Part shown: positions 1-64,000 of the stretch, piece after piece | How positions within the stretch are numbered: position 1 is the first letter of the stretch | Layout of the letters: each line of letters starts with the position of its first letter | NCBI GenBank assembly: GCA_032718475.1 | Contig: JAUCBJ010006257.1 | Location: forward strand, 1 to 64,000 | DNA: 64,000 bases | From: Nemertoderma westbladi | Lineage: Eukaryota > Animalia > Xenacoelomorpha | Reading direction: 5' to 3' | Notes under the pieces: model-generated | The model's input: only the letters and a program-made list of their open reading frames with translations | Told to the model about the DNA's origin: nothing | Database searches by the model: none | Made by a program: the position numbers and the translations under genes

Positions 1-124
1 TTTCTGGATTCGCTTCTTAAGGGACACTCAAAGGCCTTGAAGATTAGAATCTCGCGATATTAATCATTGATAGGGCGCTGCGACCGCACAACTTTGATGA
101 TTTGATGCCGGTATAGCATTCTTA

Positions 125-488
125 ATGCCGCCTTCCGTATGCCGCCTTCCGTATGCCGCCTTTGGTATGCAGCCTTCCATATGCCGCCTTCCGTATGCCG
201 CCTTCCGTATGCCGCCTTCCGTATACCGCCTTCCGTATGCCGCCTTCCGTATGCCGCCTTCCGTATGCCGCCTTCCGTATGCCGCCTTCCGTATGCCGCC
301 TTCCGTATGCCGCCTTCCGTATGCCGCCTTCCGTATGCCGCCTTCCGTATGCCGCTTTTGGTATGCAGCCTTCCATATGCCGCCTTCCGTATGCCGCCTT
401 CCGTATGCCGCCTTCCGTATGCCGCCTTCCGTATGCCGCCTTCCGTATGCCGCCTTCCGTATGCCGCCTTCCGTATGTCGCCTTCCGT
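125..488. repeat. 14-bp GC-rich minisatellite (ATGCCGCCTTCCGT)n, ~26 copies
   Basis: Directly visible tandem unit. The variant block TTTGGTATGCAGCCTTCCAT recurs near 161 and 357 (14 units apart). Overlapping ORFs in several frames are repeat translations. Confidence 0.95.
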
Positions 489-712
489 TTATAGCTATAC
501 ACTATGTCTGTATATATAGTGTTGCACTAGTTGAAAGGTTTTATATACATATTATTATTGTTATTATCGTACAGTGAATAATAAATAATTATGCACGTAC
601 AGTTAGACAGACATAAATAGCACAATAATATAATGTAAGATTTTATATAGTTATTATGTAATAAATAAGTAAATGTATAACTATTTTGGACCAAAAATAA
701 ACGACAATAATG

Positions 713-802
713 ATTTATATTACCTGCAATCAATCACAGCACATTTATATTACCTGCAATCAATCACAGCACATTTATATTACCTGCAATCAATCACAGC
801 AC
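713..802. repeat. 30-bp tandem repeat, 3 copies (ATTTATATTACCTGCAATCAATCACAGCAC)
   Basis: Three identical consecutive copies. Confidence 0.9.
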
Positions 803-1480
803 AATCTAAATTAAAGAAAAAGAGGAAAAATCACAAAAGTAATCAGATTTACGAACCAAAATTTACAAATTCTAAAACAGCACTATAAAGTATAAATCAC
901 ATTAAATCGAATGTTTAACATTAAACATATTAAATACATATCAAATTGAATTATTCGTTACACAAAAAGTTTAATATCTGCTCAATTTCCTGTCGACTGA
1001 ACCCAAAAATTCAATTTCATTTCTGCACAAGTCAATTAACTCCTTTAACTTAACCATATTCAATAAACCCGGTGTCACAGTATTGTTCCACTTCCTTGAT
1101 AAGACACCCTTGGCCGAAACCTTCAGTAAATTCAGCGTATTACAGAAATTTACAACGCGGCGGAAATTTGCCCCACTAACTGTTCTACAGTCGAATAGCG
1201 TGAGATTCGCGAGAAATCTGATACACATAGATATTATTTATCATTGTTTTTTAAATGGAATTAAATTTTTAAAAATTTAAAATAATTTAGGCAAAAATTA
1301 AAAGAAGCGATGTAAATATAAATAACAAAATGAGTCGAATTATCGATAGTCCTTATTTGTCTTTCTTGGAGGCAATGTATATTAAGGGCTCATATCGCCT
1401 TACATCCATAAATGATCTCGAAATGAGAACAAATTTTCTCTGGGGAGTATGGTTACGGGGGACCGCACTAGAAATAAATC

Positions 1481-1664
1481 GTGAAGACTTTGTGTGTAAT
1501 CTCTGGCCAAGTGAAGACTTTGTGTTCAATCCCTGACCAACTGATGTCACTATTATCAACTCGTAAGAGTTTGTGTTCAATCCCTGACCAACTGATGTCA
1601 CTATTATCAACTCGTAAGAGTTTGTGTTTAATCACTGGCCAACTGTTGGCATTATTATCAACTC
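1481..1664. repeat. 51-bp tandem repeat (~3 copies plus a degenerate precursor)
   Basis: TTTGTGTTCAATCCCTGACCAACTGATGTCACTATTATCAACTCGTAAGAG at 1519 and 1570, diverged copy at 1621. Confidence 0.85.
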
Positions 1665-2909
1665 ACACAAATGTCACTTTATTAATTTCTGGTGTCTCCG
1701 TGTATTAATTTTGCACGAGTAACCAGGTTATTTATAAAATCTCAACCCATGCAATACATAAATACTGTATCAATAGGCTTACACAAGGGGCGGGGCTAGA
1801 ATTTTGGTTAACTTTTACAACTAACCAAACCAAAGTTGTTAATGATGGGTAATGAGAAGTGATTTTCGATATATTGTTTATGGAGCAGGTCCTAGGTGAT
1901 ATTATCTGATAAATCTAATTAAATTTCTAAAAGTTCCATTCACCATAAATTTCCGGGTTTCTCAATTTACATGCTGTATTTAAATCTTTATTACAAATCT
2001 TCTCATTTGAGTTTTTATTTATTCTCAATTTATATTTCATCCTAGCAAAATTTTTGAAATCAATTTAATTTGACTCAGATTTTCTTATTCAAAAACTCAA
2101 ACGTTACATTTTACATAGGGCGCAGATAAGTAATGCCGAACTCCCAACAACAGGTGGTTGAAAGTTTGCTAATCACTTCCGCCAACTACCAAGGCATCAA
2201 ATAGCGCCCTGAATAAAGATATCAATGTAAACACAGTATTATTGTTCACTACTAAGAAATCCAATATAATGCAATAACATTGATATCATACAGTAGGTAA
2301 GAGAGGGTAGGCATACATACACACACAATAGGCAGGTTAAATAAAGGAGAATAATCATTGTAATTGCACAAAGTTTAATCATTAACTCATTATGGTAAAT
2401 ATTGGCTTTTAATCTAAGTTTAAGTTTAGACCTTATCATTATTATTACAAGTCTGTAGGTTGACTTTTTGACATGCCCAACTGTATAATTTTATTGTGTG
2501 TAATGTTTACTTTTAATTATTGGAATTTTTATAATATGTTTTCAGACATCATCTGCTTTAATTACTTTTAATTTTTAATATATTTTTAACATTATTTTGC
2601 TTTGAATCAAAATCTATCTTTCAGTATCTCTCTCTTCATAAAATCATTCCAGTTATAGAAATAATGTAGTATGCACAATATTTTGGTAATTTCATAACTA
2701 CGTAGGCCGACCTCTTTATTTTATTATTTTTAGCGGATTTCTCGTTGCAAGCAGATAATTTACTGAATGTTACAATCCCACAATGCCGATGGTTTTAAAA
2801 TTACTTTCACTTTCCTGTTTCGTGTATGCATTGCATTTATGATGTAAATATGAAACTAACGTTTACGTTATTGATAATGGATTAAATGAGATAATTGTGA
2901 TTGTAAATA

Positions 2910-5474
2910 ATGTCGTTCGTGGAAGAAAAACTGAAAGATATTACAGATCCGGTACCGGTACCACAACAGAATGGAAATACAAAATCGAAGAAGCAACAAA
3001 CTGAAACAAAGAAGCCAAAAATTCCCGCTAGGGGGCGTATTATTTCCTTCACAAAGTCACCGGGATGGGAAAGCATTGACCTGGATGCACAGACAACTCG
3101 GCCGGAAGACCGCACTCCAAACACACCGATTCCAAACACAGACCTCATCTTGGCGGCGACACTAGTAAGCGACGCTCTAAACTCAAAACATATCCAATTC
3201 CTCCGCTCGCCGCGAGAGGTCAACCTATACAACTGGTATAACTCTGCGTTGTTGCGGTTCTCTACCTATATTTTTATCGCAATCAATATTTCCTTGACGA
3301 TATTCGAGAAGCCGGCCGTTGAGGGGTGGGAACTACCGTATTGGGCGACTATCCCCGTCGAGTTGATTTGCATGGGCGTCTTTCTTGGGAGACTTCTCCA
3401 CGCTTTCAGCTACAGCGAGCGACGAAGCTTTTTGTCGGACAAAAAGAATGTAATCCTTTTTGTTGCGATCTTATTGATCACCCTGGATATGATCTCGGCG
3501 GGTTCTCTAATCGCTGTCGGTCTGGAACGCTACGCTATCAGATGGTCTCGGGTTTTGAGACCCGTGTTTTTGGTGACTTTCAGCGAAACTCGGCAAATAC
3601 GTAGAGCGTTTCGAAACATCCGGAGGACGCTTCCCGAAGTCGGCACTGTGTTACTACTATTTTTCATAATAATCGCGATATTTAGTCTTTTGGGTATGAA
3701 ATTATATGGGAAGAGGAATTTGAAGAATGCCGAAGGTGGTGCATATTTCGCAAACTATTTCGATATATATTTTGATCTCTTTGTTCTAGTCACGACTGCG
3801 AATAACCCTGATATTATGATGCCAGCGTACAATGATTCTCGATGGAACGCATTGTTTTTCATCTCCTTTTTAGCCATGTGTCTCTACATCTTTATGAATT
3901 TAATCCTGGCTGTTATTTACAACGAATTCCGCAACAATCTTAAGAGCGAAGTGCGTCGAGCCGTGTTTGCGAAACGCCGCAATCTCTCCGAGGTCTACGA
4001 TCTACTCAAAGTTCGAGTGGGTCAAGGATACGGCGTTCCCGAGTGTCGGTGGTTGGAACTGATTCGGGCCACGGATCCGCAACGAACAAGCAACCAGAAT
4101 AACATCGTCTGGAAGGTCCTGGACGATAAACAATTGGGATATATCGAAAGGGCGCGCTTCCTATGGGTAGCCGACGTATTAAACGTTCGCATAACAGAAG
4201 TTGGAAGGAATCCCACGTTCCTGGAATTGACGATTCCAAAGATTTATTTCTCTCCAGCGAGCCAATCATTTCGCAAAATTGTTAAAAGCAAATATTTTAA
4301 ACTGTTTTTTGATCTGTTAATTGTCACTAATGCATTCTTCATAGGAATGGGAAAGGACAACGCTGATTACATATTTCTCGTTTTTTTCAGCCTGGAAATA
4401 ATCTTCAAATTCTACACGAGTGGTTTTATCGTCTTTATGAAATCGAAATGGAATACTTTTGATTTGATAGCCATTGGCGGTGCAGTTGTCGTCGCTATTG
4501 TTGAGCTTTCTCTGGGGAATGGGAAGCAGTCGATAGTAATATTGGACGTGTTGATGGTGCTGCGAGTCTTGCGTTTCGTGCGAATTCTAGGAAGTCATAG
4601 GCGATTTAAAACCGTCCTCTCGACCATCGTGAGTATCATTCCATCGCTCGGGACATACGTCGGCGTCCTTTTCGTCTTCTTTTACGTCTACGCCATCGTC
4701 GGAATGGAAATATTCCACGACCTCATCCGCAAAGAAGATGTGCACAGTTCCAACGCTTCCTGTGGAAACGATAAACTTTTAGGATCACAATTCGCGAAGT
4801 TGAGTTATTGCGCTAATAATTTCAACGATATCGCATCTGCTTTCGTTACGCTGACTGAATTACTTGTTGTCAACCAGTGGCACGTAATCGCTGAAGGATT
4901 TGTCCTCACCACCAATAAGGCCGCGAGAATATATTTCTTTCTGTTTCACTTAACCTGCGTTACTATCGTTCTCAATATACTTGTCGCATTTATCCTTGAA
5001 GCATTTATGTTGGAATACACTCTGTCCCAAGGAAAGTTCGAATCCATGGTTCAAAAGAAGATCACTGAGTTAGGGTTAGGAATTCGTCGCAAGGATACAA
5101 TAGACCCTTTCGACAACGAAGACTCATCAGATATAGAAGTAGAAACTCCGAAGAAACCGTTATCGGAGATGCTACCACCGTCATCGCCATCGGCCTCAAA
5201 TTCGTCGAATTCTAGACGTGTGTCGAGTAGCAAACAGTTGGATAGAAAGAATTCCTTCTTCGGCCTGGTCTTCGTGATGGAGGACCGGGGTATGAGAGAC
5301 CCGGAGGTGCAGTTGCAGAGAATGTTTGAGGTAGATATTGACGCCGAGGACCTGGGGCCCGCTGACATTGAGATGGAAGAAGGCGCAGAGGTGCCCGGAC
5401 CGTTTTCCGCCGGACTCAATAAAACCGTCCACGGATTCAAATTGTTTTCGAATACCGGCGTTGATGAAAAGTAG
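2910..5474 (+). CDS. TPC3: Two-pore channel, TPC3-like (854 aa, single coding exon)
   Basis: Two 6-TM ion-transport domains. Pore motifs TTANNPD and VVNQW (VVNQW is TPC3-type; TPC1/2 have VVNNW). Arg-rich S4 segments (RWSRVLRP; LRVLRFVR) and a basic S4-S5 linker RQIRRAFRNIRRT. Family call is secure; the paralog call is less so. Confidence 0.9.
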   Translation: MSFVEEKLKDITDPVPVPQQNGNTKSKKQQTETKKPKIPARGRIISFTKSPGWESIDLDAQTTRPEDRTPNTPIPNTDLILAATLVSDALNSKHIQFLRSPREVNLYNWYNSALLRFSTYIFIAINISLTIFEKPAVEGWELPYWATIPVELICMGVFLGRLLHAFSYSERRSFLSDKKNVILFVAILLITLDMISAGSLIAVGLERYAIRWSRVLRPVFLVTFSETRQIRRAFRNIRRTLPEVGTVLLLFFIIIAIFSLLGMKLYGKRNLKNAEGGAYFANYFDIYFDLFVLVTTANNPDIMMPAYNDSRWNALFFISFLAMCLYIFMNLILAVIYNEFRNNLKSEVRRAVFAKRRNLSEVYDLLKVRVGQGYGVPECRWLELIRATDPQRTSNQNNIVWKVLDDKQLGYIERARFLWVADVLNVRITEVGRNPTFLELTIPKIYFSPASQSFRKIVKSKYFKLFFDLLIVTNAFFIGMGKDNADYIFLVFFSLEIIFKFYTSGFIVFMKSKWNTFDLIAIGGAVVVAIVELSLGNGKQSIVILDVLMVLRVLRFVRILGSHRRFKTVLSTIVSIIPSLGTYVGVLFVFFYVYAIVGMEIFHDLIRKEDVHSSNASCGNDKLLGSQFAKLSYCANNFNDIASAFVTLTELLVVNQWHVIAEGFVLTTNKAARIYFFLFHLTCVTIVLNILVAFILEAFMLEYTLSQGKFESMVQKKITELGLGIRRKDTIDPFDNEDSSDIEVETPKKPLSEMLPPSSPSASNSSNSRRVSSSKQLDRKNSFFGLVFVMEDRGMRDPEVQLQRMFEVDIDAEDLGPADIEMEEGAEVPGPFSAGLNKTVHGFKLFSNTGVDEK

Positions 5475-5878
5475 AAGTCGTCATGTATCGGGTATTTCTT
5501 ACAATTTTTTGAACTTGTAAGTGAAATAAAGAAAATTGAAAAGGCCACCTAATGTTTCTAGAGTTATTACATTATGTAATATTTCATATCATCAAATACT
5601 ACAGTTACTTACATTTCATTCATAAGCATTATGATATTACAGTTTCTATTAGTGTTTATTACATTGTCATTGATTTTATATATTAATTTAATGATTTCTG
5701 ATTATTATAGTTTATGGGATTAACTTGTTTGATAAATTAAATTGATATAAATATGGCTTATCGAAAATCGAAATTGTATATTATTGCTGCGGTGATTGTT
5801 TGTATGAGTGAAGCAGATTTGAAGAAGGTTTTAACATTATTTTATCGTCAGTCATTTATAATCCGTGATGGAATTTCC

Positions 5879-8800
5879 GTCATTTGTAATCCAAGTTGAA
5901 ACTCAAGTCATTTGTAATCCAAGTGAAACTCAAGTCATTTGTAATCCAAGTGAAACTCAAGTCATTTGTAATCCAAGTTGAAACTCAAGTCATTTGTAAT
6001 CCAAGTTGAAACTCAAGTCATTTGTAATCCAAGTTGAAACTCAAGTCATTTGTAATCCAAGTTGAAACTCAAGTAATTTGTAATCTAAGTTGAAACTCAA
6101 GTAATTTGTAATCCAAGTGAAACTCAAGTCATTTGTAAAGTTGAAACTCAAGTAATTTGTAATCTAAGTTGAAACTCAAGTAATTTGTAATCCAAGTGAA
6201 ACTCAAGTCATTTGTAATCCAAGTGAAACTCAAGTCATTTGTAATCCAAGTTGAAACTCAAGTCATTTGTAATCCAAGTTGAAACTCAAGTCATTTGTAA
6301 TCCAAGTTGAAACTCAAGTCATTTGTAATCCAAGTTGAAACTCAAGTAATTTGTAATCTAAGTTGAAACTCAAGTAATTTGTAATCCAAGTGAAACTCAA
6401 GTCATTTGTAAAGTTGAAACTCAAGTAATTTGTAATCTAAGTTGAAACTCAAGTAATTTGTAATCCAAGTGAAACTCAAGTCATTTGTAAAGTTGAAACT
6501 CAAGTAATTTGTAATCTAACTTGAAACTCAAGTAATTTGTAATCCAAGTGAAACTCAAGTCATTTGTAATCCAAGTTGAAACTCAAGTCATTTGTAATCC
6601 AAGTTGAAACTCAAGTCATTTGTAATCCAAGTTGAAACTCAAGTCATTTGTAATCCAAGTTGAAACTCAAGTCATTTGTAATCCAAGTTGAAACTCAAGT
6701 AATTTGTAATCCAAGTGAAACTCAAGTCATTTGTAATCCAAGTTGAAACTCAAGTCATTTGTAATCCAAGTGAAACTCAAGTCATTTGTAATCCAAGTGA
6801 AACTCAAGTCATTTGTAATCCAAGTGAAACTCAAGTCATTTGTAAAGTTGAAACTCAAGTAATTTGTAATCCAAGTTGAAACTCAAGTCATTTGTAATCT
6901 AAGTTGAAACTCAAGTAATTTGTAATCCAAGTGAAACTCAAGTCATTTGTAATCCAAGTGAAACTCAAGTCATTTGTAATCCAAGTGAAACTCAAGTCAT
7001 TTGTAAAGTTGAAACTCAAGTAATTTGTAATCCAAGTTGAAACTCAAGTCATTTGTAATCTAAGTTGAATCTCAAGTCATTTGTAATCCAAGTGAAACTC
7101 AAGTCATTTGTAATCCAAGTTGAAACTCAAGTCATTTGTAATCCAAGTTGAAACTCAAGTCATTTGTAATCCAAGTTGAAACTCAAGTCATTTGTAATCC
7201 AAGTTGAAACTCAAGTCATTTGTAATCCAAGTTGAAACTCAAGTCATTTGTAATCCAAGTTGAAACTCAAGTCATTTGTAATCCAAGTTGAAACTCAAGT
7301 AATTTGTAATCCAAGTGAAACTCAAGTCATTTGTAATCCAAGTTGAAACTCAAGTCATTTGTAATCCAAGTGAAACTCAAGTCATTTGTAATCCAAGTGA
7401 AACTCAAGTCATTTGTAATCCAAGTGAAACTCAAGTCATTTGTAAAGTTGAAACTCAAGTAATTTGTAATCCAAGTTGAAACTCAAGTCATTTGTAATCT
7501 AAGTTGAAACTCAAGTAATTTGTAATCCAAGTGAAACTCAAGTCATTTGTAATCCAAGTGAAACTCAAGTCATTTGTAATCCAAGTGAAACTCAAGTCAT
7601 TTGTAAAGTTGAAACTCAAGTAATTTGTAATCCAAGTTGAAACTCAAGTCATTTGTAATCTAAGTTGAAACTCAAGTCATTTGTAATCCAAGTTGAAACT
7701 CAAGTCATTTGTAATCTAAGTTGAAACTCAAGTAATTTGTAATCCAAGTGAAACTCAAGTCATTTGTAATCCAAGTTGAAACTCAAGTCATTTGTAATCT
7801 AAGTTGAAACTCAAGTAATTTGTAATCCAAGTGAAACTCAAGTAATTTGTAATCCAAGTTGAAACTCAAGTCATTTGTAATCCAAGTTGAAACTCAAGTC
7901 ATTTGTAATCCAAGTGAAACTCAAGTAATTTGTAATCCAAGTTGAAACTCAAGTCATTTGTAATCCAAGTGAAACTCAAGTCATTTGTAAAGTTGAAACT
8001 CAAGTAATTTGTAATCCAAGTTGAAACTCAAGTCATTTGTAATCTAAGTTGAAACTCAAGTCATTTGTAATCCAAGTTGAAACTCAAGTCATTTGTAAAG
8101 TTGAAACTCAAGTAATTTGTAATCCAAGTTGAAACTCAAGTCATTTGTAATCTAAGTTGAAACTCAAGTCATTTGTAATCCAAGTTGAAACTCAAGTCAT
8201 TTGTAATCTAAGTTGAAACTCAAGTCATTTGTAATCTAAGTTGAAACTCAAGTCATGTGTAATCCAAGTTGAAACTCAAGTCATTTGTAATCTAAGTTGA
8301 AACTCAAGTCATTTGTAATCCAAGTGAAACTCAAGTCATTTGTAAAGTTGAAACTCAAGTAATTTGTAATCCAAGTTGAAACTCAAGTCATTTGTAATCT
8401 AAGTTGAAACTCAAGTCATTTGTAATCCAAGTTGAAACTCAAGTCATTTGTAATCTAAGTTGAAACTCAAGTAATTTGTAATCCAAGTGAAACTCAAGTC
8501 ATTTGTAATCCAAGTTGAAACTCAAGTCATTTGTAATCTAAGTTGAAACTCAAGTAATTTGTAATCCAAGTGAAACTCAAGTAATTTGTAATCCAAGTTG
8601 AAACTCAAGTCATTTGTAATCCAAGTTGAAACTCAAGTCATTTGTAATCCAAGTGAAACTCAAGTAATTTGTAATCCAAGTTGAAACTCAAGTCATTTGT
8701 AATCCAAGTGAAACTCAAGTCATTTGTAATCCAAGTTGAAACTCAAGTCATTTGTAATCCAAGTTGAAACTCAAGTCATTTGTAATCCAAGTGAAACTCA

Positions 8801-11800
8801 AGTCATTTGTAATCCAAGTGAAACTCAAGTCATTTGTAATCCAAGTGAAACTCAAGTCATTTGTAATCCAAGTTGAAACTCAAGTCATTTGTAATCCAAG
8901 TTGAAACTCAAGTCATTTGTAATCCAAGTTGAAACTCAAGTCATTTGTAATCCAAGTGAAACTCAAGTCATTTGTAATCCAAGTTGAAACTCAAGTCATT
9001 TGTAATCCAAGTTGAAACTCAAGTAATTTGTAATCCAAGTTGAAACTCAAGTCATTTGTAATCCAAGTGAAACTCAAGTCATTTATAATCCAAGTGAAAC
9101 TCAAGTCATTTGTAATCCAAGTGAAACTCAAGTCATTTGTAATCCAAGTTGAAACTCAAGTCATTTGTAATCCAAGTTGAAACTCAAGTAATTTGTAATC
9201 CAAGTTGAAACTCAAGTAATTTGTAATCCAAGTTGAAACTCAAGTAATTTGTAATCCAAGTGAAACTCAAGTCATTTGTAATCCAAGTGAAACTCAAGTC
9301 ATTTGTAATCCAAGTGAAACTCAAGTAATTTGTAATCAAAGTGAAACTCAAGTTATTTGTAATCCAAGTGAAACTCAAGTTATTTGTAATCCAAGTGAAA
9401 CTCAAGTCATTTGTAATCCAAGTTGAAACTCAAGTCATTTGTAATCCAAGTGAAACTCAAGTCATTTGTAATCCAAGTTGAAACTCAAGTCATTTGTAAT
9501 CCAAGTGAAACTCAAGTCATTTGTAATCCAAGTGAAACTCAAGTAGTTTGTAATCCAAGTGAAACTCAAGTTATTTGTAATCCAAGTGAAACTCAAGTAA
9601 TTTGTAATCCAAGTTGAAACTCAAGTAATTTGTAATCCAAGTGAAACTCAAGTCATTTGTAATCCAAGTTGAAACTCAAGTCATTTGTAATCCAAGTTGA
9701 AACTCAAGTCATTTGTAATCCAAGTTGAAACTCAAGTCATTTGTAATCCAAGTTGAAACTCAAGTCATTTGTAATCCAAGTGAAACTCAAGTAATTTGTA
9801 ATCCAAGTGAAACTCAAGTCATTTGTAATCCAAGTTGAAACTCAAGTAATTTGTAATCCAAGTGAAACTCAAGTCATTTGTAATCCAAGTTGAAACTCAA
9901 GTCATTTGTAATCCAAGTTGAAACTCAAGTCATTTGTAATCCAAGTTGAAACTCAAGTCATTTGTAATCCAAGTTGAAACTCAAGTCATTTGTAATCCAA
10001 GTTGAAACTCAAGTCATTTGTAATCCAAGTTGAAACTCAAGTCATTTGTAATCCAAGTTGAAACTCAAGTAATTTGTAATCCAAGTTGAAACTCAAGTAA
10101 TTTGTAATCCAAGTGAAACTCAAGTCATTTGTAATCCAAGTTGAAACTCAAGTCATTTGTAATCCAAGTTGAAACTCAAGTAATTTGTAATCCAAGTTGA
10201 AACTCAAGTAATTTGTAATCCAAGTTGAAACTCAAGTAATTTGTAATCCAAGTGAAACTCAAGTCATTTGTAATCCAAGTGAAACTCAAGTCATTTGTAA
10301 TCCAAGTGAAACTCAAGTAATTTGTAATCCAAGTGAAACTCAAGTTATTTGTAATCCAAGTGAAACTCAAGTTATTTGTAATCCAAGTGAAACTCAAGTC
10401 ATTTGTAATCCAAGTTGAAACTCAAGTCATTTGTAATCCAAGTGAAACTCAAGTCATTTGTAATCCAAGTTGAAACTCAAGTCATTTGTAATCCAAGTGA
10501 AACTCAAGTCATTTGTAATCCAAGTGAAACTCAAGTAGTTTGTAATCCAAGTGAAACTCAAGTTATTTGTAATCCAAGTGAAACTCAAGTAATTTGTAAT
10601 CCAAGTTGAAACTCAAGTAATTTGTAATCCAAGTGAAACTCAAGTCATTTGTAATCCAAGTTGAAACTCAAGTCATTTGTAATCCAAGTTGAAACTCAAG
10701 TCATTTGTAATCCAAGTTGAAACTCAAGTCATTTGTAATCCAAGTTGAAACTCAAGTCATTTGTAATCCAAGTGAAACTCAAGTAATTTGTAATCCAAGT
10801 GAAACTCAAGTCATTTGTAATCCAAGTTGAAACTCAAGTAATTTGTAATCCAAGTGAAACTCAAGTCATTTGTAATCCAAGTTGAAACTCAAGTCATTTG
10901 TAATCCAAGTTGAAACTCAAGTCATTTGTAATCCAAGTTGAAACTCAAGTCATTTGTAATCCAAGTTGAAACTCAAGTCATTTGTAATCCAAGTTGAAAC
11001 TCAAGTCATTTGTAATCCAAGTTGAAACTCAAGTCATTTGTAATCCAAGTTGAAACTCAAGTAATTTGTAATCCAAGTTGAAACTCAAGTAATTTGTAAT
11101 CCAAGTGAAACTCAAGTCATTTGTAATCCAAGTTGAAACTCAAGTCATTTGTAATCCAAGTTGAAACTCAAGTCATTTGTAATCCAAGTTGAAACTCAAG
11201 TAATTTGTAATCCAAGTTGAAACTCAAGTAATTTGTAATCCAAGTGAAACTCAAGTCATTTGTAATCCAAGTTGAAACTCAAGTCATTTGTAATCCAAGT
11301 GAAACTCAAGTCATTTGTAATCCAAGTGAAACTCAAGTAATTTGTAATCCAAGTGAAACTCAAGTTATTTGTAATCCAAGTGAAACTCAAGTTATTTGTA
11401 ATCCAAGTGAAACTCAAGTCATTTGTAATCCAAGTTGAAACTCAAGTCATTTGTAATCCAAGTGAAACTCAAGTCATTTGTAATCCAAGTTGAAACTCAA
11501 GTCATTTGTAATCCAAGTTGAAACTCAAGTCATTTGTAATCCAAGTTGAAACTCAAGTCATTTGTAATCCAAGTGAAACTCAAGTCATTTGTAATCCAAG
11601 TTGAAACTCAAGTCATTTGTAATCCAAGTGAAACTCAAGTCATTTGTAATCCAAGTGAAACTCAAGTAGTTTGTAATCCAAGTGAAACTCAAGTTATTTG
11701 TAATCCAAGTGAAACTCAAGTTATTTGTAATCCAAGTGAAACTCAAGTCATTTGTAATCCAAGTTGAAACTCAAGTCATTTGTAATCCAAGTGAAACTCA

Positions 11801-14800
11801 AGTCATTTGTAATCCAAGTGAAACTCAAGTCATTTGTAATCCAAGTGAAACTCAAGTAATTTGTAATCCAAGTGAAACTCAAGTCATTTGTAATCCAAGT
11901 GAAACTCAAGTCATTTGTAATCCAAGTGAAACTCAAGTCATTTGTAATCCAAGTGAAACTCAAGTCATTTGTAATCCAAGTGAAACTCAAGTAATTTGTA
12001 ATCCAAGTTGAAACTCAAGTCATTTGTAATCCAAGTTGAAACTCAAGTCATTTGTAATCCAAGTTGAAACTCAAGTCATTTGTAATCCAAGTGAAACTCA
12101 AGTCATTTGTAATCCAAGTGAAACTCAAGTCATTTGTAATCCAAGTGAAACTCAAGTCATTTGTAATCCAAGTGAAACTCAAGTCATTTGTAATCCAAGT
12201 TGAAACTCAAGTCATTTGTAATCCAAGTGAAACTCAAGTCATTTGTAATCCAAGTGAAACTCAAGTAGTTTGTAATCCAAGTGAAACTCAAGTTATTTGT
12301 AATCCAAGTGAAACTCAAGTTATTTGTAATCCAAGTGAAACTCAAGTCATTTGTAATCCAAATTGAAACTCAAGTCATTTGTAATCCAAGTGAAACTCAA
12401 GTAGTTTGTAATCCAAGTGAAACTCAAGTTATTTGTAATCCAAGTGAAACTCAAGTTATTTGTAATCCAAGTGAAACTCAAGTCATTTGTAATCCAAGTG
12501 AAACTCAAGTCATTTGTAATCCAAGTTGAAACTCAAGTCATTTGTAATCCAAGTTGAAACTCAAGTCATTTGTAATCCAAGTTGAAACTCAAGTAATTTG
12601 TAATCCAAGTTGAAACTCAAGTAATTTGTAATCCAAGTTGAAACTCAAGTAATTTGTAATCCAAGTGAAACTCAAGTCATTTGTAATCCAAGTGAAACTC
12701 AAGTCATTTGTAATCCAAGTGAAACTCAAGTAATTTGTAATCAAAGTGAAACTCAAGTTATTTGTAATCCAAGTGAAACTCAAGTTATTTGTAATCCAAG
12801 TGAAACTCAAGTCATTTGTAATCCAAGTTGAAACTCAAGTCATTTGTAATCCAAGTGAAACTCAAGTCATTTGTAATCCAAGTTGAAACTCAAGTCATTT
12901 GTAATCCAAGTGAAACTCAAGTCATTTGTAATCCAAGTGAAACTCAAGTAGTTTGTAATCCAAGTGAAACTCAAGTTATTTGTAATCCAAGTGAAACTCA
13001 AGTAATTTGTAATCCAAGTTGAAACTCAAGTAATTTGTAATCCAAGTGAAACTCAAGTCATTTGTAATCCAAGTTGAAACTCAAGTCATTTGTAATCTAA
13101 GTTGAAACTCAAGTAATTTGTAATCCAAGTGAAACTCAAGTCATTTGTAATCCAAGTTGAAACTCAAGTCATTTGTAATCTAAGTTGAAACTCAAGTAAT
13201 TTGTAATCCAAGTGAAACTCAAGTAATTTGTAATCCAAGTTGAAACTCAAGTCATTTGTAATCCAAGTTGAAACTCAAGTCATTTGTAATCCAAGTGAAA
13301 CTCAAGTAATTTGTAATCCAAGTTGAAACTCAAGTCATTTGTAATCCAAGTGAAACTCAAGTCATTTGTACAAGTTGAAACTCAAGTAATTTGTAATCCA
13401 AGTTGAAACTCAAGTCATTTGTAATCTAAGTTGAAACTCAAGTCATTTGTAATCCAAGTTGAAACTCAAGTCATTTGTAACAGTTGAAACTCAAGTAATT
13501 TGTAATCCAAGTTGAAACTCAAGTCATTTGTAATCTAAGTTGAAACTCAAGTCATTTGTAATCCAAGTTGAAACTCAAGTCATTTGTAATCTAAGTTGAA
13601 ACTCAAGTCATTTGTAATCTAAGTTGAAACTCAAGTCATTTGTAATCCAAGTTGAAACTCAAGTCATTTGTAATCTAAGTTGAAACTCAAGTCATTTGTA
13701 ATCCAAGTGAAACTCAAGTCATTTGTAAAGTTGAAACTCAAGTAATTTGTAATCCAAGTTGAAACTCAAGTCATTTGTAATCTAAGTTGAAACTCAAGTC
13801 ATTTGTAATCCAAGTTGAAACTCAAGTCATTTGTAATCTAAGTTGAAACTCAAGTAATTTGTAATCCAAGTGAAACTCAAGTCATTTGTAATCCAAGTTG
13901 AAACTCAAGTCATTTGTAATCTAAGTTGAAACTCAAGTAATTTGTAATCCAAGTGAAACTCAAGTAATTTGTAATCCAAGTTGAAACTCAAGTCATTTGT
14001 AATCCAAGTTGAAACTCAAGTCATTTGTAATCCAAGTGAAACTCAAGTAATTTGTAATCCAAGTTGAAACTCAAGTCATTTGTAATCCAAGTGAAACTCA
14101 AGTCATTTGTAATCCAAGTTGAAACTCAAGTCATTTGTAATCCAAGTTGAAACTCAAGTCATTTGTAATCCAAGTGAAACTCAAGTCATTTGTAATCCAA
14201 GTGAAACTCAAGTCATTTGTAATCCAAGTGAAACTCAAGTCATTTGTAATCCAAGTTGAAACTCAAGTCATTTGTAATCCAAGTTGAAACTCAAGTCATT
14301 TGTAATCCAAGTTGAAACTCAAGTCATTTGTAATCCAAGTGAAACTCAAGTCATTTGTAATCCAAGTTGAAACTCAAGTCATTTGTAATCCAAGTTGAAA
14401 CTCAAGTAATTTGTAATCCAAGTTGAAACTCAAGTCATTTGTAATCCAAGTGAAACTCAAGTCATTTGTAATCCAAGTGAAACTCAAGTCATTTGTAATC
14501 CAAGTGAAACTCAAGTCATTTGTAATCCAAGTTGAAACTCAAGTCATTTGTAATCCAAGTTGAAACTCAAGTCATTTGTAATCCAAGTTGAAACTCAAGT
14601 AATTTGTAATCCAAGTTGAAACTCAAGTAATTTGTAATCCAAGTTGAAACTCAAGTAATTTGTAATCCAAGTGAAACTCAAGTCATTTGTAATCCAAGTG
14701 AAACTCAAGTCATTTGTAATCCAAGTGAAACTCAAGTAATTTGTAATCAAAGTGAAACTCAAGTTATTTGTAATCCAAGTGAAACTCAAGTTATTTGTAA

Positions 14801-17800
14801 TCCAAGTGAAACTCAAGTCATTTGTAATCCAAGTTGAAACTCAAGTCATTTGTAATCCAAGTGAAACTCAAGTCATTTGTAATCCAAGTTGAAACTCAAG
14901 TCATTTGTAATCCAAGTGAAACTCAAGTCATTTGTAATCCAAGTGAAACTCAAGTAGTTTGTAATCCAAGTGAAACTCAAGTTATTTGTAATCCAAGTGA
15001 AACTCAAGTAATTTGTAATCCAAGTTGAAACTCAAGTAATTTGTAATCCAAGTGAAACTCAAGTCATTTGTAATCCAAGTTGAAACTCAAGTCATTTGTA
15101 ATCCAAGTTGAAACTCAAGTCATTTGTAATCCAAGTTGAAACTCAAGTCATTTGTAATCCAAGTTGAAACTCAAGTCATTTGTAATCCAAGTGAAACTCA
15201 AGTAATTTGTAATCCAAGTGAAACTCAAGTCATTTGTAATCCAAGTTGAAACTCAAGTAATTTGTAATCCAAGTGAAACTCAAGTCATTTGTAATCCAAG
15301 TTGAAACTCAAGTCATTTGTAATCCAAGTTGAAACTCAAGTCATTTGTAATCCAAGTTGAAACTCAAGTCATTTGTAATCCAAGTTGAAACTCAAGTCAT
15401 TTGTAATCCAAGTTGAAACTCAAGTCATTTGTAATCCAAGTTGAAACTCAAGTCATTTGTAATCCAAGTTGAAACTCAAGTAATTTGTAATCCAAGTTGA
15501 AACTCAAGTAATTTGTAATCCAAGTGAAACTCAAGTCATTTGTAATCCAAGTTGAAACTCAAGTCATTTGTAATCCAAGTTGAAACTCAAGTCATTTGTA
15601 ATCCAAGTTGAAACTCAAGTAATTTGTAATCCAAGTTGAAACTCAAGTAATTTGTAATCCAAGTGAAACTCAAGTCATTTGTAATCCAAGTTGAAACTCA
15701 AGTCATTTGTAATCCAAGTGAAACTCAAGTCATTTGTAATCCAAGTGAAACTCAAGTAATTTGTAATCCAAGTGAAACTCAAGTTATTTGTAATCCAAGT
15801 GAAACTCAAGTTATTTGTAATCCAAGTGAAACTCAAGTCATTTGTAATCCAAGTTGAAACTCAAGTCATTTGTAATCCAAGTGAAACTCAAGTCATTTGT
15901 AATCCAAGTTGAAACTCAAGTCATTTGTAATCCAAGTTGAAACTCAAGTCATTTGTAATCCAAGTTGAAACTCAAGTCATTTGTAATCCAAGTGAAACTC
16001 AAGTCATTTGTAATCCAAGTTGAAACTCAAGTCATTTGTAATCCAAGTGAAACTCAAGTCATTTGTAATCCAAGTGAAACTCAAGTAGTTTGTAATCCAA
16101 GTGAAACTCAAGTTATTTGTAATCCAAGTGAAACTCAAGTTATTTGTAATCCAAGTGAAACTCAAGTCATTTGTAATCCAAGTTGAAACTCAAGTCATTT
16201 GTAATCCAAGTGAAACTCAAGTCATTTGTAATCCAAGTGAAACTCAAGTCATTTGTAATCCAAGTGAAACTCAAGTAATTTGTAATCCAAGTGAAACTCA
16301 AGTCATTTGTAATCCAAGTGAAACTCAAGTCATTTGTAATCCAAGTGAAACTCAAGTCATTTGTAATCCAAGTGAAACTCAAGTCATTTGTAATCCAAGT
16401 GAAACTCAAGTAATTTGTAATCCAAGTTGAAACTCAAGTCATTTGTAATCCAAGTTGAAACTCAAGTCATTTGTAATCCAAGTTGAAACTCAAGTCATTT
16501 GTAATCCAAGTGAAACTCAAGTCATTTGTAATCCAAGTGAAACTCAAGTCATTTGTAATCCAAGTGAAACTCAAGTCATTTGTAATCCAAGTGAAACTCA
16601 AGTCATTTGTAATCCAAGTTGAAACTCAAGTCATTTGTAATCCAAGTGAAACTCAAGTCATTTGTAATCCAAGTGAAACTCAAGTAGTTTGTAATCCAAG
16701 TGAAACTCAAGTTATTTGTAATCCAAGTGAAACTCAAGTTATTTGTAATCCAAGTGAAACTCAAGTCATTTGTAATCCAAGTTGAAACTCAAGTCATTTG
16801 TAATCCAAGTGAAACTCAAGTAGTTTGTAATCCAAGTGAAACTCAAGTTATTTGTAATCCAAGTGAAACTCAAGTTATTTGTAATCCAAGTGAAACTCAA
16901 GTCATTTGTAATCCAAGTGAAACTCAAGTCATTTGTAATCCAAGTTGAAACTCAAGTCATTTGTAATCCAAGTTGAAACTCAAGTCATTTGTAATCCAAG
17001 TTGAAACTCAAGTAATTTGTAATCCAAGTTGAAACTCAAGTAATTTGTAATCCAAGTTGAAACTCAAGTAATTTGTAATCCAAGTGAAACTCAAGTCATT
17101 TGTAATCCAAGTGAAACTCAAGTCATTTGTAATCCAAGTGAAACTCAAGTAATTTGTAATCCAAGTGAAACTCAAGTTATTTGTAATCCAAGTGAAACTC
17201 AAGTTATTTGTAATCCAAGTGAAACTCAAGTCATTTGTAATCCAAGTTGAAACTCAAGTCATTTGTAATCCAAGTGAAACTCAAGTCATTTGTAATCCAA
17301 GTTGAAACTCAAGTCATTTGTAATCCAAGTGAAACTCAAGTCATTTGTAATCCAAGTGAAACTCAAGTCATTTGTAATCCAAGTGAAACTCAAGTCATTT
17401 GTAATCCAAGTGAAACTCAAGTAATTTGTAATCCAAGTTGAAACTCAAGTAATTTGTAATCCAAGTGAAACTCAAGTCATTTGTAATCCAAGTTGAAACT
17501 CAAGTCATTTGTAATCCAAGTTGAAACTCAAGTCATTTGTAATCCAAGTTGAAACTCAAGTCATTTGTAATCCAAGTTGAAACTCAAGTCATTTGTAATC
17601 CAAGTGAAACTCAAGTCATTTGTAATCCAAGTGAAACTCAAGTCATTTGTAATCCAAGTTGAAACTCAAGTAATTTGTAATCCAAGTGAAACTCAAGTCA
17701 TTTGTAATCCAAGTTGAAACTCAAGTCATTTGTAATCCAAGTTGAAACTCAAGTCATTTGTAATCCAAGTTGAAACTCAAGTCATTTGTAATCCAAGTTG

Positions 17801-20800
17801 AAACTCAAGTCATTTGTAATCCAAGTTGAAACTCAAGTCATTTGTAATCCAAGTTGAAACTCAAGTCATTTGTAATCCAAGTTGAAACTCAAGTAATTTG
17901 TAATCCAAGTTGAAACTCAAGTAATTTGTAATCCAAGTGAAACTCAAGTCATTTGTAATCCAAGTTGAAACTCAAGTCATTTGTAATCCAAGTTGAAACT
18001 CAAGTCATTTGTAATCCAAGTTGAAACTCAAGTAATTTGTAATCCAAGTTGAAACTCAAGTAATTTGTAATCCAAGTGAAACTCAAGTCATTTGTAATCC
18101 AAGTTGAAACTCAAGTCATTTGTAATCCAAGTGAAACTCAAGTCATTTGTAATCCAAGTGAAACTCAAGTAATTTGTAATCCAAGTGAAACTCAAGTTAT
18201 TTGTAATCCAAGTGAAACTCAAGTTATTTGTAATCCAAGTGAAACTCAAGTCATTTGTAATCCAAGTTGAAACTCAAGTCATTTGTAATCCAAGTGAAAC
18301 TCAAGTCATTTGTAATCCAAGTTGAAACTCAAGTCATTTGTAATCCAAGTTGAAACTCAAGTCATTTGTAATCCAAGTTGAAACTCAAGTCATTTGTAAT
18401 CCAAGTGAAACTCAAGTCATTTGTAATCCAAGTTGAAACTCAAGTCATTTGTAATCCAAGTGAAACTCAAGTCATTTGTAATCCAAGTGAAACTCAAGTA
18501 GTTTGTAATCCAAGTGAAACTCAAGTTATTTGTAATCCAAGTGAAACTCAAGTTATTTGTAATCCAAGTGAAACTCAAGTCATTTGTAATCCAAGTTGAA
18601 ACTCAAGTCATTTGTAATCCAAGTGAAACTCAAGTCATTTGTAATCCAAGTGAAACTCAAGTCATTTGTAATCCAAGTGAAACTCAAGTAATTTGTAATC
18701 CAAGTGAAACTCAAGTCATTTGTAATCCAAGTGAAACTCAAGTCATTTGTAATCCAAGTGAAACTCAAGTCATTTGTAATCCAAGTGAAACTCAAGTCAT
18801 TTGTAATCCAAGTGAAACTCAAGTAATTTGTAATCCAAGTTGAAACTCAAGTCATTTGTAATCCAAGTTGAAACTCAAGTCATTTGTAATCCAAGTTGAA
18901 ACTCAAGTCATTTGTAATCCAAGTGAAACTCAAGTCATTTGTAATCCAAGTGAAACTCAAGTCATTTGTAATCCAAGTGAAACTCAAGTCATTTGTAATC
19001 CAAGTGAAACTCAAGTCATTTGTAATCCAAGTTGAAACTCAAGTCATTTGTAATCCAAGTGAAACTCAAGTTATTTGTAATCCAAGTGAAACTCAAGTAG
19101 TTTGTAATCCAAGTGAAACTCAAGTTATTTGTAATCCAAGTGAAACTCAAGTTATTTGTAATCCAAGTGAAACTCAAGTCATTTGTAATCCAAGTTGAAA
19201 CTCAAGTCATTTGTAATCCAAGTGAAACTCAAGTAGTTTGTAATCCAAGTGAAACTCAAGTTATTTGTAATCCAAGTGAAACTCAAGTTATTTGTAATCC
19301 AAGTGAAACTCAAGTCATTTGTAATCCAAGTTGAAACTCAAGTCATTTGTAATCCAAGTGAAACTCAAGTCATTTGTAATCCAAGTGAAACTCAAGTCAT
19401 TTGTAATCCAAGTTGAAACTCAAGTCATTTGTAATCCAAGTTGAAACTCAAGTAATTTGTAATCCAAGTTGAAACTCAAGTAATTTGTAATCCAAGTGAA
19501 ACTCAAGTCATTTGTAATCCAAGTTGAAACTCAAGTCATTTGTAATCCAAGTTGAAACTCAAGTCATTTGTAATCCAAGTTGAAACTCAAGTAATTTGTA
19601 ATCCAAGTTGAAACTCAAGTAATTTGTAATCCAAGTGAAACTCAAGTCATTTGTAATCCAAGTTGAAACTCAAGTCATTTGTAATCCAAGTGAAACTCAA
19701 GTCATTTGTAATCCAAGTGAAACTCAAGTAATTTGTAATCCAAGTGAAACTCAAGTTATTTGTAATCCAAGTGAAACTCAAGTTATTTGTAATCCAAGTG
19801 AAACTCAAGTCATTTGTAATCCAAGTTGAAACTCAAGTCATTTGTAATCCAAGTGAAACTCAAGTCATTTGTAATCCAAGTTGAAACTCAAGTCATTTGT
19901 AATCCAAGTTGAAACTCAAGTCATTTGTAATCCAAGTTGAAACTCAAGTCATTTGTAATCCAAGTGAAACTCAAGTCATTTGTAATCCAAGTTGAAACTC
20001 AAGTCATTTGTAATCCAAGTGAAACTCAAGTCATTTGTAATCCAAGTGAAACTCAAGTAGTTTGTAATCCAAGTGAAACTCAAGTTATTTGTAATCCAAG
20101 TGAAACTCAAGTTATTTGTAATCCAAGTGAAACTCAAGTCATTTGTAATCCAAGTTGAAACTCAAGTCATTTGTAATCCAAGTGAAACTCAAGTCATTTG
20201 TAATCCAAGTGAAACTCAAGTCATTTGTAATCCAAGTGAAACTCAAGTAATTTGTAATCCAAGTGAAACTCAAGTCATTTGTAATCCAAGTGAAACTCAA
20301 GTCATTTGTAATCCAAGTGAAACTCAAGTCATTTGTAATCCAAGTGAAACTCAAGTCATTTGTAATCCAAGTGAAACTCAAGTAATTTGTAATCCAAGTT
20401 GAAACTCAAGTCATTTGTAATCCAAGTTGAAACTCAAGTCATTTGTAATCCAAGTTGAAACTCAAGTCATTTGTAATCCAAGTGAAACTCAAGTCATTTG
20501 TAATCCAAGTGAAACTCAAGTCATTTGTAATCCAAGTGAAACTCAAGTCATTTGTAATCCAAGTGAAACTCAAGTCATTTGTAATCCAAGTTGAAACTCA
20601 AGTCATTTGTAATCCAAGTGAAACTCAAGTCATTTGTAATCCAAGTGAAACTCAAGTAGTTTGTAATCCAAGTGAAACTCAAGTTATTTGTAATCCAAGT
20701 GAAACTCAAGTTATTTGTAATCCAAGTGAAACTCAAGTCATTTGTAATCCAAATTGAAACTCAAGTCATTTGTAATCCAAGTGAAACTCAAGTAGTTTGT

Positions 20801-23800
20801 AATCCAAGTGAAACTCAAGTTATTTGTAATCCAAGTGAAACTCAAGTTATTTGTAATCCAAGTGAAACTCAAGTCATTTGTAATCCAAGTTGAAACTCAA
20901 GTCATTTGTAATCCAAGTGAAACTCAAGTCATTTGTAATCCAAGTGAAACTCAAGTCATTTGTAATCCAAGTTGAAACTCAAGTCATTTGTAATCCAAGT
21001 GAAACTCAAGTCATTTGTAATCCAAGTGAAACTCAAGTCATTTGTAATCCAAGTTGAAACTCAAGTCATTTGTAATCCAAGTGAAACTCAAGTCATTTGT
21101 AATCCAAGTGAAACTCAAGTCATTTGTAATCCAAGTGAAACTCAAGTCATTTGTAATCCAAGTTGAAACTCAAGTCATTTGTAATCCAAGTGAAACTCAA
21201 GTCATTTGTAATCCAAGTTGAAACTCAAGTCATTTGTAATCCAAGTGAAACTCAAGTCATTTGTAATCCAAGTTGAAACTCAAGTCATTTGTAATCCAAG
21301 TTGAAACTCAAGTCATTTGTAATCCAAGTGAAACTCAAGTCATTTGTAATCCAAGTGAAACTCAAGTCATTTGTAATCCAAGTGAAACTCAAGTCATTTG
21401 TAATCCAAGTGAAACTCAAGTCATTTGTAATCCAAGTTGAAACTCAAGTCATTTGTAATCCAAGTGAAACTCAAGTCATTTGTAATCCAAGTGAAACTCA
21501 AGTCATTTGTAATCCAAGTGAAACTCAAGTCATTTGTAATCCAAGTGAAACTCAAGTCATTTGTAATCCAAGTGAAACTCAAGTCATTTGTAATCCAAGT
21601 GAAACTCAAGTCATTTGTAATCCAAGTGAAACTCAAGTCATTTGTAATCCAAGTGAAACTCAAGTCATTTGTAATCCAAGTGAAACTCAAGTCATTTGTA
21701 ATCCAAGTGAAACTCAAGTCATTTGTAATCCAAGTGAAACTCAAGTCATTTGTAATCCAAGTTGAAACTCAAGTCATTTGTAATCCAAGTTGAAACTCAA
21801 GTCATTTGTAATCCAAGTGAAACTTAAGTCTTTTGTAATCCAAGTGAAACTCAAGTCATTTGTAATCCAAGTGAAACTCAAGTCATTTGTAATCCAAGTT
21901 GAAACTCAAGTCATTTGTAATCCAAGTTGAAACTCAAGTCATTTGTAATCCAAGTTGAAACTCAAGTCATTTGTAATCCAAGTTGAAACTCAAGTCATTT
22001 GTAATCCAAGTTGAAACTCAAGTCATTTGTAATCCAAGTTGAAACTCAAGTCATTTGTACAAGTTGAAACTCAAGTCATTTGTAATCACAGTTGAAACTC
22101 AAGTCATTTGTAATCCAAGTGAAACTCAAGTCATTTGTAATCCAAGTGAAACTCAAGTCATTTGTATCCAAGTGAAACTCAAGTCATTTGTAATCCAAGT
22201 GAAACTCAAGTCATTTGTAATCCAAGTGAAACTCAAGTCATTTGTAATCCAAGTTGAAACTCAAGTCATTTGTAATCCAAGTGAAACTCAAGTCATTTGT
22301 AATCCAAGTTGAAACTCAAGTCATTTGTAATCCAAGTGAAACTCAATTCATTTGTAATCCAAGTGAAACTCAAGTCATTTGTAATCCAAGTTGAAACTCA
22401 AGTCATTTGTAATCCAAGTGAAACTCAAGTCATTTGTAATCCAAGTTGAAACTCAAGTCATGTGTAATCCAAGTTGAAACTCAAGTCATTTGTAATCCAA
22501 GTGAAACTTAAGTCTTTTGTAATCCAAGTGAAAATCAAGTCATTTGTAATCCAAGTGAAACTCAAGTCATTTGTAATCCAAGTTGAAACTCAAGTCATTT
22601 GTAATCCAAGTTGAAACTCAAGTCATTTGTAATCCAAGTGAAACTCAAGTCATTTGTAATCCAAGTGAAACTCAAGTCATTTGTAATCCAAGTTGAAACT
22701 CAAGTCATTTGTAATCCAAGTGAAACTCAAGTCATTTGTAATCCAAGTGAAACTCAAGTCATTTGTAATCCCAGTGAAACTCAAGTCATTTGTAATCCAA
22801 GTTGAAACTCAAGTCATTTGTAATCCAAGTTGAAACTCAAGTCATTTGTAATCCAAGTGAAACTTAAGTCTTTTGTAATCCAAGTGAAAATCAAGTCATT
22901 TGTAATCCAAGTGAAACTCAAGTCATTTGTAATCCAAGTTGAAACTCAAGTCATTTGTAATCCAAGTTGAAACTCAAGTCATTTCTAATCCAAGTTGAAA
23001 CTCAAGTCATTTGTAATCCAAGTTGAAACTCAAGTCATTTGTAATCCAAGTTGAAACTCAAGTCATTTGTAATCCAAGTTGAAACTCAAGTCATTTGTAA
23101 AGTTGAAACTCAAGTCATTTGTAATCACAGTTGAAACTCAAGTCATTTGTAATCCAAGTGAAACTCAAGTCATTTGTAATCCAAGTGAAACTCAAGTAGT
23201 TTGTAATCCAAGTGAAACTCAAGTTATTTGTAATCCAAGTGAAACTCAAGTTATTTGTAATCCAAGTGAAACTCAAGTCATTTGTAATCCAAGTTGAAAC
23301 TCAAGTCATTTGTAATCCAAGTGAAACTCAAGTCATTTGTAATCCAAGTGAAACTCAAGTCATTTGTAATCCAAGTGAAACTCAAGTCATTTGTAATCCA
23401 AGTGAAACTCAAGTCATTTGTAATCCAAGTGAAACTCAAGTCATTTGTAATCCAAGTGAAACTCAAGTCATTTGTAATCCAAGTGAAACTCAAGTCATTT
23501 GTAATCCAAGTGAAACTCAAGTCATTTGTAATCCAAGTTGAAACTCAAGTCATTTGTAATCCAAGTTGAAACTCAAGTCATTTGTAATCCAAGTTGAAAC
23601 TCAAGTCATTTGTAATCCAAGTGAAACTCAAGTCATTTGTAATCCAAGTGAAACTCAAGTCATTTGTAATCCAAGTGAAACTCAAGTCATTTGTAATCCA
23701 AGTGAAACTCAAGTCATTTGTAATCCAAGTTGAAACTCAAGTCATTTGTAATCCAAGTGAAACTCAAGTCATTTGTAATCCAAGTGAAACTCAAGTAGTT

Positions 23801-26800
23801 TGTAATCCAAGTGAAACTCAAGTTATTTGTAATCCAAGTGAAACTCAAGTCATTTGTAATCCAAGTGAAACTCAAGTCATTTGTAATCCAAGTTGAAACT
23901 CAAGTCATTTGTAATCCAAGTGAAACTCAAGTCAGTTTGTAATCCAAGTGAAACTCAAGTCATTTGTAATCCAAGTGAAACTCAAGTCATTTGTAATCCA
24001 AGTGAAACTCAAGTCATTTGTAATCCAAGTTGAAACTCAAGTCATTTGTAATCCAAGTGAAACTCAAGTCATTTGTAATCCAAGTGAAACTCAAGTCATT
24101 TGTAATCCAAGTTGAAACTCAAGTCATTTGTAATCCAAGTGAAACTCAAGTCATTTGTAATCCAAGTGAAACTCAAGTCATTTGTAATCCAAGTTGAAAC
24201 TCAAGTCATTTGTAATCCAAGTGAAACTCAAGTCATTTGTAATCCAAGTGAAACTCAAGTCATTTGTAATCCAAGTGAAACTCAAGTCATTTGTAATCCA
24301 AGTTGAAACTCAAGTCATTTGTAATCCAAGTGAAACTCAAGTCATTTGTAATCCAAGTTGAAACTCAAGTCATTTGTAATCCAAGTGAAACTCAAGTCAT
24401 TTGTAATCCAAGTTGAAACTCAAGTCATTTGTAATCCAAGTTGAAACTCAAGTCATTTGTAATCCAAGTGAAACTCAAGTCATTTGTAATCCAAGTGAAA
24501 CTCAAGTCATTTGTAATCCAAGTGAAACTCAAGTCATTTGTAATCCAAGTGAAACTCAAGTCATTTGTAATCCAAGTTGAAACTCAAGTCATTTGTAATC
24601 CAAGTGAAACTCAAGTCATTTGTAATCCAAGTGAAACTCAAGTCATTTGTAATCCAAGTGAAACTCAAGTCATTTGTAATCCAAGTGAAACTCAAGTCAT
24701 TTGTAATCCAAGTGAAACTCAAGTCATTTGTAATCCAAGTGAAACTCAAGTCATTTGTAATCCAAGTGAAACTCAAGTCATTTGTAATCCAAGTGAAACT
24801 CAAGTCATTTGTAATCCAAGTGAAACTCAAGTCATTTGTAATCCAAGTGAAACTCAAGTCATTTGTAATCCCAGTGAAACTCAAGTCATTTGTAATCCAA
24901 GTTGAAACTCAAGTCATTTGTAATCCAAGTTGAAACTCAAGTCATTTGTAATCCAAGTGAAACTTAAGTCTTTTGTAATCCAAGTGAAACTCAAGTCATT
25001 TGTAATCCAAGTGAAACTCAAGTCATTTGTAATCCAAGTTGAAACTCAAGTCATTTGTAATCCAAGTTGAAACTCAAGTCATTTCTAATCCAAGTTGAAA
25101 CTCAAGTCATTTGTAATCCAAGTTGAAACTCAAGTCATTTGTAATCCAAGTTGAAACTCAAGTCATTTGTAATCCAAGTTGAAACTCAAGTCATTTGTAA
25201 AGTTGAAACTCAAGTCATTTGTAATCACAGTTGAAACTCAAGTCATTTGTAATCCAAGTGAAACTCAAGTCATTTGTAATCTAAGTGAAAATCAAGTCAT
25301 TTGTATCCAAGTGAAACTCAAGTCATTTGTAATCCAAGTGAAACTCAAGTCATTTGTAATCCAAATGAAACTCAAGTCATTTGTAATCCAAGTTGAAACT
25401 CAAGTCATTTGTAATCCAAGTGAAACTCAAGTCATTTGTAATCCAAGTTGAAACTCAAGTCATTTGTAATCCAAGTGAAACTCAATTCATTTGTAATCCA
25501 AGTGAAACTCAAGTCATTTGTAATCCAAGTTGAAACTCAAGTCATTTGTAATCCAAGTGAAACTCAAGTCATTTGTAATCCAAGTTGAAACTCAAGTCAT
25601 GTGTAATCCAAGTTGAAACTCAAGTCATTTGTAATCCAAGTGAAACTTAAGTCTTTTGTAATCCAAGTGAAAATCAAGTCATTTGTAATCCAAGTGAAAC
25701 TCAAGTCATTTGTAATCCAAGTTGAAACTCAAGTCATTTGTAATCCAAGTTGAAACTCAAGTCATTTGTAATCCAAGTGAAAATCAAGTCATTTGTAATC
25801 CAAGTGAAACTCAAGTCATTTGTAATCCAAGTTGAAACTCAAGTCATTTGTAATCCAAGTGAAACTCAAGTCATTTGTAATCCAAGTGAAACTCAAGTCA
25901 TTTGTAATCCCAGTGAAACTCAAGTCATTTGTAATCCAAGTTGAAACTCAAGTCATTTGTAATCCAAGTTGAAACTCAAGTCATTTGTAATCCAAGTGAA
26001 ACTTAAGTCTTTTGTAATCCAAGTGAAAATCAAGTCATTTGTAATCCAAGTGAAACTCAAGTCATTTGTAATCCAAGTTGAAACTCAAGTCATTTGTAAT
26101 CCAAGTTGAAACTCAAGTCATTTCTAATCCAAGTTGAAACTCAAGTCATTTGTAATCCAAGTTGAAACTCAAGTCATTTGTAATCCAAGTTGAAACTCAA
26201 GTCATTTGTAATCCAAGTTGAAACTCAAGTCATTTGTAAAGTTGAAACTCAAGTCATTTGTAATCACAGTTGAAACTCAAGTCATTTGTAATCCAAGTGA
26301 AACTCAAGTCATTTGTAATCTAAGTGAAACTCAAGTCATTTGTATCCAAGTGAAACTCAAGTCATTTGTAATCCAAGTGAAACTCAAGTCATTTGTAATC
26401 CAAGTGAAACTCAAGTCATTTGTAATCCAAGTGAAACTCAAGTCATTTGTAATCCAAGTGAAACTCAAGTCATTTGTAATCCAAGTGAAACTCAAGTCAT
26501 TTGTAATCCAAGTTGAAACTCAAGTCATTTGTAATCCAAGTGAAACTCAAGTCATTTGTAATCCAAGTTGAAACTCAAGTCATTTGTAATCCAAGTGAAA
26601 CTCAAGTCATTTGTAATCCAAGTGAAACTCAAGTCATTTGTAATCCAAGTTGAAACTCAAGTCATTTGTAATCCAAGTGAAACTCAAGTCATTTGTAATC
26701 CAAGTTGAAACTCAAGTCATTTGTAATCCAAGTGAAACTCAAGTCATTTGTAATCCAAGTGAAACTCAAGTCATTTGTAATCCAAGTTGAAACTCAAGTC

Positions 26801-29800
26801 ATTTGTAATCCAAGTTGAAACTCAAGTCATTTGTAATCCAAGTGAAACGTCAAGTCATTTGTAATCCAAGTGAAACTCAAGTCATTTGTAATCCAAGTGA
26901 AACTCAAGTCATTTGTAATCCAAGTTGAAACTCAAGTCATTTGTAATCCAAGTTGAAACTCAAGTCATTTGTAATCCAAGTTGAAACTCAAGTCATTTGT
27001 AATCCAAGTGAAACTCAAGTCATTTGTAATCCAAGTGAAACTCAAGTCATTTGTAATCCAAGTTGAAACTCAAGTCATTTGTAATCCAAGTGAAACTCAA
27101 GTCATTTGTAATCCAAGTTGAAACTCAAGTCATTTGTAATCCAAGTTGAAACTCAAGTCATTTGTAATCCAAGTTGAAACTCAAGTCATTTGTAATCCAA
27201 GTGAAACTCAAGTCATTTGTAATCCAAGTTGAAACTCAAGTCATTTGTAATCCAAGTTGAAACTCAAGTCATTTGTAATCCAAGTTGAAACTCAAGTCAT
27301 TTGTAATCCAAGTGAAACTCAAGTCATTTGTAATCCAAGTTGAAACTCAAGTCATTTGTAATCCAAGTGAAACTCAAGTCATTTGTAATCCAAGTTGAAA
27401 CTCAAGTCATTTGTAATCCAAGTGAAACTCAAGTCATTTGTAATCCAAGTTGAAACTCAAGTCATTTGTAATCCAAGTGAAACTCAAGTCATTTGTAATC
27501 CAAGTTGAAACTCAAGTCATTTGTAATCTAAGTGAAACTCAAGTCATTTGTAATCCAAGTTGAAACTCAAGTCATTTGTAATCCAAGTTGAAACTCAAGT
27601 CATTTGTAATCCAAGTTGAAACTCAAGTCATTTGTAATCCAAGTGAAACTCAAGTCATTTGTAATCCAAGTTGAAACTCAAGTCATTTGTAATCCAAGTG
27701 AAACTCAAGTCATTTGTAATCCAAGTTGAAACTCAAGTCATTTGTAATCCAAGTGAAACTCAAGTCATTTGTAATCCAAGTTGAAACTCAAGTCATTTGT
27801 AATCTAAGTGAAACTCAAGTCATTTGTAATCCAAGTTGAAACTCAAGTCATTTGTAATCCAAGTGAAACTCAAGTCATTTGTAATCCAAGTTGAAACTCA
27901 AGTCATTTGTAATCCAAGTTGAAACTCAAGTCATTTGTAATCCAAGTTGAAACTCAAGTCATTTGTAATCCAAGTGAAACTCAAGTCATTTGTAATCCAA
28001 GTTGAAACTCAAGTCATTTGTAATCCAAGTTGAAACTCAAGTCATTTGTAATCCAAGTTGAAACTCAAGTCATTTGTAATCCAAGTTGAAACTCAAGTCA
28101 TTTGTAATCCAAGTTGAAACTCAAGTCATTTGTAATCCAAGTGAAACTCAAGTCATTTGTAATCCAAGTTGAAACTCAAGTCATTTGTAATCCAAGTTGA
28201 AACTCAAGTCATTTGTAATCCAAGTTGAAACTCAAGTCATTTGTAATCCAAGTTGAAACTCAAGTCATTTGTAATCCAAGTTGAAACTCAAGTCATTTGT
28301 AATCCAAGTTGAAACTCAAGTCATTTGTAATCCAAGTTGAAACTCAAGTCATTTGTAATCCAAGTTGAAACTCAAGTCATTTGTAATCCAAGTGAAACTC
28401 AAGTCATTTGTAATCCAAGTTGAAACTCAAGTCATTTGTAATCCAAGTGAAACTCAAGTCATTTGTAATCCAAGTTGAAACTCAAGTCATTTGTAATCCA
28501 AGTTGAAACTCAAGTCATTTGTAATCCAAGTTGAAACTCAAGTCATTTGTAATCCAAGTTGAAACTCAAGTCATTTGTAATCCAAGTTGAAACTCAAGTC
28601 ATTTGTAATCCAAGTGAAACTCAAGTCATTTGTAATCCAAGTTGAAACTCAAGTCATTTGTAATCCAAGTTGAAACTCAAGTCATTTGTAATCCAAGTTG
28701 AAACTCAAGTCATTTGTAATCCAAGTTGAAACTCAAGTCATTTGTAATCCAAGTTGAAACTCAAGTCATTTGTAATCCAAGTTGAAACTCAAGTCATTTG
28801 TAATCCAAGTTGAAACTCAAGTCATTTGTAATCCAAGTTGAAACTCAAGTCATTTGTAATCCAAGTGAAACTCAAGTCATTTGTAATCCAAGTTGAAACT
28901 CAAGTCATTTGTAATCCAAGTTGAAACTCAAGTCATTTGTAATCCAAGTTGAAACTCAAGTCATTTGTAATCCAAGTGAAACTCAAGTCATTTGTAATCC
29001 AAGTTGAAACTCAAGTCATTTGTAATCCAAGTTGAAACTCAAGTCATTTGTAATCCAAGTTGAAACTCAAGTCATTTGTAAAGTTGAAACTCAAGTCATT
29101 TGTAATCCAAGTGAAACTCAAGTCATTTGTAATCCAAGTTGAAACTCAAGTCATTTGTAAAGTTGAAACTCAAGTCATTTGTAATCCAAGTGAAACTCAA
29201 GTCATTTGTAATCCAAGTTGAAACTCAAGTCATTTGTAATCTAAGTGAAACTCAAGTCATTTGTAATCCAAGTTGAAACTCAAGTCATTTGTAATCCAAG
29301 TGAAACTCAAGTCATTTGTAATCCAAGTTGAAACTCAAGTCATTTGTAATCCAAGTGAAACTCAAGTCATTTGTAATCCAAGTTGAAACTCAAGTCATTT
29401 GTAATCTAAGTGAAACTCAAGTCATTTGTAATCCAAGTTGAAACTCAAGTCATTTGTAATCCAAGTGAAACTCAAGTCATTTGTAATCCAAGTTGAAACT
29501 CAAGTCATTTGTAATCCAAGTTGAAACTCAAGTCATTTGTAATCCAAGTTGAAACTCAAGTCATTTGTAATCCAAGTGAAACTCAAGTCATTTGTAATCC
29601 AAGTTGAAACTCAAGTCATTTGTAATCCAAGTGAAACTCAAGTCATTTGTAATCCAAGTTGAAACTCAAGTCATTTGTAATCCAAGTTGAAACTCAAGTC
29701 ATTTGTAATCCAAGTTGAAACTCAAGTCATTTGTAATCCAAGTTGAAACTCAAGTCATTTGTAATCCAAGTTGAAACTCAAGTCATTTGTAATCCAAGTG

Positions 29801-29989
29801 AAACTCAAGTCATTTGTAATCCAAGTGAAACTCAAGTCATTTGTAATCCAAGTTGAAACTTAAGTCATTTGTAATCCAAGTTGAAACTCAAGTCATTTGT
29901 AATCCAAGTTGAAACTCAAGTCATTTGTAATCCAAGTTGAAACTCAAGTCATTTGTAATCCAAGTTGAAACTCAAGTCATTTGTAATCC
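5879..29989. repeat. ~24.1 kb satellite array, 27/28-bp monomer GAAACTCAAGTCATTTGTAATCCAAGT(T), with higher-order duplications
   Basis: Continuous head-to-tail monomers with no unique spacers. Point variants (GTAA, GTTA, GTAG, TCTAAG) and a 24-bp deletion monomer recur in blocks. Confidence 0.98.
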
Positions 29990-30442
29990 GATCTGAACTG
30001 ATATGAGTGGAGCGAATATTGGATTTTACTTGGAATTATGCTTAAGAGTTACGACCTACTAAATTCAGAGGGATTCTCGGAATTATAATGTCCATAGGCC
30101 TCTATGCTGTAAGTAGTTGGTAGACAAACCCGTCACCATATCAAAGTACAACGCGATAATAACGCAAGCCGACATCACTATATAAATGGTCAATGGAACT
30201 GTAGGTGTGATTATATCTTATTAAAGTAAGAATGTAGGTTGTAATTAGACGACAGATATGATGGCTAAACTTCTATAATTTAAAATAAAGCTTTATTGTT
30301 TGAGACCTGTAGTGAAACATGTGATGGGATTCGAGCTCGTACTTGTGGTCAGGGATATGTTGTGTGTCTGATACCGATAGTACGATAGTACATGGTAGAG
30401 GACGGTCTGTCAGTTTTAGGAAACTAAGCAACGTATTTGAAG

Positions 30443-30988
30443 ATATAATTATTTATTACATGGTAAAAAATGAGAACTTTTTTTACTATTCTCGAGGCAT
30501 TTTATTTACCGAGCTCCAACGAGGTTAATAAAGGGTCGAGAGAATATTGAATTTCCATAGTTACTGCGATTCAAATTACTGTATTCTTCAAGTCATGATG
30601 CTGCCTAACTCAATGTTAAATAATTTAGTGTTCTCGAATATTTATTACGTAATAACTAGAGAGCTGCTTAACTACATACACCAATATTGAATATTTTGGA
30701 GTACCTCTTGCAGACACTAAAGTTGCAATAACTTTTGAGTTTTTGCTTTTGGGATTTTGCTCAAATTACTTGCAAACAACAACATCGATGCTCTTTCAAC
30801 ACATGTAATAAAATTTAAGAAATTCCACCAAAATATTTTATTTTACTTTTTTCGCCGGAAAAAAGGAAAATTATTATAATCATAAAAAAAGTAAAATCAA
30901 TACAATCCGTTTGGTTACTTATTTCCCTGGAGAAAATTACTTTTATTTTGGGGTACATTCGAACCAAAAAGTAACAATTTAAGAATAC
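30443..30988. mobile_element. Dispersed repeat, copy A (non-autonomous element with hairpin head)
   Basis: Colinear with 53883-54590. Shared blocks include TATTCTCGAGGCATTTTATTTACCGAGCTCCAACGAGGTTAATAAA, TTCCATAGTTACTGCGATTCAAATTA, GGATTTTGCTCAAATTACTTGCAAACA and AGTAACAATTTAAGAATA. Confidence 0.8.
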
Positions 30989-31282
30989 AAATTCATTCGT
31001 TATTTTATGAAAATAAGTTAGTAGTTGTTATTGGTTTAGTTCTATCAAAGCATGTTTATCGTAGGAAAAGTCCAATCTTTATTCCTTAAAAGCCGACTAT
31101 AAATCAGTTAATTTATATTATTATTATTCCAGTTGCATTAACAGCTCAATACCAATTTGTATATTTACATACTACCGTAGAAGGCATTTTGAAACTGGTC
31201 TACACTCTACTCTGAGACTGATATTCTTTAACAATGAGTAGGGCCTAATCTCGCCAGTCGCGTTAACTGCAAGAACAACGAC

Positions 31283-32329
31283 ATGAATATAACCGGTACT
31301 AAGATTCGCGTCGAAACCGACGAGGTTATAAAGATACTCGCCAAGGACTTCAACCATCATACGTCATCCATGACGTCACTGAACAGCTATGAAGATATTA
31401 ACTACTTGGTTCCCACAGCAACGGGGAAATTTGTGTTGAAAATTTCGAATCCCAGAGACTCTAAGAATGCCAATTTAATGGACGGATTAACTGAAGTTAT
31501 GATTCATTTAAGAGATCGAGGTGTTGTGTGTCCCGTACCGCAACGTTCTACAGGAGGAGATTATATTGTGTACCGCGAATTCCTCGACAAAAACAACCAA
31601 TCACATCAATGCGCAGTTCGGCTTCTCTCTTACGTAGAAGGGGAGATATTATTTAAAGCGTCAGTAATAACAGACAACCTGTTGAAACAGCTGGGCGGAT
31701 TTCTCGCGGATATTGATAAAGGGTTGATGACGTACACTCATCCGGGTGTTACGTCACGCACAGATTTTGATTGGGACATGAGGAATGCGCAACGAATGCG
31801 AAAATATATTGAATATATTCCAGAACCGAATCGAAGGCAACTCATTACTAACGTCTTGGATAGATTCCTGGAAAAGTTTGCAATTCATCAAGTTAATATG
31901 ACGGGGGGGATTATTCACGGCGACTTTAATGGCCATAACATTTTAGTTGATGAAGATTGTAAAATGCGTGGCATTCTAGATTTTGGTCACACAGTAAATT
32001 CCTTCCTAGCATTTGACCTAGGAATCGCTATAATGTATATTTCTAAGGAATTATTTAGCAAGTACGATGAAGAACGCTTTCTGAATGCACCACGTTACTT
32101 CCTCCAATCATATTGCGCGAAGATAACCCTCAACCAATCAGATTTGGAAATGGTTGTCGTAGCAACAATGATGCGTTATGCAATGTCTTTAACTAAAAGC
32201 TGGTACAACCTAACGTTGGATCCGGATAATATTTATTTATTAGACACAGAACGGGGCGGCGGTTGGAAATGCCTCCAATTATTGGCTGATCAGGACGCTG
32301 ATGCGTTACTTCGACGGTGGATGGCGTAG
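31283..32329 (+). CDS. HYKK: Hydroxylysine kinase-like / aminoglycoside phosphotransferase domain protein (348 aa, single exon)
   Basis: APH/choline-kinase fold motifs: LNSYEDINY, FVLKISN, VRLLSYVEG, catalytic IHGDFNGHNILV, metal-binding ILDFG, and the C-terminal DPDNIYLL..GGWKCL typical of metazoan HYKK/AGPHD1. Confidence 0.85.
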   Translation: MNITGTKIRVETDEVIKILAKDFNHHTSSMTSLNSYEDINYLVPTATGKFVLKISNPRDSKNANLMDGLTEVMIHLRDRGVVCPVPQRSTGGDYIVYREFLDKNNQSHQCAVRLLSYVEGEILFKASVITDNLLKQLGGFLADIDKGLMTYTHPGVTSRTDFDWDMRNAQRMRKYIEYIPEPNRRQLITNVLDRFLEKFAIHQVNMTGGIIHGDFNGHNILVDEDCKMRGILDFGHTVNSFLAFDLGIAIMYISKELFSKYDEERFLNAPRYFLQSYCAKITLNQSDLEMVVVATMMRYAMSLTKSWYNLTLDPDNIYLLDTERGGGWKCLQLLADQDADALLRRWMA

Positions 32330-32633
32330 TGAGTGACTACCGTACCGCATTTATTGATAAACAACTAAACAATTATTGCTCGTAAACTGTGTAAACAGTT
32401 AGACATTAATTAATTACATAGGCCCTAATTATTTTTCTAAGACTTTAACTGACTTAAGTTCGAGTCACACAATCACATGAGCTTTTCACTTTCAATTAAA
32501 AGATTTAACACATGGTAGCCTGAGGACGAACTCAGAAAAACAGTCAACTTTCAACATTTATTTATAGGAAGGGATCTAGGGGTCTTTACCTCGAATGATA
32601 AGTTTATTTTACCGAAAATAACTTATCTTTTAT

Positions 32634-32680
32634 TGGCGCAATAGTCTCGGCTTCCACCTCTAGGGCCCAGGTTCGAATCC
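32634..32680 (+). promoter_or_regulatory. Pol III type-2 internal promoter (A box and B box), tRNA-derived
   Basis: A-box-like TGGCGCAATAG (32634-32644) and consensus B box GGTTCGAATCC (32670-32680). Spacing is slightly shorter than in a tRNA. Confidence 0.65.
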
Positions 32681-32683
32681 GTC

Positions 32684-32726
32684 ACCACGCTGATGAGACC
32701 CAGTAAGGTCGAAACGCGTACGTGGT
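32684..32726 (+). ncRNA. Minimal type I hammerhead ribozyme
   Basis: Stem I ACCACG (32684-89) / CGTGGT (32721-26); core CTGATGA (32690-96); stem II GACC-CAGTAA-GGTC (32697-32710); GAAA (32711-14); stem III within palindrome ACGCGT; cleavage triplet GUA, cut after 32720. All invariant core nucleotides are present. Confidence 0.9.
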
Positions 32727-33716
32727 TTGGAGAGATATGAGATATTAATTTCAAGAAAAATTACGCGATTCCTAAATTTGTACACTACCCGGTTAAAAAA
32801 AAAAGTACGCATGTGATGGGATTAGTCCTACAATTGCGCCAATAAAAGATAAGTTATTTTCGGTAAAATAAACTTATCATTCGAGGTAAAGACCCCTAGA
32901 TCCCTTCCTATAAATAAATGTATAATAACAAACACCTCGAAAAATACAGCTTGCTAACACATTGTTACTATCAATAACTTTCAACATGAAACTTTCAAAA
33001 TCCCCTTTAGTCATCTTCTTATTGAAAGTTGGCATTTTTAGTATTGACAACCAATCAAAATTAACAACTATTTACCGACTAAGTATTGTGCAACAATATA
33101 GCTAATTTTTTTTTATGAGATGAAAGTTGAAAGTCTATATGTGAACCAAGTTGATAAATGAGCACTGCACGGATCCGCAGATTACACCCTAAAAAGGTAA
33201 AACAAGTTGACTTCTATAGAGACAATGTTTAATGATAGAAACCGGATACTGATCCGTATCCCTGACCCTGCTCCAGGTAAGGAGTTACAATAATGTAAAA
33301 CGAATTCCTGTTTATGGCTTGATAATAATTTAATTTGTTTTGTAAATAAAGATGATAATAAAGATATAATCTTCAGCTCCAAATAGGCTCTCATCAAGCA
33401 ACACGATAAATCGCGCAAAATTAATCAGACGTCTATATTTTATTATTAATAATTATTATTTAATTAATAATACTTGCAGCCACCAAGTAATGAAAAACGA
33501 TCTTATTTTTAAGGGGAGTAGTACAGGCATCCAATTTTTTTTCAAATTTTTTCCTGTTTCATCTAGAGCAAATTTTTATCAAGATTCCAAATTTGAAAAC
33601 CGTTTAGCAAGATCTGCCTTACCTCTCGAGATATGGCTGTCTGTCCGATTGACTGTCGGTTTGTCCATCAGTATGTCTGTCAGTCAATAAAAACTATCTA
33701 TCTAAAAAAATTACCT

Positions 33717-34079
33717 CTATGGGTTTTCGTGGTCGTTGACTTCATTTCTGATGTCATTCTTCAAATTTGGCCGCGTCGTTTCTGTCTGTATGCCTGTCAG
33801 TCTCTCCGTCAAAATATATACGACAGACTGACTGCCAAACATACAATTTGGAAGCCATCAAATGTTAAATCTGACCATCGAAATGAATTATGCGACCAGG
33901 AAAACCCCTCTAGCTAAACTTTTTACTAGATTGTATGACCTTTTCTTATATTTGACGGACAGATTGTCGGATGGTCAGAAAAAAGACCGACAGACAGACA
34001 TACATACAGACTAACAAAATTTCATTAAAAGTGAAAACTGACCTCAGAAATGAAATCAGCGACCACGAAAACCCCATAG
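33717..34079. repeat. Internal ~43-bp imperfect inverted repeat within the Kolobok-type element
   Basis: CTATGGGTTTTCGTGGTCGTTGACTTCATTTCTGATGTCA vs TGACCTCAGAAATGAAATCAGCGACCACGAAACCCCATAG. Flanking CTGT/ACAG microrepeats are also inverted. Confidence 0.75.
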
Positions 34080-34317
34080 CAAAATTCTTAGCATGGTTTT
34101 GTGCTTTCTTATGGCTAGGTATATATTGACAGTCATTATTTCATAATAACAGACAGTTTTTGCGCGGGAAGGTTCAAATTTTAACTGGATTTTTCTCAAA
34201 ATGAGATTTTAGAATTCTTTCGGTACATTTTTTCAGCTGCCATTTGATTTATATACTTGTAATATTCTCACTAGGATCATTTTTTACCGTAGAATAAGAA
34301 GGTATACCAATTAGTTG

Positions 34318-34860
34318 TGTGAGCGTATTCAATTCCGCCACACTAAACCCCATAAAGTTGGCGTTAAGCAATATTGGAACTACAAGGTTGATTACCAATC
34401 AACCTTGTATCACCCCAATAAGCGGGGCAACAAACCCCAAAGGGAAACACACACAGCGGGGGTCAGAGGTTACACCTCCGGGAGGGAGGGAATGACAGCA
34501 GCAGGGGGAACACTCCCAGGGAGATGAGAGGGTGAGAAGTGAGCTATTAGCCAATGGGGGGAAGGCATCGGCTGAGTAGTGTAATGCGGCCAACCGTGCA
34601 ATATATATTACCAGTCTGTTGTATCATTCCATTCAGTTATCCCAGTACAGTCACGGCAGTACGGTTACAGTTAAGACCGTCACCGCCGTCACCAATCACT
34701 ATCATTTATCCATATACCGGTTAACTGTGCTATCTACTGTTATCTCAGTACAATATATCATTAATAACGACACTGGAACAACAACTCTTTCCATTCACAC
34801 GGCGGGGACGCGTACGTAAACAACACCGGATAAACCGGGATCCTCTCGGATCCCGTCACA
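34318..34860. mobile_element. Solo LTR (543 bp) of an LTR retrotransposon, nested in the DNA transposon
   Basis: Begins TGTGAGCG and ends CGTCACA (TG..CA, short terminal IR). Flanked by 5-bp direct repeat AGTTG at 34313-17 and 34861-65. Higher GC than flanks; TATA-like ATATATATTA near 34601. Confidence 0.8.
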
Positions 34861-37613
34861 AGTTGTTTTATATTATTTACCTATAAGTACCGCATTGTGA
34901 TTTTAATGTTTGTGACACAAATTATTTGGCTATTTTTTTTTAAATTTGGTCTTTAAATAGAAATTCAAAATAAACCAATTGGTCTTCCTGAAAGCCCGTT
35001 AAATTCCGGTTGAATGCAAGAACAGTTGGCCTATAAAGTAATCTAAAGCGTTCCAAAAGTGTACGGAGGCTTAATAGTAGTTTGTATGGATATTGGATAA
35101 AATGCCTGTACTACTCCCCTTAAGTTTGGAGTTATATTATATTTCAACTGTTATCTGAATAACTGATTATTTTTTTTATATTAGAAAAAAATCGAACAAA
35201 TTATAATATATTTAAGGAATATTGATTAATATTAGTGCCTCTGTCTTATAAATACAAATCGTAGCTTAAGTGTCATAAGGAACTAAGTCAGAAATTTCAA
35301 TTGTTCAGGAGAGCCAATAAAATATAATATAGAGATATATATAGGGCCTTTCTGCAGTAAAATATTTCCCAATAGGATTATTGGGTATCACTTTACCACG
35401 CAATAATCATCACATTCCATTGGTTAAAGTGTTCAAAATTCACCAGTTTGGAATTGTATGAAAAAGTAAAATGCGACAAAAATAAACTTAAAGGGCCTTT
35501 ATGACACTCTTAAGCTACGGGGTGATTCTCACCGAAAGTGGCCAAATAGAACTGAAATATTCCTGAAATTTGAACTCCATTGAAACCATACAAAACTATA
35601 TATATTCTGAAAGCATTTTTTAAGGAGAATTCAATGGTGACAATCTCCGAGATGTTAGATAAAATCTTAAAGAAATAATCAAGGTAAAGTATGTGTCCCG
35701 CCTGTAATGGTTTGTCCCTCCATGTAATACGAATTTTTAGGCTGTAAATTGCCCCTGTAATGCGATGTCCCAGCCCTGTAACAATATATTCATCTATTGG
35801 TAGGCCTACCGTGTAATGCGATGTCCCCACGTTGTAACAATATAATAGTCATGTACGTATGTATTTAGTAAATTTTCCATACATAACTTTTTAGTAAGTT
35901 TTCCGAGAAAGATAAGTTTTGTCAAAATTGTGTATTATTTTTAAAAATTAATATAATCGACCACAGAAAAGAAACCAAAATCAGACAATTCCAAACTATT
36001 CGTAAGTTGCTACAATAGCCTAGAAACAAAATTAGTTCGGACAGAGTGAATTCGAAATTCAATAAACTTCGAAATTATATAAAGTTTTCATTCAGACAAA
36101 AATTGGAGAGAATCAATAATTGAGGGGTAAAGTTCAGCATCCGACATATCAAACCCTGTAAAATCCAAAATAGCGAAGTCTTTCACTGCACTTGAATGCT
36201 TCGTACATAATAGTTCGCATGGTGGAAGGCATGGTTTCGTGTTTCCATTTTGTAAATTTAACGGACCATACATAATTAATCTATGTTAGTAGAATGGTAC
36301 GGTGTAAGTTAATTAAAACAGAAAAGTTAAGTCCTGAAATTAAATGACCAAATACAGATGCTTTTCAAATTTCCCACCAATTAGTGTGCCATAGAATCAA
36401 TACTAAATTTCCCATTACAGAGAAGGGACAGTCCCTCACTGTAATGGCATCTCGCACACGTAATTTGTGGGACAATTACAGGGCCATTACATGGAGGGAC
36501 AAATTGATCTTGATATTGAATGTGTAGGGAGCACACTTTAATATTGAAGTTGGAAGTAACAATGGCTGTATTGCCCATGTTTTAATCTGCTATAATAACT
36601 TTATTTTGTTAATTCAAAATGTTACATGCAAATTTATATGCAGAATTAGTAATGGAAAACATGGGACAAAACATCTTGAACATACCGGGTTTGTCACATA
36701 TAGATGTTAAAATCTCGGCAACTACTGGATCGTTTTCAATAAGGTTTTTTTTATTGTGTTCTGTAATAATTGAGGCTGGATTTGCGCATCATCATACCGA
36801 CTGATAACTTCTTATAGCTTCTTTCGAACCTCTATTTAACATTTGGGACATTACAGGGGTCATATTGAAATTTAATAATATTTTATGCTGTTACTGGAAC
36901 GGAAGTATTTGTATCCTCCAAAAACTAATCTGAGAATGTAGGAAAATTTTCAAGCTTCCGAATGATATATAGTTTGTACACCAAGGACCATAATGGGGTC
37001 ATTCTACTGCTCTCTAAATGTTATGCAAATTCTTTAAACAAGTGTTAAAAATGCTATTTTTTAGCGTTTGACAGAGAAATATGGTAATATGCAGGGATTT
37101 TTCAACCCTGAAAACATGATGAGCAGAATTTTCAGGCCAAGTTTCATATATAAAACATTTTACCGTTTAAAAATTCACCAATCTAAACAGAAATTACGTT
37201 CCGGACAATTTCTAAGTCGGTTTTGGCCACTTTTGTTGAGAATGACCCTACGATATGTGGTAATTTAATAAAACTATTTAGCATAAAAAATGGACATTAT
37301 GTTCATGTAACTAAGTAGTAATGGGTAAAGCCTTAATAGTGCATAATTAGTTAAAGCGTCGACCATTTAAGAGGATACAATACTGATTAAATGTAATGCA
37401 TACATAGTACTCTCCTCACTACAACAGTGCCAGACACAAATTATTAAATTAAATTATTTACCGATACGCCACGCAAACAATTTTATATATAAATTATATT
37501 GATAATTACAAAATATGTATATTTATCTAATCGTTATATAGAAAAAAATAAAAAATAAATTAGATTATACGATAGAGTTGGGGTAGGCTGCAGTTTTTAA
37601 TGCACTCTGGCTA

Positions 37614-39062
37614 AACAGTGCTGCCCCATCTAGGGATCGCACCAGGTCCTTCTGGATGGGGATCCCAAACAATGCTGCCCCATCTGGGGATCAAACAAGG
37701 ACTACCTGGATCGGGAGCCCAAACGGTGCTGCCCCATCTAGGGAACGAACCAGTGCCTTCAGGATGGGGATCCCAAACAGTGCTGCCCCATCTAGGGATC
37801 GAACCAGGGCCTTCTGGATGAGGAGCCCAAACGGTGCTGCCCCATCAAGGGATCGAACCAGACGTTCTGGATGAGGAGCCCAAACAGTGCTGCCCCATCT
37901 AGGGATCGAACCAGGGCCTTCTGGATGGGGAGCCCAAACAGTGCTGCCCCATCAAGGGATCGAACCAGACGTTCTGGATGAGGAGCCCAAACAGTGCTGC
38001 CCCATCAAGGGAACGAACCAGTGCCTTCAGGATGGGGATCCCAAATAGTGCTGCCCCATCTAGGGATCGAACCAGGGCCTTCTGGATGGGGAGCCCAAAC
38101 GGTGCTGCCCCATCAAGGGATCGAACCAGACGTTCTGGATGAGGAGCCCACACAGTGCTGCCCCATCTAGGGATCGAACCAGGGCCTTCTGGATGGGGAG
38201 CCCAAACAGTGCTGCCCCATCTAGGGATCGAACCAGGACGTTCTGGATGGGGAACCCAAACAGTACTGCCCCATCTAGGGATCGAACCAGGACGTTCTGG
38301 ATAGGGAAGCCAAACAGTACTGCCCCATCTAGGGATCGAACCAGGGCCTTCTGGATGGGGAGCACAAACAGTGCTGCCACATCTATGGATCGAACCAGGA
38401 CGTTCTGGATGGGGAACCCAAACAGTACTGCCCTATCTAGGGATCGAACCAGGACGTTCTGGATAGGGAAGCCAAACAGTACTGCCCCATCTAGGGATCG
38501 AACCAGGGCCTTCTGGATGGGGAGCCCAAACAGTGCTGTTCCATCTAGGAATCGAATCAGGGCCTTCTGGATGGGGAGTCCAAACTGTGCTACCCCATCT
38601 AGGGATCGAACCAGGACGTTCTGGATGGGGAACCCAAACAGTACTGCCCCATGTGATCGAACCAGGACGTTCTGGATGGGGAACCCAAACAGTACTGCTC
38701 CATCTAGGGATCGAACCAGGGACTTCTGGATGGGGAGCACAAACAGTGCTGCCCCATCTAGGGATCAAACCAGGACTTTCTGGATCGGGAGCCCAAATGG
38801 TGCTGCCCCATCTAGGGATCGAACCAGGGCCTTTTGGATGGGGAGCCCAAACAATGCTGCCCCATCTAAGGATATAACCAGGGCCTTCTGGATGCGGAGT
38901 CCAAACAATGCTGCCCCATCTAGGGATCGAACCAGGGCCTTCTGGATGGGGAGTCCAAACAATGCTGCCCCATCTAGGGATCGAACCAGGGCCTTCTGGA
39001 TGATGAGCCCAAACAGTGCTGCTCCATCTAGGGATCGAACGAGGACCTTCCGATGATGAGTC
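37614..39062 (-). repeat. 54-bp GC-rich tandem repeat (~27 copies), tRNA-3'-half-like on the minus strand
   Basis: Unit AACAGTGCTGCCCCATCTAGGGATCGAACCAGGGCCTTCTGGATGGGGAGCCCA. Its reverse complement contains the B-box/T-loop motif GGTTCGATCCC. The repeat is certain; tRNA origin is inferred. Confidence 0.9.
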
Positions 39063-39088
39063 TAAAATATCGCAATTTTACCCAATAA

Positions 39089-42000
39089 ACTGCAGCTACT
39101 AATACTACAGCGCTATTAATACTGCAGCTATTAATACTGCAGCTATTAATACTACAGCTATTAATACTACAGCTACTAATACTGCAGCTATCAATACTGC
39201 AGCTATTAATACTGCAGCTACTAATACTGCAGCTACTAATACTACAGCTATTAATACTACAGCTATTAATACTGCAGCTATCAATACTGCAGCTATTAAT
39301 ACTACAGCTATTAATACTACAGCTATTAATACTACAGCTATTAATACTGCAGCTATTAATACTACAGTTACTAATACTACAGCTATTAATACTGCAGCTA
39401 TCAATACTGCAGCTATTAATACTGCAGCTACTAATACTGCAGCTATCAATACTGCAGCTATTAATACTGCAGCTATCAATACTGCAGCTATTAATACTGC
39501 AGCTACTAATACTGCAGCTATCAATACTGCAGCTATTAATACTGCAGCTACTAATACTGCAGCTACTACTACTAAAGCTATTAATACTGCAGCTATCAAT
39601 ACTGCAGCTATTAATACTACAGCTATTAATACTGCAGCTATTAATACTACAGCTATTAATACTACAGCTATTAATACTACAGCTAATAATACTACAGCTA
39701 CTAATACTGCAGCTATCAATACTGCAGCTACTAATACTGCAGCTACTAATACTGCAGCTATTAATACTGCAGCTAATAATACTACAGCTATAATACTACA
39801 GCTATTAATACTGCAGCTATTAATACTACAGCTACTAATACTGCAGCTATCAACACTGCAGCTACTAATACTACAGCTATTAATACTACAGCTATTAATA
39901 CTACAGCTATTAATACTGCAGCTATTAATACTACAGCTACTAATACTGCAGCTATCAACACTGCAGCTACTAATACTACAGCTATTAATACTGCAGCTAT
40001 TAATACTGCAGCTATTAATACTGCAGCTATTAATACTACAGCTATTAATACTACAGCTATTAATACTACAGCTATTAATACTACAGCTATTAATACTGCA
40101 GCTATTAATACTACAGCTATTAATACTACAGCTATTAATACTACAGCTAATAATACTACAGCTACTAATACTGCAGCTATCAATACTGCAGCTACTAATA
40201 CTGCAGCTACTAATACTGCAGCTATTAATACTGCAGCTAATAATACTACAGCTATAATACTACAGCTATTAATACTACAGCTATTAATACTACAGCTACT
40301 AATACTGCAGCTATCAACACTGCAGCTACCAATACTACAGCTATTAATACTGCAGCTATTAATACTGCAGCTATTAATACTGCAGCTACTAATACTGCAG
40401 CTATCAATACTGCAGCTATTAATACTGCAGCTACTAATACTGCAGCTATCAATACTGCAGCTATTAATACTGCAGCTATCAATACTGCAGCTATTAATAC
40501 TGCAGCTACTAATACTGCAGCTATCAATACTGCAGCTATTAATACTGCAGCTACTAATACTACAGCTATTAATACTGCAGCTATTAATACTGCAGCTATT
40601 AATACTACAGCTATTAATACTGCAGCTACTAATACTGCAGCTACTAATACTGCAGCTAATAATATTAGAGCTATTAATACAGCAGCTACTAATACTGCAG
40701 CTAATAATACTGCAGCTAATAATACTGCAGCTATTAATACTACAGCTATTAATACTACAGCTATTAATACTGCAGCTATTAATACTGCAGCTATTAATAC
40801 TGCAGCTATTAATACTACAGCTATTAATACTGCAGCTATTAATACTACAGCTATTAATACTACAGCTATTAATACTGCAGCTACTAATACTGCAGCTACT
40901 AATACTGCAGCTATCAATACTACAGTTACTAATACTGCAGCTATTAATACTGCAGCTATTAATACTACAGCTATTAATACTACAGCTATTAATACTGCAG
41001 CTATTAATACTACAGCTAATAATACTGCAGCTATTAATACTACAGCTATTAATACTACAGCTATTAATACTGCAGCTACTAATACTGCAGCTACTAATAC
41101 TGCAGCTATCAATACTACAGCTATTAATACTGCAGCTATTAATACTACAGTTACTAATACTGCAGCTATTAATACTGCAGCTATTAATACTACAGCTATT
41201 AATACTGCAGCTAATAATACTCCAGCTATAATACTACAGCTATTAATACTGCAGCTAATAATACTACAGCTATTAATACTGCAGCTATTAATACTGCAGC
41301 TACTAATACTGCAGCTACTAATACTGCATCTACTAATACTGCAGCTACTAATACTGCAGCTACTAATACTGCAGCTATTAATACTGCTGCTATTAATACT
41401 GCAGCTACTAATACTGCAGCTATTAATACTGCAGCTACTAATACTGTAGCTACTAATACTGCAGCTACTAATACTGCAGATACTAATACTGCAGCTACTA
41501 ATACTGCAGATACTAATACTGCTGCTATTAATACTGCAGCTACTAATACTGCAGCTATTAATACTACAGCTACTAATACTACAGCTACTAATACTGCAGC
41601 TATTAATACTGCAGCTACTAATACTGCAGCTACTAATACTGCAGCTACTAATACTGCAGATACTAATACTGCAGCTACTAATACTGCAGCTATTAATACT
41701 GCTGCTATTAATATGGCAGCTACTAATACTGCAGCTATTAATACTACAGCTACTAATACTGCAGCTACTAATACTGCAGCTATTAATACTGCAGCTACTA
41801 ATACTGCAGTTATTAATACTGCAGCTATTAATACTGCAGCTACTAATACTGCAGCTATTAATACTGCAGCTAATAATACTACAGCTATTAATACTGCAGC
41901 TACTAATACTGCAGCTACTAATACTGCAGATACTAATACTGCAGCTAATAATACTAGAGCTATTAATACAGCAGCTACTAATACTGCAGCTACTAATACT

Positions 42001-44033
42001 GCAGATACTAATACTGCAGCTAATAATACTAGAGCTATTAATATAGCAGCTACTAATACTGCAGCTAATAATACTACAGCTATTAATACTGCAGCTACTA
42101 ATACTGCAGCTACTAATACTGCAGCTACTAATACTGCAGCTACTAATACTGCAGCTACTAATACTGCAGCTACTAATACTGCAGCTAATAATACTCCAGC
42201 TATTAATACTGCAGCTATTAATACTACTGCTATTAATACTGCAGCTATTAATACTGCAGCTAATAATACTACAGCTATTAATACTGCAGCTATTAATACT
42301 GCAGCTACTAATACTGCAGCTATTAATACTGCAGCTACTAATACTACAGCTATTAATACTGCAGCTATTAATACTGCAGCTACTAATACTACAGCTATTA
42401 ATACTGCAGCTACTAATACTGCAGCTACTAATACTGCAGCTACTAATACTGCAGCTACTAATACTGCAGCTACTAATACTGCAGCTACTAATACTACAGC
42501 TAATAATACTAGAGCTATTAATACAGCAGCTACTAATACTGCAGCTAATAATACTCCAGCTATTAATACTGCAGCTATTAATACTACTGCTATTAATACT
42601 GCAGCTATTAATACTGCAGCTAATAATACTACAGCTATTAATACTGCAGCTATTAATACTGCAGCTACTAATACTGCAGCTACTAATACTGCAGCTACTA
42701 ATACTGCAGATACTAATACTGCAGCTAATAATACTAGAGCTATTAATACAGCAGCTACTAATACTGCAGCTAATAATACTACAGCTATTAATACTGCAGC
42801 TATTAATACTGCAGCTACTAATACTGCAGCTACTAATACTGCAGCTATTAATACTGCAGCTACTAATACTGCAGCTACTAATACTGCAGCTACTAATACT
42901 GCAGCTAATAATACTAGAGCTATTAATACAGCAGCTACTAATACTGCAGCTATTAATACTACAGCTATTAATACTGCAGCTACTAATACTGCAGCTACTA
43001 ATACTGCAGCTACTAATACTGCAGCTACTAATACTGCAGCTACTAATACTGCAGCTACTAATACTGCAGCTACTAATACTACAGCTATTAATACTGCAGC
43101 TATTAATACTACAGCTATTAATACTACAGCTATTAATACTGCAGCTATTAATACTGCAGCTACTAATACTGCAGCTACTAATACTGCAGCTACTAATACT
43201 GCAGCTAATAATACTACAGCTATTAATACTGCACCTATTAATACTGCAGCTACTAATACTGCAGCTACTAATACTGCAGCTACTAATACTGCAGCTAATA
43301 ATACTACAGCTATTAATACTGCAGCTACTAATACTACAGCTAATAATACTGCAGCTATTAATACTACAGCTATTAATACTGCAGCTACTAATACTGCAGC
43401 TACTACTACTAAAGCTATTAATACTGCAGCTATCAATACTGCAGCTATTAATACTACAGCTATTAATACTGCAGCTATTAATACTACAGCTATTAATACT
43501 ACAGCTATTAATACTACAGCTAATAATACTACAGCTACTAATACTGCAGCTATCAATACTGCAGCTACTAATACTGCAGCTACTAATACTGCAGCTATTA
43601 ATACTGCAGCTACTAATACTGCAGCTATTAATACTACAGCTATTAATACTGCAGCTATTAATACTGCAGCTATTAATACTACAGCTATTAATACTGCAGC
43701 TACTAATACTGCAGCTAATAATACTACAGCTATTAATACTGCAGCTACTAATACTACAGCTATTAATACTGCAGCTATTAATACTGCAGCTACTAATACT
43801 GCAGCAATTAATACTGCAGCTATTAATACTGCAGCTACTAATACTGCAGCTACTAATACTGCAGCTATTAATACTACAGCTATTAATACTGCAGCTATTA
43901 ATACTACAGCTATTAATACTGCAGCTACTAATACTGCAGCTACTAATACTGCAGCTATTAATACTACAGTTACTAATACAGCTATTAATACTGCAGCTAT
44001 TAATACTGCAGCTACTAATACTGCAGCTACAGC
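39089..44033. repeat. 15-bp minisatellite (ACTGCAGCTATTAAT)n, ~4.9 kb
   Basis: Directly visible. Variants ACTACAG and CTACTAAT; 1-bp deletion units near 39790, 40253 and 41227. Confidence 0.97.
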
Positions 44034-44086
44034 TGTTAGTTGATTAACAAGGTTAATCTGCACTGGTCCGCCAATTGGTTTACGAA

Positions 44087-45386
44087 TTACTCCATAATTT
44101 CTGCCGATTGCGCTCCGATCTGCGACTCAGACAACGCATCGATAATATCCAGTAACAATTCCCTCCGCAAAGTTCGAACTTTCGGCAACTTGGCGATCCT
44201 CTTAAAATGGCAAACGATAATATTGAGACAATGATTCTTCATATCGAGAGCGCCTATCGAGTCAGTAGCCTCCAGTATGTGGATCACGTTCCCCGTTGTT
44301 ATATTAGTTTCTAGATTGTGTTTACAGAACGCCTGTAGTCGGTTGTTTGTGAATCCGTAGAAATGTGGCGCCGCAAACAAATAAAGAGAGTCTTCTGGGG
44401 GCATCGAAGCGTCGTCGTAATAAATATACCGCAGGAGGGAGTTAAACGATTGTAGAGTCGGGATTGTGTCGCCTATACTGATGTCTACCTCCCCACTGGA
44501 CGGCATATAGGAGCGAAACAACGCCTCGAAGTAGGCGGATCGCGCCGCTAGAATGGCCTTATGAGCGGGAACCGCTGCCCCGTTGACCCGCAGAACCACG
44601 TCGGTAAAGTCACGACCTACACTGCCGCACAGGAAGGTCTTTAGGTCCAACTCGAGGGAGGGCGTCTTGGTATCGGAGTCGGAGTGGGATTCCGGAGCTG
44701 CGAACAACGGCCCGAAACGATCGCGTCGGATAACCTCCACCAACAACTCCTTCGGGAGACTCTCGAACTCTCGCATCATTATAATTCGGTTGTAGTTGGA
44801 TTCCTTGATGATGAATCGCATACAACGTTCCTTAAGGTTATCCAACTCCAGCTGGTTGCCCTTTACGAGTATGAGCAACACGTTGTCCAGACATATACAG
44901 TTGTCAAGGTACTGTATGCAGAGCATCTCGAGTCCTTTTAGTTGCAGACAGATAGCCAGATGGTAGACGTCGACCATGAGTATAACGGCGGTTGGGGAAC
45001 ATCTGTCCTCGCTGGATACCGCCCCGTTGGTTGCTATGCCGTCCGTGTAGATGTACATTAGCGCCATACGGAAGGGTTTAACTTCTACTTTGTTGGGTAG
45101 AACTACGCGCAGTGGTTCTACTGCAGTAGATGCATCGTTATCGGCGTCAGGACCCAGATGCTTCTCGACGCTACTTCTACGCGCTTTCATCGCTTCTACA
45201 ATCGTGGCTCGCAGGTAATGCGACCGGGCCGCCACCATGGCGACGTGGGCTGTGACCACGGCCCCGTTGGGCCCCAGTACGAACTCGAGGTCTCCCAATT
45301 GACTCCCGTCTAGCAGTTTAGAGAAGTCCGACTTTAGTGTAGATTTGGGGTAGGACGACAACTGGAAACGGTAGATCTCTCCGCTC
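44087..45386 (-). CDS. LZTR1: LZTR1 exon 2 (two BTB-BACK domains, to stop)
   Basis: Acceptor ctgtttag|G at 45387/45386. Spliced read NNIR-SGEIYRFQLSSYPK matches LZTR1. BTB motifs AHVAMVAARS and AHKAILAARSAYFEA; MPPEDSLYLFAAPHFYGFTNNRLQAFCK. Confidence 0.95.
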
Positions 45387-45689
45387 CTAAACAGAATAGC
45401 GTGGTACGGTACAATTACAGAAACGTGGCTAATTAACTAATTAAATTAATTTATTAACAACAAAACATCAGAAGAAAGAAAGTATGGTATTCAATATATC
45501 AATTATTTCATTGTAAATCTTTAATATATATAGAATGATGAATTGTATATTTTTCTTTGATTCTTTCTTGACTAATTTTCGGTCTCTTGATGACAGGATG
45601 GCCTAGATGTAATGAAAGAATGTGTTACCTTGGCTGTTACCGGTAGTTACTTTGGCATATTAAATCCTTTGACCAAATATAAAATGCAA

Positions 45690-45920
45690 GAAAAGCAAAC
45701 AGTCGGCCGAGGCCGGAGGCGACCCGAAGGATCCTCCTTCGATAATTGCTACCCGAGGGTAGGAGTGGCAGTGGGGTGGGGGGGCTAATCCTATCCTTAG
45801 TTTTTGCTTCCAGTAATTCAACTGATCCCCAGTGGATAAAAGGCTGAATGGACCCTGGTGGGAGTCGAACCTACAACCAATAGATTGCAGGCCCGGCGCT
45901 CAACCAACTGAGGTACCCCC
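45690..45920 (-). mobile_element. tRNA-derived SINE in the LZTR1 intron
   Basis: Minus-strand head GGGGGTACCTCAGTTGGTTGAGCGCCGGGCCTGCAATCTATTGGTTGTAGGTTCGACTCCCACCAGGGTCCA (A/B boxes, unpaired acceptor stem). Followed by TTCAGCCTTTTATCC.., a GC-rich hairpin-forming 3' region and a T-rich tail. Confidence 0.75.
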
Positions 45921-46076
45921 AAAAGTCAAATTATTTAAAGAGAAACAAATGATTGCGGCTTGGGGTTATAAAATCATATCCATACAAATTACGTCCCAAC
46001 AACTGAACAACGTTGATTTGAGTTCTTAAACTTCGCGTATCAGAGAGTTTGAATAAACATACCGTATTAAACTTAC

Positions 46077-47101
46077 CTAATGTTGTTCTCCACGGTCCCC
46101 CCGAATATAAACAGCGCGTCGCCAACTACGGCAGCCGAGTGAAACAGCCTACCGTTGGGGGTCTCGCTAACCGAGGACGTCTCGTTAACCGACCAGGAAT
46201 AGGCGTCCAGATCGTAGCGGTACAGCTCGTTGGGATGACTGTTACCGGAACCGCCTCCGAACACGTACAGATACCTACCGTGGTGAACCATCGTGTGTCC
46301 ATACCGCCGCGATGGAGGGGGCCAAAGGTCTGGTAACAGATGGTCCGTAGTTAACTTCATCCACTGTCTGTTGGAGAAACGAAACTGAAACAAATTATTA
46401 GCTATTTTAGCTCCAGATTGGCCGCTGAATACGAAAATAGAATCGCGAGCTACGGTTATAGCGAAGTTACAACAAGAAGGAGGAACCTCACCCCAGTGGT
46501 CCACTCTCTCCCAGCGCCTAGTAGGGGTCGAACTCTTCACCTCTGGATTCAAACTCAACGTCCACATGTCATTTAGTCGCGCGCTTCCATCGTACCCAGC
46601 GAATATCCACATCTTGTCGTCGTAAATGACAGCCCCGTGCGCGGAACGAGCCACCGGGGTCGTTCCTTCTATAACCCGCTCGTTCCACTGCCCCGTCGAG
46701 AACTTATACTCGAAGAGATCGTTCTTATTGCGTAGATTTGAGTTGGAGTAGATGTCGCCGGTGTATCCGCCGAATATAAACATGGATTGTTGGAACACCA
46801 CGGCGGAATGGTGGTACCGCGGTGCCGGTGGGGTACCCGTTGCAAACGCACGTCCCCAAGACAACTCCCGGCAGTCGAATCGCAAGAGATCGTTTAGCAT
46901 TTTGTGTCCGTCGTCCCCCCCGAACACGTACAGGGCTTCCTTGTAGGCGACCATCGTGTGTTTGCTGCGTCTCGCGCCCACAAATTCTGCACACTCCGGC
47001 ATCTGTCGCCATTTATGGATTGTCTCATACGGACCGAAATCAAGCGTGAGACTCTCCGCGCTACCCCAGATAGAGGTTGGCGCAACTTGTCCCGTTTCCA
47101 T
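46077..47101 (-). CDS. LZTR1: LZTR1 exon 1 (Kelch repeats); joined CDS 2325 nt, 774 aa
   Basis: [63 protein letters not shown] are LZTR1 signatures. Donor AG|GTAAGT at 46077/46076; phase-2 intron 45387-46076 restores the frame. Confidence 0.95.
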
Positions 47102-47444
47102 GACAACACCGCAAATTAAAGCACAATTTTTTAGCCTTACCGGTAGACCTACCAGAGTTAATCAGTTAATTGCGATTTGACCCAAACCAGAACATCAGTT
47201 GTTGTTGTTGTTAGGTTGTCCACTGACCATTGCTGTACACTTCAGCCCCCCGCCTGTCAGCAGCGCCAGCACCAACTGCCAACTGTCAGGCAGCCGTCAT
47301 CGTCAGTTTACGGTTATTAAATAAAGCAATAAAAGGATACCAATTAAAGTCATACCAAAATCGATGAAAATTTCACCAAAAAAAAAATATTATATTACAC
47401 CATTTTAAATAATGTGACCAAAAAAAAATTATTTAAAACAAAAA

Positions 47445-47610
47445 AAATTATTCAACACCAAATAAAATCAAGTCACCCCAAATACAATTATTCAAACAAC
47501 AAAATAAATTTTTCAACACCAAAAGCAAAAACAATTATTCAACATCAAATCAATTATTCAACACCAAAAACAATTATTCAACACCAAAAACAATTATTCA
47601 ACACCAAAAT
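47445..47610. repeat. Degenerate ~20-bp A-rich repeat (AACAATTATTCAACACCAAA)
   Basis: Several imperfect copies of ATTATTCAACACCAAA upstream of LZTR1. Confidence 0.65.
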
Positions 47611-47720
47611 AAATAAATGCTCAGCAAATAAATGCTTCCCTGGTAACCCTCCGTCTAACTCTAATTGGAACCTAAAGTATGATCAGGCCCTTCTGACCTG
47701 AAATACCATGATATCATAAT

Positions 47721-47854
47721 TTATTACCAGGTTATTTAGTTATTTTACGAGTTATTTACCCGAGGGACATGTTATAGACCCGAGGCGAAGCCGAGGGTTT
47801 ATAACTGGCCCGAGGGTAAATAATGAGGAAAATAACTAAATAACCTGGTAATAA
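47721..47854 (+). mobile_element. 134-bp foldback/MITE-like hairpin with tandem G.A pairs and a cGAAg loop
   Basis: Perfect 26-bp terminal IR TTATTACCAGGTTATTTAGTTATTTT / AAAATAACTAAATAACCTGGTAATAA; centre GTTATAGACCC-GA-GGC-GAA-GCC-GA-GGGTTTATAAC. Confidence 0.75.
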
Positions 47855-48501
47855 GTGAGTTATTAACCAATTTTACAAGGTTTCCCACATTTCTAAAAGG
47901 GCTTTAGTTTGGGGGCAGAAGTATTAAAATGGGGCTTGGATATTTTGGGGGTACAAATATAATATATTTTCATTTTTGTAATTCTTTATGTGCATTATAT
48001 TTTATTTCAAGACGGTTATTATTCCCTGGGGAGAAATAACTGAATTGGTGATGAATATCACCGACATTCATGTCCCGCATTTCCTGTCCAGTTCGACAAC
48101 TAAAGTACTGTACATGCATAATAAGCAATAAAGAGTATTGATAACATAAGTGGTGTACACATCCAATTAGCCCCTTCTCCTTCAAAATTTTAAAATAGTC
48201 CACATCTAAGGCATCACTTGTAGAATCTCATTATCAGCTTCATCCATCAGTGTCAACTGATCCCTATCCAATTGAATCTCTAATACATCTAAACATCCCG
48301 CCACCATATCCACCCCCACCCAGTCCATCCCGCCACCGCCACCATCTTGTCAAGAAAGAATTCGCTTGCGGGGCGAGCCACGAAGTGAGCGAAGCCTTAG
48401 CATATGGGTGTCATTAACGAGTTGCCTGTCGACGTCGTCTGTCGTCGTCGTAAATTTTTGATCGATAATAACTCGGTCATTCCTTGATTCAATTAAAGTT
48501 A

Positions 48502-49353
48502 TTAGTTACAGACTCTTAGTTACAGACTATTAGTTACAGACTATTAGTTACAGACTCTTAGTTACAGACTCTTAGTTACAGACTATTAGTTACAGACTCT
48601 TAGTTGCAGACTCTTATTACAGACTCTCAGTTACAGACTCTCAGTTACAGACTCTTAGTTACAGACTATTAGTTACAGACTCTTAGTTAAGACTCTTAGT
48701 TACAGACTATTAGTTACAGACTCTTAGTTACAGACTCTTAGTTACAGACTCTTAGTTACAGACTCTTAGTTACAGACTCTCAGTTACAGAATCTCAGTTA
48801 CAGACTCTTAGTTACAGACTATTAGTTACAGACTCTTAGTTACAGACTATTAGTTACAGACTCTTAGTTACAGACTCTTAGTTACAGACTATTAGTTACA
48901 GACTCTTAGTTACAGACTCTCAGTTGCAGACTCTTAGTTACAGACTCTCAGTTACAAACTCTTAGTTACAGACTATTATTTACAGACTCTTAGTTACAGA
49001 CTATTAGTTACAGACTCTTAGTTACAGAATCTTAGTTACAGACTCTTAGTTACAGACTCTCAGTTACAGACTCTCAGTTACAGACTCTTAGTTACAGACT
49101 ATTAGTTACAGACTCTTAGTTACAGACTATTAGTTACAGACTCTTAGTTACAGACTCTTAGTTACAGACTCTTAGTTACAGACTCTTAGTTGCAGACTAT
49201 TAGTTACAGACTCTTAGTTATAGACTATTAGTTACAGACTCTCAGTTACAGACTCTTAGTTACAGACTCTTAGTTACAGACTTAGTTACAAACTCTTAGT
49301 TGCAGACTCTTAGTTGCAGACTCTTAGTTACAGACTCTCAGTTGCAGACTATT
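48502..49353. repeat. 14-bp minisatellite (TTAGTTACAGACTC)n, ~60 copies
   Basis: Directly visible, period 14, variants ACTA/ACTC, TCAG, TTGC. Confidence 0.95.
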
Positions 49354-49367
49354 GTGACGAGGATCGT

Positions 49368-49581
49368 CGGGTGAATACAAAACAAAGTCCCAAGACTTTA
49401 CTGCCCGTTCTGTACAAAACAAAGAGGTAAAGTCACATTAGGTCCCAAAGAGCGTTAGGTCCCATTGCTACTTAAAGGAGCATGTTAGAAAAGGAGCAGG
49501 TTACAGAGGCGTGCTGTGGGAACCAAAACAATAAACGAAAGTTAACAATTGGATCTTTGGTCTTTGTTTTGTACTCACCCG
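49368..49581. mobile_element. MITE-like element with ~28-bp imperfect TIRs
   Basis: CGGGTGAATACAAAACAAAGTCCCAAGA vs TCTTTGGTCTTTGTTTTGTACTCACCCG (3 mismatches). Exact ends and TSD not resolved. Confidence 0.6.
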
Positions 49582-50441
49582 GGGATCGTCGGTATAATAT
49601 GATTAAACAATTTGTTTGATTTATGGAAATAAATCATGAATGAATTTGTATAATTAAATTTTCCATAAAATATTTGGTGCTGGAAGAATTGTTTTTGGTT
49701 GACAAGTAGTTATTTTAGGGAGATTGAATACACCCTAGTTGTTTTTGGGGCACAAACTGCAATGTTGTAACTCGACTTTGAAAGTCGCGGTACGGCTACT
49801 CAAAAAAGTCGCGTTACGGCAAATTGTCGCGTTTCAGATAATCTATTGTCTTGGTTTTACATAAGGAATCATTATCAATATTATTCTATGGTCTTTACGT
49901 ACAGAGGAGGTCCGAAAATTGTAATGTAATAATGTTTTACAGCATGTGAGTATCGACATATTCTTTCGCATTCCCTCGCGCTAACAGGAAATAATAGGAA
50001 AGAAATAGGAAAGATGGTAAAATCTCTCATCCCCCCCCCCCCCCCCCCTGAAACTCACATGCTGCAAAACATGATTAAATTACATTTTTCGGACCTCATC
50101 TGTACGTAAACACCATAGAATAATATTTATAATGATTCCCTCTGTAAGGCCAAGACAATAGAGTAGCCGATACGCGACAGTTAGCTGTAGAGCGCTACAG
50201 TAGCCGTAACGCGAACACCCACTGTATCGCTTGTTGGGATGTCTTGGGAAATACTTGAGTTTCTGGGAAACACACGATGTACGGTATAGTGAAGTCATCA
50301 TTATTGAGCAGTTTTACAGTCAGCTTTCCAACCAACCAGACGATCAAACGATGGATATTCGTGTAAACTTTGCTGTTACCTTGGAAGATGGTTGGGTGAG
50401 AAGATTAATTGTTTGTTATGACGCAGCAGATTCCATACGAT

Positions 50442-51660
50442 AGGAATGTGTAAGATGGGAAATGTGGGAAGATGGATGGGAATGTGTAAAGATGTGAATG
50501 TTGGAAAGTTGGAATGTGGGAAGATGGATGGGAATGTGTGAAGATGTGAATGTTGGAAGATGGGAATATGGGAAGATGGGAATATGTGAAGTTGGGAATG
50601 TGTGAAGTTGGGAATGTTGGAAGATGGGAGGATGTGAATGTGGGAAGATGAGAATGTGGGAAGATGATAATTTAGAAAGATGGGATTTTAGTGAGATGGA
50701 TTGGAATGTGGGAAGATGGATGGAAATGTGGGAAGATGGATGGGAATGTTCGAAGATGGGAATGTGGGAACATGATAATTTAGAAAGATGGGATTTTAGT
50801 GGGATGGATGGGAATGTGGGAAGATGGATGGGAATGTGGGAAGATGTATGGGAATGTGGGAAGATGGATAGGATTGTGTGAAGTTGGATGGGATGTGTGA
50901 AGGTAGATGGGAATGGGGGAAGGTGGATGCGAATGTGGGAAGATGGATGGCAATGTGGGAATATGGATGGCAATGTGGGAAGATGAATGGGAATGTGAGA
51001 AGATGGATGGCATTGTGGGATGATGGGAATGTGGGAATATTGCTAGAAATGTGGGAAAATGGATGGGATGTGTGAAGGTAGATGGGAATGTGGGAAGATA
51101 GGAATATGGGAAGATGAATAGGAATTTGGAAAGATGGATGGGAATGTGGGAAGATGGATGGCAATGTGGGAAGGTGGATAGGATTGTGGGAAGTTGGATG
51201 GGGTGGGAAGATAGGAATATGGGAAGATGAATTGGAATTTGGAAAGATGGATGGGAATGTGGGAGATAGGTGGAAATATGGGAATTTGGATAGGAATGTG
51301 GAAAATGGATTTGGAAGTGGGAATATAAAAATGCGGCAATGTGGATTGGAATGTGGGAAGGTGGATGGGAATGTGGGAAGATGGGTGGAAATGAAGGAAG
51401 ATGGGAATGATGGAATATGGGTAGAATGTGGGAAAATTGGAAGATAGATGAGAATGTGGGAATGAGGGAAGATGGATGGGAATCTGGGAAGATGAATTGG
51501 AATTTGGAAAGATGGATGGGAATGTAGGAATGTGGAAGATAGGTGGAAATATGAATGGGAATTTAGATAGGAGTGTGGATAAATGGATTGGGAAGTGGGA
51601 ATGTGAAGTGGATGGGAATGTGAACAGGTGGATGGGAATGTGGAATGGTGGGAAAAAATA
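50442..51660. repeat. Degenerate purine-rich ~20-bp repeat (GGGAATGTGGGAAGATGGAT)n
   Basis: Extreme G/A skew with almost no C. An inverted degenerate fragment lies at ~51949-52040. Confidence 0.9.
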
Positions 51661-52116
51661 GGAGTGATGCAATATAGTATGTTGTTTAGGTTATAAAAAA
51701 AAAGCTTCTACCTAACCTATTCGTTTCTCTCAATGGTAACAACATCGTTTATTAGTTTTGTTCAAAACCCTGCCTCTGTTAACTGTTCAATTCCATCAAT
51801 TGATAATCTTTGGTTACAAAAGTCCGCCTTTGTAACCTGTCCATATATTGTTAATTGCTCTGGTTAGAAAATATCCTGCCTTTGAAACCTGCAATTTTCC
51901 CTCAATTGGTAACAACATAGTTTATTGACCCTCAATTGATAAAACATACCCCATCCATATTGCCACATTCAAATCCACTTTCCCACACCCGTCTTCTAAT
52001 ATTCCTACCTTCTCACATTCCCATCGACCTTCCCAAATTCGTGTGATTTACAGTTTCGAATTGAGATATAAATATTTACTTTATCATATATAAGTAAATT
52101 TAACGGATTTATAAAT

Positions 52117-52438
52117 AAATCCGTACAACGAGATAAACGTTGAAACTTTGGGAGTAAAAGTGTCTTAAAGGAAATCCGTACAAGAGAGATAAATGGCTAG
52201 ATAGACGTTGTAACTTTGGGAGTAAAAGTGGACCTAGTTGTGTCTTAAAGGAAATCCGTACAAGAGAGATGGCGAGATAGACGTTGTAACTTTGGGAGTA
52301 AAAGTGGACCTCGTTGTGTCCTAAAGGAAATCCGTACAAGAGAGATGGCGAGATAGACATGGTAACTTTGGGAGTAAAAGTGGACCTCGTTGTGTCCTAA
52401 AGGAAATCCGTACAAGAGAGATGGCGTGATAGACGTTT
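52117..52438. repeat. 76-bp tandem repeat, ~4 copies
   Basis: AAATCCGTACAA at 52117, 52172, 52252, 52328 and 52404. Confidence 0.85.
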
Positions 52439-53882
52439 ATTAACTAATTAAGAAGTTCCAGGTAATTAAATTGTATCAAAACAATGAGTTTGCTTCAATA
52501 ACCACCAAAATGTTTTAAAACTCAATATAATATACTAAAATGCTTTTCACAATGAATTTAAAACAAATATAAATTTGTGCATAGTGACTACAGAAACACA
52601 ATATTGTGACATAAGTGTATTGCATAAGTGTCTAATATTAAATGAAGATGACATTTTAACCTGAAAAAAATTATTAATAAAGCACCACTAAATGTTAGCA
52701 TTAGCCCCCTTCACTAAAATGCAAAATGAAGCCTATGGCATAAATAGTTAATAACGCAGCTGTATAAGACGATATCACAGTAATGGGATTGAGCTCAAAT
52801 GTTCGCGCTGTGGAATATATTCCGTAAGGGCATTGCCTCTACATTAATTATTGCTAAGCTAATACATGAAAAAACTATTGTTTTCTTACTTATAGGTTCT
52901 TCCATTGAAATATTTCGAATCTGTTCAGAAATCAGTTCACTCACACGTTTGCAAAGTATTTGCGTAGCAGTTAAAACTGAACAGCAATAATGTTGCATTA
53001 TTTCTAAACCGGTTATACAACATATCTGAAGAGGAATCTCACGCTTGGGCATTGGTGTTATCATTAAAATAAGTTAGGAAATTAATAATTTTGTAACAAC
53101 AGCGAACAGCACATAGGTCAATGTTTATATTACATGTACATTAAGTGTACATTAACAGTACATATATACAGCGTCATATAAAATCAATACGCACCAAAGG
53201 TTGTCCGTTTCATAAAGACGGAACAAAAGTTGTACCAATACCCGAGATTGTTTACACCCGAAAAATCTTAAATATTTACACAAAAAAACAAATACAATCA
53301 CCCTATAATGTTACTTAAAATACTTGCCGGTTTAAAATGATATCTATATTACATATATACATACAGTACATACTTATGTGTGAAGTAACCCTTTGGTGTA
53401 TACTGTTGTCTGATGGATGGGTTTATCACACAATCAGAACTTTGTAAACTTTTCAGGTTTGTATTGTATGTAGTTTTCTAATATTGTAATAATAGGAAAC
53501 AAGAAACTCCTGCTGAAGAGAAAATGGCGTACATGAAAAACTATTACTGTTAGAAAATAGTGTAATATATTTTTGGAGGAATTTCTCAAATTGAATTGAT
53601 AGAGTATTGGATCTGGTATAGGTGATTCGGCCTATTTAACTATTAATTAATAATTTTATTTTGTTTTATTTTATTTAAAACTAATATTATAATTAAAGAG
53701 TTAATAAATTTCCCAATAATAAGAGAAGGTCATATGAGAAACGTGCATTCGAATCGTAAAGTGTTACAGCAATAAATATTTATTATATATACAAACGTGC
53801 TTCAATTCCGGCTGACTCTGGAATGTTTGCCTAACGAGGGTTACAAGCGTGATCAATTATACATTAACGAATTATGTGGGAA

Positions 53883-54590
53883 ATATAATTATTTATTACG
53901 GGAAAAAAGTAGAACTTTTTTCACTATTCTCGAGGCATTTTATTTACCGAGCTCCAACGAGGTTAATAAATAACGGGTCGAGAGAATATTGAAAAAAAAT
54001 GTTCTACATTTTTTTCCAAGTTATACGTAGTTTTATTCTTAAAGCATGGTACTTTTTTGTTGCTTAATTATTTAATAAAAGACTAAAAGAGCAATTGTTA
54101 CAAAATAAATTGAACTGTAGTATTTTACTATATTGCTTCCATAGTTACTGCGATTCAAATTATTGTACTCTTCAACTCCTGACGCTGCCTTACTCAATGT
54201 TAAATAATTTAGTGTTCTAGAATATTTATTACGTAACTAGAGAGCCGCTTAACAACATAAACCAATATTAGATATTGAGTTCCGTTTTGGAGTTCGCCAC
54301 GCAGACACTAAAGTTGAAATAACTTTTGAGTGAGTAAATGGATTTTGCTCAAATTACTTGCAAACATTTTCTACTTCGATGCTCTGTCAACACATGTAAT
54401 AAAAATTAAGAAATTCCACCAAAAATATTTTAACTTACCTTTTTCGCCGGGCGGGAAAAAAGTAAAATCTATGCAATCCCATGGGTTACTTTTTTTTACG
54501 AGGTAAAAACCCTTTTTACCCTTTTGTACCCTTTTTCTATATTGGTATACCAATGTTGCAACACATTTGCAACAGTAACAATTTAAGAAT
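53883..54590. mobile_element. Dispersed repeat, copy B (longer; same orientation as 30443-30988)
   Basis: Same blocks as copy A plus an extra ~140 bp (about 53995-54135) that completes the hairpin head. Confidence 0.8.
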
Positions 54591-55627
54591 AAAGCTATTT
54601 TACTCTCATGTAATACGTATAAATTTATTCTACTGGATAACCTAGTGTCGCATAAGATTGATTATATTCGTCCAGAATATAACCAACCGCCGAGTCACTG
54701 CTGACTGCAGTATTGCAAATGAATATGAAGTACAATTATTTTACGAAGTACTGGCTGCTGACTGGTAGCAAGTGTTGCACGCAGTATGACGCTCATTATT
54801 ATTCCTCTAGAAACATGTATTTATATTGGGCACTCTAACTCCCAAGAGAGAATAAGAGCAATCTTAAATCATCCCTCTATAAAGCGGGTATAAAGGCAAA
54901 TTTAAAGAATAAATTATTGCAAAATATGCAGATTTTGGTATTTGCACTCGCGCACTCGCTATGCTCGTTCGCGAATCAATACAATCGGATCATCACACTA
55001 TAAAGTGCCACTTTACACACAAGTATGGGAATGATTATTATTTTACACTGTTAACTTATTCACTACACCCATTCACACGGTATGTCATACCTTTCCATGT
55101 TCACAGATTCACATCATAAGATAAGAACTATGAACGGCGTGTTGTGGGTTCATGTTAAATAAGTTAAACATATATTTTGATTTGGAGGATTTTTCAAACT
55201 AACAAATTCTTGAAAATAAATTATCACAATTATACAATATATGACATGTGTATAATTGAGATAATAATAAAAATATAATAATTAAGAAACATAATATTAT
55301 GTATCTTAACTTGGAAAAAAGTTAACAGAGCAAAATAAATTCACGTTTTGCATGGGGAATAAATGAAGAACATTATTTCCCGTGCAATTAATAATTATAT
55401 ATTCTAAAAGTATAGATTCACCTACTGACAACTCAAATGATAGACAGAACTGCAAATAATTTGTCAATTTTAGGTTTAGTAGTTCTGTATGTGTACTGTA
55501 GTACTGTACATGAAATAAAATGATTTCAATCCGGTAAGTAAAACATTCCACAAAAGAACCTAAATAAAAGCGAATTAATTTAATAACTAAAATAAATTAA
55601 ATATCTAAAGACATTAAAAACAAACGG

Positions 55628-55980
55628 CGTTCTCGAGGTAATCGTTCTATAACACAAGATAGGGGAATTCAGGAACACAGGATAAGTCTGTTCTAGAACA
55701 TAGGATAAGGGTGTTCTAGAACATAGGATAAGTGTATTCTAGAACATATGATAAGTGCGTTGGAGAACGTATCATTATGGCTTTTCAGAATGAATGATAT
55801 TGTTCTAGAACATAAGATAAGGGTTTTCTAGAACGAAGGATAATAATGGTGTGCAGAAGGTAGCTGGGTTTATATCGCTAGAATATGATAAGGGGATTCC
55901 AGGGAGTAAACTTTGGTAAAGACGTTATGGCACGTATAATAATGGAGTTCTAGAATGCAAGGTAATGGCGTTCTATTGGA
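55628..55980. repeat. Degenerate ~23-bp repeat built on GTTCTAGAAC-ATAGGATAAG, abutting the AGL stop codon
   Basis: Palindromic GTTCTAGAAC core near 55690, 55713, 55737, 55802 and 55826, with more diverged copies around them. Confidence 0.7.
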
Positions 55981-55983
55981 TCA

Positions 55984-58900
55984 CTATTTCGGCACACGAT
56001 ACAAGTCGTAAAGAACGTCCAACATTCCTCCCACACTCCACGCCTGTATGGGGCAGGAGAAGGGACACGACTCTCCATTCTTATTGGTCAGTTCGGGCAA
56101 CCCGTGCCAAGGACTCGCCTCCAGTGCGGCCTGTTGCCGCGAAAGGCGCTGCTTCGCGTAGCGGAATGCGGCGTCCAGACACCCGGGATCGGCGGCCTCC
56201 ATGCGAGCCGCGACGGCAAGTTTAGCTCGAAGGAAGAAGGCGGTGAGCCACAACCACTCGGGGCCCTGGTGGTAGTTGAACCCGCGAGCCACATCGGGAT
56301 CAGATGAATCGTCGGACTGGTCGTAGTACGGATGGTACTTCCAGTCCCCGGGGTCCAGACTCCGCATTCCGAGAGGAGCCGCCAGCTTCTCTTCCGCGAG
56401 CCCGAGCGCCCGCCACGCGCGGCTCGCCGTGAACATCTCGGGCCCGGTCACCATAGCGACGAGGAAGTTGGGCCGCAGTCGGTGGTCGTCCCACGGACGG
56501 GAGGAGCCAACCGAGTCGCGGTAGATCCCGCGGAGGTTGGAGTACGGCTCCAACGTACCCGTCGGATCCACCCAGAACAGCGGCTCGAAACTCCGATCGA
56601 TGAGCGCGGCCCATTGAGCGAATGTAACCTCCTCCGCGCCGACCTTTATCCCGGGGCGCGGATACCTCCCGTCGCCATGACAACCGGCCAACCAACCCAC
56701 GACCCCGCGACACAACCCGACCAGCTCGACCGCCGTCCCATCCCGCGGCGTCGCCGGAACCCCGCGGGTCCCCGCCCGTTCGCTCTCGCCCATTTTATCC
56801 ATCCAGGTTCCGCAATTGTGTTCGTTCCCCCCGTAGGGGAACCCAGTGGCCCAATCGATCCCGGCTGTCACTACGAATCCCTCCCACTTCATGTGAGCGT
56901 CGATCCCTGATCCCGCCCCCCGTTCGATAAACTCGATCCCGTTCCCGTGGCTCTCCAACCCGCGCTGCATCACCTCGTACAGAAACTCCTCCTTATTCTC
57001 TTCGTCTTCCCACATCGAAACAACGTGGGACTTCAATATCTCGAAGCCGCTTGGGGCCATCTCGCAGTAATCTCTGATGCAGTACAACCACCACCAGATG
57101 GCGTCCCTACAGTTATACCGAGCGTGGGTCCCGGCCCCGAGGAGATTCGGTATCAAACCGTGTCGCATAGTCCCTCCGTAGGCGAGGATGAGATCCCGAG
57201 CCTCGTCCCACCGACCCGTGACCAGCAGCAGACCGCGGGCCGCTATGAACGTGTCGCGACCCCAGTTACGCATAATACCGGAAGCGAAGTGAGGCAGACC
57301 AGCGGCCATGGAGGGGAGACGTTGTTCGAGGAGACCAGAAGTCGGGTTCAATCGGGTGGGAAGTCGAGGTAGACTGGAGGAAACCGCGGGGAGGGGAGCC
57401 GAATCAACCACTCCCATCAGCTGGACGCTCCCGAGGGAGAGCTCCTTAACAAAGGTCGAACCTTTCTTAACGAAATCGCTCATATTCGAGTACATAACGT
57501 CGAGGATGTTTATGAAAGCGCCGGTGACTATAGCATCGAAGTAACACGGGATGAGGTAGCGAGGAAGGAGTTTAAGTCGGTCGAATACGTTGGCGAACCA
57601 GGCGCCGATTGCCTGAGTGCGAGGGTTCATTGACAATCGGTTGGATATGTAGCCGGGCATCCAGTCACCGTCGCGGAGATTGTCGCAGAACGGATGGCCG
57701 AGATCGTTACCGATACGGAGCTGGGAGAGGACCGACACGAACCCGAAGAGGCCGCAGTACGGGAGGTCCCCGTGTCGCGGCACGTTGTAGGCGGAGATCC
57801 CGTTACCGTCCGAGAGCTCCTCGTCGCTGCAACGGTAGAGAACGCGGTTCAACTCAGACAGACTGAGCTCCCGGACGAGGTTGACAAAGTCGGCGGGGCG
57901 GAGGTCCTGCGGGGAGTCGGCCACGGCTGACCGGTAACCGAAGCGGACCAGTTCGTTACGGATCGACTGGACGGCGGACGCCGAGGTCGGGGCTAGGGAA
58001 ACCTTGAGGACGAAAACCGAACCCGGAGGGAAGTCGGTGAACTCAAGTTCCTGCACGGCCCCATCCGTTTCCGCCTTCACCTCGAACATCCCGCTGTCGG
58101 AAACCGCCACGTTATCCCTAATTGCCAACCGATACCCCGCCAGTCCGTTTATATACGAGGCATCGCGACGGTACGACGGGGCGTACTTCCTCGTCTCGAG
58201 TTTGGCCTCGAGAAGGACTTTATCGACGCGCCCCGGGACGCAGAGAGATGGAACGTTGGTCGGGGTGTCTGGGGGCTGCGTGAACGAGGTGCGGGCCACC
58301 AGAACCACGGAGTGGTGCAGCGACGGACAATGTCGCGTCACCGCCACAATGTCCGCATCTACTTGGTCAACATAAACCTCGTTGAACCCGCGAGTAGACA
58401 ACATCTGGTGTAGGTGGTTCAAGGCTTTCTTCCCCTTTAGGATTCCGTTGTTTATATTAACTACCCCCGGCGTCTCCGCCCCGGAGTTCTTCCCTCCCAT
58501 AACCGCCTCTCCTTCCCAGTTGTTGTACATCCGATTCTCGGTAACCACGTGGATCTGATGTGGAACCAACTCGTCGTAGCCCCGGTTGCTCCCGGTCGAG
58601 CAGCAGCCCATTGCGACGATAGCCGCCGTCGGCAAGGCGTCGTAAACGGAACGGCGTGCGATCACCGCCGGGTTGTCGTGCGTCTGGTCCATAAACACGG
58701 CGTGGGCCACGGACGGTACGAGGGGCCGCACGCACGGCTGTATGAAGGAGCCGACCGGATCGCCACCGTACCGGTGAACCAGTCGGCCTTCCTCGTGGCT
58801 GTCCGGCGCCGACATCGCCTCCCGGATCAGCGAGTTGATCCCGAGTCGATTCACGAAAACGTTGTCCACGTCGGAGGAGCCGGTGAAGAGTTCCGCAACG

Positions 58901-59979
58901 ACGTAGAGATCGGGGTTGACCGCCCGACCGCAGTCCAGCAGCCACGATGCGAAGTCCAACGGCGTGCTGTGGCAGTTGTCCAGACGGATTCCGTCGAAGG
59001 CCCCCGCGGTCAGCTCCATGTAGCGCCGCATCCGGTCCCACAGAGCGGGACAGTCGTCCCGCGATGTCCCGTACCTCAGCTTTATGCTGTCCCCCCAGGC
59101 GATCAGCTCGCGCCGCAGGTAGACCAGCCCCGGTGCCGCGGCGAAGTTCCGCAGCGGATCGTCGTTCATGACCCACCCGTTGTGAGCCATAACGAGCGCG
59201 GCTCGGCTCGGCTCCCTCGCCATGCGTTCCTCCTCATCCACCGACGTCGCCTCCCATCTGTGGTAGAAGTACGGCGTCGCTATTGGGTGTTGCTTGGAGA
59301 CGGGCCCGCATTTGGGGCCCCCATCCTGCACGTAGAAGTATTGGGTAGACCGGGCCACACACTCAACCGCCTGCAGCAGATGGTCCCAAACATCGGTTTC
59401 CTTGGCAATGTTAAGTGCATTCAGATGCTCTTTAAACGCATTCACGGATAACTTCTGGCGCTCAGTCTCCGAAATGTTCTCCCCTCTGGAAATGTTAAAC
59501 GCCCTGAGTGCGAGCTCTAAATCCACAGTGCATGAGAGTCGCATGTACTGGGGGTCCTGCACAATGGTCACTGCGTCGGCAGACTCAGCTGGTGTACTCG
59601 CACCCCCCAGCTGAGACACTCGGCTAGCGAATTCCTTGACAGAACTCTCCACGTTCACCTGGTAGAACTGCGACAGTTTGTACGTCGGTATCACGACGTC
59701 TCTCAGGGCCGCTTGGAGCGCGGAGATGTGGTCCGCGCTGGTTATGTTGGACGGGACGTTGCGGAACTCCCACTGGCCTTGGGAGACCTCGACCCCGAAA
59801 TGGTAGAGGATGCGGTCGAGGAGGTAGGCGGGTCGGAGGTAGGGGGAGTTGGCGAGGTTGAATGCGCACTGGGGTTCGGCGGTGATCCAAGCCGAGTCGT
59901 TGGAGGTGTGGTTGAGAACCACGTCGCAGATGGAGAGGACACCGTGATCGCGTCGCAGTCGATCTAGGAACGAAGTGAC
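55984..59979 (-). CDS. AGL: Glycogen debranching enzyme (4-alpha-glucanotransferase/amylo-1,6-glucosidase), terminal exon, 5'-partial
   Basis: GH13 motifs DVVLNHT, GIRLDNCHSTP, VVAELFTGS, DQTHDN; glucosidase-domain motifs MRNWGRDTFI, TWMDKMGES, NYHQGPEW, GLPELTN, QAWS. Acceptor tttttgtttcag|GTC at 59980/59979 (phase 0). The ORF-track start MFLFQ is intronic. Roughly the first 180 aa must lie in exon(s) beyond the window. Confidence 0.95.
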   Translation of the reverse strand, partial: VTSFLDRLRRDHGVLSICDVVLNHTSNDSAWITAEPQCAFNLANSPYLRPAYLLDRILYHFGVEVSQGQWEFRNVPSNITSADHISALQAALRDVVIPTYKLSQFYQVNVESSVKEFASRVSQLGGASTPAESADAVTIVQDPQYMRLSCTVDLELALRAFNISRGENISETERQKLSVNAFKEHLNALNIAKETDVWDHLLQAVECVARSTQYFYVQDGGPKCGPVSKQHPIATPYFYHRWEATSVDEEERMAREPSRAALVMAHNGWVMNDDPLRNFAAAPGLVYLRRELIAWGDSIKLRYGTSRDDCPALWDRMRRYMELTAGAFDGIRLDNCHSTPLDFASWLLDCGRAVNPDLYVVAELFTGSSDVDNVFVNRLGINSLIREAMSAPDSHEEGRLVHRYGGDPVGSFIQPCVRPLVPSVAHAVFMDQTHDNPAVIARRSVYDALPTAAIVAMGCCSTGSNRGYDELVPHQIHVVTENRMYNNWEGEAVMGGKNSGAETPGVVNINNGILKGKKALNHLHQMLSTRGFNEVYVDQVDADIVAVTRHCPSLHHSVVLVARTSFTQPPDTPTNVPSLCVPGRVDKVLLEAKLETRKYAPSYRRDASYINGLAGYRLAIRDNVAVSDSGMFEVKAETDGAVQELEFTDFPPGSVFVLKVSLAPTSASAVQSIRNELVRFGYRSAVADSPQDLRPADFVNLVRELSLSELNRVLYRCSDEELSDGNGISAYNVPRHGDLPYCGLFGFVSVLSQLRIGNDLGHPFCDNLRDGDWMPGYISNRLSMNPRTQAIGAWFANVFDRLKLLPRYLIPCYFDAIVTGAFINILDVMYSNMSDFVKKGSTFVKELSLGSVQLMGVVDSAPLPAVSSSLPRLPTRLNPTSGLLEQRLPSMAAGLPHFASGIMRNWGRDTFIAARGLLLVTGRWDEARDLILAYGGTMRHGLIPNLLGAGTHARYNCRDAIWWWLYCIRDYCEMAPSGFEILKSHVVSMWEDEENKEEFLYEVMQRGLESHGNGIEFIERGAGSGIDAHMKWEGFVVTAGIDWATGFPYGGNEHNCGTWMDKMGESERAGTRGVPATPRDGTAVELVGLCRGVVGWLAGCHGDGRYPRPGIKVGAEEVTFAQWAALIDRSFEPLFWVDPTGTLEPYSNLRGIYRDSVGSSRPWDDHRLRPNFLVAMVTGPEMFTASRAWRALGLAEEKLAAPLGMRSLDPGDWKYHPYYDQSDDSSDPDVARGFNYHQGPEWLWLTAFFLRAKLAVAARMEAADPGCLDAAFRYAKQRLSRQQAALEASPWHGLPELTNKNGESCPFSCPIQAWSVGGMLDVLYDLYRVPK

Positions 59980-60339
59980 CTGAAACAAAAACATACTTGT
60001 GAGGATCCAGACAACCCGTTATTACAACACACTGCAACAAACGAAGAAATAAGTTTCAACAATAATTATTCCCTATTATTGCATTTATTTCCTAATGGTA
60101 GTATTTCATTCCAGTTGCTATATTCCCTATTGCTATAACTACGTATCGCTTTTATTTCACATTGCTATTATTGTTTCCTTCCAGTTGTCAATTTCTTATT
60201 GCTATTGTTTTTCTGTATAGGAAATATCACTGCCAATAGGAAATAAAAGCATAATAATTCCATAATTATAATAGCATAATAATTTCACATCGCTATTATT
60301 TCCTAAATTGCTAATACTTCCTATTGGTATCAGGGTATT

Positions 60340-63300
60340 ATTTCTTCCTACAGTCCTATTGATTATTTCCTAAAGGCTATTAGTTCCTATTGCTATTATT
60401 TCCTTTTGCTATTATTTCCTATTGCTATTATTTCTTATTGCTACTATTTCCCATTGCTATTATTTCATATTCCTATTATTTCCTATTCCTATTATTTCCC
60501 ATTGCTATTATCTCCTATTGCTATTATTTCCTATTAATATTATTTCCTATTCCTATTATTTCCTATTGCTATTATTTCCTATTCCTATTATTTCCCATTC
60601 CTATTATTTCCTATTCCTATTATTTCCCGTTGCTATTATTTCATATTCGTATTATTATTTCATATTGGTATTATTTCCTATTGGTACCGGTATTATTTCT
60701 TATTGCTATTATTTCCTATTGCTATTATTTCCCATTGCTATTATTTCCTATTGCTATTATTTCTTATTGCTATTATTTCCTGTTGCTATTATTTCATATT
60801 CGTATTATTTCCTATTGCTATTATTTCTTATTGCTATTATTTCCCATTGCTATTATTTCCTATTGCTATTATTTCTTATTGCTATTATTTCATATTAATA
60901 TTATTTCCTATTGCTATTATTTCTTATTGCTATTATTTCCTATTGCTATTATTTCCTATTCCTATTATTTCCTGTTGCTATTATTTCATATTCGTATTAT
61001 TTCCTATTGCTATTATTTCTTATTGCTATTATTTCCCATTGCTATTATTTCCTATTGCTATTATTTCTTATTGCTATTATTTCATATTAATATTATTTCC
61101 TATTGCTATTATTTCTTATTGACGTTATTTCCTATTGCTATTATTTCCTATTGCTATTATTTCATATTCGTATTATTATCTCATATTGGTATTATTTCCT
61201 ATTGGTACCGGTATTATTTCTTATTGCTATTATTTCCTATTGCTATTATTTCTTATTGCTATTATTTCCTATTGCTATTATTTCTTATTGCTATTATTTC
61301 CCATTGCTATTATTTCCTATTGCTATTATTTCTTATTGCTATTATTTCATATTAATATTATTTCCTATTGGTACCGGTATTATTTCTTATTGCTATTATT
61401 TCCTATTGCTATTATTTCTTATTGCTATTATTTCCTATTGCTATTATTTCTTATTGCTATTATTTCCCATTGCTATTATTTCCTATTGCTATTATTTCCT
61501 ATTGCTATTATTTCTTATTGCTATTATTTCCCATTGCTATTATTTCCTATTGCTATTATTTCTTATTGCTATTATTTCTTATTGATGTTATTTCCTATTG
61601 CTATTATTTCCTATTGCTATTATTTCATATTCGTATTATTATTTCATATTGGTATTATTTCCTATTGGTACCGGTATTATTTCCTATTGCTATTATTTCT
61701 TATTGCTATTATTTCCCATTCCTATTATTTCCTATTCCTATTATTTCCCGTTGCTATTATTTCATATTCGTATTATTATTTCATATTGGTATTATTTCCT
61801 ATTGGTACCGGTATTATTTCCTATTGCTATTATTTCTTATTGCTATTATTTCCTATTGCTATTATTTCCTATTCCTATTATTTCCTGTTGCTATTATTTC
61901 ATATTCGTATTATTATTTCATATTGGTATTATTTCCTATTGGTACCGGTATTATTTCATATTGCTATTATTTCATATTGGTATTATTTCATATTGGTATT
62001 ATTTCCTATTAATATTATTTCCCATTGCTATTATTTCATATTGGATTGGTATTATTTCCTATTGGTACCGGTATTATTTCTTATTGCTATTATTTCCTAT
62101 TGCTATTATTTCTTATTGCTATTATTTCCTATTGCTATTATTTCTTATTGCTATTATTTCCTATTGCTATTATTTCCTATTCCTATTATTTCCCGTTGCT
62201 ATTATTTCCTATTCGTATTATTTCCTATTCCTATTATTTCCCATTGCTATTATTTCCTATTGCTATTATTTCCTATTGCTATTATTTCCTATTGCTATTA
62301 TTTCCTATTGCTATTATTTCCTATTAATATTATTTCCTATTCCTATTATTTCCCATTGCTATTATTTCCTATTGCTATTATTTCCCATTGCTATTATTTC
62401 CCATTGCTATTATTTCCTATTGCTATTATTTCCTATTGCTATTATTTCCTATTGCTATTATTTCCTATTGCTATTATTTCCTATTAATATTATTTCCTAT
62501 TCCTATTATTTCCCATTGCTATTATTTCCTATTGCTATTATTTCCCATTGCTATTATTTCCTATTGCTATTATTTCCCATTGCTATTATTTCCTATTGCT
62601 ATTATTTCCTATTGCTATTATTTCCTATTCCTATTATTTCCCATTGCTATTATTTCCTATTGCTATTATTTCCCATTGCTATTATTTCCTATTGCTATTA
62701 TTTCCCATTGCTATTATTTCCTATTGCTATTATTTCCTATTGCTATTATTTCCTATTGCTATTATTTCCTATTAATATTATTTCCTATTCCTATTATTTC
62801 CTATTCCTATTATTTCCTATTGCTATTACTTCCTATTCCTATTATTTCCCATTCCTATTATTTCCTATTCCTATTATTTCCCGTTGCTATTATTTCATGT
62901 TCGTATTATTATTTCATATTGGTATTATTTCCTATTGGTACCGGTATTATTTCTTATTGCTATTATTTCTTATTGATATTATTTCCTATTGGTACCGATA
63001 TTATTTCCTATTGCTATTATTTCCTATTGCTATTATTTCCCATTGCTATTATTTCCTATTGCTATTATTTCTTATTGCTATTATTTTCTATTCCTATTAT
63101 TTCCTATTCCTATTATTTCCCGTTGCTATTATTTCATATTCGTATTATTATTTCATATTGCTATTATTTCATATTGGTATTATTTCATATTGGTATTATT
63201 TCCTATTAATATTATTTCCCATTGCTATTATTTCATATTGGATTGGTATTATTTCCTATTAATATTATTTCCCATTGCTATTATTTCATATTGGATTGGT

Positions 63301-64000
63301 ATTATTTCCTATTAATATTATTTCCCATTGCTATTATTTCATATTGGATTGGTATTATTTCCTATTGGTACCGGTATTATTTCATATTGGTATTATTTCA
63401 TATTGGTATTATTTCATATTGGTATTATTTCCTATTAATATTATTTCCCATTGCTATTATTTCATATTGGATTGGTATTATTTCCTATTAATATTATTTC
63501 CCATTGCTATTATTTCATATTGGATTGGTATTATTTCCTATTGGTACCGGTATTATTTATTATTGCTATTATTTCCTATTGCTATTATTTCTTATTGCTA
63601 TTATTTCATATTGCTATTATTTCTTATTGCTATTATTTCCTATTGCTATTATTTCCTATTGCTATTATTTCCTATTGCTATTATTTCCTATTAATATTAT
63701 TTCCTATTCCTATTATTTCCTATTGCTATTATTTCCTATTCCTATTATTTCCCATTCCTATTATTTCCTATTCCTATTATTTCCCGTTGCTATTATTTCA
63801 TGTTCGTATTATTATTTCATATTGGTATTATTTCCTATTGGTACCGGTATTATTTCTTATTGCTATTATTTCTTATTGATATTATTTCCTATTGCTATTA
63901 TTTCCCATTGCTATTATTTCCTATTGCTATTATTTCATATTGGTATTATTTCCTATTAATATTATTTCCCATTGCTATTATTTCATATTGGATTGGTATT
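60340..64000. repeat. 16-bp AT-rich minisatellite (ATTGCTATTATTTCCT)n in the AGL intron, running off the window end
   Basis: Directly visible. Recurrent variants GGTACCGG, CATATTCG, TTGGATTGG. Degenerate copies start near 60060. Confidence 0.96.

Follow-up and report, generated by a model that had tools for sequence, protein, structure and literature searches.

A very-high-copy tRNA-promoter and hammerhead element with a Penelope-like insertion anatomy

In the Sm-alpha repeats, a Pol III promoter is followed by a hammerhead ribozyme, the whole being arranged in tandem, as described in PMC6765202 and PMC8490949. Non-LTR retrozymes have been proposed to be passengers of Penelope-like elements (PLEs) (PMC7229834; bioRxiv 10.64898/2026.07.22.740005), and one report raises the possibility that they form a new type of SINE dependent on PLEs (PMC8969392). 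Their mobilisation mechanism is presented as remaining to be worked out (bioRxiv 10.64898/2026.07.22.740005), and arguments about which enzyme mobilises animal retrozymes still draw on co-occurrence and on similarity to pseudo-LTRs (pLTRs). As regards the ribozyme, a dimeric double hammerhead has been described for canonical animal hammerheads (PMC4209133).

The insertions of Penelope, as described in PMC3846280 and PMC8557442, consist of a direct repeat with an adjoining inverted, 5’-truncated copy (the pLTR arrangement), a target-site duplication (TSD) of 8–10 bp and a tail of 30–40 bp found at one end only. A purified PLE protein was reported to cut and extend both strands of AT-rich DNA and to initiate at two sites within the RNA, one on either side of the tail, a signature called ‘unique to PLEs’. 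The main substrate of this protein was uncleaved RNA, and the PLE tested initiated without homology to the target (PMC11167929).

The window analysed here, the whole 64-kb stretch of DNA, contains one copy of an element that can be compared with these systems. The insertion comprises 418 bp (32558–32975; its features lie on the plus strand unless stated otherwise) and is flanked by a 12-bp TSD, as defined by the window sequence together with contigs carrying the empty site. The left copy of the TSD (32546–32557, 75% A+T) and the right copy (32976–32987) are the only occurrences of this 12-mer in the window. All three same-species DNA runs compared over 32200–33300 (X1, X2 and X4, three samples from three studies) hold the empty site, in contigs that pass directly from 32545 to 32976, 12 letters being compatible with either side, at single-copy depth (31, 27 and 44, respectively). 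The locus is polymorphic, filled in this assembly and empty in these three samples, and 32558–32975 is a recent insertion of one 5’-truncated copy of a very-high-copy, non-coding unit of about 411 nt. The initial annotation had set the boundaries at 32554 and 32921, which the 12-mer copies now correct. As in retrozymes, the TSD is longer than 4 bp and PBS, PPT and LTR are all absent.

The element is present in six public runs (X1–X6), and its other copies were read through the contigs of those runs, that is, through the best-supported rows, which prove presence and not absence. X1, X2, X3, X4 and X6 belong to one organism (X2, X3 and X6 being one sample), and X5, with a single contig, to a second organism. 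The summed contig depth inside the element is 1e5–9e5 against 27–52 on the flanks in X1, X2 and X3, and up to 8e3 against a flank of 44 (roughly 100–200-fold) in X4; this depth is no copy number and is taken to indicate no more than that the copies number from hundreds to many thousands. It is roughly level along the unit, and a depth step near the ribozyme cut site was set aside as too noisy. Element contigs numbered 0 in X7, a run from another organism, where contigs likewise give no proof of absence, and an exact 23-nt probe for relatives found 0 matches in prokaryote genomes and 0 in viral contigs. A B-box-plus-core pattern gave 37 matches in metagenome contigs, none of which was a plausible hammerhead on inspection (stem II had 0–2 bp in 36 of the 37).

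Contigs that extend upstream of 32642 agree on a head which is missing from the copy in the window (14 contigs with an agreement of 0.91 in X2, and 9 with an agreement of 1.0 in X3). This family head holds a canonical A box, TGGCCTAGTGG, with a gap of 31 nt to the B box, the normal gap being 30–40 bp according to PMC7279448. The two boxes of the family are thus spaced as in a tRNA and lie close to its 5’ end, as in tRNA-derived SINEs, and this copy is without its A box. What it retains is the 3’ part of the tRNA-like head (32643–32680), with an anticodon-loop-like 7-mer at 32651–32657 and the B box at 32670–32680, which had been annotated correctly and is the sole one in the window; about 81 nt, including the true A box, are missing upstream. 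Counted back from the B box, the loop at tRNA positions 32–38 reads CTTCCAC, which in standard numbering makes it likely that the family head derives from tRNA-Gly(TCC). Neither ARAGORN nor Rfam calls a tRNA in the truncated head of this copy. The A box formerly placed at 32634–32644 is a chimera over the inversion junction and not that of the family: the inverted arm supplies 9 of its 11 nt, 25 nt separate it from the B box and the family A box differs. The inversion destroyed the A box of this copy, which, having no proper A box, is likely dead as a source. The intact unit, with its A and B boxes, is likely transcribed by Pol III.

The length of the unit is given by the X5 contig, which runs through 32889–32977, then 81 other letters, then 32642–32913, and is closed by a 30-nt overlap of its ends with a period of 411. 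Because X5 bears the label of another organism and can only be guessed to be RNA, this cycle, which may be tandem DNA, shows unit length and head-to-tail joining rather than circular RNA, and X5 is not counted as evidence of expression. One X3 contig (depth 167) joins 32978 back to 32647. The unit is seen without a left arm in the X5 contig and in X6 record 10. With a period of 411, a type I hammerhead and a longest frame of 53 codons, it falls within the 150–450 bp of non-coding retrozymes.

The ribozyme is a canonical type I hammerhead (32678–32731), as had been claimed, complete in stems, core, GAAA and GUA triplet. It comprises a stem I of 6 bp with an extension (32684–32689 with 32721–32726), a CUGANGA core (32690–32696), a stem II of 4 bp (32697–32700 with 32707–32710), GAAA at 32711–32714 and a palindromic ACGCGT stem III, so that CUGANGA, GAAA and the UH core occur together with stems I and II as in type I; the cut is predicted after A32720. 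The Rfam comparison suggested earlier yields a match to HH9 with an E of 0.0046, its 28.7 bits lying below the gathering score of 52. A hammerhead descriptor matches once in the window and once in 600 shuffled strands of 7.6 kb, the shuffled strands giving 0 matches with a B box upstream, a rarity that indicates that the motif is more than chance. The self-complementary stem III cannot close in the monomer in the energy model, and a two-copy co-fold gives a strand-swapped double hammerhead at -39.9 kcal/mol, so the ribozyme is predicted to work as a dimer. The family copies are too uniform to show stem covariation. At 32682, where this copy has T, about 100% of the depth has A in all six runs holding the element, and with A at this position stem I, by inspection, has 11 bp with one bulged C. 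T32682 being private to this copy, the GTC/TT internal loop that had been drawn in stem I is no family trait, and the proposed docking of this loop with loop II rests on that private change. A hairpin of 32711–32720 with 32762–32771, which reduces the probability of stem I to 0.01, was considered as a designed ‘anti-hammerhead’ switch and rejected, as stem I is also suppressed when the 3’ part is shuffled, in 44 of 200 cases.

Among the 1502 contigs of X3, 10 substitutions reach at least 1% of the depth, namely T32682A (about 100%) and nine within 32755–32945. None besides T32682A falls in the boxes or the ribozyme, core included. The shortage of common variants in 32643–32754 (0 of 9 sites, P about 0.025, for a region picked post hoc) gives only a hint of constraint. 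The non-coding body (32732–32921) contains an A10 run (32795–32804), which lacks 5 nt in roughly half of the depth, three AATAAA signals and a weak hairpin (32849–32878), and ends near the first recurrent end at 32921. The sole T4 run of the body (32857–32860) sits in this hairpin and, by its sequence, could stop Pol III early. A diverged copy, with 33 differences in 175 nt, was found at one locus in X1 (record 5) and X2 (record 12), and its match starts exactly at 32721, the first base past the predicted cut. X4 furthermore holds contigs of 600–1914 nt (records 16, 19 and 21), at 9–24 times the flank depth, with element pieces about 90% alike beside other sequence, which may represent an old copy lodged in a different repeat or else a longer relative. 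Those of 1.8–1.9 kb were considered as an autonomous partner and set aside; the hammerhead-bearing one has a broken core.

The left part of the insertion is an inverted copy (32558–32642, minus strand) of 32833–32917, placed head-to-head with the direct copy and devoid of the 54-nt tail (32922–32975, 67% A+C), which is present at the direct end only and leads to the second recurrent end at 32975–32977. The inverted match is perfect over 89 bp (32554–32642 with 32833–32921), as the initial annotation had stated, and the AT hairpins that it gave to each arm amount to one weak hairpin (-3.8 kcal/mol), found twice because the left arm is a copy of the right. At this locus, the inversion arose as a by-product of the insertion. 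Where the arm meets the target, at the outer junction, the last 4 nt of the left TSD copy are also the reverse complement of 32918–32921. At the inner junction, TTGTAG, the 6 nt that close the family head at 32644, equals the predicted continuation of the inverted strand, which suggests a join at this match with 3 nt lost.

Similar ends recur in other copies. Four of the 15 joints listed, out of 27 in X3, switch strand, two of them at 32644–32645 with 0 shared letters reported. X6 record 11 is a second inverted-plus-direct insertion, in which inverted 32868–32927 is joined to direct 32946–32975. Loose ends lie behind 32913 in 16, 23 and 22 contigs, and behind 32977, with A-rich starts, in 23, 24 and 23 contigs (X1, X2 and X3, respectively); these counts carry no orientation. 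Past 32913, the letters of the element continue to about 32925, after which agreement drops to about 0.5. The inverted 5’ copy in head-to-head position and the one-ended tail with two recurrent ends, near 32921 and 32977, are both traits of PLE insertions. The search for an AC-rich stem-loop at the start sites gave no stable fold in the 54-nt tail (z of +0.6 and +0.8) despite its 67% A+C.

The best reading of this locus is that of a non-autonomous, Sm-alpha-like retrozyme, and the reverse transcriptase and endonuclease of a PLE are the probable agents of its movement, since an inverted end without tail, a direct end with tail and a TSD make up the published PLE signature. The locus shows this pattern in its AT-rich TSD, its direct end at 32975, its inverted end at 32921 and the 54-nt tail between the two. 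The PLE protein would nick the two strands of an AT-rich target at positions 12 nt from each other; cDNA would be primed at RNA position 32975 from one nick and at 32921 from the other. The second cDNA, started at 32921, would become the inverted arm, and the two cDNAs would join near the TTGTAG match between the head and the inverted strand, a join which here would lose 3 nt and remove the true A box. The template RNA would be uncleaved, multimeric or circular, because sequence from both sides of the cut site was inserted. Cutting by the ribozyme would require a dimer, such as a tandem transcript provides, and would release unit-length RNA. Transcription by Pol III, self-cleavage, a circular RNA and a partner enzyme all belong to this inferred scheme. 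An autonomous PLE, with a reverse transcriptase plus GIY-YIG frame, was not found in the 64-kb window, and the 15 codons after the ribozyme are no remnant of a PLE reading frame.

Certain features count against a PLE. The tail has 54 nt, compared with the 30–40 reported, and lacks a stem-loop fold; the hammerhead is canonical and not of the minimal PLE type; the T4 run may stop Pol III early; and the 0 shared letters at the two X3 joints at 32644–32645 leave the 6-nt match at the inner junction a deduced one. Other such features would also suit a tRNA-derived SINE with a hammerhead, of the Sm-alpha type, moved by a LINE, with the inversion resulting from LINE twin priming. The A and B boxes at tRNA spacing and the 12-bp TSD agree with this reading, as does the 4-nt target match at the outer junction, whereas the PLE tested started without homology. 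The A-rich starts of the loose ends behind 32977 point the same way, and Sm-alpha is described as SINE-like in PMC6765202. In LINE twin priming, the inverted piece originates upstream of the direct piece. The pieces of X6 record 11 do not overlap and so fit twin priming too, but at the present locus the inverted piece duplicates 85 nt that are also in the direct piece. Moreover, LINEs are not characterised by a second fixed end that occurs about as often as the 3’ end, and the locus has neither a poly(A) nor a simple-repeat tail, so that movement by a LINE seems rather unlikely.

Mobilisation by PLE machinery would take a different form if the unit were the pLTR of an autonomous PLE with its own tRNA-derived promoter, the copy in the window then being a truncated PLE end and not a member of a separate non-autonomous family. 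The anatomy equals that of an inverted plus a direct pLTR (PMC3846280), Xenopus retrozymes are reported to match pLTRs (bioRxiv 10.64898/2026.07.22.740005), and the 600–1914-nt contigs of X4 could be pieces of such an element. Nevertheless, the closed contig of 411 nt leaves no room for a frame, no reading-frame remnant is found, the depth is roughly level along the unit and the long X4 contig with a hammerhead (record 16) has three changes in the core, which together make this reading distinctly improbable. If the 89-bp arms were the terminal inverted repeats of a MITE or foldback DNA transposon that had captured the SINE-ribozyme core, or if the nesting were due to chance, the perfect inverted match would be accounted for, a reading close to the initial annotation, in which the inverted arms packaged the core as a foldback. 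Inverted repeats do not stand at both termini directly inside the TSD. The empty site shows that the insertion runs on to 32975, so the right arm is internal and not an element end; and terminal inverted repeats are ruled out by the 54 nt of element that follow the right arm and by the 4 nt of the left arm that are part of the TSD. Other contigs run continuously from head to arm to tail without a left arm, and this reading is barely credible. The element is neither an autonomous PLE nor a MITE. Thus, the earlier proposal of a young, non-autonomous element with a tRNA promoter and a hammerhead, linked to Sm-alpha, retrozymes and PLEs, holds, and its foldback component does not, the inversion having come from insertion.

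With regard to the surroundings, a host frame of the APH phosphotransferase family (31238–32329), which we take to be hydroxylysine-kinase-like, ends, on the same (plus) strand, 229 nt before the insertion begins. If the 3’ UTR of this kinase reaches the insertion, its mRNA would gain the 89-bp double-stranded stem and the three AATAAA signals. Long uninterrupted frames of conserved animal genes lie at 2907–5474, 31238–32329, 44087–47161 and 55984–60018 (ion channel, APH kinase, LZTR1-like in two frames and, presumably, glycogen-debranching-like), and a Kelch/BTB protein in the window has its best matches among animal LZTR1-like proteins (57–68% identity), which places the window in an animal genome. 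These long single frames between large satellites are those of an intron-poor, satellite-rich genome. Just downstream of the insertion, 33162–33272 has a contig depth of up to 1e3–9e3 with many differences and is a piece of another repeat family. The stretch 33509–35123, with a perfect 22-bp inverted pair 1.6 kb apart and a nested 48-bp inverted pair (33721–33768 and 34027–34074), is likely a DNA transposon or MITE. Further on, a tandem array of 54 bp (37613–39050, 26.7 units) bears a minus-strand B-box-like motif in 19 units and an ARAGORN tRNA-Gly at 38912–38982; it has no hammerhead core, matches the head of the element weakly and locally, and is probably a separate tRNA- or SINE-derived satellite.

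Every part of the element has precedent and no new principle is involved. This recent insertion, for which empty site, TSD, inverted arm and tail are all known, nevertheless supplies a kind of footprint that was previously missing, and it names two candidate start positions, 32921 and 32975, that are open to tests with purified PLE protein. Published work showing a tRNA-headed element with PLE insertion footprints was not found in the open literature searched, and the family may be catalogued in Repbase, Dfam or subscription journals. If the element is indeed moved by a PLE, Pol III-promoter parasites would extend from LINE and LTR partners to PLEs. The chances appear evenly balanced that it represents a class of tRNA-derived, Pol III-driven SINEs whose partner is a PLE and not a LINE, with thousands of active copies, two fixed starts of reverse transcription 54 nt apart and a dimer-gated ribozyme switching between full-length template and circular RNA. 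Were this so, Sm-alpha would be the second member of the class, and the 411-nt RNA a minimal trans-substrate for PLE integration.

Among the systems described, endonuclease-bearing Penelope/Poseidon PLEs share with this element a head-to-head inverted end, a one-ended tail, a TSD, an AT-rich target, a hammerhead and 5’ truncation (PMC3846280, PMC8557442, PMC11167929). Unlike these PLEs as described there, the element has no reverse transcriptase/GIY-YIG frame and has a 54-nt tail, and it carries a tRNA-like promoter and a canonical hammerhead where they have a Pol II-type pLTR promoter and a minimal one. Helenus, Cassandra and Ajax also have a Pol III promoter derived from a small RNA and are non-autonomous and LINE-independent; these are nonetheless LTR elements with a PBS and short TSDs, and neither a ribozyme nor Penelope is mentioned in the relevant passages of PMC10886601. 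The metazoan non-LTR retrozymes are similar in being non-coding, with a canonical type I hammerhead, less than 50% GC and a TSD of more than 4 bp, and in their proposed mobilisation by PLEs; they occur as monomers and repeats, as the present unit may do (PMC7229834; bioRxiv 10.64898/2026.07.22.740005). The passages of that report on these elements hold no data on a promoter and none under ‘SINE’ or ‘inverted’, and their link to PLEs comes from co-occurrence and pLTR similarity, whereas that of the present element comes from the anatomy of its insertion (PMC7229834). Circular RNA is abundant in retrozymes and is only deduced here. The Sm-alpha and Sj-alpha repeats of Schistosoma place a type I hammerhead behind a Pol III-type promoter, as this element does, in units of a few hundred nt; they are both tandem and dispersed, as the present units may be, and in Sm-alpha, as here, the monomer released by cleavage would carry the promoter at its 3’ end. 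They differ, in a comparison made by description, in their animal host, and in that PMC6765202 and PMC8490949, in the parts that concern Sm-alpha, give no partner enzyme or PLE-type signature for it. Taken together, the element has the testable features of a retrozyme, with an insertion that is PLE-like and a build that is Sm-alpha-like.
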